Shown: positions 1 to 64,000 of the stretch, piece by piece | How the letters are laid out: every line of letters begins with the position of its first letter | How positions within the stretch are numbered: position 1 is the stretch's first letter | Virus record (IMG/VR): IMGVR_UViG_3300042691_012617 | Location: 1-64,000 of that record | Source of the DNA: a virus | Strand: one strand, 5' to 3' | DNA length: 64,000 nucleotides | Made by a program: the position numbers and the translations under genes | The notes under the pieces: model-generated | Database searches by the model: none | Told to the model about the DNA's origin: nothing | Seen by the model: the letters and a program-made list of their open reading frames with translations, nothing else

Positions 1-2
1 GT

Positions 3-227
3 TGGCATTGGTGTGTTGAATGGGATGGCTTGCTTGTAGGCCCGAACAGCGAAGAGGCTCTTGTCTGCTCTTGCAATCATCCTGTCATCGAAGCATGGAA
101 GGTCTCGCCCGAGGGACAGGAGATGATGCGCCAACTGGAGATTCGCAGCGAGAAGATGGACGAAGAGATGCTGAAGAAGGATCCCCTTGAATTCTTCAAG
201 GACTTGGGGAACGCCGAACATGGATAA
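3..227 (+). CDS. hypothetical protein, 5'-truncated by the window edge
   Basis: The frame is open from base 3 (WHWCVEWDGLLVGPNSEE...) and its end overlaps the ATG of the next gene. Confidence 0.6.
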   Translation, partial: WHWCVEWDGLLVGPNSEEALVCSCNHPVIEAWKVSPEGQEMMRQLEIRSEKMDEEMLKKDPLEFFKDLGNAEHG

Positions 228-525
228 GAGAGCCGACACGATCATCGTCTCCGAGGATGTCCTGTTTTGGGCATTCCGCTACTGCATCACTCGCAGTACC
301 TATGCCGCATCTGATGGCGTGAAGGCGATCCGCGACAACTGGGACTCTCTGTCCAATAACACGAAGATGCGGATTCAGGACGAGATCCGTAACTACGATT
401 GGACGCACCAACACGACATCGATAAGTCCATGTGGCACAGTCTGTTATCACTCCCGATCAAAAACATCGACAAAATGATCGAATACCCGACCAATAGGGT
501 TGACGGCAGGGTGGGTATAGAGTAA
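220..525 (+). CDS. hypothetical phage protein
   Basis: ATG at 220 (MDKRADTIIV...FWAFRYCITRSTY) overlaps the upstream gene end. Confidence 0.7.
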   Translation: MDKRADTIIVSEDVLFWAFRYCITRSTYAASDGVKAIRDNWDSLSNNTKMRIQDEIRNYDWTHQHDIDKSMWHSLLSLPIKNIDKMIEYPTNRVDGRVGIE

Positions 526-528
526 TCT
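500..528 (+). promoter_or_regulatory. sigma70-type early promoter
   Basis: TTGACG(500-505)-17 nt-TAATCT(523-528), upstream of the ORF at 551. Confidence 0.7.
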
Positions 529-550
529 TCTAGTGAAGAGAGAACCCCCC

Positions 551-859
551 ATGAAACAGACAGCCACCGCCGTCCTGACCCCTCCCGCCCCCGCGACCGA
601 GACCGCCGAGAACCATTGGATGTCCTATAAGGATCGTCCCGCGACCATGTCGCTGCAAGAGATGGCGGTGTGGATGCTGACCAATAACCCGTCGATGGCT
701 GTGTCCGTCCTGATGGGTGCCCTTGAGGAGAACGCGACCCTGCCCACGGGCACGGACGGCAAACTCGTTGAGGTCACCGTGTGGGACGAGCAGGGCAACC
801 CCGAGTACAACCTGACCGAGCAGGGACAGTTCTACTACGATCAGACCGTCCCTGAGTAA
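551..859 (+). CDS. hypothetical protein
   Basis: ATG at 551 follows a promoter, and a terminator follows the ORF. Confidence 0.7.
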   Translation: MKQTATAVLTPPAPATETAENHWMSYKDRPATMSLQEMAVWMLTNNPSMAVSVLMGALEENATLPTGTDGKLVEVTVWDEQGNPEYNLTEQGQFYYDQTVPE

Positions 860-880
860 GACTTTCGGTTTCTCTCTCTG

Positions 881-908
881 AGCCACCCCCGCCGTGGGGG
901 TGGTTTCA
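881..908 (+). terminator. intrinsic terminator
   Basis: CCACCCCC-GCCGT-GGGGGTGG hairpin followed by TTT. Confidence 0.6.
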
Positions 909-917
909 TACAAACAA

Positions 918-973
918 CTGTCCTTCTGAGAAGGACAGATTTTCGCAAAACTAGCCGTCTAAGAAGGACAGAT
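918..973. repeat. perfect 10-1-10 palindrome plus a repeated half-site over the next RBS
   Basis: CTGTCCTTCT-G-AGAAGGACAG at 918-938; AGAAGGACAGAT occurs at 929-940 and 962-973. Confidence 0.7.
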
Positions 974-1261
974 ATGCCGACCGCACCAAACCGCCCCCGC
1001 AACTCCCGCACCGCCAACGGACTCAAGCGAGGCGTTCGCATCGAATGGGACACTCCCAAGCCGAAGCGCAAGCCCGAGCCGAAGTTCGACCCGATCAAGT
1101 TCCTGACCGACTGTGTCAACGACAAGACCGCGTACAGCGACAAGGAGCGTACCGCATTCCGCAAGGTGATTGCACGGATGCGAGAACTGGAAGCCAAGAT
1201 CGAAGCCCACCGCGAGACCGAGTGGGGTTGGTTGGACAACCACATCAACGGAGCAGACTGA
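974..1261 (+). CDS. hypothetical basic protein
   Basis: AAGGA RBS; TGATG coupling to the next gene. Confidence 0.7.
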   Translation: MPTAPNRPRNSRTANGLKRGVRIEWDTPKPKRKPEPKFDPIKFLTDCVNDKTAYSDKERTAFRKVIARMRELEAKIEAHRETEWGWLDNHINGAD

Positions 1262-1380
1262 TGACTAAAAAGCAAATCATGAATTGGGTATGGGATCATC
1301 CCCTTGCCACCACCATCATCATTTCGATTCCCATGGGGATCGCCGTGATCGCCCTCGCACTCAAGACCCACATTATCTAA
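1261..1380 (+). CDS. small membrane protein (39 aa)
   Basis: MTKKQIMNWVWDHPLATTIIISIPMGIAVIALALKTHII; start and stop overlap both neighbours. Confidence 0.6.
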   Translation: MTKKQIMNWVWDHPLATTIIISIPMGIAVIALALKTHII

Positions 1381-1529
1381 TGCGTAAGAACACCAAGAAG
1401 ACTCAGTCCAAGCCCGTTGCTGAAACCGTAGTTTCGATCTGTTGTGATCTCATGATTGCGGGAGCATTCGTGATCATGTCAATCACCCTGTACAATCTCG
1501 TCACTCTGATGGCGAAGTACGGAAAGTGA
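1380..1529 (+). CDS. small membrane protein (49 aa)
   Basis: TAATG coupling; basic N-terminus followed by a hydrophobic segment. Confidence 0.6.
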   Translation: MRKNTKKTQSKPVAETVVSICCDLMIAGAFVIMSITLYNLVTLMAKYGK

Positions 1530-1530
1530 C

Positions 1531-1558
1531 TTGACAGCAACAGAACACTCGCTATACT
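1531..1558 (+). promoter_or_regulatory. sigma70-type early promoter
   Basis: TTGACA-16 nt-TATACT. Confidence 0.75.
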
Positions 1559-1599
1559 TGTAGCATCCCAACAAGGGAACCAAGGAAAGAATCGAAACC

Positions 1600-1824
1600 A
1601 TGCCACACCGTGTTGATGAAGAGGACTTTGTTCCTACCCACCGCCACCGCACCTTCACTCGCTACATTGTTCTGAGTGACGGCAAGACATTTGATGTTCT
1701 CAGCGAATGCACCGAGATCGAAGTGCCTGATGACATCGATGATGTCGATGGCTACATTCGGGGTCGAATCCATAACGCCAATCATCCGACTTTTGATTGG
1801 CACAGCAAGGGCAAGACAGGCTGA
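1600..1824 (+). CDS. hypothetical protein
   Basis: AAGGAAAG RBS downstream of a promoter. Confidence 0.65.
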   Translation: MPHRVDEEDFVPTHRHRTFTRYIVLSDGKTFDVLSECTEIEVPDDIDDVDGYIRGRIHNANHPTFDWHSKGKTG

Positions 1825-1871
1825 TTGTTAAGGGGCGGTTCAAATGTCCAAGACCGCAATATACCTGTCCT

Positions 1872-2063
1872 ATGGAACTACTCATCACGATCATGTCATG
1901 GACAGCAGCGGTTTGCGCTCTTTCAGCCTCCCACATTTGGCTCTACAGTTGGTCGTACCAACAGGGCTATGAAAAGGGAGAGCATGAAGGATTCGTAAGA
2001 GGGCTGAACAAGCAGCGTTCTTCAGGCACACGCAACAAGAACCGCCCCTTCGTAGGGGTGTGA
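1872..2063 (+). CDS. small membrane-anchored protein
   Basis: MELLITIMSWTAAVCALSASHIWLY hydrophobic N-terminus, then GYEKGEHEG (Gxxx repeat helix). Confidence 0.55.
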   Translation: MELLITIMSWTAAVCALSASHIWLYSWSYQQGYEKGEHEGFVRGLNKQRSSGTRNKNRPFVGV

Positions 2064-2079
2064 TACGAAAGCATTCGTT

Positions 2080-2406
2080 ATGACTTCTCCCGCGACCACT
2101 CCACACCTGAATTGTTTCCGCAACCAAGGCTTTCAGATTCGGTTTAGCAACGGCTACACCGTCTCTGTGCAGTTCGGGCACTTTCACTACTGTGCATCCC
2201 GAGACCTGAATGTCGCCTATGACGCATGGCGCACGGGCGACGATACTCACTTCTCACCCAATGCCGAGGTTGCCGTCATGGATCCGAATGGGAACTTTCT
2301 CAAGTTCGATTCATGCACCGACCATGTCCGTGGACACACGGATCCCGATACCGTTGGCAAGATCATCACATGGGTTTCGAACCTGAAGCCACAGGAGACC
2401 GTCTGA
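2080..2406 (+). CDS. hypothetical phage protein
   Basis: GFQIRFSNGYTVSVQFG...AEVAVMD is a pattern I recognise from small phage early proteins. Confidence 0.7.
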   Translation: MTSPATTPHLNCFRNQGFQIRFSNGYTVSVQFGHFHYCASRDLNVAYDAWRTGDDTHFSPNAEVAVMDPNGNFLKFDSCTDHVRGHTDPDTVGKIITWVSNLKPQETV

Positions 2407-2407
2407 G

Positions 2408-2809
2408 ATGAACGGGTGGAAAGACCATTTCCTTGTAGGCAACAATCAATACGGTGCGCCGTATGTCGTTGCGTTCCGCGTCAACGATGAATGTGATACT
2501 GTCGGCATCTATGGATACACGCGAATACACCCGATGTCGGAGAATCGCCGCAATCCGCGTTTTGCTCCTCTGCTCCCTTCTGCCTTGGGAATGATTGTCA
2601 CTTCCCCGAGATTCAACGCAACAAAGTACGCGGCGCGAATCATTTGGCAGGACTTGCTGAACTACAAGCAATACAACATGAAGGAGACTTCCTTTTCGGA
2701 TCTCTATCCCAATCATGTGTTCGATCCAGTTGAGATTGCAAAGCACACTAGGGAGTTTACGCGACCTGATCAGTACTTCGTCAACACCCAGTACGCTTTG
2801 GAAGCGTGA
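2408..2809 (+). CDS. hypothetical protein
   Basis: 133-aa ORF packed tightly in the operon. Confidence 0.65.
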   Translation: MNGWKDHFLVGNNQYGAPYVVAFRVNDECDTVGIYGYTRIHPMSENRRNPRFAPLLPSALGMIVTSPRFNATKYAARIIWQDLLNYKQYNMKETSFSDLYPNHVFDPVEIAKHTREFTRPDQYFVNTQYALEA

Positions 2810-2816
2810 CTAAATA
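2810..2816 (+). promoter_or_regulatory. T4-type late promoter (CTAAATA) upstream of fcl-gmd
   Basis: The same motif precedes many structural genes in this window; a GAGG RBS follows. Confidence 0.65.
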
Positions 2817-2834
2817 CTCCAAGAGGTATTTGTC

Positions 2835-3764
2835 ATGGGTAAAACGCTGATTACAGGCGGTTGGGGTCTCGTCGGTTCCGAGATCCCCGATAGCGAACAA
2901 TACAAGAGACCCCGACACGCAAGCATGGACTTGTGTGGTTCTTATAACACCGATGTCCGCGATGCGATGCATCAATTCGACATCAGCGAGGTCATTCACC
3001 TTGCAGCCAAGGTCGGTGGGGTAAAGGGCAACAACGACAACATGATGTCCTACTTCATGGACAACATGGTGATGAACACGAACATTCTTCGTGCTTGCTC
3101 TGAGTTGAAGTCGATCAAGAAGGCAACCTTCATGCTCTCCACCTGTGTCTTCCCTGCAAAGGTGACATATCCCGTGGACGAGTTGCAACTCCACAACGGC
3201 GAACCACACCACACCAACTATGGATATGCATATGCAAAGCGTATGCTTGAGGTTGGTGCGCGTACTCTTCGTCAGAACGGAAAGCAAGCGCGGTGCATCA
3301 TCCCGTGCAACATCTACGGCAAGAACGACAACTATGACATCGTCAACGGGCATGTGATCCCGAGCCTGATTCATAAGTGCTACCTTGCCAAGAAGAACGA
3401 CACCGAACTTGTCGTTTGGGGTAGCGGCGATGCCGAGCGTGAGTTCATCTATGCTCCCGATATCGCACGGGCGGTCGTGGAGATTCATAACGATGATCGC
3501 AAGGACGATGCACTAGACCTGATGATCGTCTCGCCCAACATCTCGTACAAGATCCGCGACATCGTATTCATGATCGCGGACTGCTTCGACTTCACGGGAA
3601 AGATTGTGTTTGACATCACTAGTCCCGAGGGTATACTTCGCAAACCAACATCTGCCCACAAGTTCAGGAAGTTCTACCCGAACTTCAAGTTCACGGGCAT
3701 TGAACAGGGGATCGCAGAGACATGCAAGTTCGTAGAGGAGAACTATGACAGCCTTCGCAAATGA
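2835..3764 (+). CDS. fcl: GDP-L-fucose synthase
   Basis: TGGxGLVG, HLAAKVGG, LSTCVFP, YAYAKR (YxxxK), PCNIYG, HVIPSLIHK and WGSGDAEREF motifs. Confidence 0.95.
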   Translation: MGKTLITGGWGLVGSEIPDSEQYKRPRHASMDLCGSYNTDVRDAMHQFDISEVIHLAAKVGGVKGNNDNMMSYFMDNMVMNTNILRACSELKSIKKATFMLSTCVFPAKVTYPVDELQLHNGEPHHTNYGYAYAKRMLEVGARTLRQNGKQARCIIPCNIYGKNDNYDIVNGHVIPSLIHKCYLAKKNDTELVVWGSGDAEREFIYAPDIARAVVEIHNDDRKDDALDLMIVSPNISYKIRDIVFMIADCFDFTGKIVFDITSPEGILRKPTSAHKFRKFYPNFKFTGIEQGIAETCKFVEENYDSLRK

Positions 3765-4776
3765 GTGGAATGGAAAGACTGCCGTCATCACGGGAGTCAA
3801 TGGGCAGGACGGATCCTACCTAGCCGACATGCTTGTCGCCAAGGGCTACAAGGTGATCGGTCTGAAGCGTCGAACATCGACCATCACAACTGGTCGCATC
3901 GACCACCTGTACGACAACCCGCTGTTTAAGATGCATCACTATGACTTGCTTGACGGTGCTGCGGTGTCGCACATCATCTCGCAGTACAAGCCCGACGAGT
4001 TCTATAACTTGGCGGCACAGTCGCATGTTGCCGTGTCTTTCGAAATCCCCGAGTACACATCGGACGGTATCGCGGGGGGCACACTCAAGATCCTTGAGGC
4101 TATCCGCAGCCTCAGCCCGACTACTCGCTTCTATCAGGCATCCTCATCCGAGATGTTTGGCGACAGCGATGATTACGATCCGAGCAGAGGCTACGACGAA
4201 GAGAGCCGCATGATGCCCGTCTCGCCGTATGCCGTGGCGAAGTTGCATGCCCATCACATGACCCGCGTATATCGAAACGCATATGGTCTTCATGCATCGT
4301 CGGGCATTCTCTTCAACCATGAGAGTCCCCGCCGTGGCGAGACATTCGTGACCCGAAAGATCACGATGGCGGCAGCGCGGATCAAGATGGGCTTGCAGAA
4401 GGAACTGCGTCTAGGCAACCTTGATGCCATGCGCGATTGGGGATTCGCGGGTGACTATGTCGAAGCCATGTGGCTCATGCTTCAGCAGCCCGAGGGAGAT
4501 GACTATGTCATCGCCACACAGCAAACTCATACCGTCCGCGAATTCCTGAATGTCGTGTTCGAAGAGGCGGGGCTTGATTGGCGCAAGTATGTGGTTATCG
4601 ACCCCAAGTACTTCCGACCCAACGAGGTGCCCTTCCTGTTGGGAGACCCCGCCAAGGCTAAGGAAAAACTTGGTTGGTCTCCGAAGGTAGACATGCCACT
4701 CCTTGCAAAGATTATGTACAAAAGTGACATGGCAGAGTTGACAAAGCAGTTGCAAGGCGGTACAGTATATGTGTGA
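3745..4776 (+). CDS. gmd: GDP-mannose 4,6-dehydratase
   Basis: ITGVNGQDGSYLA, NLAAQSHV, FYQASSSEMFG, SPYAVAK, LFNHESPRRGETFVTRKIT and LGNLDAMRDWG motifs. Confidence 0.97.
   Translation: MTAFANEWNGKTAVITGVNGQDGSYLADMLVAKGYKVIGLKRRTSTITTGRIDHLYDNPLFKMHHYDLLDGAAVSHIISQYKPDEFYNLAAQSHVAVSFEIPEYTSDGIAGGTLKILEAIRSLSPTTRFYQASSSEMFGDSDDYDPSRGYDEESRMMPVSPYAVAKLHAHHMTRVYRNAYGLHASSGILFNHESPRRGETFVTRKITMAAARIKMGLQKELRLGNLDAMRDWGFAGDYVEAMWLMLQQPEGDDYVIATQQTHTVREFLNVVFEEAGLDWRKYVVIDPKYFRPNEVPFLLGDPAKAKEKLGWSPKVDMPLLAKIMYKSDMAELTKQLQGGTVYV
4738..4766 (+). promoter_or_regulatory. sigma70-type promoter within the gmd 3' end, driving the downstream RNA
   Basis: TTGACA(4738-4743)-17 nt-TACAGT(4761-4766); predicted +1 at about 4773. 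Confidence 0.7.
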
Positions 4777-4967
4777 CGAAAGGGGTTCGCCCTTGCCAAG
4801 GTTCGCCAAGGCTAGTCACCGTGTGCCTTCGGGCACACGCTGAACATCTTCTGACGCTACCCCGCTGCATGATCGATTGTGGTGAGGTGGTGAAAAAAGC
4901 GGCTTAATAATCGGATCCGTGTCGCTCAGAAAACTCAGCCCCCGCGAGTTCGAAATCGCGGGGGTTG
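4773..4967 (+). ncRNA. putative structured non-coding RNA, family not recognised
   Basis: Own promoter; GUGAC/GUCAC closing helix; three UUCG-capped hairpins; long-range helices GCUGA/UCAGC and UUCUGA/UCAGAA; crossing helices; 3' GC-rich hairpin. Confidence 0.65.
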
Positions 4968-4978
4968 TGCTTTTAGGC

Positions 4979-5006
4979 TTGACTTGTTTGTGACTGATGC
5001 TACAAT
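4979..5006 (+). promoter_or_regulatory. sigma70-type early promoter
   Basis: TTGACT-16 nt-TACAAT with extended TG; the ATG at 5014 lies near +1, so the mRNA is likely leaderless. Confidence 0.7.
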
Positions 5007-5013
5007 CTACGGT

Positions 5014-5373
5014 ATGACCTTACCCTACGAGCAATACCTAGCGATCAACAACACGCGAGAGTTTCTGTTCTCCCTGATGGATCCTCAGCGGACACCTAAG
5101 GCACCCCGATATCTCCGTGAGAGAGCGCGTCAGTTGCTGAAGCATTTCCCAACCGAGTACGATGCCAACGAGTTGGTGAAGGCTCATACTGAGTGGCTTC
5201 ATGAGATCAACACCAAGAAGACCGATGTCGAGCGAGGCAACCCTGTCGAATACAGCCCCCGCTATGGCGGTTGGATCTTTTGGGATGAGACATCGACTCA
5301 GCCAAGCAAGCCATACCTGACGAGGCGTGATGCTCAGGATGCCCTCAATCGCTACATTCAAGACCTAGGGTGA
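5014..5373 (+). CDS. BPSL0761-like phage protein with a C-terminal extension
   Basis: MTLPYEQ...TREFL..L.DP..TP..P...R..A..LLKHFP pattern. Confidence 0.65.
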   Translation: MTLPYEQYLAINNTREFLFSLMDPQRTPKAPRYLRERARQLLKHFPTEYDANELVKAHTEWLHEINTKKTDVERGNPVEYSPRYGGWIFWDETSTQPSKPYLTRRDAQDALNRYIQDLG

Positions 5374-5377
5374 GATC

Positions 5378-5650
5378 ATGGACGGGATTCACATCGTTGA
5401 CCGCCTGACGCTGACACATCGCGCCATTCAAAGTGGCATGGAAGAGATCGGTCGCAACAAGATTGCCGACCTCATCAAGGATGCAAGAGATCGGATTCAT
5501 GAGTTGGAGGGATTGGCATACTCATATCATCCACAGCCCGATTCCCCAAATGGAACGACATGGCGCATGGAGTATGAAGACCTGATCGAAGTCCTTCTCA
5601 CGATGACACCGAAAGAGTTTGAACAATGGCAGACGGACATGAAGGACTGA
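5378..5650 (+). CDS. hypothetical protein
   Basis: 90-aa ORF in the operon. Confidence 0.6.
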   Translation: MDGIHIVDRLTLTHRAIQSGMEEIGRNKIADLIKDARDRIHELEGLAYSYHPQPDSPNGTTWRMEYEDLIEVLLTMTPKEFEQWQTDMKD

Positions 5651-6015
5651 TTGACTGCCCTTGCAACCTGTACGAACTTGCCAAGGAGATCTGTCTGCGT
5701 ATCGACCGCCCCAAGCGGCATTGCAGCGTGATCCTTCACAAGGGAAGAGTAGTTGCGGTGGGTACGAATCAGATGAAGACACATCCGCTTGCCCGTAAGT
5801 ATGGGTACCTGTTCGATGAGATGCATTCTGAACTGGATGCATTTCGCAAGTGCGGAAACAAGCAGGGACTTGAATTGTGGAACTTTCGATTCAATCGCTT
5901 TGGACAAGAGAGAATCAGCCGACCTTGCCTCAAGTGTCTGCCTTGGTGTGTCGAAGTATTTGATACTATTCACTTCACCACGGGAGAAGGCGTTCAGCGA
6001 CTCCGAGGAAAGTAA
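5626..6015 (+). CDS. zinc-dependent cytidine/dCMP deaminase-fold protein
   Basis: HCSVILHKGRVVAVGTN, HSE (HxE) and SRPCLKC (PCxxC). Confidence 0.85.
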   Translation: MADGHEGLIDCPCNLYELAKEICLRIDRPKRHCSVILHKGRVVAVGTNQMKTHPLARKYGYLFDEMHSELDAFRKCGNKQGLELWNFRFNRFGQERISRPCLKCLPWCVEVFDTIHFTTGEGVQRLRGK

Positions 6016-6133
6016 AGGCAATTTACCCATATTGACATTTGTCTTCAGAGATTGCCATTAAATAGAATGACACCGCGCTTTGTTCAGCGGCACAACACCT
6101 TTAGTCTTGGTGACACCAAGACAGGAGCAACAG

Positions 6134-6823
6134 ATGACTGTCAGAGAGTCATTGATCGGCTCTGCGATTGCTGCGGCACTCGCAGTCACACCCGCAAACG
6201 CTGAGTTTGTCGTGGTCAACAATCCCCTTTTTTATGAGACGGGCAACTACTCAGATGCCTTTGGAACCAACGGCACAACTGAGTACAGAACGAGTTGGGC
6301 ACAACAGTTCACGCTCAATCAGGAATACACCCTATCGTCTATTCGATGGTGGGGTGGAGTGAACGGATTCTTTGGTGACGGAATCCAAAGCATCACGGGC
6401 TTTCAAGTGATTGTTTGGAATCAGGATTTCACCCAACAGGTTCGCAGCATCAATCTGAGTGTGGGCGACTACACCATGACTGATAGCGGTACCGACAACT
6501 TCTTTGGGCAGGATGTGTATACCTTCTATACGCCTGTCTCGTTGCAGTTGGATGCAGGAACCTACAACATGAACATTGGTGCTTGGTATGCCGATGCAGG
6601 AGTAGCACACGATCAGTTCGTGTGGAGTACGGGGCAGCACTCCTCCAACGGCATGCCGACTTACTACACCGAAAACGCTAGTGTCTTTGGTGTTTGGGGT
6701 CAATGGCATGAGTACATTGGGGGTTCTTTCAATGCGGGTGGTGCAATGGTTCTTTCTGCGCCAACCCCTGGGGCTATCGCTCTTCTTGGTCTTGCGGGAC
6801 TATTCGGTCGCCGCCGTCGATAA
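6134..6823 (+). CDS. PEP-CTERM (exosortase-sorted) surface protein
   Basis: AGGAG RBS; signal peptide ending ANA; C-terminal APTPGAIALLGLAGLFGRRRR sorting signal. Confidence 0.85.
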   Translation: MTVRESLIGSAIAAALAVTPANAEFVVVNNPLFYETGNYSDAFGTNGTTEYRTSWAQQFTLNQEYTLSSIRWWGGVNGFFGDGIQSITGFQVIVWNQDFTQQVRSINLSVGDYTMTDSGTDNFFGQDVYTFYTPVSLQLDAGTYNMNIGAWYADAGVAHDQFVWSTGQHSSNGMPTYYTENASVFGVWGQWHEYIGGSFNAGGAMVLSAPTPGAIALLGLAGLFGRRRR

Positions 6824-6846
6824 GTCTAGTTGATACAAGTGAATAC

Positions 6847-6876
6847 GAACCCCTGTCGCAAGACGGGGGTTCTTTT
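6847..6876 (+). terminator. intrinsic terminator
   Basis: GAACCCCTGTC-GCAA-GACGGGGGTTC followed by TTTT. Confidence 0.8.
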
Positions 6877-6877
6877 C

Positions 6878-6884
6878 ATAAATA
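6878..6884 (+). promoter_or_regulatory. T4-type late promoter (ATAAATA)
   Basis: Lies directly after a terminator and upstream of the 6972-8290 two-gene unit. Confidence 0.6.
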
Positions 6885-6971
6885 GAGGACAACTAATGTG
6901 ACCATCTTCTACCGCCACGGGGTGTGCATAGCATAATCCCAAGCGGCTTTTCATTGGCATAAGGAGGTTGC

Positions 6972-7175
6972 ATGGAACAGAAATCAGGAACCAAGACAAC
7001 GGAGTTTTGGGTAGCACTTGCACCCGTACTGATCGGGCTGATCGAAGGACAAAAAGGTGACGCGGAAAACAGTCGTTACCTCATCGTCTGTGGCACGGCA
7101 TTGGGGTGCATGTACATCGCAAGCAGAACGCTACTCAAGATGAAACCACCAACTCAAACAGAGGAGAGCAAATGA
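6972..7175 (+). CDS. small two-TM membrane protein (holin-like)
   Basis: TAAGGAGG RBS; KSGTKTTEFW start; two hydrophobic segments. Confidence 0.6.
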   Translation: MEQKSGTKTTEFWVALAPVLIGLIEGQKGDAENSRYLIVCGTALGCMYIASRTLLKMKPPTQTEESK

Positions 7176-8290
7176 CGCAAGTAGATCCAAACAGAACATT
7201 CAAGATCGCAATACATTCCGACCATAGCAATTCAAGATGGAACGGAAGTAACTTGAACGGGAAGACCGCAGTCAAGGGGGATATCATCGAAGTCAACATT
7301 CATATGACTCCGAACCCATCTGCTCCCGTCAATGGTGTTACCAAGCAGATGTATGCATTGTTTCGCAGCGCAGATGTCTTGCTGAAATACGATCCCACGA
7401 AACTGGAACTTGTAAATGCGAGTGCAAATCCACGCTCTACCGACAAAGCGATCATCGATGTCTCTCGCATTTCAGCGACCGTGATCGACAACGGCATCAT
7501 CAAGTTTCATAGTCGCGTCTATCCGCCGCCACAGAGAGCAAACTTCTATTGGGAGTTTGGTGGATATAAGTTGATGGGAGGTGCGCGAAATCTAGGTGTT
7601 GTTCGTTTCCGTGTATTGGATGACTTCTACTTCCCGACCGTGCAGACAACAAACATTGATATTCTCCCCGAAGCACAGATAAACGGTGCAGTAGTAAAGA
7701 CATTCGTTGACGGAAGCCCGACTCCCAATACCAACATGGTCGATCCAAACATGGAAGACAATGTCAATCGGATCAAGTTCGGCCCTCGTCCCGATTACAA
7801 GATGAAGGTGACAATGACTCCTCCGTCTGTTGTGTCGGTTGGCAGCGAGTTCTCGGTGCCCCTGACAATCGAAAGTCTTACTTCACCTCAATGGTTCTCA
7901 TCGGTCACGGCAATTCTGATATGGGATCCGACTAAGATCGAACTCATGGGATTGGATAAGACGGGTGCAAAGGTTGCTCAGATGTCGGGATTCCTTTGGG
8001 GATGTCCGACATGCCTCAACGAGACAAAGGTTCCGAAAGACGGAAACGCCCAATTCATGTTCCTTAACCAACTCGGCAACATGACTCCTGTCTCTCAGCC
8101 GACACTCCTCGGAACCTTGAAGTTCAAGGCGGTCAGCCAGTTTGATGAGACCGCCATCGAAGTCGTAAAGATGAATGACCCCCGTTTGGCGGGACTATCC
8201 ATCATCGATGACACGGGAATTATCACAGGGACGAGTGCCAGTTGTGAGGAAATCTACGGAACTGTTATCAAGGGATGGAAAGTCCCATAA
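7172..8290 (+). CDS. protein with two cohesin-like beta-sandwich domains
   Basis: GAGGAG RBS; repeated pattern GD/GS...V.I/L...LKYDPTKLELV / LIWDPTKIELM...LGVVRFRV / LGTLKFKA. Confidence 0.7.
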   Translation: MTQVDPNRTFKIAIHSDHSNSRWNGSNLNGKTAVKGDIIEVNIHMTPNPSAPVNGVTKQMYALFRSADVLLKYDPTKLELVNASANPRSTDKAIIDVSRISATVIDNGIIKFHSRVYPPPQRANFYWEFGGYKLMGGARNLGVVRFRVLDDFYFPTVQTTNIDILPEAQINGAVVKTFVDGSPTPNTNMVDPNMEDNVNRIKFGPRPDYKMKVTMTPPSVVSVGSEFSVPLTIESLTSPQWFSSVTAILIWDPTKIELMGLDKTGAKVAQMSGFLWGCPTCLNETKVPKDGNAQFMFLNQLGNMTPVSQPTLLGTLKFKAVSQFDETAIEVVKMNDPRLAGLSIIDDTGIITGTSASCEEIYGTVIKGWKVP

Positions 8291-8327
8291 CTACTTACGA
8301 AGTGGGCATTTGACACCCACATGTGCG

Positions 8328-8364
8328 CCCCCTCCCATCTTCACAGGGAGGGGGTTGCTTTTTT
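8328..8364 (+). terminator. intrinsic terminator
   Basis: CCCCCTCCC...GGGAGGGGG followed by TTGCTTTTTT. Confidence 0.75.
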
Positions 8365-8385
8365 GGTGGGAATTGGGAAAGTGGC

Positions 8386-8414
8386 TTGACAGCAAGGCGG
8401 GGATACGGTATCTT
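8386..8414 (+). promoter_or_regulatory. sigma70-type early promoter
   Basis: GGC-TTGACA-17 nt-TATCTT. Confidence 0.7.
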
Positions 8415-8438
8415 TATGGTGTCAGAGGAAAGTACACG

Positions 8439-9116
8439 ATGACACAGACCACACTACCAACCTCCGCTAGCCGCAAGAACCGCGCCCTAGGCATTCCCGC
8501 ATTGGCAGCGACGAAGGCTTCACAGGCGAGGGCTACCCGTCAATACGCTATTCAGGACGAGCGCAAGACTCTTCTAAAGCATCCTGAAGCCAAGGCGGGA
8601 CAGCAGTACAAGATCCTCCGTGGAAACGGAGAAGGCAGCGTAGGCAAGTTGGTGTGGTGGGGCAAGACCAAGTGGGGTACCCGCTACATGCTTGCCGTTT
8701 CCGATAACAAGTTGCCAAACGGTCGATACGCGGATGTGGTCTATGCCCGTCCGTCGAACATCCTTTGGCTAGAACCGACCCGCGAAGCCCGTAGGGAGGC
8801 TTTGAGCAAGGAGTACAGCGAACTAGACTCCTATGAGGAAACTGTCTACCGCACCGAACTCCTGCGTCTCTACAACGATGCAGCGAAGGAGTGGGGGTTC
8901 GACCTCAAGACGGTGCTGACGCGAACCGCTGTCGCCCTGCGCGAGGAACTGAACTCAATCGATCAGCGACTCCGCTACATCAATGAAAACTCTTGGGCAT
9001 GCGATGGGCCTGCCTACACTCAGGTTGAGCGAGAGAACGAGTCATTGAATCGCAAGACCAAGACACTCAACCACGCCCTTGCGCTCATCGAAGGAGAAAT
9101 TGCTAATGCTGCATGA
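8439..9116 (+). CDS. hypothetical early protein
   Basis: GAGGAAAG RBS before ATG 8439, downstream of a promoter. Confidence 0.7.
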   Translation: MTQTTLPTSASRKNRALGIPALAATKASQARATRQYAIQDERKTLLKHPEAKAGQQYKILRGNGEGSVGKLVWWGKTKWGTRYMLAVSDNKLPNGRYADVVYARPSNILWLEPTREARREALSKEYSELDSYEETVYRTELLRLYNDAAKEWGFDLKTVLTRTAVALREELNSIDQRLRYINENSWACDGPAYTQVERENESLNRKTKTLNHALALIEGEIANAA

Positions 9117-9189
9117 CTTTCTGACCACAACCGATGAGAAGAGAAAGATCGTCTACTTGGCGATCCTTGCATTCGTGGTGCTACTCTGA
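9106..9189 (+). CDS. 27-aa single-TM peptide (not in the ORF track)
   Basis: MLHDFLTTTDEKRKIVYLAILAFVVLL; AAGGAG RBS; TGATG coupling to 9189. Confidence 0.6.
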   Translation: MLHDFLTTTDEKRKIVYLAILAFVVLL

Positions 9190-9680
9190 TGCAAACAACC
9201 ATACACCTTCTCAACACCGTGCATAACGACACGGTGACACTTATATCCAACGATACCGATTCTGTATCGATTCATGGTGCCGAACGCAGCATGGGATCGA
9301 AGTGGCGCGATGGTCAATACACATCAAAGCAAGCCCGACTCCTATGGCAGCAGATCATCGAAGAGGGCGGGAAGCAGATTGATGTTGGCAACCTCAACAC
9401 AGTTGTCGCTGCTCTCATAACCAACAAGACAGCCGCATATCAGATGGCTATCAAGTTGATGGAGAACAATCTGAAGCAGGAGCAGGAGTCGCGCAATCGT
9501 GAGCGCGAACATGCCGCAGAGCGCGAAGAGCAACTTGTAAAAGAGATGCATGACCTAGAGTTGCTTCTGCAACAGACGATGGATCGTGCATATCTCGCGG
9601 AGACGCAATGCGCCCTCTTGACAGGTACCACCACTCATACCTACCATGGTGAAGAGAAGTACATGGATGATGCCGTATGA
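9189..9680 (+). CDS. hypothetical coiled-coil protein
   Basis: Coupled to both neighbours. Confidence 0.7.
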   Translation: MQTTIHLLNTVHNDTVTLISNDTDSVSIHGAERSMGSKWRDGQYTSKQARLLWQQIIEEGGKQIDVGNLNTVVAALITNKTAAYQMAIKLMENNLKQEQESRNREREHAAEREEQLVKEMHDLELLLQQTMDRAYLAETQCALLTGTTTHTYHGEEKYMDDAV

Positions 9681-9979
9681 GTAACGACCAAGAGAATCTG
9701 TGGGTTCTGCGATGGGATCGCCATCCGACCAAGCGTGTCTACTTTCAGAAAGAGTACAGCGGCGGCAATCCACACATCAGAATGTGGGGAGTTGGCTTCC
9801 AAGGCTTGGACGATCCACCGCCGAAGTTGCATGTCCCGAACACATCGATGGGTGATTGGGAAGTAGACCTCAACAACGAAGAGACCTCGTACAGCATCGG
9901 CATCGATTTCGCCCGTGAACTTTGGGGTCGCATGATCGAAGCAGGATGGGCGCAAGACTTCAGGGAAACCCCTTTCTAA
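9677..9979 (+). CDS. hypothetical protein
   Basis: ATGA overlap with the upstream gene. Confidence 0.65.
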   Translation: MSNDQENLWVLRWDRHPTKRVYFQKEYSGGNPHIRMWGVGFQGLDDPPPKLHVPNTSMGDWEVDLNNEETSYSIGIDFARELWGRMIEAGWAQDFRETPF

Positions 9980-9982
9980 ACC

Positions 9983-10231
9983 ATGAGCCACTTCTACGCA
10001 CAAATCGTTGATTCCTCCCGCAAGACTGTCCCGACCGCTCGGGGTCACAAGTCAACGGGCATCCAAACTCTTACTCAGTCATACAACGGACAGATTCGCG
10101 TCCGCATGTGGCATGACATGACCACGGGCGAGGACAAGTACGAAGTCATTCTTCAGCCCCACGGCTACAGGGAAAGTGACGGTGGTATTGTCCTCGCCAC
10201 GGGGGTCATCTCGGACGATAACTCCCCGTGA
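9983..10231 (+). CDS. hypothetical phage protein
   Basis: MSHFYAQI...TARGHKSTGI pattern of a small early protein. Confidence 0.7.
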   Translation: MSHFYAQIVDSSRKTVPTARGHKSTGIQTLTQSYNGQIRVRMWHDMTTGEDKYEVILQPHGYRESDGGIVLATGVISDDNSP

Positions 10232-10273
10232 TTATCGGACTTGCCCTATTTCAGACCCAACTGCACAATAGGC

Positions 10274-10301
10274 TTGACTTCCCCTCGGGATTTGGTATAC
10301 T
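10274..10301 (+). promoter_or_regulatory. sigma70-type early promoter
   Basis: GGC-TTGACT-16 nt-TATACT with extended TG. Confidence 0.75.
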
Positions 10302-10323
10302 TCTGATGTAGGAGGTAATTCCC

Positions 10324-10518
10324 ATGACCAACGACCTTTACGCCCTGACGCACTACGAGCGAGGAGTTCGCTACGAGTTCACGGTGAAGGACGGAGTCTA
10401 TGTGGTTACCCGTGTGTGGCTGCTAGACAACGAGCGCGAGTACATGGGTGCCTATAACAAGACCGCTGCCCGAAAGTTTTGGGACGGTCTTGCTGCTCAG
10501 GGCTTCGTGAAGGCTTGA
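10324..10518 (+). CDS. hypothetical protein
   Basis: AGGAGGT RBS. Confidence 0.75.
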   Translation: MTNDLYALTHYERGVRYEFTVKDGVYVVTRVWLLDNEREYMGAYNKTAARKFWDGLAAQGFVKA

Positions 10519-10543
10519 CAGCCGCCCTTCGATACGATACCAT
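10515..10543 (+). promoter_or_regulatory. sigma70-type early promoter
   Basis: GGC-TTGACA-17 nt-TACCAT. Confidence 0.7.
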
Positions 10544-10567
10544 TCGGGTGTGAAAGGAACCACGAAC

Positions 10568-10960
10568 ATGCCAACCGCAACCGCCGCCGTCAATCTCCTA
10601 ACCGCCTCCACCAATCTCCCTGCCTCATGGGGAGACAAGAGCCTAGCCCTGCTACGGCTAGATCGGTGGCTGTGGTCTGCTCAGGACTTGGTCAACAAGT
10701 ACTACGCGACCAACTTCAACATCCTCACGCCGTCCCTGCTAGAGATGTCTGACGGTCGCCGCTACATCCGTATCGATGTCATCAACGATGGTGGTCGTGG
10801 GCAGCGCAGCGTGTGGGCATTCATCGACAAGAAGACGGGCGACATCCTGAAACCCGCAGGGTACAAGGCTCCCGCCAAGCATGCCCGTGGCAACCTCTTC
10901 GACAGCAACAACGGTCTCGGATCCCTGACTCCTCAAGGCCCCGCCTACCTCAAGGGCTAA
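10568..10960 (+). CDS. conserved T4-like phage hypothetical protein
   Basis: GRRYIRI...SVWAFIDKKTGDILKPAGYKAPAKHARGNL is a motif family common in T4-like phages. Confidence 0.8.
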   Translation: MPTATAAVNLLTASTNLPASWGDKSLALLRLDRWLWSAQDLVNKYYATNFNILTPSLLEMSDGRRYIRIDVINDGGRGQRSVWAFIDKKTGDILKPAGYKAPAKHARGNLFDSNNGLGSLTPQGPAYLKG

Positions 10961-10978
10961 AGAAACTCCTCGGTGCGA

Positions 10979-11006
10979 CCCCCTCATGCGACGAGGGGGC
11001 ATTCTC
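10979..11006 (+). terminator. hairpin, possible terminator
   Basis: CCCCCTC-7 nt-GAGGGGG with a weak U tract. Confidence 0.4.
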
Positions 11007-11020
11007 ATAGAAAGAAACTC

Positions 11021-11239
11021 ATGAACAAGAACCCATCGTCCAAGGATTTCGCAATCGTCGTTCTCGTCGCATCTGCGATCTCATTCACGCTCGTCTCGCT
11101 GCTATCGGCGGGATATCTCGCGCTCTACCACTTCCTCCGCGACCACTTCGGTCTCGGGTTTTGGCAAGTTGTGTTCCTGTATGCAATCGTCGTGACAGGA
11201 CTCAGCGCGATCACCGTGGTCAACAGATCAAGTCGCTGA
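11021..11239 (+). CDS. small two-TM membrane protein
   Basis: MNKNPSSKDFAIVVLVASAISF...; two hydrophobic segments. Confidence 0.6.
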   Translation: MNKNPSSKDFAIVVLVASAISFTLVSLLSAGYLALYHFLRDHFGLGFWQVVFLYAIVVTGLSAITVVNRSSR

Positions 11240-12175
11240 CGGCGGCTCGGATGGTTGAACGCTAGAAGGGGTACGGAGTGCTTTCCGTGCCTCCTCTAGT
11301 TTTTTGAATCCGTTCTGTTCCTTGATCTTGGCGATGATTTCCTTCGTCAGGTCTGACTGTACCTGTGCAGCGACTCCTTCAGGACCGAAGATTCTTCGCT
11401 GCTCATCGTCGGTCATCGTCTCCTTGAGGATCTGAATCATCTCCACGATCTCGCGGATGGCGGTGGCGTTTCTCTTGCTGTTCACCGTAGACCAAACGAT
11501 CATGGCAATCGCTGAGAGGAAGCCAAGGACTAGAAGTATCGCACCGACAAGAGCGATTTCTTCCATGTAGTACTGCGATGCTGAGGCAAATCCAATCATG
11601 AGAAGACCTATGAAAGCAAGCGATCCACCATATGTCTTGTTGAGGAAGAAGGCGACCGCTGCACCACCCGCGATCAGTAGAAACCCGATGACCCAAAACA
11701 TACTGATGTAGCCGTACAACTTCTCCATGGCTCTGACCTTCGTTTCATCCAACATGACCTGAAGGCTCGTCAGCGACTTCTCCAATTGATTGACTTCGGC
11801 AGTCAGTTTGTTCAACTTATCGGTCTCTCGCTGTAGATCGTCAGCGGCCTCAATAATGTTGGTAGCCTTGCTGTCAATCCGTGTCAGCGCGTCAGCCGCC
11901 GTATTGACCTCTGTAGCCTTCGGGGCGGGGGAGGGGGTCACAGAGCGGGTGGAGGGAGCGGGTGCCTGTAGAGCCAATCCCTGCCTCACAGTAGCGGTCT
12001 CCTGAAGGATCTGTTCTGCGTCTCGCTTGATGTCCCCTATCGAATCCTGTGCATGGTCGATAACCGAACTGAGAGCGGCAGAAGAAGCCCCCGTGGATGG
12101 GGTGACAACTGGTGTGGTCTTACAAGCGGTCAGCGCGAATACAGCAAGACACATGAGCGAATGCAATACTTTCAT
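11228..12175 (-). CDS. lipoprotein with a coiled coil and three C-terminal TM helices (candidate spanin/lysis protein)
   Basis: MKVLHSLMCLAVFALTAC lipobox; heptad-rich middle; three hydrophobic segments; late promoter 5 nt upstream. Confidence 0.75.
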   Translation of the reverse strand: MKVLHSLMCLAVFALTACKTTPVVTPSTGASSAALSSVIDHAQDSIGDIKRDAEQILQETATVRQGLALQAPAPSTRSVTPSPAPKATEVNTAADALTRIDSKATNIIEAADDLQRETDKLNKLTAEVNQLEKSLTSLQVMLDETKVRAMEKLYGYISMFWVIGFLLIAGGAAVAFFLNKTYGGSLAFIGLLMIGFASASQYYMEEIALVGAILLVLGFLSAIAMIVWSTVNSKRNATAIREIVEMIQILKETMTDDEQRRIFGPEGVAAQVQSDLTKEIIAKIKEQNGFKKLEEARKALRTPSSVQPSEPPSAT

Positions 12176-12180
12176 ATCGG

Positions 12181-12187
12181 TATTTAG
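12181..12187 (-). promoter_or_regulatory. late promoter CTAAATA
   Basis: 5 nt upstream of ATG 12175. Confidence 0.7.
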
Positions 12188-12217
12188 CCGATGAGTATCC
12201 ATGCATAAACACTCTTT

Positions 12218-12529
12218 ATGTCTAACTCCAAACCCAATCAAAAGCGTGAACACATCAAGACGCACATTTACAGGATGGGTGGGGAAGTGTCCCCTGTGTT
12301 GGTATTCCGCGTCAGCACGAAGGACACCAATAGATACGAGAAGGAGGGATGGGAAGAAGTTCTCATGACCTTCAGGCATGATGGAGAAGCACTCCACATC
12401 CGCTACACAGGAATTCGAACAGAAAGAGTACAGAATGCCGCGCCGAACAGCAATCGTGAAACCAAAAAGACCGAAGGCATCAACCCCCTCACTAAAGCCT
12501 TCCGACAGGCGTTCTCGTTCTTCCGTTAA
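12218..12529 (+). CDS. hypothetical protein
   Basis: 103-aa ORF filling the gap between two - strand genes. Confidence 0.55.
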   Translation: MSNSKPNQKREHIKTHIYRMGGEVSPVLVFRVSTKDTNRYEKEGWEEVLMTFRHDGEALHIRYTGIRTERVQNAAPNSNRETKKTEGINPLTKAFRQAFSFFR

Positions 12530-12568
12530 GAGTCCACGAAAACCCGCTGCGCCGCGAAAGCCCCGTCC

Positions 12569-13120
12569 TTAAAGTTTGACGGTCTGATAGGTATCGAAAA
12601 CGAAGTTGACCGTTGCCGTCATCGGTGACGGTTCGCTTTCACTATGAGTCAGCGTGAATCCCGATATCTTCGTGGGTATGAGATTGCTGAAAGTCATCAT
12701 GAGAATCGGGTTCTTCTTGTTGTTGAGGAAGAACAGTTTCCCGTGGTTGACATTCCCCTTGTACTCAGGCACGATCTCCTTGAAGTCGCGGTATGGAACG
12801 CCTGAGCGCATCCACTTCACCATTTCCATGTAGTTGCGGAAGTTCTCATCGATTATGAATCGGATGGAGATGTCGGATGGCACACCACCACCAGGCGACT
12901 TGATGTCATTCGCAGCAAACAGGTGATTGTGGATTACGGGAGTGGAACTCAGATTGGGTGTCTGAACCGCTGTGCAGAAATAGGTGACGGTGGGTACCTT
13001 CTCGCACATGAACCTGAAGTTCGTGCTAGCAGCCAAGTTCGTGTTCAGCGGATTGTTTCCGAGAGAACCGAAATTGGTGAGTTCAGGTAGCCAGTTCTTT
13101 ACTGCGGGTGATGACATCAA
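12569..13120 (-). CDS. gp3: tail tube terminator / gp3-like protein (paralog 2)
   Basis: TNFRF...P.VTYFCTAVQTPNL...IRFIIDENF.NY.E..KW pattern; located downstream of gp23. Confidence 0.75.
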   Translation of the reverse strand: MMSSPAVKNWLPELTNFGSLGNNPLNTNLAASTNFRFMCEKVPTVTYFCTAVQTPNLSSTPVIHNHLFAANDIKSPGGGVPSDISIRFIIDENFRNYMEMVKWMRSGVPYRDFKEIVPEYKGNVNHGKLFFLNNKKNPILMMTFSNLIPTKISGFTLTHSESEPSPMTATVNFVFDTYQTVKL

Positions 13121-13662
13121 GGATCCTTAATCTCATATGAGGTGAACTGGAATGTTGCATCACATGTAATGATCGGTGCATCAGCAACCGCAGAGTTGAA
13201 GGGGATGTTGCTCAAACCCGTGATCATAAGACCATCGAATACGATTCGTGCAACTGGATTTTTCTTGTTATTCAGCATCAACAGTTGACCCGAATCGGTG
13301 ATCAGGTTCAGCATTCTCGCCTGAGATCCATCTTGGAAAAAGCCATAGTAGTTCAGCGACTTCTTGAACCACTCCGACATTTCGAACCAGTTGCTGAAGT
13401 CCTCATTCACGATGAACTTGACAGCCAAGTCCCCGTGATCAATCTTGTTGCCGAAGAATTTCAGCGAGGATGCAAACGGTACGGGCACACGGATCGGATC
13501 CATCGACAGATCGGGAAACGACACCTCTGTGCAGAAATAGACACCGCTACGCACTTTCGGAATCATTAACCGAAAGTTCGTGGAGAACGCGGGGTTCGTA
13601 TTGTCGGGCTGTCGGTTGAGACTGCCAAAGACAATATCGTCGGGTAACTTGGGAACAGTCAT
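13117..13662 (-). CDS. gp3: tail tube terminator / gp3-like protein (paralog 1)
   Basis: TNFRLMIPKV..GVYFCTEVSFPDL...VKFIVNEDFSNWFE..EW...ATFQFTSYEI. Confidence 0.75.
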   Translation of the reverse strand: MTVPKLPDDIVFGSLNRQPDNTNPAFSTNFRLMIPKVRSGVYFCTEVSFPDLSMDPIRVPVPFASSLKFFGNKIDHGDLAVKFIVNEDFSNWFEMSEWFKKSLNYYGFFQDGSQARMLNLITDSGQLLMLNNKKNPVARIVFDGLMITGLSNIPFNSAVADAPIITCDATFQFTSYEIKDP

Positions 13663-13668
13663 CGAATG

Positions 13669-13675
13669 TATTTAG
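13669..13675 (-). promoter_or_regulatory. late promoter CTAAATA
   Basis: 6 nt upstream of ATG 13662. Confidence 0.7.
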
Positions 13676-13713
13676 AAAGGAAAGGGGCTGTGAGGATTTC
13701 TCCCCACAGCCCC
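13676..13713 (-). terminator. intrinsic terminator after the major capsid gene
   Basis: GGGGCTGTG/CACAGCCCC stem followed by TTTCCTTT on the - strand. Confidence 0.75.
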
Positions 13714-13756
13714 CGCGAAATTCCCCTGCCGAAGCAGGATTCTTGCCTTCTGATTA

Positions 13757-15112
13757 TCAGAAGAGGTTTGTTACCTTAACGATGCGGTAGTACATGTTCT
13801 TGCGAACGGCACCCGCAGCGTATGGATCCGAGACCGACTGACCGCCCGAGATTGTCGCAAACGGATTGTTGACCAAGCCGTAGCGAGTCTTGAAGCCGAT
13901 CTTCGGCTGGAACGAGTTCTCACCGACTGCGCGTACCATCTGTAGCGGAACATAGGGGCAGTAGAACATGCCCGCGTCATACGCAGACGATCCCTTATAG
14001 CCTGCCATGAAGAAGTCATGGGAGGTTGTCATGGACGAATAGGGATCGATGTAGACGCGCAACTTGCCGTTGAGGACACCCGCAAAGGTGTTGCCCGTGT
14101 CATCCACATTGAGGTTGGTGCTGAGGGCGGGGGCGTAGTCAAGAACGCCTGCCATGCTCAGAGCCGAGGCAACATCCGAGGAGCAGACAATGAAGTTGCC
14201 CTTTCCACGGCGGGTTTCCTTGGCGATCTGATTGCACTCACGCTCAATCTGGAAGAGCAGACCCTTGAACTTCTCAACCGACCAACGACCGTTGGAATCG
14301 ACATTGAGATCGAACACACCTTGGGTCTGAGTCGTGCCGCTCTTGGCACCCAACTTAGCGTTGTTATAGATCACGCGAACGACTTCGCGGTTGATCTCAG
14401 CCAAGATTTCGCTCGACAGGATGTTGGCGAGTTCGGTCTCAGCGTCGAGGCCGTGGATCGCCTTGAGATCCTGAGCGAGTTCCATCGTGTACTCAGCCTT
14501 GAGGGCGCGGGTCTTTGCTTCGACCGTTGTCTTCTCAATGCTGAACGCCATCTGTGGGAATGGGTTGCTTGCAGCGTCACCGAGGGATTCGCCCTTGTAG
14601 GTGGTGTAGCCCTGAGTTCCCTTCACGCCCGAGGGAGTGCCGAGACCGTTAACGGGATCAACGCCACCAACTTCGAACGGATCGGTGTTGTAGACACCCG
14701 CAGCGGTTGTACCTGTCGAACCCGATCCACCGAAGGCGGTGTCGGCTTCCTGATACAGAGCCTCGGGGCCTGCCTGATCCATGTAACGCGAACGCATAGC
14801 GAAGATAAGCCCTGTCGGGCCGCTCATCGGCTGAACGCCGCAGATGTCGTAAGCAATGAGATTCGGCATTGCACGACGAACGAGCGAGATGAGGATCGGA
14901 TCCCAACGAGCGACATTGCCGCCGCCCTCTTGTCCAGCCGACTGTGCGCCGCTGAAGTTGGTTGGAGCCGACTCGCGGAGGTACTGCTCTTGGTTCTCCA
15001 AGAGCATGGTTGTAACTGCCTTGCGGTAGTTGTCCTTGATTGCGGGAAGATCCGCATGCTCAAGGATGGGTTGCCACTTCTTCTGAAGGGCTTCGGAAAT
15101 AGTGAGTTCCAT
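13757..15112 (-). CDS. gp23: major capsid protein
   Basis: LISLVRRAMPNLIAYDICGVQPMSGPTGLIFAMRSRY, KAEYTMELAQDLKAIHGLDAE and FQPKIGFKTRYG. Confidence 0.99.
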   Translation of the reverse strand: MELTISEALQKKWQPILEHADLPAIKDNYRKAVTTMLLENQEQYLRESAPTNFSGAQSAGQEGGGNVARWDPILISLVRRAMPNLIAYDICGVQPMSGPTGLIFAMRSRYMDQAGPEALYQEADTAFGGSGSTGTTAAGVYNTDPFEVGGVDPVNGLGTPSGVKGTQGYTTYKGESLGDAASNPFPQMAFSIEKTTVEAKTRALKAEYTMELAQDLKAIHGLDAETELANILSSEILAEINREVVRVIYNNAKLGAKSGTTQTQGVFDLNVDSNGRWSVEKFKGLLFQIERECNQIAKETRRGKGNFIVCSSDVASALSMAGVLDYAPALSTNLNVDDTGNTFAGVLNGKLRVYIDPYSSMTTSHDFFMAGYKGSSAYDAGMFYCPYVPLQMVRAVGENSFQPKIGFKTRYGLVNNPFATISGGQSVSDPYAAGAVRKNMYYRIVKVTNLF

Positions 15113-15156
15113 TTAGGGTTTCTCCTTGGTAGTAACTTGGTTAGAACGAACTTTGA

Positions 15157-15163
15157 TATTTAG
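15157..15163 (-). promoter_or_regulatory. late promoter CTAAATA upstream of gp23
   Basis: Intergenic; a second GTAAATA lies at 15173-15179. Confidence 0.7.
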
Positions 15164-15175
15164 CCTTAACGCTAT

Positions 15176-16273
15176 TTACCGTTTTGCAATACGACGAAGC
15201 GTGTCGGCATAAGCCTTCATCGATTCAGTCAGGTTCTCGACTTGACCACCAACGGGGGTCTCATCGATGCTCTCTTCGGCAGTCGCAGCAGCCTCTTCGG
15301 TGAGGACAGTCTTGTTGCTCTTGCCGCTGAAGTACGACTCCTTGATGATCTCCAACTTGTTGCGGACATCACCCTCTTCGCCTTCAAGGGTTACACCCTC
15401 AGCGAGAGTACGGAAACGCTCCTTCTGTGTGACTGTGAGATCAGTAGCCATCTCATCAAGGATCTGCTCCCGACGATAGCCCTTCACCTCTTCAGCCAAC
15501 TTGACATTCTTCATGATCTCCTCGTCAAGACGAGCCTTCAACTGATCGGCAGTCTCTGCCATCTTGTCGGCTAGATCGACCTTGGCTTCGGGAACCATGA
15601 TGTCATGCTCAACGAAGAGACTGCGGAGACCGTTCATGAACTCCTCAGCGACTTCGGTGCGGATGCCCTTCTCAACAGAGAGACGGTTCTCCTCAAGCCA
15701 CTCTTCGATGACATACGAGAGATACGAGTCCAACTGCTCGGTGAGAGCCTTCTTGGTCTCATCGATCTCCTCAACAAGACGGTTGTTGTACTGCTCTTCC
15801 AACTCAGTCTTGATCTCTTCAACGCGCTCGTTGATAGCAGCCTCAAAGATGGTGGAAGCCTTGGTCTTAAAGTTTTCGGTGAGATCTTCGCCGTCGAACA
15901 TGGCGGTCATGTGGACATCTAGATCCTCACGCATCGCCTTCTTCGCCTTGACGCTTGCTGCCAACTTTGCCTTGGCATCTCCACCCGCAGCACCGACATC
16001 AACGGGACCAGGAATTACTGCCCCCTTGCCTGTGCCATCCTTGTAGAGACCCGCGAACTTGCCGCTGCCTGCACCTGTGGTGGAAGCATTAGCAACGCCG
16101 CCCTTGACCTCTTCCTCTTCTTCTTCCTCAGCCATTCCCTTTTTGGCAGACACATTCTTCATCTGCTTGGTCTTGGCATCGGCGGTATCTGTAGCCTCGT
16201 CAAGCGAATCGGTCTCTTCGACCTCTTCCTCGTCAAGGATGATTTCTTCGATTTCCTCGTTCTGATAATCCAT
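15176..16273 (-). CDS. gp22: prohead core scaffold protein
   Basis: Acidic coiled coil; FKTKASTIFEAA and DSYLSYVIEEWLEEN; lies between gp21 and gp23. Confidence 0.95.
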   Translation of the reverse strand: MDYQNEEIEEIILDEEEVEETDSLDEATDTADAKTKQMKNVSAKKGMAEEEEEEEVKGGVANASTTGAGSGKFAGLYKDGTGKGAVIPGPVDVGAAGGDAKAKLAASVKAKKAMREDLDVHMTAMFDGEDLTENFKTKASTIFEAAINERVEEIKTELEEQYNNRLVEEIDETKKALTEQLDSYLSYVIEEWLEENRLSVEKGIRTEVAEEFMNGLRSLFVEHDIMVPEAKVDLADKMAETADQLKARLDEEIMKNVKLAEEVKGYRREQILDEMATDLTVTQKERFRTLAEGVTLEGEEGDVRNKLEIIKESYFSGKSNKTVLTEEAAATAEESIDETPVGGQVENLTESMKAYADTLRRIAKR

Positions 16274-16294
16274 GGGGTTCTCCTTGGTATTGGT

Positions 16295-16302
16295 TATTTA
16301 TA
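16295..16302 (-). promoter_or_regulatory. canonical T4 late promoter TATAAATA
   Basis: Exact T4 consensus upstream of gp22. Confidence 0.8.
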
Positions 16303-16319
16303 CGGTAGTAACACTTGGC

Positions 16320-16964
16320 TCACAACTTGTTGATGAAACGCTTGAAAGCGTTGACCATCTCTTCTTCCAACTTGCGGGAGGAAGCCTTGCGGATGGAATG
16401 CTTGATTTCATCGATTTCCTTGGCAACGAGAAGACCGTTCTCGTAAATCCATTCCCGACCTTCCATTACCCCACGGACGAAAGCCTCAGGGGCTGAGGGA
16501 TCTGCAACGATGTCGGCAGCGGTAGAAAGACGGAAATCGTCCTTCACATAGTTCGCGCCGTTCTTCTCCTCAAGGGAGCCTACGCCACGGGACGAAACAC
16601 CCAACTTGGCACCCTCGTCCATCAGGTTCTTTACGATCTTTCCGTATGGCGTATCCATGATTTTGGCTTTGCCATAGAAGTTCTTGCCATCGGGGCCGAG
16701 TTCCATGATCATGTGGGAGACACGCTCAAGATTGATGGTTGGTCCCTCAGGGTGACCCAACTCACCGAATGCTCTCTTTTGCTCAACGAACTCTTTGCGA
16801 TACTGTTCGACCTTGTCCTTGAGCATTTTAAACTCATAGACACGACCGTTGCGATTCTTGATGTCGCCCTGAAGGAAGGTGCCTTCGATGAAATATGCCT
16901 TCTGACCGTTCTTTTCCTCGGTCAGGATTTCGATGCTCTCGTTGACTTCGCAGATGAGTTTCAT
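16320..16964 (-). CDS. gp21: prohead protease
   Basis: KNRNGRVY, GELGHP, GVSSRGVGSL and DIVADPSAP. Confidence 0.98.
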   Translation of the reverse strand: MKLICEVNESIEILTEEKNGQKAYFIEGTFLQGDIKNRNGRVYEFKMLKDKVEQYRKEFVEQKRAFGELGHPEGPTINLERVSHMIMELGPDGKNFYGKAKIMDTPYGKIVKNLMDEGAKLGVSSRGVGSLEEKNGANYVKDDFRLSTAADIVADPSAPEAFVRGVMEGREWIYENGLLVAKEIDEIKHSIRKASSRKLEEEMVNAFKRFINKL

Positions 16965-16976
16965 CCGAATGCTCCT

Positions 16977-17429
16977 TTAGATCGTGAACTCAAGAATGAT
17001 GGTTCCGTTTCCTGTGCTGAATTCATTTCCACTATTATCTAGGCTTATCGTGATGGTGCCTGATTCCAACTGTGCCTTCACACCTGTCCGTCTGTGTGAG
17101 AACCTAGGCTCAAAATTAAGTTCACTATCGATTCCGTTTGCAAAGAGGCAATCTCCTGCATTTTGTCCATATGTTCCCGCCGTGTATGTGTTGCCCCAAC
17201 GCGCCGTCCAGTACCACCCCGCGACAGCGGCAGCATTAGATGTTGACATGACAGAGTGAAGTTTTACTGTTCCATCCGCAGTAAGTCCGAAATTTTGTGG
17301 GTCTAGAAATGCCGACCCCGTCAACCCAATCGTGATGCTCTCGGCAGTAGATGTAGGAACTTCGCTTGCCACGATCTTCGTGACATATCTCTTATTCGTT
17401 CTGACAAGGTCTTGTTTAATGAGCGGCAT
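16977..17429 (-). CDS. putative virion structural protein (paralog of the next gene)
   Basis: Q.LV.T.KR.V.K...G.TGSAF...GTIILEF is shared with 17429-17815. Confidence 0.7.
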   Translation of the reverse strand: MPLIKQDLVRTNKRYVTKIVASEVPTSTAESITIGLTGSAFLDPQNFGLTADGTVKLHSVMSTSNAAAVAGWYWTARWGNTYTAGTYGQNAGDCLFANGIDSELNFEPRFSHRRTGVKAQLESGTITISLDNSGNEFSTGNGTIILEFTI

Positions 17430-17815
17430 CAGAGTACGAATTCAAGAATGATGGTTCCCGTCACAGTCGAGGGGGTGATAGTCATGACCCCTGTGGGTGT
17501 GGTTGCATTGTTTGGGATTGTGAATCGCTCAAACATGAAATCGATGTTTCCTGCTGCTGCCGAATCAAATGCGGTGGCACCAGGAGTTCCTGCCCATGTC
17601 AGCGTGTATCTTGCCGTGCATGCAGACTTAATAGAAGCCAATTTGGCGGTGGTCGCCGTGATGCCATCAGTCATTGCAATTACATCTCCTGTGAGACCGT
17701 TTGCAAATGCAGATCCTGTGACACCAAAATTAATCGCTGTACCGTGGGCACTCAACTGAAACTTCTTTACGAGTCTCTTCTGCGTTCCCACCAAGGTTTG
17801 TTCTGTGTAAGCCAT
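17429..17815 (-). CDS. putative virion structural protein
   Basis: Paralog of 16977-17429; lies in the head module. Confidence 0.7.
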   Translation of the reverse strand: MAYTEQTLVGTQKRLVKKFQLSAHGTAINFGVTGSAFANGLTGDVIAMTDGITATTAKLASIKSACTARYTLTWAGTPGATAFDSAAAGNIDFMFERFTIPNNATTPTGVMTITPSTVTGTIILEFVL

Positions 17816-18261
17816 TAGTTATTCTCCTCGTTTGCTTTGGCAAAGTTGACTGCATGTGCATATGTGTCCTTGCTTTCGGTTGCAAGGACGAGGAAAGCAG
17901 TCTGATTCTCCTCGCTCAACCTGTCATAGGCAGAAGCGATTGCCTCGGCATGACGAACAGTCACTTGCTGCTTGGTATTGTCCATCAGTTCAACCGTGGT
18001 TCCCTTGCCGCTCTTGATGCATTCTGCGATTGCTGAAAGGAGCCTGTTTGCCATTCCTTTGTATCGAACTTCTTCAACATAGTCAGTTGCAGATTGCTTT
18101 ACGAATCGAAGAGCCTTGGGATCATCCGAAGAAACAACTGCGGTGGACTCTTGTACCTCCACAGTTGCTCTGTCGCCAAGAATGGAGAAATTGGCTGCGA
18201 ATTCCTCCGCAGCCTTATTGCTCTTGAACTTGACGCTTACCTTTGCCATCAGCCCTTCCAA
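17815..18261 (-). CDS. head-module protein (prohead core region)
   Basis: Position between gp20 and gp21; YDRLSEENQ..F motif. Confidence 0.6.
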   Translation of the reverse strand: MEGLMAKVSVKFKSNKAAEEFAANFSILGDRATVEVQESTAVVSSDDPKALRFVKQSATDYVEEVRYKGMANRLLSAIAECIKSGKGTTVELMDNTKQQVTVRHAEAIASAYDRLSEENQTAFLVLATESKDTYAHAVNFAKANEENN

Positions 18262-18722
18262 TTCGCCTTGATGTAGTCAAAGAACTTCTTCTTCTTGCCA
18301 TCGTCCATCTTGGCGGGAGACGATGCACCGAACTTCTTGAGAGCCTTGTCGAAGAATGCGCGGTAAGCCTTCTGCTTATCGCTCAGTTCCTCCTCGGACA
18401 TCGTGTACTTCTCGCCCTTCATGGCAACGGCGGCTTCCATGGATTCCTTTGGCGAACCCATGAGAGTCTTCTTCTTCTCTCGCAGAGCCTTGTACTTCTC
18501 AACGATCTTCATCGCTTCGTGGAAGTTGATGTCTACAGGAGCGGGAACGATGGCACCCTTGCCACTACCATCATCGTAAAGGCCACCGAACTTGTTCTCC
18601 TGCATTGCACGATTGCGCTGTTCACGCAACTTGCGGGAATGCTCAAGACGCACCACGGTCTCCCGATATGCGCGAGTGCGACCGTCGATACCGACCTTCT
18701 CGTTGATGTTCTCTTCAGACAT
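18249..18722 (-). CDS. prohead core / internal protein
   Basis: IDGRTRAYRE and YRAFFDKALKKFGASSP...KKKFFDYI; shares a 21-aa motif with gp22. Confidence 0.65.
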   Translation of the reverse strand: MSEENINEKVGIDGRTRAYRETVVRLEHSRKLREQRNRAMQENKFGGLYDDGSGKGAIVPAPVDINFHEAMKIVEKYKALREKKKTLMGSPKESMEAAVAMKGEKYTMSEEELSDKQKAYRAFFDKALKKFGASSPAKMDDGKKKKFFDYIKANWKG

Positions 18723-18733
18723 GGGTTCCTCTC

Positions 18734-19441
18734 TTACTTTCCACCAAATGATGGTTTCTTGGCTTTCTTGGGATCGGCGGGTTTTCCTGTCTCAAGTTCT
18801 TTCTTCTTGAGATCTGCATCAGCCACCTCGTTTGGTTTACCCGCATCGACGGGCGCGGCAACCTGAGCAACACCCGCGTTCTTGTCCTTCTTGATCTGTG
18901 CTGTCATGTTTGCAGCCATCTCAGGATCCTTGTTTGCATCCTTCACCATGTCATCGACATAATCCTTGGTTGCCTTGATTGCAGCCTTTGGACCTGGGAA
19001 GAATTCCCAACGCCGACCGTTGATGTAGACGCGGACGGGTTTACCGAATCCCGTGCCCAACTGCTTGATGAGAATGTCCTGCCCCTTGTACTTGGTGGAA
19101 GAGTAATAAAACTCCTTCTCAAAGTTGGGGTCGAGCGACATGTCATCTTTTGCGGATCCCGCAGCGGTGGGAACAATCTTAAGATCCCCCGCTTTCATAG
19201 GCGTGGTCACGGGTGGGGCAGAGGGTGCGCCAGGTAGGTTTTCGGGAAGTGGTTGAGGTGCTTCCCCCTTTTCGCCCACACCCGTGACTATTTGTCCTGA
19301 GAGAGCCTTCTTCAGTTCTTCGATCTTGCTATGGATACGAGAAGCCAACTCCTTTTGAATGAGGCTCTTGAACTTCGGAGCCTCCTTCTTGATGAGGGTT
19401 TCGATAACCGACCTGAGGAGTTTGTCTGCTTCGTTTTCCAT
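18734..19441 (-). CDS. prohead core protein (gp67-like N-terminus) with an extension
   Basis: Immediately downstream of the portal; N-terminal amphipathic helices. Confidence 0.6.
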   Translation of the reverse strand: MENEADKLLRSVIETLIKKEAPKFKSLIQKELASRIHSKIEELKKALSGQIVTGVGEKGEAPQPLPENLPGAPSAPPVTTPMKAGDLKIVPTAAGSAKDDMSLDPNFEKEFYYSSTKYKGQDILIKQLGTGFGKPVRVYINGRRWEFFPGPKAAIKATKDYVDDMVKDANKDPEMAANMTAQIKKDKNAGVAQVAAPVDAGKPNEVADADLKKKELETGKPADPKKAKKPSFGGK

Positions 19442-19450
19442 TCAGACCTC

Positions 19451-20953
19451 TTATACGAGACCGAACTGCGATGTGTCGGGTTCGATCTTGCCTGCGTTGC
19501 GCTCTCTTTCGATTTCCTTGTCCATCTGCTTGATCTCGGCTTCGTTGAAACCAAGCACATTTCTGCGTACCCATTCGTGAGAATAGTACTTACCTATGTA
19601 TGGTTTAATATTTCCTAGTTCGTCCACCTGTTGGCGGCGCAACTCGGCATTCTTGAGTTCCGTGAACAGGTTGTCCTTGAGGAAGTCGAAGTAAATCGCT
19701 TCCTTCATGTCGTTCCACTCGTCAGCGGTAATGACCTTCTTCAGGATCAATTGCTTACGGAGGACATCGAAGAAGAACTCGCAGAACTTGGTTCTGAGCC
19801 TGTGGATGTACTTCGTGAACCGCACCTCGTCGCGGGTGATCTCCGTGGAACGCCCAAGCATAAACTGCTTGTCTTGTTCCAAACGACTCACGGGCACAGA
19901 CAGGGCACGGTACAGTTTCTTTTGGAAGTACACAACATCCGTCAGTTCTCCAAGATTCTGACCACCCTGCAAAGTTGTGATTTCGGTACCACGGCTACCC
20001 TCTCTACGGGGCAACCAGTAGTCCTCAAGCATGGACATGAACTTCTTGTCATCCCGAATCTCTCCCGTTGCCGCGTCATAGACGAGACGGTTGCGGTAGC
20101 GATTCATGAGATCCTTGACATACTGCTCTGCCTTGGTCTTCGGGAGGTTACCGACATCGATGTAGAAGATGCGGCGTTCGGGGGCACGGCTAATGCGGTA
20201 GATGACGATTGCATCTTCCAACATGCGGAGTTGGTTCAGCGGCTTGATCGCCTTGTGTAGGAACCCAACCGTTCTCTTGTAACGGCTGTCCATCAGACCC
20301 GACGAGCAGAATGCGATTGCATCCTCGCTGATCTTGATGCCCGATGGATTGCCTCCTGCACGGGGATTATCCTTGTTGTACAAGTAAAAGTCCTTGTATC
20401 CCGTGATGATCTTCGTGCCGTTCTTCATCGTTTCCTTGGTGTACTCGCGGATCTTCTGAATGTTCATAGGATCCACATAGCGCAGTTCAAGGATTCCCTT
20501 CTGTGGGTTCTCCTCATCGATGATCAAGTGAAAGAAGACCTTGCCATCGACATACCATCGACGGAAGATCTCTGTTCCCTTGGTCTCAAACTGCATGACA
20601 CGAAGGATGTTGCGGAACTCTTCGTGGATTCGTTCCTTGACATTGTCGCTTGCCTTCAAGCGGTCAAGGACGATCTTGACGGGAGACTTCTTCTCACCCA
20701 CCACGATTGCCTCATTGATCACATCGTCTACTGCGACTTCAACGATGGGATCCTGAGCCATCTCGCGGTATTTCATGGTCAGTTCGAAATCGTTACGGAC
20801 GGTGCCGTCGAGATCGACATATTGACCATAGAAACCACCCGCTTCAACAGGAATAGCCCCGTCATCGAATGTCGGAACGACAAACGACTTCAGGGCCTTT
20901 TCCTGCTTCTTCTCTTGCTTACCTCGCTCTAGGCGAAATCCGAAAAGTTCCAT
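19451..20953 (-). CDS. gp20: portal vertex protein
   Basis: FRRWYVDG, IYRISRAPERRIFYIDVGNLPK and EDYWLPRREGSRGTEITTL. Confidence 0.99.
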   Translation of the reverse strand: MELFGFRLERGKQEKKQEKALKSFVVPTFDDGAIPVEAGGFYGQYVDLDGTVRNDFELTMKYREMAQDPIVEVAVDDVINEAIVVGEKKSPVKIVLDRLKASDNVKERIHEEFRNILRVMQFETKGTEIFRRWYVDGKVFFHLIIDEENPQKGILELRYVDPMNIQKIREYTKETMKNGTKIITGYKDFYLYNKDNPRAGGNPSGIKISEDAIAFCSSGLMDSRYKRTVGFLHKAIKPLNQLRMLEDAIVIYRISRAPERRIFYIDVGNLPKTKAEQYVKDLMNRYRNRLVYDAATGEIRDDKKFMSMLEDYWLPRREGSRGTEITTLQGGQNLGELTDVVYFQKKLYRALSVPVSRLEQDKQFMLGRSTEITRDEVRFTKYIHRLRTKFCEFFFDVLRKQLILKKVITADEWNDMKEAIYFDFLKDNLFTELKNAELRRQQVDELGNIKPYIGKYYSHEWVRRNVLGFNEAEIKQMDKEIERERNAGKIEPDTSQFGLV

Positions 20954-20979
20954 TATGTAGATACCTCATGACCTTTCAA

Positions 20980-21606
20980 TTAGGTGGTTACGCCTTCGAC
21001 TTCGAAGTACTGATACGCGATAGTGACATCAAATGTTGAAGGCTCGGATTGCGCTCCCATGTCCATCGTCGTTTCAGCGATGGTTGTGGGCCAGCATCCG
21101 ACCATCTTATAACGAGCGATGGGGTTGCCTTCACGGGTGAGCGGCGTAATCGTCCAATCGGTCATGAACTGATTCATGGAATTCGCACCGACATTGGTAC
21201 GGTTCGTGTTCATGAGGTTCATCCATGCTTCGAAAGACTTACGGAGACCGTAGGTTCCATCGTTGTAGCAGGAGATCGACCAATCTGAGAAGGTTCGGTC
21301 ACCTGGATACTTGAATGGACGGCCCATGTAGTAGGCTTGGTTGGTGTTGAGAGTCGAAGAAGGAATCTTCGAAGCCTTGCACAGGAACGAAACCTGTGCA
21401 GAGGGGCTTCCACCACCCGCAGCAGCGGCTACGGCATTGATGGCTCCACCAACTGCTCCACCGAAGAGCGCACCCGCCACAGCGGCTGCACCCTGAATCG
21501 CCTGCGTGTTACCACCAGGGAAGTTGCCTTGGACAAGGAACAGGTTGTTTCTTGCAAGACCATTGATGAGATTGGCGCGGAATGCGTCGATGCTGAACTG
21601 TGACAT
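20980..21606 (-). CDS. gp19: tail tube protein
   Basis: GLARNNLF, FLCKASKIP, GDRTFSDWSI and FDVTIAYQYF; adjacent to gp18. Confidence 0.93.
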   Translation of the reverse strand: MSQFSIDAFRANLINGLARNNLFLVQGNFPGGNTQAIQGAAAVAGALFGGAVGGAINAVAAAAGGGSPSAQVSFLCKASKIPSSTLNTNQAYYMGRPFKYPGDRTFSDWSISCYNDGTYGLRKSFEAWMNLMNTNRTNVGANSMNQFMTDWTITPLTREGNPIARYKMVGCWPTTIAETTMDMGAQSEPSTFDVTIAYQYFEVEGVTT

Positions 21607-21623
21607 TTAGGACTCCTTGTGGT

Positions 21624-21630
21624 TATTTAG
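21624..21630 (-). promoter_or_regulatory. late promoter CTAAATA
   Basis: Upstream of the gp19 RBS (AAGGAG). Confidence 0.7.
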
Positions 21631-21651
21631 TAGGGTTTCCTGCATCACAAA

Positions 21652-23562
21652 TCAGGCTCCGACCTCGCTGAAGTTCACGCCTGTACGAGTGGCGATGAAG
21701 TTCAACTGGATGAAGTTGATGCTGCGATTCGGCTTGATGTAGATATCTGCAACAAACCGATTGCTATCGATTACTTCAGGCGTGTTGTTCTTCTCATCAC
21801 AGACAACCTTGAAGTCGATGAGACCACGACGAGCCTGAACATCACGGAGGAATGGTTCGACAAGCGAACGGAACTGTGCGCGTGTGAAGGCATCGTTGAA
21901 CTCAAAGAGGCTGTACTTCGCGGCGGTGGCGATTGCCTTCTCAAGCACGATGAACAGACGGCGCACATTGATGCGGTCGAATGCAGAGGGCTTGGCTTGG
22001 GCAGTCTTGTCGCCGTAGAGGACGGTTCCTTCACCCGAGAAGGTGGCAACAGGATTGATGCCATTCTTGTACAAGGTGTCTCTAGAAGCCTGACGGGGTT
22101 GGAACGCCAACTTGATCACGCCACGAACCTGACCACGGTTGAAGCCTGCGGGGCTGTACCAAGGATCAAAGTTCGCATCAGTACGAGCGCAGAGACCCGC
22201 GATGTCGCCGTTCAGCGGCACCCAACGGTTCTTGTCGTTGTAGATGTCGTACATGTACTTGTAACCGCTGTCGATCACGCAGTACGAGGACGAACCAATG
22301 TTGTTGCGATACTGAACAGCACGATCCTGCTTGACCTGATCGGTCTCGTTTGGATCCTTGTTGGGCACCGAAAGGAATGCAACGCAATCCTTACGAGCAT
22401 CAACGATGTCCTTGATCGAAGGAGCAACGAGATCGGCAACAGAAGTTGTGAGATCGGTAGCGGGAGTAAATGTCTTATCGGGACCACCGATGATGAGATT
22501 GACATCAACAGTCTCAGCATCGGCAAAGAGGCGGTAACCCTCAGGATCTGAATCGGTATCCTGACCGAAAGCAACCTTCATGTAGTCGGTCAGATCGGCA
22601 GTCTTGCCGTCCTTACCACCCTTGAGTTGCCACACGCCAACACCGAACGAACTGTTGGTCGCGGTGATGCCCGAAGTAGCAGCAAGCGATGCTCCTGTAT
22701 AGTACTTGAGCGCATCGCCAGTACCCCATGCACCTGTTGATCCACGGAAGAGATCGTTGTAGGAAGTGTTGTTTGCCTTCTTGACGGCAGCGATGTACTT
22801 CGATGTGCGATTGATACGGTCAACATAGTAGTTGCTTGTACCATCCGAAGAAACCACACCTGGGAGGAACGACAGACCTTGGAACTTCTCAAGGATTGTG
22901 TTGCGAGTTCCCGAAAGGAGACCATTCTTGTCGATGACAACCAAGTGGAATTCGTCGTTTGCACCGCCAAGATCAGAGACATAAGTCGTGCTGTTTGGCT
23001 TGGCATCGAATTCATCACCATAAGACCAATTGCTGAAGTCGTTGCCCGCAGCGGTGTATCCCGAAGCGGTGATGCCTGTGCCTGTAACTGCGACAGTCGC
23101 GCCACCGCAGATTTGAACCTCAAGGGTATTTCCAAGGGCACCCGCATAACGAGCGACAAAAGAACCAATCTTGGTAACATCTGCAAACTCAAACTTATCA
23201 TCGTTTTCGATCATTGCTGCATCAGAATCCCAAACAACAGAGCCACCCGCACCTGTTGCGGTCGCGCCTGTATAACCATAACCGTTGGCATTGACCATTT
23301 CGTCAATCTTGGCACGAACGACCTGAAGATTGTTGCCGTAACCAAGGAAGTTGGCGGCGGGGAACCACCACTCAGCAACATTGTCATCGGGTGCGCCGAA
23401 AAGTTGAACGAGGTTATTTTCGCTGTCAACGAGGATTCGCTTGTTGCATGGGCCCCAATTGAATAGACCCACGATGCCTGCATTGGTTGTCGCAACAGCA
23501 GGGACGATTGTGGTCAAGTCCTTCTCTGTTACATTCACGCCTGGGGAAAGTTGGAATGCCAT
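21652..23562 (-). CDS. gp18: tail sheath protein
   Basis: MAFQLSPGV..TEKD, PWYSPAGFNRG, FDRINVRRLF and IKPNRSINFIQLNF. Confidence 0.99.
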   Translation of the reverse strand: MAFQLSPGVNVTEKDLTTIVPAVATTNAGIVGLFNWGPCNKRILVDSENNLVQLFGAPDDNVAEWWFPAANFLGYGNNLQVVRAKIDEMVNANGYGYTGATATGAGGSVVWDSDAAMIENDDKFEFADVTKIGSFVARYAGALGNTLEVQICGGATVAVTGTGITASGYTAAGNDFSNWSYGDEFDAKPNSTTYVSDLGGANDEFHLVVIDKNGLLSGTRNTILEKFQGLSFLPGVVSSDGTSNYYVDRINRTSKYIAAVKKANNTSYNDLFRGSTGAWGTGDALKYYTGASLAATSGITATNSSFGVGVWQLKGGKDGKTADLTDYMKVAFGQDTDSDPEGYRLFADAETVDVNLIIGGPDKTFTPATDLTTSVADLVAPSIKDIVDARKDCVAFLSVPNKDPNETDQVKQDRAVQYRNNIGSSSYCVIDSGYKYMYDIYNDKNRWVPLNGDIAGLCARTDANFDPWYSPAGFNRGQVRGVIKLAFQPRQASRDTLYKNGINPVATFSGEGTVLYGDKTAQAKPSAFDRINVRRLFIVLEKAIATAAKYSLFEFNDAFTRAQFRSLVEPFLRDVQARRGLIDFKVVCDEKNNTPEVIDSNRFVADIYIKPNRSINFIQLNFIATRTGVNFSEVGA

Positions 23563-23596
23563 CTCAGTCTCCTTGGATTGGTTTGATAGACGGGGG

Positions 23597-23603
23597 TATT
23601 TAT
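23597..23603 (-). promoter_or_regulatory. late promoter ATAAATA
   Basis: Upstream of gp18. Confidence 0.7.
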
Positions 23604-23627
23604 TCGTTTGATCATTTCACCCGATCA

Positions 23628-25304
23628 TCACATGATCTCGTTTGCATCGTCCATCCATGATCTATCCCGCCTAGATTGTTTAGGTTTCTCCGTAGATTCG
23701 CTAGCAAGCATCCTCGCCGCTTCGTCCATTTCGTCTTCTACGCTGTCAAGGAAGCCAAACGGTGTCAGGTCTTCCTCCAGTTTCTTGAGTTTTTCCTCAA
23801 AGAGTCGCTTACGGACATCTAGGTTGACCAAGTCCTTGAAGTAGTCCTGTGTGGTCAGCCAACCAAACATGACCAAGCAAGCCATGAGATCGTCGTGGTA
23901 GCCCTCTGTAGCCTCGTATGACCCCGCCTTGGCGATGTAGGTACTGATCTCTGCAATGATATCGAAATCGTTTACTATCAATTTGTCGCTTTCGATCATT
24001 TCCTTAACCACGAAGCAACCCGCCTTCTTGATTTGGCTGCTCATCTTCACGCCGCTATACACCCTGCCACCACCGAAGCCTTCTCCGACTTTCTGACCTT
24101 TCTTGCCTTTGATGGTAATCGTGATCACATTCTCATACTCAAGTTCGTCCTTGAGGATGTCTGCCACATGCTGCCCTGTGTCATTGATTTCAATCAGGGC
24201 GTATGCCTCGTTGTATTTCTCAAGGATCGTCTTGATTAGGTTCGGGAACACAGGGACGGGAATAGTATTGTTTCGATACTTTGCCACCACCTTGTACGGC
24301 ATAGAGGTGACATCCAAGACCAACATGGCGTTGTAATCCTGCCCAATAGCCCTACTAGAGTCAATCAGACCCGTATAGATGTGTCCTTTGATGGGATGCT
24401 CATAGATTGCCAAGCCATCTTCCGTCTCCATTAGAGGAGTTTGGAATGTCAGGGCGGCAATCTTCGATGCCTTGATCAGCGTCTCCTGAGAGCCAAGGAA
24501 TTCACATTCATATTCTGAATACCATTGCCGCTCGGAGGTATTCTTGATCGTGGTTTCCTTGAACTTCTCATCACGCCCAGGCACTTGCCACCAATGTGCT
24601 TCGACGGGTACGAACTCGGACTTCCCGTTTTTGGCATTCTGCCACATCTTGTAAAACAGATTGAGACCATTCGGGGTGGACACGATGACCGTCTTCGATG
24701 TCTTACCTGAGGTGATCGTGGGATACACCGATGTGAAGAACTCTTCCGCGATCTGCTCGGGAACGAACGCAAACTCGTCAAGCATCAGGAAGTTGTAGGA
24801 CGAACCACGGACGGCACTAGATGATGTAGATGAACAGATGACCTTCGATCCGTTCTCCAATGTGATGCTCGTCTTGTTCCATTCGATGATGCCCTGCTGC
24901 AACCACTTCGGAAGGTTTTCATACGCGACCTTGAAGCGATCCATAATTTCGGTCGCAGTCTTCAACTTGTTGGCGAGGATTGCCGCCTTATATGTCGGAT
25001 TGAACAGCACCATGTGCAGAATGCAAGCCACCAATGTCGCGGTCTTGCCGCTCTGACGCGGGATCTTGCAGATGGTGAAGCGGTTGTCGAATACCGAACG
25101 AGCGATATCCTTCTGAAAGTCATACAGCCTGAAAGGCATGAGACCTTCATCGATGGTGACAACCTTGATGTATGTCTCAATGAAATAGATCGGGTCTTCG
25201 GAGCATTTGATATACTCCTCCAACTGCTCTTTTGTGAACTCCTGCTTGACATACGCACCCTTTAGAAGGGGGTTGCCTAGGTATGTCTCATGATCATTGC
25301 TCAT
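23628..25304 (-). CDS. gp17: terminase large subunit
   Basis: YLGNPLLK, PRQSGKT (Walker A), LMLDEFAF (Walker B), STPNG and HDDL. Confidence 0.99.
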   Translation of the reverse strand: MSNDHETYLGNPLLKGAYVKQEFTKEQLEEYIKCSEDPIYFIETYIKVVTIDEGLMPFRLYDFQKDIARSVFDNRFTICKIPRQSGKTATLVACILHMVLFNPTYKAAILANKLKTATEIMDRFKVAYENLPKWLQQGIIEWNKTSITLENGSKVICSSTSSSAVRGSSYNFLMLDEFAFVPEQIAEEFFTSVYPTITSGKTSKTVIVSTPNGLNLFYKMWQNAKNGKSEFVPVEAHWWQVPGRDEKFKETTIKNTSERQWYSEYECEFLGSQETLIKASKIAALTFQTPLMETEDGLAIYEHPIKGHIYTGLIDSSRAIGQDYNAMLVLDVTSMPYKVVAKYRNNTIPVPVFPNLIKTILEKYNEAYALIEINDTGQHVADILKDELEYENVITITIKGKKGQKVGEGFGGGRVYSGVKMSSQIKKAGCFVVKEMIESDKLIVNDFDIIAEISTYIAKAGSYEATEGYHDDLMACLVMFGWLTTQDYFKDLVNLDVRKRLFEEKLKKLEEDLTPFGFLDSVEDEMDEAARMLASESTEKPKQSRRDRSWMDDANEIM

Positions 25305-25758
25305 CTACGATATCGCCCCGATCAATAGCCTTACGCTGATCACGAATCATCTTCTGCAAATCAGCCGTGCTGCCCACATAGATGGAGTTGTTCGTGACTG
25401 TTGTAGTCTTTGCCTTCTCTTCCTTCTTGAGATCCTTCATGCGGCGATGGATATCCATCAGCCTGTTATTAGCCTCAAGGGATGATTGTATGAGTTGTGC
25501 CATTACTTCGTAGGCACGGGCTTGTTGACTGTCCTGAGCCAGTTCGCTGATGCCTTCGATGGCTTCCTGCGACTTCTCAATGATGCACTTCAGGTTCTTT
25601 CGAACTTCGTCGTAGTCCCTGTCTGCATCGGACGGATTGTACTGATGGTCTACGGAAATCGCCTTTACTGGAACGATATCCACAACTTCGGGATTGGGTT
25701 CGATTCCCAATGTGTTTGCGATGTTCATGTCGATGTTGCTCACGGCTCCTCCTGTCAT
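25294..25758 (-). CDS. gp16: terminase small subunit
   Basis: DYDEVRKNL, RAYEVMAQL and NNSIYVGSTADLQK; the exact start is uncertain. Confidence 0.9.
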   Translation of the reverse strand: MTGGAVSNIDMNIANTLGIEPNPEVVDIVPVKAISVDHQYNPSDADRDYDEVRKNLKCIIEKSQEAIEGISELAQDSQQARAYEVMAQLIQSSLEANNRLMDIHRRMKDLKKEEKAKTTTVTNNSIYVGSTADLQKMIRDQRKAIDRGDIVDEQ

Positions 25759-26612
25759 TATGTTCCCCATGCTGTCGGGGGATACTCACGAATGCTCACA
25801 CTTGCATGTGTAGCCCCTGCGCCTGTCCATCCTGCCGTCAGAGACGGTGTATAGCCTCCTGCCGTAATACCCGCAGCGGCAGACACTCCAATGTCTGCGT
25901 ATGGCTTGAATGCTGCTGTGGATGTCGTGCTTGGCGAGAAGTCCTTGATGTCGAAGATGTTGACATTCGTGTTGAGGATGAGCGGGGCTTCCTTGACTGG
26001 CCCATACAGGTACATCTTGGCGATGAACTGAATAGTCGCAAAGTTGACCTTGCGCTGCGAGTAATCCCCATATGACCCATCGTCACCCTCAGTCAATGCA
26101 ACAGACGAAAGTACAATAGGCACATCAACATCGATATCCATTCCATCGATTGCCTTGATTGTGAACACATATTCGGGCGTAAAGTACGGAAGGATCTGCT
26201 CAACGATCTGCAAGCAATCATCCATGCTCTTTGTCATTGCGCTCAGAGTCATGTTCATGTTGTATGGAACACGCTCCCACCGCTTCTTCAATGTACCGCG
26301 ATCTCCTGCGTTGTATCCAACTGTCTGCTGTACGCTGTTCAACTTACGCGACGAATCGTATTGCAGGGATGAGATCTCAAACGCCAATCGCGGAAGATAG
26401 TTCTCCAAACGCACCTGTTGCTGATCGAAGTCGGTTCCGATGCGATCAAGACGCTTCAGGAACTTCTGCTGCGGCCCGTATGCAATAGGAACACGGATGC
26501 GCTCTTTCTCGCTGCCGTTGGCATCGTTGCGAACGAGATGCACATTGTTGAATAGTGAGGCAAAGCCAACCACTACCTTTCGGACTGTGCCATGGTAGTA
26601 ATACTCAAGCAT
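25758..26612 (-). CDS. gp15: tail sheath stabilizer/terminator
   Basis: VVGFASLFNN, RVPIAYGPQQKFL and QIVEQILPYFTP. Confidence 0.95.
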   Translation of the reverse strand: MLEYYYHGTVRKVVVGFASLFNNVHLVRNDANGSEKERIRVPIAYGPQQKFLKRLDRIGTDFDQQQVRLENYLPRLAFEISSLQYDSSRKLNSVQQTVGYNAGDRGTLKKRWERVPYNMNMTLSAMTKSMDDCLQIVEQILPYFTPEYVFTIKAIDGMDIDVDVPIVLSSVALTEGDDGSYGDYSQRKVNFATIQFIAKMYLYGPVKEAPLILNTNVNIFDIKDFSPSTTSTAAFKPYADIGVSAAAGITAGGYTPSLTAGWTGAGATHASVSIREYPPTAWGT

Positions 26613-26615
26613 AAA

Positions 26616-27509
26616 TCATGGATCTCCGAATGGGTTGGACTCATCGAAGTTGAAGACAGAGTCTGCCTCGGTTTCGATCTCTTCGTTCTTTGCCTCGTCA
26701 AGAATGCCCATTGTGTCATCCTTGCTGATAATTGGGGCATACAGATTGACACCCGCTTTGGCTAGGTAGGCGGTTGCTCCCTTCGCCGTTTCTTCGACCC
26801 AAGTACCAACAACATTGGATAGAGATATTCTGAGCGGAGTGACGCTAGGCTCATACGAGTAGACCACCGCCCTCGCAGACGCTCCCGAAGTTGCTCCTGT
26901 AATTGATCCATCCGCGTATTGATAAACGCTGTCGCCTTCTGCAAAAGATCCTGATCCATAGATCCCCCCAAGGTTGAGGTTGACTTTGAATCCCGTCTCG
27001 TCGTTGATAGCGTCGAGTTCGGGAACTCCAGTATTGAAGTCTTCTTCGGAATACTGGAAGAGTTCGCATGTCAATTGATAGGAGTAGAGTTTGCCCAACT
27101 GATAGAACGGGTTCTCATGCTCCACGAACTTCACCTCAAACAAACCCCTGCTGATCGGAAGGTAGAGCAAATCTCCTTCCAAGGGTCTATCCATACCTGT
27201 TTCACGCTTGAATCGCTTCTTGGAAACGGTGAACTTCACGCTGTCACGGATCTCAAAGCCAAACTTGGTAAATGTGTCGCCTCCTTCAAATGCTGTAGTC
27301 GTGTCCATGTACATTTCGATCATCTTGAAATTGGTGAACCGCGAATACTGCGACTCACCGAAGAGATCGTCCCGCGTTACCATCTCACGCGGCACATAGT
27401 ACATCTCATGTCCATAGATCTTAATCGCCTCTACGGTCAGATCCTCAACGAGGTTCTGCTCGGGCTGATAAGTCTTGTTGTTGACACGGATGTACGGGTT
27501 TAATGCCAT
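26616..27509 (-). CDS. gp14: neck protein
   Basis: EQNLVEDL..EAIKIYG, LFEVKFVEHENPFYQLGK and FDESNPFG. Confidence 0.95.
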   Translation of the reverse strand: MALNPYIRVNNKTYQPEQNLVEDLTVEAIKIYGHEMYYVPREMVTRDDLFGESQYSRFTNFKMIEMYMDTTTAFEGGDTFTKFGFEIRDSVKFTVSKKRFKRETGMDRPLEGDLLYLPISRGLFEVKFVEHENPFYQLGKLYSYQLTCELFQYSEEDFNTGVPELDAINDETGFKVNLNLGGIYGSGSFAEGDSVYQYADGSITGATSGASARAVVYSYEPSVTPLRISLSNVVGTWVEETAKGATAYLAKAGVNLYAPIISKDDTMGILDEAKNEEIETEADSVFNFDESNPFGDP

Positions 27510-27519
27510 GCTTTATTCC

Positions 27520-28374
27520 TTAGCCCATGATGAAGTCAACGGGCAATTCGCCCTTCAGGATAATTTCCTTCTCAATATCTTCCTTCTGTTGCCACGAATC
27601 CTTCATCATCGATTGTCCATCAAGGACAATGTCACCAGGCAACTTGATTCCGCTGTACTTGGAGAGGTTGACTCCCCATTGCCAACGGACAAGAGCCACT
27701 AGGTATTTCTTCAGAAGACGGTCGTTGTAGACCTCAGGGTATACACGGGGATCAAGGATGCGGTAGGCTTCGATGATCAGATACATGCCTGCATTCAACT
27801 GACGCTTGTCTGAATCAAGGTACAACTTGTTGGCGACTCGGTTGAATCGAATGCTCTTGTCAGGTGACAGAAATTGACGAAGCAGCGAAAGGTACTGCTG
27901 TGTCATGTCGTACTGGACAAGATCGATGGTTCCGAAGGTGTACAGGTCGTTCAATGCATACTGGTAGCGAACATCGAACATGCCCACCGACTGCTGTGTG
28001 AATGGGAAAATTCGGGTGACGCTGACGATCAGATTCTGAAGCAGGACATTCTCGGGGCAATCGGGGTCTTGGCTAGTCTGAATAGCCTCGGCATCCTCAA
28101 AGCCCGAACCGTCTGCCGTCTCTGACTGCACATTGTCGGCTGTAAAGGAAATGTACCCGTTGTCGATGTCCGTTTGGGACAACTTGTACTTCAGGTAGAC
28201 CTTCTCCACGCCATCGAAGTGGTATTCGGAGAAAAATTGGAGAGCGTCATTCAGACGGTCTTCCAACTGCTCGTCTGCTATATTGATCTCAACTACGGGG
28301 TGACCGTTTGCGCGTAGTGCGTACTCTCTTAGTTCCGCTCTCGTTGAAATCAGTCCGCTGCTGCAACTCGACAT
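27520..28374 (-). CDS. gp13: neck protein
   Basis: LREYALRANGHPVVEINI, EYHFDG and QWGVNLSKYSGIKLPG. Confidence 0.95.
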   Translation of the reverse strand: MSSCSSGLISTRAELREYALRANGHPVVEINIADEQLEDRLNDALQFFSEYHFDGVEKVYLKYKLSQTDIDNGYISFTADNVQSETADGSGFEDAEAIQTSQDPDCPENVLLQNLIVSVTRIFPFTQQSVGMFDVRYQYALNDLYTFGTIDLVQYDMTQQYLSLLRQFLSPDKSIRFNRVANKLYLDSDKRQLNAGMYLIIEAYRILDPRVYPEVYNDRLLKKYLVALVRWQWGVNLSKYSGIKLPGDIVLDGQSMMKDSWQQKEDIEKEIILKGELPVDFIMG

Positions 28375-28714
28375 TTGGCGTTACCTCCTCAGGATATTTA
28401 GCCTTTATGTCGGGTTCAGGCACCGACTCTTTCCTAGCGGCTTCAACTTCAGCAGCCACCTCTTGATTTTCCTTGGTGACTTCGACAAGCAGTCTGAAGA
28501 AATCGTCAATACGAGCAAGATAGCGGTCACCGTCTTCCCACTTGCCAACTACAGTCCAAGAGTTGTGCTTGGTTCTATAGTGTCTGCGATTCCCATCATA
28601 AAACATCACAATCAGGTCGTTTGGATGCTGGTAAGAGGGTTCCAATCTCTTGAAGAGATCAAGGGGTACCTTCAAACCATGCAAGTAGATGTTATCCTTG
28701 TCGTGTTTGAACAT
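28289..28714 (-). CDS. hypothetical protein (possible fibre assembly chaperone)
   Basis: Directly downstream of a fibre gene; its C-terminus overlaps gp13. Confidence 0.6.
   Translation of the reverse strand: MFKHDKDNIYLHGLKVPLDLFKRLEPSYQHPNDLIVMFYDGNRRHYRTKHNSWTVVGKWEDGDRYLARIDDFFRLLVEVTKENQEVAAEVEAARKESVPEPDIKAKYPEEVTPNVELQQRTDFNESGTKRVRTTRKRSPRS
28395..28401 (-). promoter_or_regulatory. late promoter CTAAATA
   Basis: Upstream of the gp13 GAGGAGG RBS. Confidence 0.65.
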
Positions 28715-28717
28715 CGA

Positions 28718-31700
28718 TTAGATCGGAAGTTGTTCCGAATCTCCCTTGATTGTGTCTTCGGGCGTAGCAGTATCAACAAGGGTGGTCAAGTCGGTCTTGC
28801 CGACTGTCATGAGAATCTTGGAATTGATTGCCTGAACACGACCAGTACCAATGAGACGGGAGGTCTGAACACCCGTGACGAAATCGGTTCCCGTCTTACC
28901 TTTTGAGCCTCCAACCGTGGAGAGTAGGTCAGGACTAGACACATTTGAATTGATTGCAAGCACCGCAAACTTGTTATCTTCGGTTCCCTGTTGAATTCCT
29001 GTTGTCCCACCGCTCTTGCTGAATCCTGTGTCGGAAAGGATGCGGACAAAATCCTTGATTCTGACATTTGCATTGACCGCAAGCACGCCTGGACCGATGA
29101 TGTCCGTATCGCCCATGGAAACACTTCCATTGAGAACCGTGGTTGGGGCGCGGTTGCCCTTGATGTGTGTCTTGCCGATCTTATCCAAGTCGCGGGTGAT
29201 GTTGATTGTACCGCCGTTGTCTGTGATCACAGGGAACGAGTTGCGGGAGAAGATTGCCCCCGCAGCCTCGGCATTAGATCCGCTGTCGGCTGCAAGCCCA
29301 TAGTAGGAATCGGATACTGTGCAATGCTTGAGGACAATCGTTCCACCATTCGTGGCATGTGCTGCCACGGGATAGTTGAGGAACATCGAATCTCTGGCCC
29401 TAATTGTCCCACCGTCCGTCTGCAATCCAATTGCGTTGCTGTAAACCCCGCCTGTTACGAACGAGGAGAACGCGGGGTCGTTGAGTGCCGATGTGAGGGA
29501 GCGATTGATGAATGCAATTCCATCGCCATCTGTCGCACCGACATCCCAAGCACCGATATATGTCCGAGTGTTTCTTCCTGAGAACACAGCACCGTTTGGA
29601 GATGTCGTGCGAATCGTCACGCCATACACATCGACAGAGTTGATGTAATTGGTGAATGTCTGATTTAGGAGATTGCCGAAAGTCATCGAACCTTCGTTCT
29701 TGACATGCAGCGTGAAGTACTGTCCGCTGATGCCAACAACTTCGTGACCACCGATCAGCATGTTCATAACACCACCCGTGCCGCTTGTGATGCCATCGAA
29801 GCCCGACGAAATGCCGTTCGATGCTGTCGTACCCGCTACCAATGCAAGCGGTGGGAGGAAGCGTACTGCGCTCCCCGTGGCAGCAATCATGCTCTGTGCC
29901 GTGCCAATGTTTACTTGAAGTGCAAAGCGAGTGCTATCCGTGGCACCCAAAGCCGTGTAAAGAGGTAGGAATGTGATTCCCTGTACTGTCTGTGTGACAA
30001 GGCTACCCTGCTCTGCGCGGATATAAAGATCGCGGTCAATGTAGTTGAACCAAGGCTGATTTAGCGTATACACACCGCGTGTAAGAATGATGTCAAACGG
30101 CGTTGCGAATGCCGAAGCCGAATCATTGATCACCGATAGGTTGTACACCGTTGAACGATTGATCTTGACATTCGGATTTGGGGAAACCGTGAGCGGCTTT
30201 GTAAATCTTCCGTACTGGAAGGTGCTTTCATTCACGGAGTCGGTTGGATCTCTGTAATAGAAAGGTGCTTCTGTAGAGGGTGCGATGTTGTTTGCAGTAA
30301 ACACGGACATTGCATAGTTGAAATCTGTCGGATAGAGCGGATCCATCGACAGATTCTGACCAAGGAATGTCTTGTTCGGATTGCCAACGATGCCGTTCTT
30401 GTAAACAGAGTCAGGTGACAGCCAAATTGACTTGGCACCATTCCCATCACCACCGACAAAATTACATACACAGTCATTACCATCAGGCCCTGCGGGGCCA
30501 GCGGGGCCTGCGGGACCAACAGGCCCTGCGGGGCCAGCGGGGCCTTGACTGCCTGCTGCGCCATCGTTGCCATCTGCCCCGTCCTGACCATCACAAGTTG
30601 TAAGACCAAATGTTGCACCAGTACAACTTGCACCCGTGAACCCCAATACAAGAGTCCAACATCCTGCGGTTTTTGTATTGCTGACCACATAGACAGAACA
30701 GCCCGCGTGACCGCGTGGACCAATTTCGATTCCTGGTCCTTGGAACTGACGGTGGCGAATGATCCAGTTCGTTGCCACATAAGGCGGCATCATTGAAATG
30801 GGTTCGTTGTCTGCCGTGAATCCCGCTTCATATGAAGTGGTTTGGGTGACATCTACTGTGCGCTGTGCGGCTGCAATTGCAATTCGGTTTGTTGCGCCAA
30901 CGGAGTCTGTCTGTGTGGTGTACAGATAGTTGCTGTGATCGGGGATTTCATCCGATGCGAGTAGGTGTGTATCGTCGCCGCCGATATCCCCCCGCTTCAG
31001 TTCGCTAAGACCCGAAGAGTATCCAACGCCAAATGCGGTTCTTGCCCGCATGTCGGGAATGAAGAATCGATCACAGGTTGCTCCAGTAGCCTCTCCTGCT
31101 TGGAGTGACTGAATGGTTACCTGAGAACTTGCGACAGCACCGCTGAAATCTACGGGAGTACAGCCTGGGTATGTTCTCTTGTATTGGAACCGCGCTTGAA
31201 CTGTATTTGCACCCGTCAACGATCCGATTGCATAGTCGTTTGTACCACCCCAACCAATCTTATAGTCACGATTTGTATCGTTGTTATATGCATCGACAAG
31301 ACCGTGTGCAGTCGTACCAGGGTAATCCTCATGCCCCTCAGCGGAGAACGAAATGATGATGTCCCGAGCCGTGTTACCAACAGGGCCAGTCGTACTAGAA
31401 ACAAGACCAGTTACCTTGTACTTGTCTCCAATGATCTCATACAAGTGGCTGTAGATCTCGCCATCGATAGGAGTTGCACCCGACTTGCGAACGGCAGCAC
31501 CATCGCAGATTCTCCATGTGGAAGGAACTGTTTGGAAACTACCCGCCCACGGAATCATAGACCCAACAGGTGAAAATAGAGATGCGCTAGATGTCTGAGG
31601 CAGGGCATTGATCACGAACCCCTTGTCGGTGTCGGTTGCAACGATCATGCCCTGAATGTAGGAAGCCCCGTCGAATGGGCGGATTGGTGTCAGATATCCC

Positions 31701-32026
31701 GCGTTTGTTGGGGAGAGGTAATAGACATTTCCTGCGGTGAGAGATGTCGCACCGTCATCAATGTCCAAGGCGGCTCCTTCGAAATCGATTTCGCCTTGGT
31801 AGACTACTGTGATCGATTCCGTCGAAGCCGCCTCGACAACACCCACCGTCTGAGATGTCACCAAATCATCGGCAAGACCTAGAGCGAATCCTGTAACGCC
31901 GCCCGTGTAGACTACGACATTACCCGCTGCGAACCCGTGCCCCGAAGGGACAGTCCAAGTGTTGAGGATTCTGCGACCGTCACTACCGCCGCCGCCGCCG
32001 ATGATTGGGATTGCACTATAAGCCAT
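28718..32026 (-). CDS. tail fibre protein with collar domain, collagen-like segment and probable beta-helix C-terminus
   Basis: PVGSMIPWAG...WRICDG...IPDMRAR...MPPYVATNWIIR (tail collar); GPAGPAGPVGPAGPAGP collagen repeat; beta-helix-like repeats. Confidence 0.85.
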   Translation of the reverse strand: MAYSAIPIIGGGGGSDGRRILNTWTVPSGHGFAAGNVVVYTGGVTGFALGLADDLVTSQTVGVVEAASTESITVVYQGEIDFEGAALDIDDGATSLTAGNVYYLSPTNAGYLTPIRPFDGASYIQGMIVATDTDKGFVINALPQTSSASLFSPVGSMIPWAGSFQTVPSTWRICDGAAVRKSGATPIDGEIYSHLYEIIGDKYKVTGLVSSTTGPVGNTARDIIISFSAEGHEDYPGTTAHGLVDAYNNDTNRDYKIGWGGTNDYAIGSLTGANTVQARFQYKRTYPGCTPVDFSGAVASSQVTIQSLQAGEATGATCDRFFIPDMRARTAFGVGYSSGLSELKRGDIGGDDTHLLASDEIPDHSNYLYTTQTDSVGATNRIAIAAAQRTVDVTQTTSYEAGFTADNEPISMMPPYVATNWIIRHRQFQGPGIEIGPRGHAGCSVYVVSNTKTAGCWTLVLGFTGASCTGATFGLTTCDGQDGADGNDGAAGSQGPAGPAGPVGPAGPAGPAGPDGNDCVCNFVGGDGNGAKSIWLSPDSVYKNGIVGNPNKTFLGQNLSMDPLYPTDFNYAMSVFTANNIAPSTEAPFYYRDPTDSVNESTFQYGRFTKPLTVSPNPNVKINRSTVYNLSVINDSASAFATPFDIILTRGVYTLNQPWFNYIDRDLYIRAEQGSLVTQTVQGITFLPLYTALGATDSTRFALQVNIGTAQSMIAATGSAVRFLPPLALVAGTTASNGISSGFDGITSGTGGVMNMLIGGHEVVGISGQYFTLHVKNEGSMTFGNLLNQTFTNYINSVDVYGVTIRTTSPNGAVFSGRNTRTYIGAWDVGATDGDGIAFINRSLTSALNDPAFSSFVTGGVYSNAIGLQTDGGTIRARDSMFLNYPVAAHATNGGTIVLKHCTVSDSYYGLAADSGSNAEAAGAIFSRNSFPVITDNGGTINITRDLDKIGKTHIKGNRAPTTVLNGSVSMGDTDIIGPGVLAVNANVRIKDFVRILSDTGFSKSGGTTGIQQGTEDNKFAVLAINSNVSSPDLLSTVGGSKGKTGTDFVTGVQTSRLIGTGRVQAINSKILMTVGKTDLTTLVDTATPEDTIKGDSEQLPI
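30484..30545. repeat. 26-nt direct repeat with a 36-nt period in the collagen-coding segment
   Basis: CAGGCCCTGCGGGGCCAGCGGGGCCT at 30484-30509 and 30520-30545. Confidence 0.85.
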
Positions 32027-32062
32027 TCGTGGAGTTCCTACCTTTGAGAGTCAGACTGCCAC

Positions 32063-32069
32063 TATTTAG
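32063..32069 (-). promoter_or_regulatory. late promoter CTAAATA
   Basis: Upstream of the fibre gene. Confidence 0.65.
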
Positions 32070-32078
32070 CGGCAATCC

Positions 32079-33305
32079 TTACCCCTGATCACCCTCGTTC
32101 AGAATGGCATCGCTAGCGAACTTGAGATTGGCTTCGATGCGCTCCTTCTGATCGGGCGGGAACTTGCCCTGTTGCAGCAACTGGATGCTTGCAATACGCG
32201 ATTCACGGTAGTGTCCCGTCCAAAACGCCGCGATTGCAAACTCATCCAAGAGTGCCCATTCATAGATTCCCTGACCGACGAAGAGGGCACCTTCGGGATA
32301 TCGAATCTTTAGACCCTGCTTGGCGAAGCGATAGCCCTGATCGAACCGCGAGAATGCGCGGCAGAGACGAGCAGCAGCCCATAGGCTTTCGCCTCTCCAA
32401 GGAGCAACCTGATATGCCTTGAAGTACAACTGAATGATGTTGTCAACGGGCTTCTCCAAGATCTCCATGATCCGACCCGCCTGATAGAGGCTGTAGAACA
32501 CTTCCTCGTTCCAACCACCGAGATCAGCCCGCTTGAGGTACGCCTGAAGAGCGGGTTCCCATTGCTGCGAGTCGCGGTACGACTGAGCGAGGTAGAAGTG
32601 GTAGCGATTGAAATCCTTCTCATCGACCTTGCCCGAAGCAAGTGCCGCTTCGAACTTCTCTGCGTCCTTCTTGTACTTCTCGGGGTCGGACGAACGGGCA
32701 CCATCCTGAATCGGAGTGTTCATGAACCCACGGGCGAAGTCACGGGTGCCGATTGGATCATGGCAGTCCACATACTCATGGAGAACCCCACGGTAGTAGA
32801 ACCGCTTCTTGTTGCTCGTCATCTGTGGACGGTGATATCGCGTCTGTCCGAAGTGGGCGAAGATGTTGTAGAGATCGGCGTTCAGCGTCTCCTTGAACTT
32901 CATCGGATCGAAACCAGGCTCGTAAACAAGGATCTCGTCTGCATCGATCATGTATGCATAATCGGTATCCGTCTTCTGACAGAGTTCAAGAGCCTCGCTA
33001 CGGTTGTGACCGAAATCAACCCACGGACGCTCATGGAGTTCGCCCTTGATGCCATTACGATCAAAGAAGTCCTTGATCTTCTGCTGAGTGCCATCCGTCG
33101 AGCCTGTGTCAACAATCACCCAATGGTCGATGATTGGAAGGACCGAGGACAGGCACCGCTCAATGACATGAGCCTCGTTCTTGACAATCATGCAAAGGCT
33201 GATCGTCTTGTGCTTGTTTGGTGTGGGATTCGCCGTTGTTACTGCGGCGGTGGGGGTTGTCGAAACAACCGAAGTCGGTGCATCAATTGTCATGCTCTCG
33301 CTCAT
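32079..33305 (-). CDS. family 2 glycosyltransferase with TPR repeats
   Basis: ISLCMIVKNEAHVIERCL, VDTGSTDGT, IDADE (DxD) and GVLHE; TPR-like FYLAQSYRD...; GGAG RBS favours a start at 33305. Confidence 0.93.
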   Translation of the reverse strand: MSESMTIDAPTSVVSTTPTAAVTTANPTPNKHKTISLCMIVKNEAHVIERCLSSVLPIIDHWVIVDTGSTDGTQQKIKDFFDRNGIKGELHERPWVDFGHNRSEALELCQKTDTDYAYMIDADEILVYEPGFDPMKFKETLNADLYNIFAHFGQTRYHRPQMTSNKKRFYYRGVLHEYVDCHDPIGTRDFARGFMNTPIQDGARSSDPEKYKKDAEKFEAALASGKVDEKDFNRYHFYLAQSYRDSQQWEPALQAYLKRADLGGWNEEVFYSLYQAGRIMEILEKPVDNIIQLYFKAYQVAPWRGESLWAAARLCRAFSRFDQGYRFAKQGLKIRYPEGALFVGQGIYEWALLDEFAIAAFWTGHYRESRIASIQLLQQGKFPPDQKERIEANLKFASDAILNEGDQG

Positions 33306-33338
33306 TGCAATCTCCATAATGAAGGTGGGTGTGTCAGG

Positions 33339-33345
33339 TATTTAG
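33339..33345 (-). promoter_or_regulatory. late promoter CTAAATA for the glycosyltransferase
   Basis: Intergenic and directly upstream of the GT2 gene. Confidence 0.7.
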
Positions 33346-33373
33346 TCGCGGCTGGTTTGAACTATTAGTTGCG

Positions 33374-33715
33374 TCACGGAATTTTCGTAATTTCGGGATA
33401 AACATTTATCATGCCCTGCACAACTCTTTGGACATTTGTGCTTCCACTTGAGTGCAATTCGACATCATAAAACCACACACCCGCCTTCACCGCAGCGGAT
33501 GCAGTTGCCCCCAAAGAGACATTGATGTTGCCTGTAGACCCTGTAATTGATGTTGTCAGACTTACTGCACTTGACGATGTATAGAACTTCCTCATCTGAG
33601 CATATGCCGTGTATCCACTAGCAATGTTCATAGGAAGACCGTCCGTCCCTTTCACCACATAGGAGAAAGAGAAGTTTGATCCCTGATCCATGTCTCTGTT
33701 GATCGTCTGCGCCAT
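33374..33715 (-). CDS. small virion structural/adaptor protein
   Basis: DQGSNFS...GYTAYAQMRK...G.WFYDVEL...RVVQG.I.V.PEIT is a family common in T4-like phage tail regions. Confidence 0.8.
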   Translation of the reverse strand: MAQTINRDMDQGSNFSFSYVVKGTDGLPMNIASGYTAYAQMRKFYTSSSAVSLTTSITGSTGNINVSLGATASAAVKAGVWFYDVELHSSGSTNVQRVVQGMINVYPEITKIP

Positions 33716-33721
33716 TGGTGG

Positions 33722-33728
33722 TATTTAT
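33722..33728 (-). promoter_or_regulatory. late promoter ATAAATA
   Basis: 6 nt upstream of ATG 33715. Confidence 0.7.
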
Positions 33729-33731
33729 TCG

Positions 33732-34511
33732 TTAGGGTTCCTCAAACCACATCACGCCATACGGGTAGTGATTACAGGTGTCGCAATTATTTCCCCGCTT
33801 AACCGAGACAATTTGGTTGAATGAGTTAGGGATTACCTTTTCATCAACGGGGAAGTAATGAAGATCGACAAATCCATCATCGCCACAGCGAACACCTTCT
33901 GTTGATACACTTGGGGTAAGAAGCCAAGGACATTCCCAATTCGATGCCCCACCCATTCGAAGATTTGTAATAGTAAAATTGGGAATAGACTGCCATGTCC
34001 AAATGCTCGTATTTTCGTTTACATAATCAGAATTTGATCTTCTTGCAAGTATCGTTCCGATTCCATCAAATGTGCTTGGTCTCTGTCCTAGGAAGATTCC
34101 ATCACAAACATCGTCGTAGATGCCTGACCAACGGCAGTAGACTATTTTCCACCCACTAGGAACATACCAATCGTTCGGAATATTTATCTGCCCGATAGAT
34201 GTTGCCGCACCTTGACTGAACCCCGCACCGCCAAAGGAAAGTCTGACTCTTTTCTTATAGATCGTCCTTGTCAATTCGGGCGCAGTAGTTTGCCATGACC
34301 CATTTTGCATGACTTTGACTGACTCTACTTCTCTCCATTGACCGCCACTTTGAACATATGCGGTCTGAGGAGACTGCCATGACTGTGAAGAAATAACATC
34401 CAATCCTGAGTAGTTTTCAACGATTGATCGCTGAGATACCAATACGGCTAGGTTCGTGCCGCTTTGCGCAACACTTGTCCCCACGGGGATGTCTGCAATC
34501 GATGTTGGCAC
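33732..34511 (-). CDS. hypothetical protein, possible fibre tip/adhesin
   Basis: Follows a fibre gene; YVQSGGQWREVESVKVMQNGSWQ repeat; Trp/Cys-rich; locally AT-richer. Confidence 0.6.
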   Translation of the reverse strand: MPTSIADIPVGTSVAQSGTNLAVLVSQRSIVENYSGLDVISSQSWQSPQTAYVQSGGQWREVESVKVMQNGSWQTTAPELTRTIYKKRVRLSFGGAGFSQGAATSIGQINIPNDWYVPSGWKIVYCRWSGIYDDVCDGIFLGQRPSTFDGIGTILARRSNSDYVNENTSIWTWQSIPNFTITNLRMGGASNWECPWLLTPSVSTEGVRCGDDGFVDLHYFPVDEKVIPNSFNQIVSVKRGNNCDTCNHYPYGVMWFEEP

Positions 34512-34513
34512 GA

Positions 34514-37500
34514 TTAGATCCTACCGATAGCAGTCCAACTAATTCTTCCTTCAGCAGGCCATCCACCTGAATCAGACGCTCGTTGGGCTATTACCTTTGC
34601 TCCAGTATTAGTAAGATTGGTGTATTGACCCGAAAAATCTCTGCTTTGCCAAGATGCATAGTTTCCGTTCCAACGAATTGTGACATTCATATTAAACGCC
34701 TGGACAAATGCGCGAGGGAAGGTGATGTTTGAATAGATGTTTTGATTACCACCATCGACATCTTCAGTCAAGTCTGTGGTACCCCATTGCATCAGGATGC
34801 CACCTGGTAGTTCGACCCAACCATCTTCGGCTGCAAGTGCATTTCCTTGGACTGCGGGAGTTCCTGTCTGATACCAAACAAAGCCTTCGGGATATCCAAC
34901 TGTTGTGCTTGGGCCTGTCGTGCTAACATTGAACATCGGTCGGCATGAAACTTCGCCTGTCTTGTAATCAACGACAACATTACGGCTATCAGCATCTTTC
35001 TGATTCTGATCATACAACTTGGTTGTGCCCGTGAGACCATAGTTGAGAGCAGGATACATCCGCACATTCGATGTGCTACTGCCTGTGATCATCAGCGAGT
35101 TGCTGCCCGAAAGACTGATACGGGCAGACTCATTGATAAACAAACGGTTTCCAACATAGTAATCAGCACTCACGCCACCCGCGACAATTGCATCAACGCT
35201 ATCTGCACCACCCAATCCTTGAATATTGATTGTGCCCGTAACAGTCAATGCACCGTGGAATGTATCATCCGCATCATTGCGGAGAACCTTTGCATTCGTT
35301 CGGAACTGTGCGCGATCAGCGTTCGTCAGGGTACGAGCAGCACCACCCGCAGTCGTATGATTGATGTCATAGCGGATGTAATAGTTGTCATGGTTGTGAC
35401 CCGTCAGAATCGTGGCTTGCAAACCCTTCTTCGAACGGATGATCCAATGCATACCTACATTTGGGGGAACAATATCGAATGGTGTTGGATCAACGCCTGT
35501 CCCCTGCAATCCACCTGTTTCGTTTGTTGTGCTGCCGTAGGATGTGCTGAATGCATCAGTCTGAACAACCGAGTTGAGGCTGTGAGTATGAGGTGGAATG
35601 TTGTTCTCAAGCAGAGTGACTTCTGCCTCGCCATTTACAGTTCCCAAACCAATTGCGGGGGTGATGTTTCCGCTTCCTGCCAATCCAGTTGCATTTGATA
35701 CGCCAAACACAGTCCGTCTGCGTAGATCGGGAAGGAAGAAAACGGAACGACCTGTGGTTGAACCAACTGAGCGTCCGTATACTTTTACTTCCGTATCTTC
35801 AGGAACATCGGTGAATGGGCTAGAGGTTAGTGTGACCGTGCGCTGAGATTCATTGGTGGACGCGACAATAACTGATGCGCTGCCCGTAGTCCACACAAGT
35901 CTGAGAGCATCGCCTGCTGTCAGTCCGCGTGTATCGCCATCAATCGTAACTTCGTCTGCATTTGAAACTGTCGAAATTGCATAGTGGTTGTGTCCGATTG
36001 CCGAGTAGAGATCATTCCATTCGTTCTGCGACTTAATAGAGCCATCACAGAGCAACCACCCATCAGGAATCTGATTGATTTCTCCTGCAAACGGCTGAAC
36101 CGCTCCGATGGGAGCAACCGAGCGCAGATAGACAAGATCACTTGGGGTATCGCCAACGATCACGCCCGTATAGTTGATCACATATCCCGAGTTGTATCCC
36201 GTGGCTAGGAAGACTGCCTTGCGTACTTCTCCTGCCTGAACTTCATATGCACCGCCATCGGGATCGCTGATAAGCCGACCGCCGACATCGGGGTGTAGAT
36301 AGTATGCCTGCCCTGTAGCAAGAGGATAAAGACCAGTTAGACCGCCACCATTTGTCAGACCCCTGATGAAGCCCTTGGTGACGATACTGAAGCAGTTACC
36401 ATCAACGCTTTCGACCATGCCGATGGCTTCTGCATTCGGAACTGTATTTGCCTGAGCAAATGTCAGAGAACCATCAAGATCAAAGCGAAGGACATGTCCT
36501 ACCGAGAAAGCATGCCCTGTTTGGCAGAATTGCTTTCTGATCGCATCGGTGCGAATCCAATCTTCGTGGAGTTTACCATCACCCAAAGCAACAGGAATCG
36601 ACCATGCGGTTGATGTTGTGAGTGCGTGGGCACCGTCAAGTTGATCCGCGTTGAACCACTTGACCCAATTCGTGACAGGAACATTTGGGTAAACTGCGGG
36701 GCCTGTGCTTCCTGAGTAAACCACGCCAAATGTGATTCCTGCGGCACCCGTTGCGCTGTGCCACATGCTGAGTTGTTCGCCAACCTGATACTTGGTGAAC
36801 GAGTCGCCGCTGCCGTAGTAGGTAAAGGTATCGTCTGTGCCCACTCCATATCCATATGAAGCAAACTTGGAAGAAACAATGTAGTTGCTTGAGCCAGTTA
36901 CGCCGAGATTGGTATTGCTGAAGAATCCGTTCCAATCTACTGAGCCTTCGGGAGCCGACTTCCACCAAACAAAATACTTGTCACCTGATGCACCCTTGAT
37001 GTCAAGTCCTGCGGGTTGAAGTAGGATGTCGCTATAAAAGTCTGTACCACTTGTAACGCCACCCGTTACAACGAGTGCGCTTGTGTGGGATGCGCCTGTG
37101 ACGATCATGAAACCACCCACCATGATGTCATCCACACCACCCTCACTAAAGGCACCAATACGCACGGTTCCTGTTGTTCCTGAAGGAGCAACAGACCAGT
37201 TTGCAAGAGTGCCGATTGTGGTTGCGCTTCCTGCTGTCGGATTTGCCACCGTATCGCTATAGAAGAAAGTCAGACCCGAGGCAAAAGATGTTCCTGTGAG
37301 GCTTGTTCCTGCAACCGTGAACTGGCTGAACCGAGTGTATGCCAACTCAATCAGTTTGTCTTCGATACGAAGATCATTAGAATCGACATATGAAATATCA
37401 TCGTTAACAGTTAGATTGCCGTTGACTAGAATATTTCCGTTGATTGTAAGTGTGCCATCACCATTATTGCCAAAATCAACCTCATTCGGCAACATTCGCC

Positions 37501-37918
37501 TTGCAGTTGTTCTTTTGGGTGTACCCGCTACGCCTTGTCTAGTGTCGCTGATGTCGCTGATGATGACATAATCATCTGTCTCAGGATTTGCGGTTGCTCC
37601 GTTGTTTCCAACGCCCCCTAGATCCTCAAGACGAACTGCATCAATCACTACTTTGTTATTGTTGTTGGTGAACTGAGGAACGCCGATTCCAATACCTGCA
37701 CCTGGGTGAACAGAGAGTGTAACAACACCGTTATAATAGCCACCCGAACAACCAGTTTCCTTGATTAAACCACCGCTAGTTGCTCCAACATCAACCTCAT
37801 AGACATTGATCGCATTTGTGGATGCGATCATCTCGTTCGTTCTGTCGAACCATGTGTTGAAGGTATCCGACAGGACGAGTGGCTGAATGTTGATCAGGTC
37901 TGCTGCTGTACAAGACAT
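34514..37918 (-). CDS. tail fibre protein with collar domain and gp53-like C-terminal domain
   Basis: SDTFNTWFDRTN N-terminus; PIGAVQPFAG...GWLLCDG...LPDLRRR collar; GWVELPGGILMQWG...ISWTAIG C-terminus. Confidence 0.85.
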   Translation of the reverse strand: MSCTAADLINIQPLVLSDTFNTWFDRTNEMIASTNAINVYEVDVGATSGGLIKETGCSGGYYNGVVTLSVHPGAGIGIGVPQFTNNNNKVVIDAVRLEDLGGVGNNGATANPETDDYVIISDISDTRQGVAGTPKRTTARRMLPNEVDFGNNGDGTLTINGNILVNGNLTVNDDISYVDSNDLRIEDKLIELAYTRFSQFTVAGTSLTGTSFASGLTFFYSDTVANPTAGSATTIGTLANWSVAPSGTTGTVRIGAFSEGGVDDIMVGGFMIVTGASHTSALVVTGGVTSGTDFYSDILLQPAGLDIKGASGDKYFVWWKSAPEGSVDWNGFFSNTNLGVTGSSNYIVSSKFASYGYGVGTDDTFTYYGSGDSFTKYQVGEQLSMWHSATGAAGITFGVVYSGSTGPAVYPNVPVTNWVKWFNADQLDGAHALTTSTAWSIPVALGDGKLHEDWIRTDAIRKQFCQTGHAFSVGHVLRFDLDGSLTFAQANTVPNAEAIGMVESVDGNCFSIVTKGFIRGLTNGGGLTGLYPLATGQAYYLHPDVGGRLISDPDGGAYEVQAGEVRKAVFLATGYNSGYVINYTGVIVGDTPSDLVYLRSVAPIGAVQPFAGEINQIPDGWLLCDGSIKSQNEWNDLYSAIGHNHYAISTVSNADEVTIDGDTRGLTAGDALRLVWTTGSASVIVASTNESQRTVTLTSSPFTDVPEDTEVKVYGRSVGSTTGRSVFFLPDLRRRTVFGVSNATGLAGSGNITPAIGLGTVNGEAEVTLLENNIPPHTHSLNSVVQTDAFSTSYGSTTNETGGLQGTGVDPTPFDIVPPNVGMHWIIRSKKGLQATILTGHNHDNYYIRYDINHTTAGGAARTLTNADRAQFRTNAKVLRNDADDTFHGALTVTGTINIQGLGGADSVDAIVAGGVSADYYVGNRLFINESARISLSGSNSLMITGSSTSNVRMYPALNYGLTGTTKLYDQNQKDADSRNVVVDYKTGEVSCRPMFNVSTTGPSTTVGYPEGFVWYQTGTPAVQGNALAAEDGWVELPGGILMQWGTTDLTEDVDGGNQNIYSNITFPRAFVQAFNMNVTIRWNGNYASWQSRDFSGQYTNLTNTGAKVIAQRASDSGGWPAEGRISWTAIGRI

Positions 37919-37925
37919 TGGCTAT

Positions 37926-38132
37926 TCACCGTTCCTCAATGAGTTTGGAGATGATTCCCTTGAGTTCGGACAACTCATGCTCCAACCTATTTATCCGATC
38001 CTTTTGTGCTTGGGCTTCCCGTCTGCGCCGTTCATATGCCTTGACAGAGTCCCTATCAGTAGACAGGAGGGCACCCGACCGAGTGTCCCTCACCATCTTC
38101 TCGTTCTGAACAGGAATCTTGTCTTGGCTCAT
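37926..38132 (-). CDS. small coiled-coil protein
   Basis: VRDTRSGALLSTD...LE.ELSELK; typically follows the VrlC-like gene in T4-like phages. Confidence 0.75.
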   Translation of the reverse strand: MSQDKIPVQNEKMVRDTRSGALLSTDRDSVKAYERRRREAQAQKDRINRLEHELSELKGIISKLIEER

Positions 38133-41100
38133 GTTGCGATCATCCTCAGATTGCGGACACGCGGAATGGCAGCACCATTTGGCATACCAAACATGACTAC
38201 CTTGATTGAGAAGGTCTTGAACTTGGGCAGCGTTGTGTTTCCAATGTTTGTAAAGGTCACCTCACGGAAGTCATCATCTGATGTAGACACTCCCGTATCC
38301 GTGGTGGTCAACTCAATGTAATCAACATTCTCGTAGTCATCTTCGCTTACAGGCACAGGGCGCACAAACACCTTGATAGTGGCAGCGGAGGAATTCCCCT
38401 TCTTTGGATTGCAAAGGGACATCGAAACTGTGATGTTTTCTGCTTCCATTCCACTTTCTAGGGTCACACGCTTGCTGATGTATCGGGCCTTGGTTTGGTA
38501 GTTCGGATCAATCCCGTCATTCGTTGGCTCAAGTTCACCGTTGTATCCAACACTATTAGGATCGACATCGTTTGCATTGTTGATAAGGTTGCTTACCGTC
38601 AACATGCTAGACTTCTGAGCATCAAAGACGGGGGAAGCATAACCATCGCTGTTTGCTGCCATTCTCACCCTGAGTTCTGTGAGGATACCGCCCTGAGAAG
38701 TAGAGGTCGAGAAGTTCAAATAGCCACCATCGGGAATGATGTTCTTGTTCGGAATCATCGGATCGTATGTGGTTGCAGATGAATTAAAGATCGTCTTGTA
38801 TGTCAGAGTCGAACCTTCGGGGGCGAAATCGACAGCATTCAGACGGAGTTCATTGATATCGACTGAGAGTGTCCCGCTTGCCAAAGCAGTATTCGTAAAT
38901 GTTGACTCACCGCTTCCGCTGAACTTACATACATTCAAACGGATCGCCATGGTCTCGTTGTCTGACTTGATCAACTTGCCTGTGTTCTGTGGCTTGAACA
39001 GCGATCTCATGAGTGGCTGTTTGCTGACCAAGATCTTCGGGTCTTCTTCGGAAGCACGGAGAATCGTGTTTCCGATTGTTCCTGTAAAGAGGCTGAAGTT
39101 AGAAGAGTTGGAAGACACACAGATTGCGTATTCTTTCCCTGGCAACAAGTAGACAGGCGACGAGAATGCAAAATTCGTTTCGCCTTCGTTTCCTGCGGTA
39201 ATTAGATCCGCAACATCGATGTCGGCTGAATACTTGACTGCTGTTGCGAAAGGAAGAACCTTCGACGGATGTGGGTAGCCCGAGAGAGTTGGGCGAACTT
39301 GTACTGTGACAGGAATTGTTCCAAGCGTATCCTTCGTGTTGAAGTAGAGATCGACTGACTTCAGGAAGATGCCACTTGGATACTTCGTAGGATCGACATA
39401 GAAAGTCTGAGAGATTGGATCTGAATAGCCACGAATTTCCCCCGCCTTCGTCATGACTTCCGTCAGATTTGATACCACCTTCTCCGACTTGACTGACTTT
39501 CTACGAGTCTCAAGTACGCGAGTGGAGAGTTGATTCTCCTCACCGACCGAGTCATAAGCACCTTCTACTGCGTAGGTTGCCTCAGCCGCCATCGTTGAAT
39601 TCGAAACAGAGTCAATGTTCGACACATCGGTGATTCGAATGTTGTGGCGACCAACAAGGAAGTTCTGCTCGTATTGTCCCGAAGTCTGATTGATGGAGTT
39701 AAAGAGGAGGTTTGTCGATACCTCTCCATACTCGTTGGTAACTTGGCTACCACCTGTGCAGTATGCCGTCACATTGATATCGTCACAGAACACATAGAAG
39801 GTCGTGCTTGGCTTCAATCCCTTTGCATTCAGCGAAATCGTCTGCTCACGGGCAATTGGAAGAACATCACGGGCAACAGTCTTGTTGGCAATAATCTTCT
39901 TCATGCTTTCGGGTGCGATAGAAGAATTGATCGCGTTGACCGATAGACCCTCAGACTTGGCAGAAAGCAACTTGTTTCTGCTCAGGTTCGGACGGCTGTT
40001 CTTGTTGTTGAGGTTCTGCTTGCCAAACCAAATCGACTCCCAATCGTTGAATCGGGTGCCGAATCCATAGTTGGCGTTCTGCTCCCAATTGTCGTTCTCG
40101 CCCTCAACATTGACACGCACCTTCGGCTGCTTGGTATCGTCGTACCAAGTGTCCGATGATGGGCTGAGTGAGAGGGTGCCCATGTAATTGATCACATTGA
40201 ACGGATTGATGATCGTGGACTCACTTGCCAAGAGATGAGAAATCTCAGCCGACTGTGTGTAGTTCAGCGTGTAGATACCATCCTGAGTGTTTCCTGTCAG
40301 GTTTCCGCTGTGCGAAGTCAACCCATATGCGCGAGTGAAGAACGGCGGTCTGAGTTCATTGTTCTCGTAGTCAACGCTTGCAGCAAACATCGGATCAGCA
40401 TTGTCGGCAACTGCGTGTCCCTTGAACTGATCGACCAAGATGCCGCGCTTTGGCATTTCATCGCCGTTTTCGTCACGGACGCTCTTTGCCTTGGCTTCTT
40501 GCTCCAAAAGGCTAAGAGTCGTATAGTATTCAACCGCTTCGATGCGCTTCTCAAGATCTCCGATATCGCGCATTGTGTAACGCTTGTTCTCGACATAACG
40601 AACAGATGCATCGTCGCTGCTGAATGTGTATGGATTGACCTGTACGGTGTACAAAGTCATCGCATTCGGATCATCCGATGGGATCTCTGCGTTCAAAGAA
40701 GGCACACCCGAAATCACCGTGAAGTTACGGTCACGGGTGATTGCAATCTTGTCTGTGCGCGGGAGATAGTGAATGTACGAGAATGTGTTGTCGTTCGCAG
40801 ACGAGTTTGAGGGAATCCAAGGTGTACCCTTAGTATCACCGCTCAGGCTGCGATCAGGGCGGAAGTCGATGCAGTCGCGCAACTTGTACTGCACACCATT
40901 AGCCTTGCTCGTATATGTCGGAATCGACTCGTAGTCGCTGTAAGAATCAACCGTGTATGCCCCATAAGTGCCGCTGTGGCTGTAATACCTGACTGTAGCC
41001 GAGAATGGCCCTGTGACTCCCGTTGTTCCTGCAACCATGTACAGGCGCGACCAATCGTAGAACGAATCGCGCTGCCCGTTGTCAAAATTGAAATAGGGAA

Positions 41101-43066
41101 GCAGATTGACTCCGCTGCTTGCTCCCTTGGTTCCTGTGAGAGATAGGACTTCGATGACATCTGTGTATCCGTTTAGATACAAGGTGTCTGAAGTGGATCC
41201 ACGGCCGTCACCCGTCAAAGTCGATCCCCATGCCCCCGTGAGCGTGAGATTTTGTGTCGTAAGCGTCTTGTCTCTTTTGAATGTTGTCATTGATGTGAGG
41301 TCATTGATCGGTTCTTGAACCGAATATGAATACACATTCAATCCTGCAATCGCATTAGTAACTGTTACCGAGAGTTTTTCTCTGTTTGGTGCTACGGCAG
41401 CGGCGGTTCCTGACAGCACACGACCGTTTCCATCAAACACGACAATGTCATCATCAGGAAGAGTTACAGTATCGTTCAGCGGGAAACGCATTCCGCTATA
41501 AGCATTGAACTCATATGTGAAGGACGCTGAAGGAGCGACTGCTTCCTTGTGATATCCAACGATTGCGTAATCACCTTGTGTGAAGGCGGTAACGCCCGAT
41601 CCTTCGGGTACTTGATAAAGAAGACTTGCCTGACCTTCATTCTCCAATCCACTTGTTCCCGTGAGGGTAAACATGTGGGCTGTAATTCCCTTGATGTGAA
41701 TTCGCGTAGTGTCTTCAAACGATCCTGTTCCCGAAAGATAGATGTCGTAGAGCGACAAATTGAATACATTGGTAGCGTAAGGATCCAATGAACGGATTCT
41801 TGCCGTTCCGAGTTGGTCAATCGCCGCTCCGCTTGCGCCGCGAGAGAGAATCACCTGTGGGTGTGCCGCAAGATCGGTGATGCTGTTGAAGGATCCTGTG
41901 ATCCCTGAAAGCACTACCTTTGTGTAAGGCCCGATGCTTCTTGTAAAGTCACGATTCACCTCGCGGGTCGTGCGGGCGCACGGGATGTTCAACTTGGTCT
42001 TACCCTGAGTCTCAAACTCATAACCGAAGACATATGCCTTGCCTTGGCTCAGTTCTGCCTTGAGAACCTGTGTTGCCCCGCTTGCTGTTGGGCCTTTGAG
42101 CGTGAGTTCGAACGGAGTGACTGTATAGTTACCCGACTCATCATATGTACGACGAGCAAGAGTGTCTTCTAGGACAGCATAGTCAGGGTACTTTTCAACC
42201 TTGACGATGTCACCTTCAACCACGCGCATGAATTCGACAAATCCAACACGCGAGAAGTTTTCGACAGCGTCAGTATCCGTTGCCGTAAATCCGTGCTGTG
42301 TGATGTCAAGTTCAATTGCAAAGCGATCCGACCCAGGTGCTGCGTAGTTGTAGAAACCGAATGCAGGGTCGTTCAGGCTTGTATCGTCTGTGGCTGTCAC
42401 AAAAGACTTGTTGACGCTGAATCCGATTCGGGTTGTTGGATTGGAGTAATCGCGGATCTTGTTTCCCGCAGAACCCGTCAGTTGATATGCGCCAATCGAC
42501 TGTGCATCATTCAGGACGAAATAGCCTTCAATGAAACGAACACCGCGATCTACAGACGCAACCAACGCATCACCCAAGTAGCAACAGGACGGGCCTGTAA
42601 TCGATGCTGTAATTCCCACTCCGTTTGCTGCGGTTGCCGAAATCAAATCGTTCGCAGCAAACTGAGTTCCGCCTTCCATATACTCAAAGAACAGAACGCT
42701 TGTGTTGTTTTCTACTGCGCTGCCTGATAGTCCGCTTTCTGCATGTACAACACGCGCCCGTGCCTTTCCTGCTGCGCTGATGACCGACCCAACAAAGTCA
42801 TCGGGACTCTCCAAACCACCCAATGCAACCTTTGCATACTTGACTCGATTTTCGCTGATCTGACCATCAAGTACGATGCTTCCTTCTTCAAACACATGGG
42901 AGCCAAAACGCTCAATTTGGTTCTGAAGGAGGCTTTGAATTTGCGTGAGTTCTCTTGCCTGAACACCATACCCAGGACGGAACATCAAACGAAGGAACTT
43001 CTTGTCCTCCGAGAAGTCATCATAATAGGGGTCTACATTGAACAGGCTAGGGTCGTATGACGGCAT
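38129..43066 (-). CDS. large baseplate/virion structural protein (VrlC/DUF4815-like)
   Basis: PYYDDF..DKKFLRLMFRPGYGVQARELTQIQS, LARRTYDESGNY and KRYTMRDIGDLEKRI. Confidence 0.9.
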   Translation of the reverse strand: MPSYDPSLFNVDPYYDDFSEDKKFLRLMFRPGYGVQARELTQIQSLLQNQIERFGSHVFEEGSIVLDGQISENRVKYAKVALGGLESPDDFVGSVISAAGKARARVVHAESGLSGSAVENNTSVLFFEYMEGGTQFAANDLISATAANGVGITASITGPSCCYLGDALVASVDRGVRFIEGYFVLNDAQSIGAYQLTGSAGNKIRDYSNPTTRIGFSVNKSFVTATDDTSLNDPAFGFYNYAAPGSDRFAIELDITQHGFTATDTDAVENFSRVGFVEFMRVVEGDIVKVEKYPDYAVLEDTLARRTYDESGNYTVTPFELTLKGPTASGATQVLKAELSQGKAYVFGYEFETQGKTKLNIPCARTTREVNRDFTRSIGPYTKVVLSGITGSFNSITDLAAHPQVILSRGASGAAIDQLGTARIRSLDPYATNVFNLSLYDIYLSGTGSFEDTTRIHIKGITAHMFTLTGTSGLENEGQASLLYQVPEGSGVTAFTQGDYAIVGYHKEAVAPSASFTYEFNAYSGMRFPLNDTVTLPDDDIVVFDGNGRVLSGTAAAVAPNREKLSVTVTNAIAGLNVYSYSVQEPINDLTSMTTFKRDKTLTTQNLTLTGAWGSTLTGDGRGSTSDTLYLNGYTDVIEVLSLTGTKGASSGVNLLPYFNFDNGQRDSFYDWSRLYMVAGTTGVTGPFSATVRYYSHSGTYGAYTVDSYSDYESIPTYTSKANGVQYKLRDCIDFRPDRSLSGDTKGTPWIPSNSSANDNTFSYIHYLPRTDKIAITRDRNFTVISGVPSLNAEIPSDDPNAMTLYTVQVNPYTFSSDDASVRYVENKRYTMRDIGDLEKRIEAVEYYTTLSLLEQEAKAKSVRDENGDEMPKRGILVDQFKGHAVADNADPMFAASVDYENNELRPPFFTRAYGLTSHSGNLTGNTQDGIYTLNYTQSAEISHLLASESTIINPFNVINYMGTLSLSPSSDTWYDDTKQPKVRVNVEGENDNWEQNANYGFGTRFNDWESIWFGKQNLNNKNSRPNLSRNKLLSAKSEGLSVNAINSSIAPESMKKIIANKTVARDVLPIAREQTISLNAKGLKPSTTFYVFCDDINVTAYCTGGSQVTNEYGEVSTNLLFNSINQTSGQYEQNFLVGRHNIRITDVSNIDSVSNSTMAAEATYAVEGAYDSVGEENQLSTRVLETRRKSVKSEKVVSNLTEVMTKAGEIRGYSDPISQTFYVDPTKYPSGIFLKSVDLYFNTKDTLGTIPVTVQVRPTLSGYPHPSKVLPFATAVKYSADIDVADLITAGNEGETNFAFSSPVYLLPGKEYAICVSSNSSNFSLFTGTIGNTILRASEEDPKILVSKQPLMRSLFKPQNTGKLIKSDNETMAIRLNVCKFSGSGESTFTNTALASGTLSVDINELRLNAVDFAPEGSTLTYKTIFNSSATTYDPMIPNKNIIPDGGYLNFSTSTSQGGILTELRVRMAANSDGYASPVFDAQKSSMLTVSNLINNANDVDPNSVGYNGELEPTNDGIDPNYQTKARYISKRVTLESGMEAENITVSMSLCNPKKGNSSAATIKVFVRPVPVSEDDYENVDYIELTTTDTGVSTSDDDFREVTFTNIGNTTLPKFKTFSIKVVMFGMPNGAAIPRVRNLRMIAT

Positions 43067-43078
43067 TTGCTTTCCTCA

Positions 43079-45478
43079 TCAGAAGTCGATAACGATCTTG
43101 ATCTCTTCCTTTTGCTCAAAACCGCGTTGAATCGGCTTCATATTCTGTATGTATAGGGTCTCTCCCGAGCGATACTGGAGTTCGCCCGTATGGACAATTT
43201 GTTGGACTTGGGCAGATGCCGTGGTCGAACTATCGACATAATACGGCGTTGTCATCCCAACATAGAACTTGCCCTGTGTTCCCGTGACACGCAGAATGCC
43301 TGTGGTGCCCGAAGACCCCGCAGACCAATCCATGACATATCCGTTTGCAGATCCCGTGCTGCCATATGCAAACAGAGTGTAATCATCCTCTGCAAACGAG
43401 ACAGAATCGAATTTATTGTTTCCGTCATACTGCATGACGAGCGATGTTGTTTGGTCATAAACGCTGCCACCGTCTGTCGATGTTGGAACGCCGCTTCGGC
43501 AGCACTCTGAATGAGCCGTCAGGGAACGAATAACGCTATCGATTGCTGTAATTTCTGCAACGCCGCTGAGTCCTGTGCCCACAAATCCACCGTAGAGCGG
43601 TGTTACTTGAGTAAGTCGTTCTCCTTGCTTGAAGGTGCCTTGTGGTTCCTCCAAATACAGGTACCCCGACTTGTTCGAACCCAAGGAAGGCTCCCATGCA
43701 TAGACTTCTCCCGAAGCACGGGAGGGGGACATTGATGTCTCGTAGTCGCCAACTCCGATTGCGATATAACCTTCGGTGAAATCAACTCCACTTCCCGAGA
43801 ATGCAGTATTAGTTGGTGCTACCCGCAAGCGAAGCAAACGGCGACCTTCTGTTCCCGCGACTGTCTTCTCCCGAACATTCATAATTGTCAAGCCATTGAC
43901 ATTTCCACCAAACTTGAAGTCGCCATTTCTGATGTTCGTAAGTACTAGTTCGCTTGTTCCGCTCTGACCTGATGCACCGCTGCGCCAAGAAACAACCTTG
44001 CCATAAGCACCGCTGTATCCTGCCCCTGTTGCCTGTTGTGCTGTTGCACCCGCCACAAACGATCCTGACACCCCGCTGCCATAGAAGTTGAGCCGAACAT
44101 GCTTCTCCTCTAGAAGTGGATTCAGAAGCAATCCAAACTGACGATATTCATTCTCGGTACTGACCTTGTCGTTCTCGCTGCGGAAGTAGTCCTTGACGAT
44201 CATGATGGATGATGCGCCCAACTCCTTGACAGGGTTTGATCCATGACCATTTGGGGGAGACATGACAGGCTCTGCCAAGTCATCCAAATTGACCTTACCT
44301 GTAGGAACATCAAGACCCTTCACGAACTCAAACGAGGCAAATGTATAGTTTTTGCCCCCATCGACAAGTTCGATGGAATCGATCAGTCGAATGGACTCAA
44401 AGAATTCCGTGCAAGAAGTGACCCCATTTGTAGCCAAAACATCGGATCCCGCAGTCAGCCCGAAACGAACTGAAACTTCCGCGCTTGTTGCATATGGGTT
44501 TGATGAGTTGTTGTTTGCCTCGCCATCGCCCACGACCTTGATGTAAGGGACGATGGAGAATGTGCTTGGACTGCCACCACCCGATACGCTAGCCGAGAAT
44601 GGATCCGCAACCGTGACGAATGCTGAACTTCCGTCCGTGGGCGTGAACGATGTGATCACTCGTCGCTGACCCAAGCCCTGTCCATTATCAATCGACAGAA
44701 CCATGTCTTCATAGTATCCCTCTTGTAGGAAGAGGAACTTGGAAGCCAAAGTAATGCCTGTTGTTCCTTCACCAACATCGGCAACAACTGTATTGCTAGC
44801 AGAAGGAAATACGCAGTTTGTCGATACCACGAATGGCTGAACATCCGTATTCATCTTGACATATGCAATTTCACCATCAACTGCGTCCTCTTGAACGCGC
44901 CATTGAAGGATTCGTTCGTCATTTGTCCGAAGGTATTCCACAAATTCAACTGGCATGTAGCCAATTGTGTCGCCCTGAGTCCGCGTCAGGAACTTGCGCT
45001 TTGATTCGGGGATCTGATACAGGAACTTCCAACGGTAACCATCAGAGAGCCGTCGAATGCGCGAGTCCGTGTGCAGGGGTGCAACCAAGGATGGGGAGCC
45101 GCTTGCATTGTCGATGCACTTGTACACTCGCTCTTCGTCAACCAATGCATAGAATGGAGCAGGATTCAGATCGTCAAAGAGATCGATGTTGTCCCGATAC
45201 GCAGTATAGACGGCACCAGGTGTCCAATCGTACCGACGAACTACAAGAGACACATCCGTTCTGTCGATTCGCTTATGTGCGAAGATCCCTCGCCAAAAGT
45301 CCGTGTCATCTTTTACGCTATCAACGCTGCGGGGCGGGTTCTCGTCATCTGTCCAAGAAACAACCTTGCCGATTGAAAGAAACAGATTGTTCTCATCAAC
45401 ATCTCCATAGATGTCGAGCAGAGACTCAGCGGCGATGCGCTTGTGGTTTTGACGAAATGGGTCGCAGGATCCTGCCAT
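43079..45478 (-). CDS. gp8: baseplate wedge subunit (gp8-like)
   Basis: RRYDWTPG, RVYKCIDN, DGYRWKFLY, PPNGHGSNP..ELG and QKEEIKIVIDF. Confidence 0.9.
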   Translation of the reverse strand: MAGSCDPFRQNHKRIAAESLLDIYGDVDENNLFLSIGKVVSWTDDENPPRSVDSVKDDTDFWRGIFAHKRIDRTDVSLVVRRYDWTPGAVYTAYRDNIDLFDDLNPAPFYALVDEERVYKCIDNASGSPSLVAPLHTDSRIRRLSDGYRWKFLYQIPESKRKFLTRTQGDTIGYMPVEFVEYLRTNDERILQWRVQEDAVDGEIAYVKMNTDVQPFVVSTNCVFPSASNTVVADVGEGTTGITLASKFLFLQEGYYEDMVLSIDNGQGLGQRRVITSFTPTDGSSAFVTVADPFSASVSGGGSPSTFSIVPYIKVVGDGEANNNSSNPYATSAEVSVRFGLTAGSDVLATNGVTSCTEFFESIRLIDSIELVDGGKNYTFASFEFVKGLDVPTGKVNLDDLAEPVMSPPNGHGSNPVKELGASSIMIVKDYFRSENDKVSTENEYRQFGLLLNPLLEEKHVRLNFYGSGVSGSFVAGATAQQATGAGYSGAYGKVVSWRSGASGQSGTSELVLTNIRNGDFKFGGNVNGLTIMNVREKTVAGTEGRRLLRLRVAPTNTAFSGSGVDFTEGYIAIGVGDYETSMSPSRASGEVYAWEPSLGSNKSGYLYLEEPQGTFKQGERLTQVTPLYGGFVGTGLSGVAEITAIDSVIRSLTAHSECCRSGVPTSTDGGSVYDQTTSLVMQYDGNNKFDSVSFAEDDYTLFAYGSTGSANGYVMDWSAGSSGTTGILRVTGTQGKFYVGMTTPYYVDSSTTASAQVQQIVHTGELQYRSGETLYIQNMKPIQRGFEQKEEIKIVIDF

Positions 45479-45485
45479 TGCTTTG

Positions 45486-45492
45486 TATTTAG
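45486..45492 (-). promoter_or_regulatory. late promoter CTAAATA
   Basis: 7 nt upstream of ATG 45478. Confidence 0.7.
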
Positions 45493-47714
45493 AGTGCTTC
45501 TTCGGCACTCGTTACCGTTGGTTTCTTTGGTGGTACGAACTCGTAAGCGAATAAATGAATCTTTCTTGTTCCTGGTATCAGTCTTCCCTGTTCATCTAGT
45601 ATGTCCATCCGAAGCGTGTGTCTGCCATTCTTCATCGCCTTAAGAACAGTCCGTCTGCTGTTGATTGAAAGGGTTGACCTCAACTTGTTATCAAGATAGA
45701 CCTTGATTTCCTTCGCCTTATAATAGGAAAGGTTTCCTTCATTTGCTATCGTAAAATTGACCGTCAGGGTCTTGAAGAAGTTGTAGTCAGATTCTTGAGT
45801 GCCAACAGGTACGGATGGATTGTTTGCAATCAGCCCCTCGGCGGGAGTCGTGATTGCAATCTTTGGCACAGCCACATCTGCGAAGTTTTCGTTCTTGCAG
45901 TCAAACTCTTGTCCCTGTGGCATGTTGAAAAAAGCCCGTGCTGTGATCTTTCGGAACGCGCTATTTTCGTCGTATTCAAGAAGAGCGTATTTGAAATCTT
46001 CTTCCTCGGTGTAGTAGAGACCGTTAGGACACGGTGTCACATTCCCGTTGCAGGGTTCGCTTACATTCACCGTGATGTTGAGAGGATCGTTAGTATCCTG
46101 CAAATACTTTTCCCATGTCACGATGTCATCAGAGCGACCTTCTTTGCGATACGACCATTCCTGCCAGCCGCCGTCCTGTGATAGGAAATCATTGATTTGA
46201 GTGTTCCAAATCTTGGCAATGTGGTATCCACGCGAGACCATTTTGTTTGGGTGTGGGTAGACAATCCAAAACGGATCTGCGTTTGGGAAATCCGTTTCGT
46301 ACAAGATGCCGCTACTGGCACCTGTTGCCGCAATGAAGCCTACGCTGTTCGTGATCGGATTGCCTTTTATGGCTAAACCATTTCCAACAGCCTGAATGTA
46401 TTTGTCGTGCAGATCGGGAGAATATCCCGCTGCCGTGAGACCACCACCTGTAATTCCCGTTAGGAACCACAGAGACAGATCATCGAATGTTTGGAATGTA
46501 TATGGCACATAATGACCAATGATCGGAACATGATATGACATCAGAGCAGATGCATTCTGCAAGTCTGCTTCGGCGCATCTCTTGATCAACACCGAACCAA
46601 ACATTGCGGTTCCAATTGGGTGTACCAATCTGCGAATGACTTCTCTGTATCTGTCAATTACAACTTCGGTCTTCAGGACATACGACCAGTTCTGATAGAA
46701 GTGATTGTCCTGTAGCACCTTGTTTGTGCTGAGTCTTCCGTCATTGTTCGCGTAGTATCCCGCAGATTGACACAATGCACCTACGGTCACGGTGCCGCTG
46801 AATCCCGATCCTCGGATCGTGTCGATGACAATGCTCGGTGCAACCTTGTAGTTGATACCAAAGTCATTAATGTCGATCTTTCGAATAGATCCCGATCCGT
46901 CAACCTCGACTACCGTTCCTGCCGCTTGCTGACCGCTGTCTCCACTTGCAGCAACAAATCGAACCCGATCACCGATCTCATAGTCGCTGCCTCCATTTGA
47001 AATGCTGAGTGAAGATACAACGCTGTATACAGAGACTTCATGGAAAGACTCCTCCCCATCGGTGAAATCAAGTCCCAAGTTTCCTGCTGTAAATGTACCG
47101 TTTCTTCCCGAAATCAAGAGTTCCGCTACGGGGAAGTTGTCAATCTGATAGACATTTACATCCACGACACGGGCTGTCGCTAGGATCGAACCACTTGCGC
47201 TCTTTTGCACGATGTTGTTTCCTGCGGCACGATAAATTGTGTCGCCAAGAGCGTTGGAGATTCGTAGGTAGTTGTTCTGTGTCCATCTGCCCGAAGACAA
47301 ACGCATAATGTCTGTCTTGGGATAATAGAACTCCACCGATGTGTCGTAGAGAATACGAAACAGGAACTCATATGACTTCTCGGTGCCTTTTGCAAGATAG
47401 AACTGCTTGATGTTTTTCATGAGCCGCCGCGCATCGACAGGCTCATTCGTTGTCTTATTTACGGCAAGACTCTCGGGGAAGTTAAGCAGATACTGCTTGC
47501 GAAAGTCCTCCACGAACTGATCAAGTGTTGTATCGATATCGGGGATGTCGTGCATTGCCATGGGCGAAAGCACTTTTCCTTCATTTCTCTCCAATCCCAA
47601 CCACTCGTAATACGCAGACAGAAAGGCAACGAGCGTAGGATGATCCACCCGAACAAACTCGGGGAGTCTATCGGGAACCAAACGGGAAAGATTGCGATCA
47701 CCATCAATGCTCAT
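45489..47714 (-). CDS. baseplate wedge protein (gp7-like)
   Basis: LPEFVR.DHP.LV.FL.AYYEW, FYLAKGTEKSY.FLFRILY and QDNHFYQNWSYVLK...LVHPIG; lies between gp6 and gp8. Confidence 0.8.
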   Translation of the reverse strand: MSIDGDRNLSRLVPDRLPEFVRVDHPTLVAFLSAYYEWLGLERNEGKVLSPMAMHDIPDIDTTLDQFVEDFRKQYLLNFPESLAVNKTTNEPVDARRLMKNIKQFYLAKGTEKSYEFLFRILYDTSVEFYYPKTDIMRLSSGRWTQNNYLRISNALGDTIYRAAGNNIVQKSASGSILATARVVDVNVYQIDNFPVAELLISGRNGTFTAGNLGLDFTDGEESFHEVSVYSVVSSLSISNGGSDYEIGDRVRFVAASGDSGQQAAGTVVEVDGSGSIRKIDINDFGINYKVAPSIVIDTIRGSGFSGTVTVGALCQSAGYYANNDGRLSTNKVLQDNHFYQNWSYVLKTEVVIDRYREVIRRLVHPIGTAMFGSVLIKRCAEADLQNASALMSYHVPIIGHYVPYTFQTFDDLSLWFLTGITGGGLTAAGYSPDLHDKYIQAVGNGLAIKGNPITNSVGFIAATGASSGILYETDFPNADPFWIVYPHPNKMVSRGYHIAKIWNTQINDFLSQDGGWQEWSYRKEGRSDDIVTWEKYLQDTNDPLNITVNVSEPCNGNVTPCPNGLYYTEEEDFKYALLEYDENSAFRKITARAFFNMPQGQEFDCKNENFADVAVPKIAITTPAEGLIANNPSVPVGTQESDYNFFKTLTVNFTIANEGNLSYYKAKEIKVYLDNKLRSTLSINSRRTVLKAMKNGRHTLRMDILDEQGRLIPGTRKIHLFAYEFVPPKKPTVTSAEEAL

Positions 47715-47720
47715 GTTCGA

Positions 47721-49649
47721 TTACCGCGTGAAAGGGGAATCACTTGCACTTCTATCTATTGTGGTCTTTTCGGGGATTGCGCTGACCGAAGTTCCCAAGT
47801 CATCGATGATGATGATTTGATTCCTGCGGGCAAAGATGTCTTTCTTCTCGGGAGTCACCGTGACTTTCAAGGATGTCTGACCATCGTCCAAATACTCGGG
47901 CGTGAAGTTGCGAAGCGAGATCGTTCCTGTTACATAATCGATGCTGCCGACATTCTTCAGTACAACAACCTTGGACGAACCGACTTGCTTATAGATACGG
48001 ACATTTCCATATCCATCGTCATCCAAGAAGCAGTCAACAATAGGTTTTACGATTGCCGTAGATGTTGCATCTCGGTAGCCAAACAGAGTGCTTGAGAGGA
48101 TTGGTGTGTACCCATTAACAGGGTGCAGAAGTGGATTGTCAAAGCGAATTGTGTAAGGAGCAGCCCGATTCAGGTTTGGCTCAAACTGCTTGGACAGAGT
48201 AATTTCTGTCGAGTTCGAATTGATTGCGGGTGCTGCGCCGTCGATGATGGAGGAGAACTTTGACAGTCTGAAGTTGCGTTGGAACAGACCAAGATAATTC
48301 GTGTTGAACACCTTGATGAGCGAGGAGATTCGGGTTTCGACTCCCGCCTTGTTCAGGGTTGTCTTCGACTCGTCGTAATACACCGTGACGGAGGGATTAA
48401 TGTAAAGGATATCGGGATCAACAACCTCGGGTGTGATTGTGACAAGGTTGCGCTGACCCAAAATTGTCCGTTCGATTGCTTGCTTCTCGGTATTGGACAG
48501 TCGTGTACCAACCTTTGGCTTAATGCTGATATAGACCTTGCCGTACTGAGGTGGATCGTTTTCCTCGCCACCCCAAATGAAGAATGAATCTGCGCGGCTT
48601 GCATACTCGCGTCCTAGCAAAGCCTTGTAGTCATCTGCGGTGACTGCACGATCCTGCGCCTGATAGTTGCGCGGGGCGTAGTAACGAATAGACTCAATGT
48701 CTTCGCTGTCTTCACCGCCGAAAGACACCTGAACCTTGTCGTTCTCGTCGGTCTTGATTCGGACTTCGCTTACTCGGCTATCCGTGGCACAGGTGATTGC
48801 TCTCTTTGTGCTGCTCTCGTCGTAGCCGATCCCGTTTCCTGCGGAACCGTTCGTGACCAAATATCGAAGAGTAATCACATTACCGTTTTCGATTGCCTTT
48901 CCAACCACACCATCACCGAAGTAGACTTCCCAAAATCCGTCTCTGCTCTCCTGAATGAAGAACACATTCGATGACGAATTCAATTTGTTGATGTCGGTCG
49001 CCTTCTTCCACAGTTGTGCTGACCCCGTGGTGTCAGTTTGAGACCGCTGTACAAGAACGACTAGGGTATCGATATCCACATTCAGATCGGGGATTGTGAA
49101 CTTCGCCTCGCTGCCTCCCTGTGTATTGGCAACATAGGCAACTTGTTTCAGATACCCCTGATACAGAGTGACATCTTGAACAAGGTTTTCACCGCCACGC
49201 CGTACTGCTTTGTACGATTCCAATGTGACGAAGTTGACGGATTTGCCATCAACATCCTTACCACGGAAGACCTGTCCCTGTTCAATAAATTCACGCCCCT
49301 GAATGACACGCTGCGTAAAACTACTCGCTACAGATTCATCTCCCAACGAAACATCAACAACCAGTTTTGCTGCTTTCTTCGAACGCGGCGTGTAATTCAA
49401 GTGCTTGGCAAGAGAGACTACGGACGGGCGCATGACTGCCGAATCGATGAATGATTCGTTTGCCGCCATGTTTGCATAGAATGCCTGATAGTGGGTGTTA
49501 TATGCCAACAGATCTAGCACAATCGACAGCGCAGAGCCTTCGAAGTTGTAGTCCTTGAACTGCTCCTGACCCTGAAGATATGCCTTCAGGTTGTTCTTAA
49601 TCTCATCGAATTCAAGCGACTGAATGGGTGTGTTGGAACTGTTATTCAT
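47721..49649 (-). CDS. gp6: baseplate wedge subunit
   Basis: FKDYNFEGSALS..LDLLAYNTHY, QDRAVTADDY and WGGEENDPPQYGKVYISIKP. Confidence 0.97.
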   Translation of the reverse strand: MNNSSNTPIQSLEFDEIKNNLKAYLQGQEQFKDYNFEGSALSIVLDLLAYNTHYQAFYANMAANESFIDSAVMRPSVVSLAKHLNYTPRSKKAAKLVVDVSLGDESVASSFTQRVIQGREFIEQGQVFRGKDVDGKSVNFVTLESYKAVRRGGENLVQDVTLYQGYLKQVAYVANTQGGSEAKFTIPDLNVDIDTLVVLVQRSQTDTTGSAQLWKKATDINKLNSSSNVFFIQESRDGFWEVYFGDGVVGKAIENGNVITLRYLVTNGSAGNGIGYDESSTKRAITCATDSRVSEVRIKTDENDKVQVSFGGEDSEDIESIRYYAPRNYQAQDRAVTADDYKALLGREYASRADSFFIWGGEENDPPQYGKVYISIKPKVGTRLSNTEKQAIERTILGQRNLVTITPEVVDPDILYINPSVTVYYDESKTTLNKAGVETRISSLIKVFNTNYLGLFQRNFRLSKFSSIIDGAAPAINSNSTEITLSKQFEPNLNRAAPYTIRFDNPLLHPVNGYTPILSSTLFGYRDATSTAIVKPIVDCFLDDDGYGNVRIYKQVGSSKVVVLKNVGSIDYVTGTISLRNFTPEYLDDGQTSLKVTVTPEKKDIFARRNQIIIIDDLGTSVSAIPEKTTIDRSASDSPFTR

Positions 49650-50038
49650 CGTAGCCTCTGTAGAGCGACTGTTGTCGAGAAGACTTTCTGCACATTCTTA
49701 ATCGTAAAGTGGATTGTGATGCGAATCTCATTTCTATCTATTACATCAACCACATCTATGATTGCGTTGCTGACTCGGGGTTCGTATCGCTGAATCGCGT
49801 CACCGATCCTGCGCTTTAGTTCAATCAGCATGACGGGGTCTACCAGTTCGAACAAAAGATCTTGAATACCCGAACTGATCTCGGGGTGAAATGGCTTTTC
49901 TCCACGACGATAAAGCAGAAGGTTGCGAAGCGATCTCTTGATGGCTTCCTCGTCCTTACGCAGCGAAACATCTCCCGACAGCGGATTGCGGTCGAAGTTG
50001 ATGTCCAAGTCGATGGAGGTGTTCTGTGTCTTTGCCAT
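49646..50038 (-). CDS. gp25: baseplate wedge subunit
   Basis: DEEAIKRSLRNL, GEKPFHP and IQRYEPRV. Confidence 0.93.
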   Translation of the reverse strand: MAKTQNTSIDLDINFDRNPLSGDVSLRKDEEAIKRSLRNLLLYRRGEKPFHPEISSGIQDLLFELVDPVMLIELKRRIGDAIQRYEPRVSNAIIDVVDVIDRNEIRITIHFTIKNVQKVFSTTVALQRLR

Positions 50039-50041
50039 TCT

Positions 50042-50686
50042 TTACCTTAGAGCCAGTTCAAGTTCGATGTAGTCTCGGGATTGTTCAAACACAGCCTTGA
50101 GGTTCTTGGCTTGCTCGGGGGTAGGCAACTTTTCCGATTCGAACCACTCAAGTTCCACGAACCCGATATACAGGTCTTCCTTCATGATCGGCAGAATCGC
50201 ATATGCAACAATTCCATTTGACTTGTTGTATGAACGGAAGTAGCCATCCCGCATCGCTTCGGTCATATGCAACCTTGGATTGTTCTCGCGCATCGTTTCG
50301 ACCAAGTCCCAAAACATGGTCACCAAGATGTTCTGAAGATTTGCCCCATCATAAGGAACGCCGCGCTCACATGATTCGTGAGTGATGGAGAATTTCTTCA
50401 TCGGAGTGCCATCCAAGAATTTGCCTCCATTGTGGAAATGTGCGATTCTTGCGCGACATGCGTTTGCCTTTACACGAACTCCCGTGAGAGTTTCATGGAT
50501 GATCGTATGCTTTGCTTGGAAATTGGAATTCTTACTTCCTCCGATTGAGGCTTCTTCCATCTCCTTGCGCTTCTCAACAACAATCTTTCGCTTGGCATAA
50601 AAAGCCCCTGCGATTAGACCGCCGATGATGCCTGATGCTGCAATGCCGACCTCAAACCAAGTCTGTAGTGATGTAAACATCTCCAT
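50042..50686 (-). CDS. single-TM protein with a GAF-like domain (T4 holin T-like)
   Basis: N-terminal TM; FHNGG.F..G..MKKFS.THE and LPI....YIGFVELEW. Confidence 0.6.
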   Translation of the reverse strand: MEMFTSLQTWFEVGIAASGIIGGLIAGAFYAKRKIVVEKRKEMEEASIGGSKNSNFQAKHTIIHETLTGVRVKANACRARIAHFHNGGKFLDGTPMKKFSITHESCERGVPYDGANLQNILVTMFWDLVETMRENNPRLHMTEAMRDGYFRSYNKSNGIVAYAILPIMKEDLYIGFVELEWFESEKLPTPEQAKNLKAVFEQSRDYIELELALR

Positions 50687-50689
50687 CTC

Positions 50690-50977
50690 TTAACCCCCGC
50701 AGTAGACATTTCTGCTTCCCCGCGCACATGCGGAGCCGCAATGGACAGGATCAGCAACCCTTGCTGCGGGTTTACTGTTGATGAATACGGAAGATGAGCC
50801 TTCCGCTGTTTTGCTTTGATGGCACGAATCGCCGCAGCAATGGGTCGCCCAGCCGTCACCTTTGCGATGCCAACCAAGGCTGTTAACGAACACATTCTTT
50901 GAACCCTCAATATTGCGGCGAGGGGGGAAGCATCCGTGTCCTGAGCAGATATCTGTGTGTCGGTGAGCGGCGGGCAT
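50690..50977 (-). CDS. PAAR spike-tip protein (gp5.4-like)
   Basis: MPAAHR..DICSGHGCFPP...GSSSVFINSKPAARVADP..CGS. Confidence 0.93.
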   Translation of the reverse strand: MPAAHRHTDICSGHGCFPPRRNIEGSKNVFVNSLGWHRKGDGWATHCCGDSCHQSKTAEGSSSVFINSKPAARVADPVHCGSACARGSRNVYCGG

Positions 50978-50986
50978 CAAGTCTCC

Positions 50987-51769
50987 TTAGCAATTTGGAA
51001 AGTACCCACGCTCCTTCATGGTGGCGAGATACTGTTTGTTCGTCACGGGTTTGCCATCAATGAACATCTGATTCCTGATATTTAGGATGAACTCATCCCT
51101 GTCCGAAGACCAATTATTGCTTGTGTCGATCAGGAACTCGCCGTCGATGTATCTGCTAGTTAGAGAGGGATCAAACGCCCGTGCGATGAAGATGATTCCT
51201 TTCGGTATCGGGAATCCCGCTTTATACAAAGATGCCGATCCTCGCACAGCATAATTGTCTTCGGTGAACTTGCGCGGAGACTGTTCTCCAAAATCGAAGT
51301 TGAACAACTCTGCTGCCTGTGTGTCTCTCGGCTCTTCGGGAATGCCCTGTGGATTCGTAAGTCCAAATTCCACGGGAAAGATGTCATCCAAGTCATCAAT
51401 CTTGCCGAAGAGATATCCTGTGTCGATGTCTAGGGTGAGACTTGGCGGAAACACGCCGCTAACGATTGCAAACTTTAGATCACCGCCTGTGGTGGGCGGT
51501 GCGCCCACATAGGACACATATGCTGCCCTGAGTTGAATGGTAGTCCTGCAACTGACATCGGGATCCTGCGGTCGAATGACCTTTTGCTGTTCGAAGATCG
51601 GGCGCGAGGGCGAAGTCTCGTTGTATGACTTGTTCAATATGGCGGGACTCAGCCATTGAATGTCGCCCGTTACCGATGACAGAGACTCATCCTGCTCAAC
51701 GATGTTCAGTTCACCGAATCCTGCGGGATAGTAGTATTCGATAGGCTGTGCGCCCGTCATACTAGCCAT
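50987..51769 (-). CDS. hypothetical baseplate-region protein with an Ig-like segment
   Basis: KFAIVSGVFPPSLTLDIDTGYLFG resembles a putative Ig repeat. Confidence 0.6.
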   Translation of the reverse strand: MASMTGAQPIEYYYPAGFGELNIVEQDESLSSVTGDIQWLSPAILNKSYNETSPSRPIFEQQKVIRPQDPDVSCRTTIQLRAAYVSYVGAPPTTGGDLKFAIVSGVFPPSLTLDIDTGYLFGKIDDLDDIFPVEFGLTNPQGIPEEPRDTQAAELFNFDFGEQSPRKFTEDNYAVRGSASLYKAGFPIPKGIIFIARAFDPSLTSRYIDGEFLIDTSNNWSSDRDEFILNIRNQMFIDGKPVTNKQYLATMKERGYFPNC

Positions 51770-52488
51770 CAGAATTCTCCTAGGTCGATTTCATCATCCA
51801 AACTCTTCACCGTAACATCGGGCGAGTCAATCACGATGTTGGGGTTCGTGCCATACGGAACTGGTTCTGCGATAAATGCATCGATTGGTTCCTCTGTTGG
51901 CGGCGACAACGCCTCACCCATCTTTGGTTCGGATGGCGGTGTTGGAACAGCCTCGGGCTTACCGCATGAGATTGTCGGGATGTTGCCCTGAATCGCGGCT
52001 CCAATATCTGAGATCGTATCGTTGATCTTGCCAACTACACCAACAATTGCTTCTGATGCAATCTGTAGGGTTGGAAGAGTGATGCCATTGATTCCTGCCA
52101 TGATGTCGTTGAGCGATGGCAATCCACCTATGCTTGAATTGGTGATGTTCAAATCCAAAGACGGTACCTTGCCTAAGAATCCACAGATGTCGATGTCGGG
52201 AACCTGTGAGATGTCTCCACGCTCCGTGGTCAATTCATTGATGCTTTTCTTTGACTCCTTGAAGTCTGTTGCAACAGGAACATTGACCATGCCGCGAATG
52301 CTGACTGCCTCACTTGTCTTGACCGATGACTTCTGTGCTGCGTCCAAGGCAGCATATGTCTTCAGTTGATTCTGCTGATCGAATTGGTATGTTTCAATCT
52401 CGTCTGTGGAATAGACAGATCCTTGCGTACTCTTAGAAGGAGTACCACTCGCAATTGGCACGGACATGTTCGGTCTTGCAAAAGACAT
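51769..52488 (-). CDS. hypothetical protein downstream of gp5
   Basis: Coupled to both neighbours. Confidence 0.65.
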   Translation of the reverse strand: MSFARPNMSVPIASGTPSKSTQGSVYSTDEIETYQFDQQNQLKTYAALDAAQKSSVKTSEAVSIRGMVNVPVATDFKESKKSINELTTERGDISQVPDIDICGFLGKVPSLDLNITNSSIGGLPSLNDIMAGINGITLPTLQIASEAIVGVVGKINDTISDIGAAIQGNIPTISCGKPEAVPTPPSEPKMGEALSPPTEEPIDAFIAEPVPYGTNPNIVIDSPDVTVKSLDDEIDLGEF

Positions 52489-53723
52489 TAGTCCTTGTTC
52501 CTCACTTGCAGATCCGTTGGGCTAAGTTTGTCGATCAATCCATTCACCAAACCACGCAACTTATCCATCAAAGTCTGTACATTTGATGAGTTCTCTCCCT
52601 CGGGATTCAAGTCAATACGGGGTGCCATGATTACCATGTTGCCTTCGCTCGACAGCGTGTATGTGCCCTTGACCTTCTGTAGGAAGTTGCCACCCACATC
52701 GACAGTCATGTTGCCCTTGGCATACATCTTTGTGTCGCCTTGCACCTCAATCTCCAAATCCTTGCCCATGAGAATCTTCATGGTCTTGTCTGTGTTGAAC
52801 GAGCAGTTGCCCTTCACCAAGATCATCTTGTCGTTGAGCGTGATATCCCATGCGTTACCAACGACCTTGTGTACTTCGCTGCCCCTTGGGTGAATCTCTG
52901 TGAATGTGCCTGAGCAATGGTACCAATGCATTCTCTCTGCACCAGGGGTATCGTCATATTCAACGACATGTCCTGCCTGAGATTCATAGACATTGTTGAA
53001 GGGATACTGCGCGGCATAGGGGGTCTCGGGTTCTGCCCAAAAGCCATACAGCGCAGACACACAGAACTCTAGGCTGTCCTTCTTTTTCTTGACAATCGTG
53101 TTCTCAATCTGTTCGTTTCTTGCTAGACGATTCGTGTCTGCCTCGCCCATGCGCGAGATCAGCGGATACATGCCCTGTGGATCTGCAAATCCGCGGTTGG
53201 TGTCGATTGTTGGATTCTTAGGCAACTGATATGACTTCAAACCGACATCGTTTTTTGCCTCATCCAACGAACTGATGATCTGTGCCTTCCTGCTCTCAAT
53301 CTCGTTGATGTAGATCTGCTTCACATCCTCAGGATCGATCAGGGGAATGTTTGGCAAGTTTGCAAGTTCGTTCGGAACAGGAATGTTGACGGTGTTGATA
53401 CCACCAATGGTTCCAAAGACCACGGGTTCCTGTGCATTCATACCATCTCGGAAGAAGCCAACAACCCATGCGCCCTGTAGCAATCCCGTGGGAGACCATC
53501 CCTTGCCCGATACACTCGCACTCGTAACAGGCATTATCACATGCGCCCAAGGAAGATCCGTTGTGGGAATCTGTGCCTTGTCATCGGTGTGCCAACCAAG
53601 TACGCGCACACGGACGCGACCCAACTTGAGCGGGTCATAGATGTCCTCCACGACACCTTGCCACCACACAAAGCCGTTCTTGCCCATGTAGTCCGCTCTC
53701 AATGGTTCTTGATTGCTGCTCAT
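52488..53723 (-). CDS. gp5: baseplate hub/spike protein, no lysozyme domain
   Basis: WWQGVVEDIYDPLKLGRVRVR (OB fold), YPFNNVYESQAGHVVEYDDTPG and beta-helix repeats. Confidence 0.93.
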   Translation of the reverse strand: MSSNQEPLRADYMGKNGFVWWQGVVEDIYDPLKLGRVRVRVLGWHTDDKAQIPTTDLPWAHVIMPVTSASVSGKGWSPTGLLQGAWVVGFFRDGMNAQEPVVFGTIGGINTVNIPVPNELANLPNIPLIDPEDVKQIYINEIESRKAQIISSLDEAKNDVGLKSYQLPKNPTIDTNRGFADPQGMYPLISRMGEADTNRLARNEQIENTIVKKKKDSLEFCVSALYGFWAEPETPYAAQYPFNNVYESQAGHVVEYDDTPGAERMHWYHCSGTFTEIHPRGSEVHKVVGNAWDITLNDKMILVKGNCSFNTDKTMKILMGKDLEIEVQGDTKMYAKGNMTVDVGGNFLQKVKGTYTLSSEGNMVIMAPRIDLNPEGENSSNVQTLMDKLRGLVNGLIDKLSPTDLQVRNKD

Positions 53724-55198
53724 GATGGCTCCAAGTTCAACTCTGCCTTCTTGTAGTCGGCAATTGGTTCTGCGAAAGAATCGCGTGATAGTGTCATAGT
53801 CATAGTATGTTCACGATCTGTAACTAGGTGCTTGACGGTGGTGACCAAGTAACGACCCTTGAGATAATCGTCCTCGTAATTGTCCTGCTTTTTGGTGGCT
53901 TCCTTTGCAATTGTTCTGAAGTTGATCACCTGACCAACCTTGACATTCGTATCTCCATAGCATGACACGATCAGGTTGATGGAATTCATTTGATTGAGTA
54001 GCGACTGCCTAAGCAACACGGTCTCCTCAGGATCATGCACCTGAGCGATTCCCGCCATCGAATATGATGACTTCGGATAGAAGCGAGTGTGAGACTCGAC
54101 AGAATCCGTGTAATCAATCTTCTGCATCGGAATCAGCGGATTCTTCTCAAGGTGCGCTGCATCGTTCATGAAGGATTTGTCATACTTGAACTGCGATGTA
54201 GACCAAGTCTTCGTGGTCATATCGTGTGTCATGATGGCAGACGCAAGCATTCCCAAGTTCTGCTGCTTGATCTTGTCGGTCATGTCCTCTACGACCAACG
54301 AGTGAATGTTTCGTAGTTCGGATTCAAGCATTCTTGATCCATCTTCGCTGCGAAACCCATCAGGATAGTTTGTGTAGGTGAATGCGACATCCGCTGTCTT
54401 CAGACCCGATAGCGGCACAAAATGGTGACCGTCTGAGTTCTGAAAAAGCACATAATCGCACATCGATGTGTCTGCCTTGGCTCTAGCCCTGTGAGCAAGC
54501 CAATTGATTGCATACAGAGGTGACCAATAAGGAATCACATACGACCGTGTGTCGAAAGTCTCCGTAACTGTCTTCAGGTGGATTTTGTCATCATCCAATG
54601 CCTCTCGCACAAGCCCCACCGCGCCGCCTACGATAGCCCCTGCTACGCCCCCTGCGATTGGCAGGGGAATCATGCTGCCGATCAGCCCCCCTGCTGCCGC
54701 GCCTCCTGCTGCCGCTGAAATGAGACCGTTGTTCTCGCCGTTATCGACGGCCAAGTACTCGTCAAAGATGTTAGTGACCATCTTCGAAACTGGCATGTTT
54801 CGATAGGATTTCGAAACTTTTGATTGCATGCTTTTGATTGCTTGAGTTGCGACAAACTCAATGCGAACCATCTGCGCCGACTCTTGTGCCGTTTCTGTAA
54901 GCACGGAAATCTTGTAGGTTCGGAACACCAACTTGACAGGCTGTCCACCGCCCATCGGGGTTCTGTAGATGATCGTCAGCGTCTCGGCACCGATGATCGG
55001 AAAGTTCTTTACGATGTTCATTGAGTCGATCAGCGTGATGCTTCCCGACATGCAGTTGCTGAAGATGTCCTCATACACAATGAAGTTCTGAAAGATGCCC
55101 TTCAGGCTCATCGTAAAGCCAGTATATGACTTGAGGGTGATCTCATCGATCACCACATCTCCTGGTTTCACCATCGTGTCGCTACTGACATCTGTCAC
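53720..55198 (-). CDS. baseplate hub protein (gp27-like)
   Basis: YEDIFSNCMSGSI.L.DS..I...PIIG.E, GD..VKVGQVI and GRYLVTTVKH; lies between gp53 and gp5. Confidence 0.75.
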   Translation of the reverse strand: MTDVSSDTMVKPGDVVIDEITLKSYTGFTMSLKGIFQNFIVYEDIFSNCMSGSITLIDSMNIVKNFPIIGAETLTIIYRTPMGGGQPVKLVFRTYKISVLTETAQESAQMVRIEFVATQAIKSMQSKVSKSYRNMPVSKMVTNIFDEYLAVDNGENNGLISAAAGGAAAGGLIGSMIPLPIAGGVAGAIVGGAVGLVREALDDDKIHLKTVTETFDTRSYVIPYWSPLYAINWLAHRARAKADTSMCDYVLFQNSDGHHFVPLSGLKTADVAFTYTNYPDGFRSEDGSRMLESELRNIHSLVVEDMTDKIKQQNLGMLASAIMTHDMTTKTWSTSQFKYDKSFMNDAAHLEKNPLIPMQKIDYTDSVESHTRFYPKSSYSMAGIAQVHDPEETVLLRQSLLNQMNSINLIVSCYGDTNVKVGQVINFRTIAKEATKKQDNYEDDYLKGRYLVTTVKHLVTDREHTMTMTLSRDSFAEPIADYKKAELNLEPS

Positions 55199-55206
55199 GA
55201 TTCACC

Positions 55207-56175
55207 TCATGTGTTGATTTGGAACAGCCGCCTGAAGTCTCTCAGTACGGGGTCGATGTATTCAGGACGCATGACCTTGATAGTTCGCTTGCTATCATTC
55301 ACTTTCGACTCATGCGCGATGTTCACGACTGATGTTGCATAACCGACATCGTCATTGTTGTCATCAATACCTAACGGAATTAACTCGGTGTTGCCAACAA
55401 CGAATCTGTCAATCAATGTAGATGGACTTTCGGATCTCTTGTTGTCCACCAAAGTGACGGGTCTGTATAGCGGAGAAACGATCTCTCCGCTGCTTGTCTC
55501 AAAGTGATGGAGTGCATAACGATTGTCGCCCACCACCCTGAACACCTGTGCCGCGACCTCTCTTCCTGTTCTAGTAGTTGAAAACAGGTCATGCCGAATG
55601 TCCTTGGGTCGAGCGATTGCCTGACCGCCCAACTGAACCAAGGTGTCTTGAATCTTGAAGGTGCCTGTGATGTCTTCGACTTCGATCTTGTATAGATTCG
55701 GATCCCAAGACTTCACCTTTCCACTAGCGATTTGATTGCCAAATCTATCCTTCTGTATGACAGTATCGCCAACCTCATAGTGAGGTAGCCGCCGATCAAA
55801 AGCAACGATCTCACCATCTTCCTGTTTTCCACTCTTATGATCCCACAGTAGCGGAGGGTATACAAACAGGCTTTTGCCCGTGTATGTCTTCTCCATCTGC
55901 GTTTCCAATTCGTTGACGCTCAGAGGCCAACTGAAGTATGGATCAAGGATCTCATTAAACATGAGAATGATCCAATGGTAGTCAGACCGACCATAGATGC
56001 GGTGAGCAATTGTCTCGGGACGCTCCTCGTCCTTGATCGTGTAATCCAAGGCGGTTCCCTGTGCTTCCTTGACGATGTCTAGGATCTTTGCCCGTGTGAG
56101 AATGTTCTTCACAAGGACTAGATTGCCCGAATCATCCCGATAGCCGACATTAGGTAGATAGTTGAAATAGCCCAT
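55207..56175 (-). CDS. gp53: baseplate wedge protein
   Basis: YFNYLPNV, YTIKDEERPETIAHRIYG..DYHWIILMFN and NDSKRTIKV. Confidence 0.92.
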   Translation of the reverse strand: MGYFNYLPNVGYRDDSGNLVLVKNILTRAKILDIVKEAQGTALDYTIKDEERPETIAHRIYGRSDYHWIILMFNEILDPYFSWPLSVNELETQMEKTYTGKSLFVYPPLLWDHKSGKQEDGEIVAFDRRLPHYEVGDTVIQKDRFGNQIASGKVKSWDPNLYKIEVEDITGTFKIQDTLVQLGGQAIARPKDIRHDLFSTTRTGREVAAQVFRVVGDNRYALHHFETSSGEIVSPLYRPVTLVDNKRSESPSTLIDRFVVGNTELIPLGIDDNNDDVGYATSVVNIAHESKVNDSKRTIKVMRPEYIDPVLRDFRRLFQINT

Positions 56176-56183
56176 GGATTATC

Positions 56184-57380
56184 TCAGGGTGAGGGGATGT
56201 TCCCCAACTCCCAACCAAAACGGTCGCGGGTGAGGATTTCAAGTTCGCTGAACGACAGTTCCATGGTGATCTTGGTGGGTGCGGAGCCGTACCCATCGTT
56301 TTGGAAGGTGGTGAATGTTGTCTCCTCGCCGTACTTCACCTTGACACCCTTGAGGGCGCACTTGTGAATGTATGGAAGATAGCCGTTCTCCCTGCCGTCC
56401 GCAGTCAGGAACTTGATTTGAAACTCTGCGGGGTAGTCCAAGAAGCGACCCGAACCCTCCGACCGCTTGGGGTGGGAGAAGAACTTGAGAAGACCGATGA
56501 TCTCATGACATGTCTCAACCTCTTCCCTGTTGCGCGGAAGAAATGTATAAGAGAAGTTGAACTCTCTGCGCTTGACTTCTTTGAACAGGTGAAGCGACAT
56601 TGGGTTCACGACTTGCCGCTGCTGTGCGGAAGCGAACTTGGCAAAGGTTCCTGCTTCAGCACCGACAAGTTCGCCCAACGAGTCAAGCACCTTGAGATTT
56701 GCCAATCCAATCTTCTTGCCGATGTCCCTTGCTGCTGCGGGATCACCGCCTGCGATTGCCTTGGGAAGTTTTAGCGCATCCAATCCTGCCATGCTTGCAT
56801 CTTCGTACTCCATCGCATATCCGACTTCCAATCCCGTAGGCATGTACAGATAGATGCGAGAAAGAATCGGTGCAGTTCCTCCTGCAAGACCCGTCTGTTC
56901 TTCTGTATAAGAATCCCGTCCCAATCCCTGACCCTTGAGGTTGCCGTCAGCAAATACCTGTTTCGCGGTATCTAAGATAACGCCGCCACCCGAAACTACC
57001 GCGCTGAGGGTGTTTGCAACCATCCCCACGATGTCTGTTTTCTGTTCGGCGGTTGCATCTGCCTCGGCGGCATTCTGTGCGGTTCGCATCTTGTCGATCA
57101 GGCTTTCGCCAAATCTAGCAAACGCCTCGCGCTTGGTTGCCAAGTATTGGGGATTGTTATCCCATATCTCAATGCACATGATGCTTTGGTGGGATGGATC
57201 TGTCAGAAGATCGTAGGGATACTTGTAGTACCCCGCAGCCCTCGTTGCATCCGCTTTGTTGATGAAACCGCCGCGACCATCATTGAACAACTTATCTTCG
57301 AATGCAGTTGATCTGCGCCGAAGAATGCCGTCGATGGCTCGGATCTCTCCGTAGGTTTTGCTGCTGCTGAACTCTGCCAT
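56184..57380 (-). CDS. gp48: baseplate tail tube cap
   Basis: YKYPYDL, IYLYMP, NP....LFK....R.FNFSYTFLPRN and LSFSELEIL. Confidence 0.88.
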   Translation of the reverse strand: MAEFSSSKTYGEIRAIDGILRRRSTAFEDKLFNDGRGGFINKADATRAAGYYKYPYDLLTDPSHQSIMCIEIWDNNPQYLATKREAFARFGESLIDKMRTAQNAAEADATAEQKTDIVGMVANTLSAVVSGGGVILDTAKQVFADGNLKGQGLGRDSYTEEQTGLAGGTAPILSRIYLYMPTGLEVGYAMEYEDASMAGLDALKLPKAIAGGDPAAARDIGKKIGLANLKVLDSLGELVGAEAGTFAKFASAQQRQVVNPMSLHLFKEVKRREFNFSYTFLPRNREEVETCHEIIGLLKFFSHPKRSEGSGRFLDYPAEFQIKFLTADGRENGYLPYIHKCALKGVKVKYGEETTFTTFQNDGYGSAPTKITMELSFSELEILTRDRFGWELGNIPSP

Positions 57381-57387
57381 ATGGGTG

Positions 57388-57411
57388 TATTTAGATGGGA
57401 TCTCATAAATA
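57388..57411. promoter_or_regulatory. back-to-back late promoters
   Basis: CTAAATA on the - strand (57388-57394, for gp48) and ATAAATA on the + strand (57405-57411, for gp4). Confidence 0.75.
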
Positions 57412-57432
57412 GCAGATACGGGAGACACGATC

Positions 57433-57897
57433 ATCGCAACTGGAAACTCGTACAAGGGAAAGTACACACCAAAGCGTCCACAAAAGTACAAGGGCGATCC
57501 CAACATGTGCTTCTACCGATCATCGTGGGAACGCCGATTTATGACATTCTGCGACGAGAACGATGCGGTGGTTGAGTGGTCTTCCGAAGAGGTTGTGATT
57601 CCCTACATCTCGCCAATCGATGGACGGCGGCACCGATACTTCGTTGACTTTTGGGTGCGACTGCGGAAGCCTGATGGGTCAATTGAGGAATGCCTGATAG
57701 AAGTAAAGCCGAAAAAGCAGACAATGAAGCCCGAACAGCCAAAGTCAAAACGGATCTCCAAGTCCAAATTGTTTGAGATCCGCAACTGGATGATCAATTC
57801 GGCAAAATGGGCGGCTGCTGAAGACTATTGCGGGGATCGGGGTTGGAAGTTCAGACTCCTAACTGAAGAAAACATCTTCGGAAAGACTGCCAAATGA
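57433..57897 (+). CDS. gp4: head completion nuclease, probable ATC start
   Basis: YKGKYTPKRPQKYKGDP lies upstream of the first ATG (57505); YRSSWE, HRYFVDF, LIEVKP and NSAKWAAA. Confidence 0.92.
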   Translation: MATGNSYKGKYTPKRPQKYKGDPNMCFYRSSWERRFMTFCDENDAVVEWSSEEVVIPYISPIDGRRHRYFVDFWVRLRKPDGSIEECLIEVKPKKQTMKPEQPKSKRISKSKLFEIRNWMINSAKWAAAEDYCGDRGWKFRLLTEENIFGKTAK

Positions 57898-58487
57898 CGA
57901 AGCAACAGGTAACAAAGGTTGTAAACCAGTTCGCACGAACCACCAATCTGAATTTGGGCGATGATCGGGCTACCCGTTGGTTGGCAACCAACCTGTCTAG
58001 AATTAAAACAACCATGCGACAGGATAACTACATCGACAGCAGCAAGACACTAATTCGAAAGCAATTGACGCCAGGGAACATGGTGTTTTTTGGATACGCG
58101 CCCAAGACCAAGGATGAACTCCAATTTTGGGATGAGTTTCCTGTGACGATCATCCTTCACCCACAGAAGGGTGGATTCCTCGGATTGAACCTTCACTATC
58201 TACCACCCTCGGCTCGGGCAGACTTCCTTAATAAACTCCTGAAGTATGTCTCCGATCCGAATTGGGTCAAGCACAACAACACATCAGTTGAGTTTCGCGT
58301 CACCTACGGTCTACTCAAGAACAGCGCGAAAATGAAAGCGTTCAAGCCCTGCATCAAGCGATATTACTACAGTCATATCGTCACAAAGGTAGCGTACATC
58401 GAACCTATGAGATGGAAGATGGTACCCTTCTTTCCATTGGACAAGTTCAAGGGTGCAACTCGCGCAGATGTTTGGGCTTTGGCATAA
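57894..58487 (+). CDS. gp2: DNA end protector protein
   Basis: YAPKTKDEL.FWDEFP, GFLGLNLHYLPP and KPCIKRY. Confidence 0.92.
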   Translation: MTKQQVTKVVNQFARTTNLNLGDDRATRWLATNLSRIKTTMRQDNYIDSSKTLIRKQLTPGNMVFFGYAPKTKDELQFWDEFPVTIILHPQKGGFLGLNLHYLPPSARADFLNKLLKYVSDPNWVKHNNTSVEFRVTYGLLKNSAKMKAFKPCIKRYYYSHIVTKVAYIEPMRWKMVPFFPLDKFKGATRADVWALA

Positions 58488-58505
58488 TAGATACCTTATA
58501 GAACC

Positions 58506-59552
58506 ATGGATATCCTCGGAAACCTACAAGCAACACGGGCAAGAGCCGCATACCAATCGTATGTCGGAAATCCCGACCCATCGTTTCAAGATTCTGTCTA
58601 CGGGCGGGCGCGTGAAACGGGATGGGCGGCGGGTAATCGTTGGTTGGTTATGGTGTTCCCAAACCAAGCGGTGAGAGACGGCATCGGCATGAATTTTGTT
58701 CCTGATGTCGCCCGATTGGCTACCACATGCAAGTCGATCAACCTCAATGAACAGACTTGGTATAGCACCGAGCAGAACTATATCAACGCAGGCCCGAACC
58801 GTGTGTTTCCTTACAAGAGAAACACCAACAATGCTTCGGGCATCAAGGTGCAGTTCAATGTCGGAACAGACATGTTTGAAAAGGAATTCTTTGAGGGGTG
58901 GTTGCGGTACATTCAAAATCCATACACGCGGCAATGGAAGTTCTACGATGACTACGCCAAGGACAGTTTCATCTATCTGCTCCTCCTGCCGAACCATGTG
59001 CAGAACTTCGCCATGGCAATGGAAGCCATGTATCAGGGCAAGGTTGTCGGCTACAAGTTTACCGAAGTCTATCCGTTCTCCATGAACATGAACGGTGGAA
59101 ACCTGAACTACAACAATGTACAGGAGCCGTTGTTCTCTGACATCGGATTCATGTACCATGACATGATCCCGCTTCAGGAAGAAACGATTAAGTACGACAA
59201 CATCATTCCAACAGTCACCGATACGGGTTACCCCGTGATTGAGCGGGATCGCTACAAGGACATCCTCACGGCAAGCCAAGCGGGTATCGACAAGGCTGTC
59301 AATGGATTTGCCCTCGGTACGATTGCAGAACGGGCGGCGTTCAACAACATTCGTCAACAGCAACGCAGCGTCCTACAGGCTTATGTCAAGCAACTAGAGG
59401 AATACAAGGTGGATGATCTGCCGCGTGGCGTGGATGGAAGAGTGGTCTATTCCACACCGCGTCAAGGTGGACTCGACTTGGGTCTGACTCTCCTGTCACA
59501 GACTCAAGGCTTTTTCGGTGCAGGATTCTTTGGAAACGGATTTTTACCCTAA
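58506..59552 (+). CDS. tail tube initiator (gp54-like)
   Basis: Tube-fold pattern (NRWLV...CKSINL...FFEGW...YDDY...FTEVYP); lies between gp2 and gp26. Confidence 0.7.
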   Translation: MDILGNLQATRARAAYQSYVGNPDPSFQDSVYGRARETGWAAGNRWLVMVFPNQAVRDGIGMNFVPDVARLATTCKSINLNEQTWYSTEQNYINAGPNRVFPYKRNTNNASGIKVQFNVGTDMFEKEFFEGWLRYIQNPYTRQWKFYDDYAKDSFIYLLLLPNHVQNFAMAMEAMYQGKVVGYKFTEVYPFSMNMNGGNLNYNNVQEPLFSDIGFMYHDMIPLQEETIKYDNIIPTVTDTGYPVIERDRYKDILTASQAGIDKAVNGFALGTIAERAAFNNIRQQQRSVLQAYVKQLEEYKVDDLPRGVDGRVVYSTPRQGGLDLGLTLLSQTQGFFGAGFFGNGFLP

Positions 59553-59574
59553 CTTTTCGTCATAGGAGATCGTT

Positions 59575-60282
59575 ATGTCACTCGCAGGAATTATCGCTTC
59601 AACGCCAAAACACCAAACAACTCTTCCCGTCAGCGGAAAGAAGATCGAATACCGACCCTTCATCGTCAAGGAAGAGAAGATCCTTCTCATGGCGGCTGAG
59701 AGCAAGGACGAGAAGACAATCAACACAGCCATCCGCGATGTGATCTCCGCATGCACAGGCGGGGCTGTGGATGTCTTCAAGTTGCCATTGGTAGACATGG
59801 AGTATTTGTTCCTGCAACTCCGCAGCCAATCCGTTGGTGAGACTGCCAAGCCAAATGTCAAGTGTTCAAAGTGTGAACTCCCGACTGAGGTTGAGATCAA
59901 CCTGAAGGAGATTCAACCGATCACCGATCCAAACCATAAGAAGATCATCCCTGTTGTCGGGGATATCAGCGTGGTCATGAAGTATCCCACAGTCGATGAC
60001 CTGAAGGATATTGACTCGCAGAGTGACATTGAAAAGGCACTCACCCTGTTGGTCAAGTCAATCGACAAGGTCTATCAGGGTGAGAAGATCTTCAATGCCT
60101 CGGAAATGGATCCCAAGGAAGTTCGTGGATTCATCGAAGAGATGACGCAGGAACAGTTCAAGAAACTCTTCTCCTTCGTGGAAACGATGCCCAAGTTGGA
60201 GAAGCAAGTTCAATTCAAGTGCAAGCATTGTGGTCATGAGAACAACTCGACTCTGAGGGGGATCACAAGTTTTTTCTCCTAG
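59575..60282 (+). CDS. gp26: baseplate hub assembly protein
   Basis: LPVSGKKIEYRPFIVKEEKILLMA, EYLFLQLRSQSVGE, CxxC motifs and G..SFF. Confidence 0.92.
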   Translation: MSLAGIIASTPKHQTTLPVSGKKIEYRPFIVKEEKILLMAAESKDEKTINTAIRDVISACTGGAVDVFKLPLVDMEYLFLQLRSQSVGETAKPNVKCSKCELPTEVEINLKEIQPITDPNHKKIIPVVGDISVVMKYPTVDDLKDIDSQSDIEKALTLLVKSIDKVYQGEKIFNASEMDPKEVRGFIEEMTQEQFKKLFSFVETMPKLEKQVQFKCKHCGHENNSTLRGITSFFS

Positions 60283-60308
60283 CCTCCACCCATGACAACT
60301 TGTTCAAC

Positions 60309-60470
60309 ATGCTCTCTGTGAACTTTGCGATGATGCAAAACTTCAACTACACGCTAGTTGATCTAGAGAGCATGATGCCATGGGAGCGGAGGGTTTATAT
60401 CGATTTGCTGATGCAACACTTGAAGGAAGAGAAGGAGCGAATGGAGTCTTTGAAGAGCCAAAGACAGTAA
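60309..60470 (+). CDS. gp51: baseplate hub assembly catalyst (gp51-like), not in the ORF track
   Basis: NFAMMQNFNYTLVDLESMMPWERRVYIDLL; the frame is open back to the gp26 slippery site. Confidence 0.85.
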   Translation: MLSVNFAMMQNFNYTLVDLESMMPWERRVYIDLLMQHLKEEKERMESLKSQRQ

Positions 60471-60482
60471 AGGGACAGATAG

Positions 60483-63176
60483 ATGGCTGAACCAACACAA
60501 GGCAATCCCACACCACCGAACAACCAAGACGGTATTACACCACCTATGTCGAATGATGTTGCAACCAAAGCATTCGATAAGTTTTTCGCTGAGATGGAAG
60601 ACTTGAAGAAGACCATCGAAGGCTCCAAGAAAATCCTTGAGACACAAAAGAAACTTCAGGCGGATCTGAACAAAGCATCCCTCATTGAGCAGAAAGCGCG
60701 AAACGCTGTCACAGAGGGAATGAAGAAACTGGACAAGGAAAACGAAAAGTATAGAGACAAACAAGGAAATTGGCTAGCAGAGACAGAAGCGATGCAAGCC
60801 AAGTATGCCGCCGACATGGAAGAACTCCACAAGGCGCACCTAGAGACCGAAGATAGTTTCTTCAAGGCATCTGATGCGTTGATGGAAAACACAAAAGCCA
60901 TGGGGCAGATGAAGGACGCGACACAGTCTGCGCTGTTTGGTTTGCGCGATCTTCGTGACATGGTGCGTGAGTTTGATCCCGAAGTGGCGGCAGGATTGAG
61001 CAAGGCATATGGCGAAGCCGCCAATCTTGTGGTTAAATCTAACAAGGATTTTGATGCCGCCAATTCTGAAATTGCAAGGACATCGGGCGAAGAACTTGAA
61101 AAGGCGTTGGGCGAAATGGCAGATGGTCTGCGTAAAGCAAACAACGCAGAGATGCACGAAGAAGCAATCAAGGCTCAAGAGAAGATATTTGATGCTCAAA
61201 AAGAATTTGCAGAACAAACCAAGAAACTCGCTGATGAGATGTCAACTACCGAAATTGCCCAAGAACTTGGTGCAGGCGGTGGCGTTGTCGGGTTGAGAGA
61301 TATCAAAGCAGAGGTAGATGACCTTAGTGGTCTCACCGACAAAGCAGTCGCTCTCTACAAGGCAAAGAACAAAGAGGCGACTGACAGCGATGTCAAGAAG
61401 TATAAGGAAGAGTTCATCTATCAGCAGAAGTCTTTGATTCAGCAGAGACTTGAGCAAAAGTTCAACAAGGAAATTGATGAGCAGAGAAACAAGCGAATCC
61501 TGAAGATCATGGAGGAGAAAAAAGTCTCCAAGGATGTCGCGGCAAAGATCGACAGCGGAAGCAAAGAAGGCAAGCAGGCCGATGCTGACATGATCAAGCG
61601 GCACGAAGACACAATGAAGGGCTTCGAAAGCCTCAATGCCACTCAACTTGCGATGCTAGAGAATGCCAAGGACAGCGACATGAAGTTGGCTGAAAGGGAA
61701 GCAGAAGCAGCCAATGACTATCCGCCTTGGGCACAACCACTCATAGATGGAATTGCTAGTCTAAAGGACACAATGGGTGGCATGTTCAAGAAAGAGGACG
61801 GGTGGTTTAAGACCATCCTCCTAATTTTGTCCGTGACTATAGGGGCAGTTCTAGGATACATCTTCTACAAAGTGATGTTCATCTTTAACATCGTCAAGGG
61901 TATCTTTGGCTTGCTCACGCACCTTCCATTTGGAATTGGCAAAGCAATTGGGGGAATATTTGCAAAACTCGGCGGTGTTGGTGGCGGTATTGCAAAAATG
62001 TTTAGCGGCGTTGGAAGTAAGTTGGGTCTTTTCGGAGAAGGGATTGCCAAGGTTTTTCCATTCATTGGACGATTGGGAACCGCTTTCAAATTTGGCTTCC
62101 AAATCCTAGGAAAGGCATTCTTCTACATCCAACTTGTAGTAGATGCCATCTTTGGTGCATACAAGGGTTTCCAACAGTTGGGCAATATCAAAGGTTTGAT
62201 CATGGGTGCAATCGCTCAGATCATCAGCGGGCTTACATTTGGACTGCTCGACTTCCAAAGCATCTTCGATTTCTTCAACACAACCATGAGCGGTGTATTC
62301 GATGGAATCGCGGGTGTGTTTGAACCAATCGTTGAGTTTTTCGGAAAGGCATATGACAACTTGACGAATGCCTTCTCGCGTGTGATGGCAGTTTTTCAAG
62401 GAGAGGGGTCTATCTTCACCAAGATATTCAAAGTCATTCAGATCGGCATCACAACAACAGTCAAGAACCTCGTCGCGTTCATAGGAGCGGCAATAAAGAC
62501 TGTTTTCAATGCTGTTGTTGTATTGCCTTTCAAGATTGGTGAGTTTATCGGTGAGATGCTTGTCAAGTTGGCAGAATTGACATATGACGCTTTTGTATCT
62601 CTGTGGGATTGGATCTCTAGTGGTCGAATCTTGGCAGATGTCGCAAACTTTGGTACTTGGCTTTATGACGAACTAATCGGATTCTTCGCAGGAATCATCA
62701 ATGCAATCGCTGACGGCTTGGGTGAAATCCCAATCGTTGGTGGCTACATCAAGGAAGCATTGGGCGGCGGTGCGGGTGGAGATGGTCTACAGACTGCGGT
62801 TGAGAAGAGTGCTGAAGTTGTAAAAGAGGCACAGCAAAGCGCAGACACTATGGCGACAAACGCTACCACACCAACTCAAAGTAGTGCCGTGCAGTTTGTA
62901 AACACTCCTATAACGCCGATTGCAACTCCAAGCGGTAAAGTACAATTTGCTGCTCCCTCTTATAATGCTAATACTGTCAATACGGCAACGATGAACACAG
63001 CAACAGCAAGAATGGAAGCCACAAACCAAGGTGGCACCGCTGTCATCAACACCCCGACTACAAACAATGTCATGAGTGGCGGTGGTGGCGAGAGCAATGT
63101 GCTGATGCCGACAAACAACAGAAACACGGAACCGACATTCCGCGCCCTGCTGTTTCAGGATTGTCCTGCCCTATAA
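60483..63176 (+). CDS. tape measure-like protein (gp29 position)
   Basis: Long helical N-half, Gly/Phe/Ile-rich amphipathic middle and NTPTTNN C-terminus; follows gp26/gp51. Confidence 0.75.
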   Translation: MAEPTQGNPTPPNNQDGITPPMSNDVATKAFDKFFAEMEDLKKTIEGSKKILETQKKLQADLNKASLIEQKARNAVTEGMKKLDKENEKYRDKQGNWLAETEAMQAKYAADMEELHKAHLETEDSFFKASDALMENTKAMGQMKDATQSALFGLRDLRDMVREFDPEVAAGLSKAYGEAANLVVKSNKDFDAANSEIARTSGEELEKALGEMADGLRKANNAEMHEEAIKAQEKIFDAQKEFAEQTKKLADEMSTTEIAQELGAGGGVVGLRDIKAEVDDLSGLTDKAVALYKAKNKEATDSDVKKYKEEFIYQQKSLIQQRLEQKFNKEIDEQRNKRILKIMEEKKVSKDVAAKIDSGSKEGKQADADMIKRHEDTMKGFESLNATQLAMLENAKDSDMKLAEREAEAANDYPPWAQPLIDGIASLKDTMGGMFKKEDGWFKTILLILSVTIGAVLGYIFYKVMFIFNIVKGIFGLLTHLPFGIGKAIGGIFAKLGGVGGGIAKMFSGVGSKLGLFGEGIAKVFPFIGRLGTAFKFGFQILGKAFFYIQLVVDAIFGAYKGFQQLGNIKGLIMGAIAQIISGLTFGLLDFQSIFDFFNTTMSGVFDGIAGVFEPIVEFFGKAYDNLTNAFSRVMAVFQGEGSIFTKIFKVIQIGITTTVKNLVAFIGAAIKTVFNAVVVLPFKIGEFIGEMLVKLAELTYDAFVSLWDWISSGRILADVANFGTWLYDELIGFFAGIINAIADGLGEIPIVGGYIKEALGGGAGGDGLQTAVEKSAEVVKEAQQSADTMATNATTPTQSSAVQFVNTPITPIATPSGKVQFAAPSYNANTVNTATMNTATARMEATNQGGTAVINTPTTNNVMSGGGGESNVLMPTNNRNTEPTFRALLFQDCPAL

Positions 63177-63238
63177 CACAACAGCCGCCCATTTCTGAGC
63201 GGCAGTCGTGCGCCTCCACGGCATGGGTTGATTAAGAC

Positions 63239-64000
63239 TCACTCATCGTCATCTGCCAACTTCTTAAAGTAGGCAAACGCATCCTCGTCCTCATCCTCAG
63301 TCTTTGCTGCCTTCGCAGGAGCCTTCTTGGGAGCCTTCTCCTCGGAGACGGGAGCCGCGGCCTTCATCTTGCTACGGAAATCCTCAGGCTCTGCCTCCTC
63401 GGCACGGGCAGCGGAACCCTCGCTCGTACCGCCCTTGAGAACCTGATCCATGCGACCCTTCAGTTCCTCGTAGGACTTGAACTGATCGGCACCGACGAAC
63501 GCCTGTAGCGGATACTGCATCTTCCACAGGGTTTCCAGTTGCTTGTCGTTGCCATCGAAGAGTTCCGATGCGGGTTGGAACGCGCTCTTCTCGTAGGACA
63601 CATAACCGTCCACCATAGCCGCCTTCAACTTGAAGTTAGCACCCTGCCAAAAGTCAAAGGGATTGATCTTCGGCTCGTCATCGGTTGGGTTCATGGCATC
63701 CTGCAACTTGTCGAAGATCTTCTTACCGAACTTGAACAGGAAGACCTTGCCTTCGTTGTCGCGGTTGGTTGGATCGTTGACAACAAGAATGTTGGCGATG
63801 TACGACAACTTGCGCTTCCGATCACGGGCGATGCCCTTGTTCGACTCAAGTCCGCTGTTCCAAAGTTCGTTGTTCGCCTCGCAGATCGGGCACTTCTTCC
63901 CAATCGTGGTTGGGCAGTTGTCGATGAGCCAACCACCCTTGCCTTGGAAGCCGTGGCTAAAGAGCCGCACCCAAGGAATGTCCTCGCCTTCGACGGGCGG
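63239..64000 (-). CDS. gp32: single-stranded DNA-binding protein, 5'-truncated
   Basis: PWVRLFSHGFQG.GGW.I.NCPTTIG..CPICE, NEGKVFLFKFGKKIFDK, NPFDFWQGANFKLK and an acidic tail. Confidence 0.97.
   Translation of the reverse strand, partial: PPVEGEDIPWVRLFSHGFQGKGGWLIDNCPTTIGKKCPICEANNELWNSGLESNKGIARDRKRKLSYIANILVVNDPTNRDNEGKVFLFKFGKKIFDKLQDAMNPTDDEPKINPFDFWQGANFKLKAAMVDGYVSYEKSAFQPASELFDGNDKQLETLWKMQYPLQAFVGADQFKSYEELKGRMDQVLKGGTSEGSAARAEEAEPEDFRSKMKAAAPVSEEKAPKKAPAKAAKTEDEDEDAFAYFKKLADDDE

Follow-up and report, generated by a model that had tools for sequence, protein, structure and literature searches.

Stem-loops that form at the 5′ terminus and stabilise the transcript are known in bacterial and phage mRNAs, as in the 5′ UTR of Escherichia coli ompA, and small RNAs of the DapZ or MicL type are derived from 3′ UTRs, with a promoter inside the upstream coding region. 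Few non-coding RNAs are known from phages, and very few of these have comparative support. Structured RNAs have also been described ahead of homing endonuclease genes; leaders that sequester the ribosome-binding site (RBS) are known for the T4-type genes I-TevI, segB and mobE (PMC2988022), and the lariat-capping (GIR1) ribozyme lies upstream of intron homing endonuclease genes (PMC2219692).

The DNA analysed here (the window, 64,000 nucleotides) comprises the first 64 kb of an IMG/VR record that is 168 kb long. The virus that carries it is a freshwater T4-like cyanophage, with Synechococcus myophages as distant relatives. We hold with moderate confidence that window positions 4738–4975 form a non-coding RNA unit of ∼200 nt, the pistol-less form of a phage RNA family built on a three-way junction (3WJ). 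A stretch of 203 nt has a folding energy of −87 kcal/mol (z = −4.5), which none of 200 shuffled sequences reaches. No open reading frame (ORF), tRNA (ARAGORN), tmRNA or Rfam family accounts for this region of the window, and the description of the RNA as unclassified in the initial annotation is borne out by an Infernal comparison with Rfam, in which no family matches.

Two genes of the fcl-gmd pair run up to the element. The first, fcl, is an epimerase/dehydratase-family gene (2835–3764), and the second, gmd, encodes GDP-mannose 4,6-dehydratase (3745–4776, + strand; Pfam PF16363, E 2e-121). A σ70-type promoter, TTGACA-17-TACAGT, sits in the last gmd codons at 4738–4766 (+ strand), with the −35 hexamer at 4738–4743, a 17-nt spacer and the −10 hexamer at 4761–4766; it matches the consensus at 10 of 12 positions, as had been proposed from the sequence. 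Because the promoter lies within coding sequence, gmd may account for part of its conservation. The −10 hexamer ends at 4766 and helix P1 of the 3WJ begins at 4773, which agrees with the spacing of 5–7 nt seen in the family, and the RNA would start at about 4773, the first base of the junction. The gmd stop codon (4774–4776) falls within P1, so that the RNA region is also the 3′ UTR of gmd. Upstream, CTAAATA, which resembles a cyanophage late promoter, occurs at 2810–2816, ∼20 nt ahead of the fcl-gmd genes; the fcl-gmd message may thus be late, in which case the small RNA region would serve as a late 3′ UTR as well.

The 3WJ itself occupies 47 nt (4773–4819, + strand) and scores 77.6 bits with model R1 and 66 bits with model R2. 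P1 pairs 4773–4777 with 4815–4819 and encloses two UUCG-capped hairpins. It is followed by the junction strand J1 (GAA, 4778–4780), by P2 (4781–4794), by P3 (4795–4812), which contains a 2×2 A/A internal loop, and by J3 (UA, 4813–4814), which precedes the return strand of P1; the two hairpins are assigned from sequence and fold. This arrangement has the three helices of the family and its junction pattern, with GAA(A) after P1, P2 and P3 directly adjoining, and UA leading into the return strand of P1. Models R1 and R2 find a single copy in the 168-kb genome. A weak candidate for a second copy in the window, at 28868–28949 (13.5 bits), is contained in an opposite-strand ORF of 1102 aa and is treated as a chance match.

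Directly abutting P1 is a further UUCG-loop hairpin of 8 bp (4820–4839, + strand), present as annotated and recognised from its sequence and fold. It is lineage-specific, occupying the place held in relatives by a pistol ribozyme or a terminator, and an exact-match search of IMG/VR found no further copy. UUCG-capped hairpins are about twice as frequent over the whole window as in shuffled sequence (20, compared with 9.9 ± 3.2 expected), and longer ones, with 6–9 pairs, begin at 4820, 13724, 25960, 28750, 33255, 39030, 47284 and 47760.

The segment that follows is predicted to fold into a Y-shaped body (4849–4931, + strand), consisting of a closing helix and two hairpins, the first long and G·U-rich and the second with a 17-nt loop, separated by an A-run. 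This body includes a mini-ORF (4869–4910), whose end had been likened to a tmRNA tag, and two crossing helices, taken as a possible pseudoknot; from these the initial annotation had derived the idea of an RNA that interacts with the ribosome or serves as a decoy. Both the ORF, with its two terminal stop codons, and the crossing helices can be read in the sequence as described. The nested fold of 4849–4932, however, is worth −29.1 kcal/mol, compared with −10.2 kcal/mol when the longer crossing helix is forced, a difference of ∼19 kcal/mol, and crossing helices of similar size arise in 29 of 500 shuffles. The mini-ORF lacks an upstream Shine-Dalgarno sequence and occurs in none of the relatives, and neither ARAGORN, run on the window, nor Rfam finds a tmRNA. 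The ribosome-interacting reading had rested on the tag, the mini-ORF and the pseudoknot; nothing now supports it, and we consider it highly improbable. More generally, no homologue of the body and its adjoining hairpin (4820–4935) was found in 207 fetched loci or in cultured phages, which weakens any claim of action in trans. Kinship of the body with the domains that follow pistol ribozymes in relatives was considered on account of the similar Y-shaped layout and A-run, but was set aside, as there is no sequence or profile match in the 207 loci. Antisense or seed matches of the RNA within its own phage genome extend to at most 14 nt, no longer than those of shuffled sequences.

The unit closes, as annotated, with an intrinsic terminator-like element (4936–4975, + strand). 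Its hairpin (4936–4967) has 12 pairs, nine of them G-C, and five of the next eight bases are T, giving a U-rich tail with an interrupted U-tract. A G+C-rich terminator likewise closes the unit in relatives. In the window this terminator would end both the small RNA and the fcl-gmd message.

The next gene has a separate promoter of its own, TTGACT-16-TACAAT with an upstream TG (4979–5006, + strand; 10 of 12 positions), and the RNA is consequently its own transcription unit here. The corresponding ORF, 5014–5373, begins 195 nt past the 3WJ, behind both the terminator and this promoter. As the −10 hexamer ends only 7 nt upstream of the AUG, the ORF appears to be made from a leaderless mRNA in the window. 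The region was compared between the window (4979–5016) and the equivalents in two relatives, L024 and L010; in three others (L002, L003 and L028) the equivalent ORF has a Shine-Dalgarno sequence and lacks a promoter of its own. Searches of Pfam and PHROG assign ORF 5014–5373 to no family, and its AlphaFold model (pLDDT 81.5) has no Foldseek match in the PDB.

Comparisons with related phages give the clearest view of which parts of the RNA are conserved. Relative loci were gathered through the downstream ORF and through degenerate DNA patterns in which all stem positions were left free, and yielded 16 distinct cyanophage-type copies of the first 47 nt. Nine of the 17 base pairs vary on both sides among 15 cyanophage-type copies, with far lower values in slid controls. 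The proposed GUGAC/GUCAC helix closing a junction of two UUCG hairpins is thus confirmed by covariation as well as by its presence. The homologue and covariation check that had been suggested for the whole RNA gives a divided answer, in that the 3WJ is conserved and covarying and 4820–4935 is without homologues. The broader proposal of a functional phage non-coding RNA with its own promoter fares similarly, being supported by the comparison with relatives, with conservation limited to the first 47 nt. The covariation of the stems, whose sequence is not kept, also disposes of a palindrome recognised by protein at the DNA level, and the presence of a single copy per genome argues against a repeated promoter-stem-loop cassette.

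The relatives also bear on the start of the RNA. In eight loci (L009, L010, L014, L021, L023, L027, L030 and L031) gmd has its own terminator and is followed by a free-standing promoter in the same phase, the −10 hexamer ending 6 nt ahead of P1; in all, a promoter ending 6 nt upstream of P1 is kept in 11 distinct relatives. These free-standing, in-phase promoters are the best evidence that the hexamers within the window gmd constitute a genuine promoter, from which the RNA starts at about 4773. In L010-type phages gmd, its terminator and the free promoter are three separate parts, whereas in the window lineage the end of gmd, encoding the C-terminus, incorporates the promoter (window 4720–4776 compared with L010:940-1175). 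A similar stretch of ∼20 nt is common to the gmd end and the promoter region, suggesting that what lay between them was deleted. Read-through of the gmd stop codon was rejected as an explanation of the junction, since its frame relative to the junction varies between loci and some copies are intergenic.

What follows P1 differs among these relatives. In nine of them a pistol ribozyme (RF02679; 35.6–48 bits) begins directly past P1 (L009:1010-1076, L010:1219-1285, L014:725-792(-), L021:3172-3239(-), L023:3530-3597(-), L024:799-866(-), L027, L030 and L031). The cleavage-site dinucleotide of these copies is AU or GA, not GU; bases other than GU are permitted at this site in a published analysis of the pistol class (PMC4604425). 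We found no report of pistol ribozymes in cyanophages in the literature. In the window no pistol ribozyme is detected at the gathering score (34.5 bits) or at E values up to 10. In L005, L007 and L028 a terminator comes right after the junction, giving RNAs of 76–87 nt, and in L002 and L003 the junction is followed by a hairpin, a ribosome-binding site and the next ORF. Four further cyanophage-type copies (L032, L034, L035 and L044) have no recognisable promoter and come after a stop codon.

The proximity of the pistol ribozyme raises the question of whether the 3WJ could itself be catalytic or a processing signal. It would then either cleave itself, as a new motif, or be cut by an RNase, and the downstream RNA would be released from the upstream message. 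Self-cleaving RNAs of different classes are often found close together, the pistol ribozyme adjoins the 3WJ in nine loci, and many copies of the junction come after a stop codon or a tRNA. Moreover, as read from the sequence, J1 together with the first P2 pair and the closing pair of P1 resembles half of a hammerhead core. The hammerhead strand with the uridine turn is missing, however, no ribozyme family matches even at E values up to 10, and processing is unnecessary wherever a promoter is in phase. We regard a catalytic or processing role as quite improbable. Membership of the hammerhead class was considered and rejected, as only the GAA strand is present, with neither a CUGANGA strand nor a match to an Rfam hammerhead model.

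The junction is not confined to cyanophages. Two wider searches were made, one in which both loops and the arm lengths were relaxed, and one anchored solely on the P2 hairpin of the commonest form; the latter found the motif on more than 120 contigs among the matches listed. The family comprises at least ∼100 distinct phage copies. A model built from the cyanophage copies alone detects loci outside that group, namely leaders of nuclease genes, at E values from 1e-5 to 1e-9, although such model E values are rough and model-fitted alignments lean toward the structure of the model. Among 42 distinct copies, 13 of 17 pairs vary on both sides, with support for all three helices, and the covariation score is 0.555, compared with 0.144 for shuffles and at most 0.10 for slid controls. 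Among the matches listed, 58 copies come from a search pattern in which UA was not demanded ahead of the P1 return strand, and all of them have it; in the same copies the closing pair of P1 covaries and the stem sequence of P3 is free. Several other bases are fixed by the search patterns, so that their apparent invariance is partly a matter of ascertainment.

The promoter phase extends to this wider family. Promoters matching the consensus at 10 or more of 12 positions end 10–12 nt before J1 in 34 of 98 distinct loci among the matches listed, and elsewhere within 130 nt upstream only one promoter of this quality occurs in those 98 loci. The junction would thus usually be the first thing transcribed, in keeping with the start at about 4773 first suggested for the window. 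Other copies come after TATAAT-only or late-type promoters, or after the 3′ ends of tRNAs. The module is not always 5′-terminal, given the four cyanophage-type copies that lie behind a stop codon without a promoter and the similar placement of the U-run class described below.

In its commonest setting the 3WJ heads nuclease ORFs of the HNH, EndoVII, GIY-YIG and DUF559 types, in more than 100 phage contigs (loci L045–L171, for example L165:3930-3993:- and L051:1395-1458:+). In these leaders the P3 loop is mostly 6 nt long and has at least 21 different sequences; it is exactly complementary to a site 5–14 nt past P1 that typically ends 7–9 nt before the start codon. This site is the Shine-Dalgarno region, with which the loop covaries; complementarity is found for 27 of 31 clean loops among the matches listed and for none of 31 in each of three controls. 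These data suggest that in the nuclease leaders the P3 loop pairs with the ribosome-binding site and masks it. In the window, the P3 loop is UUCG and has no such complementarity to a Shine-Dalgarno region; since both loops are UUCG caps, the contact is absent here.

Several of the fetched loci contain other structured RNAs. In a number of them tRNA arrays adjoin the nuclease cassettes; a group I intron lies at L047:10168-10434(-) (80 bits), a short match to the tmRNA model at L049:6399-6479 (52.8 bits), and DUF2815 RNAs at L045:6319-6377 and L069:3198-3258 (65.4 bits).

A third class of junctions has UUCG-type loops and a U-run directly past P1, and is found at gene ends (L048, L050, L054, L057–L060, L065, L073 and L074, and also L076, L085, L093, L098 and L099, which are Planctomycetota MAG contigs). 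A conserved hairpin lies just upstream in this class, the branched fold looks like a terminator, and some contigs have two copies.

The abundance of nuclease leaders invites the reading that the window element is a leftover. A homing-nuclease cassette would have lost its gene and left behind its promoter and leader, from which an RNA without a separate function is still made. Nearly all copies with a pairing loop do precede HNH, EndoVII, GIY-YIG or DUF559 ORFs, the element is single-copy per genome, and the segment past the junction is wholly different between lineages. A decaying remnant is nevertheless difficult to reconcile with the window and L010, which differ at only 2 of 47 junction positions although the neighbouring ORF is 43% identical; across the relatives the junction and promoter phase are kept while the flanking protein falls to this level, and compensatory changes have accumulated. 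In addition, no nuclease gene or fragment adjoins any of the cyanophage-type copies, and an intact pistol ribozyme lies within the same unit in relatives. We consider the leftover explanation unlikely.

The uneven conservation within the 3WJ could point in another direction, that of a sensor. J1, J3 and the base of the P2 stem are fixed whereas P1 and P3 covary freely, as might be expected of an aptamer for a small molecule or protein, and the module is combined with three possible read-outs, namely the pseudoknot between loop and Shine-Dalgarno region, the U-run past P1, and a terminator hairpin abutting P1 that is followed by a ribosome-binding site and ORF (L002, L003 and L028). The window copy would then be a riboswitch-type leader that has been terminated. 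Yet only about eight unpaired bases are conserved, part of this conservation reflects ascertainment by the search patterns, and the genes under control are nucleases rather than metabolic genes. In the window no alternative pairing connects the junction with the terminator, which lies 115 nt away, and Rfam riboswitch and leader models give no match to the window junction. A sensor is possible on this evidence, if not likely. With similar reserve we put forward a more general reading, in which the 3WJ may be the core of a widespread class of phage regulatory RNAs, ligand- or protein-sensing or catalytic, that gate homing-nuclease genes through a loop-RBS pseudoknot and that T4-like cyanophages have recruited to begin a small RNA, in some cases in fusion with a pistol ribozyme.

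Database comparisons suggest that the junction family is new. Rfam 15 contains no model for any of the three junction classes. Searches of the window and 34 related loci, both at gathering score and at E values up to 10, return nothing at the junction; the relevant matches in these loci are the pistol ribozymes, in relatives only, and the others are weak terminator look-alikes below the gathering score. Among cultured phages, BLAST with the window region gives no match, and short junction queries find the motif only in Escherichia phage EP_H11 (OP688485.1, leader at about 22,487–22,575; L075:1494-1557), the remaining matches being chance occurrences inside genes. In bacterial genomes a strict pattern has no match and a loose pattern has 24, about the number estimated to arise by chance; five of these are strong with R2, all on Planctomycetota MAG contigs. 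The junction motif was not found in the literature. It may be among the 8,495 candidate phage RNAs, all unnamed, that were catalogued in 2023 (PMC10690425). The junction family thus appears undescribed.

Taken together, the most likely function of the 3WJ in the window is that of a protective 5′-terminal module, heading a stable early small RNA that would double as the gmd 3′ UTR. A host-type promoter would start the RNA at the first base of the junction and an intrinsic terminator would end it ∼200 nt later. The junction, a self-contained module that is conserved at what would be the extreme 5′ end of transcripts in many phages, would lock this end into a compact and very stable fold, and the fold may in turn shield the RNA from decay that depends on access to the 5′ end, of the RNase E or RNase J type. 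The outcome would be a stable small RNA made early in infection, and the same sequence would be used a second time, as a structured 3′ UTR for the fcl-gmd message, which may be late. Any trans-acting function would presumably be carried by the lineage-specific body (4820–4935). For protection, a simple hairpin would suffice, and the invariant junction bases are left over. Because these fixed bases exceed what simple protection needs, a sensor role is possible, and a catalytic role is far less probable.

Whatever its precise role, one compact fold recurs in three contexts. In cyanophages it opens a small RNA, in some relatives it adjoins a pistol ribozyme, and in other phages it forms a leader shared by many unrelated homing-nuclease genes. 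It offers a handle on how free-standing nuclease genes stay quiet inside phage genomes, and on the natural role of pistol ribozymes. As EP_H11 is a cultured coliphage, its leader copy is directly testable in E. coli.

The closest relatives of the window RNA are the pistol-bearing units (RF02679), which share its promoter, its 5′ 3WJ, its gmd neighbourhood and its G+C-rich terminator; in place of the pistol domain, the window has a plain UUCG hairpin and an unrelated body. By its sequence, the window RNA belongs to none of the pistol, hammerhead, tmRNA and riboswitch families. It has in common with the hammerhead a three-way junction in which the GAA strand leads into an A-U pair and the neighbouring helix is closed by a C-G pair, but the CUGANGA strand is absent from the 3WJ. 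The GIR1 ribozyme (PMC2219692) is comparable only by analogy, as a structured RNA at the 5′ end of a homing-endonuclease message; it is catalytic, related to group I introns and located in eukaryotic introns, and has no relation to the 3WJ in sequence or fold.

Stabilisers of the ompA type are alike in placing a stable helix at or beside the first transcribed base, although they are plain hairpins, whereas the 3WJ is a branched fold with fixed junction bases and a presumed stabilising role. With small RNAs of the DapZ or MicL type the window RNA shares a promoter in the last codons of the upstream gene, here gmd, and a terminator common to RNA and mRNA; it differs in that no target is known and that seed matches within the phage genome do not exceed chance. 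The leaders of T4 homing endonucleases (PMC2988022) offer the nearest parallel to the wider family, most members of which precede nuclease genes and have a loop that pairs with the Shine-Dalgarno region, to the same end. The T4 leaders, however, are unrelated simple hairpins, whereas the 3WJ is one conserved fold common to many nuclease families, and the window copy has neither a nuclease gene nor an anti-Shine-Dalgarno loop. In its mode of working, then, the window RNA resembles 5′ stabilisers and 3′-UTR-derived small RNAs and, through the wider family, the RBS-masking leaders of T4 (PMC2988022).
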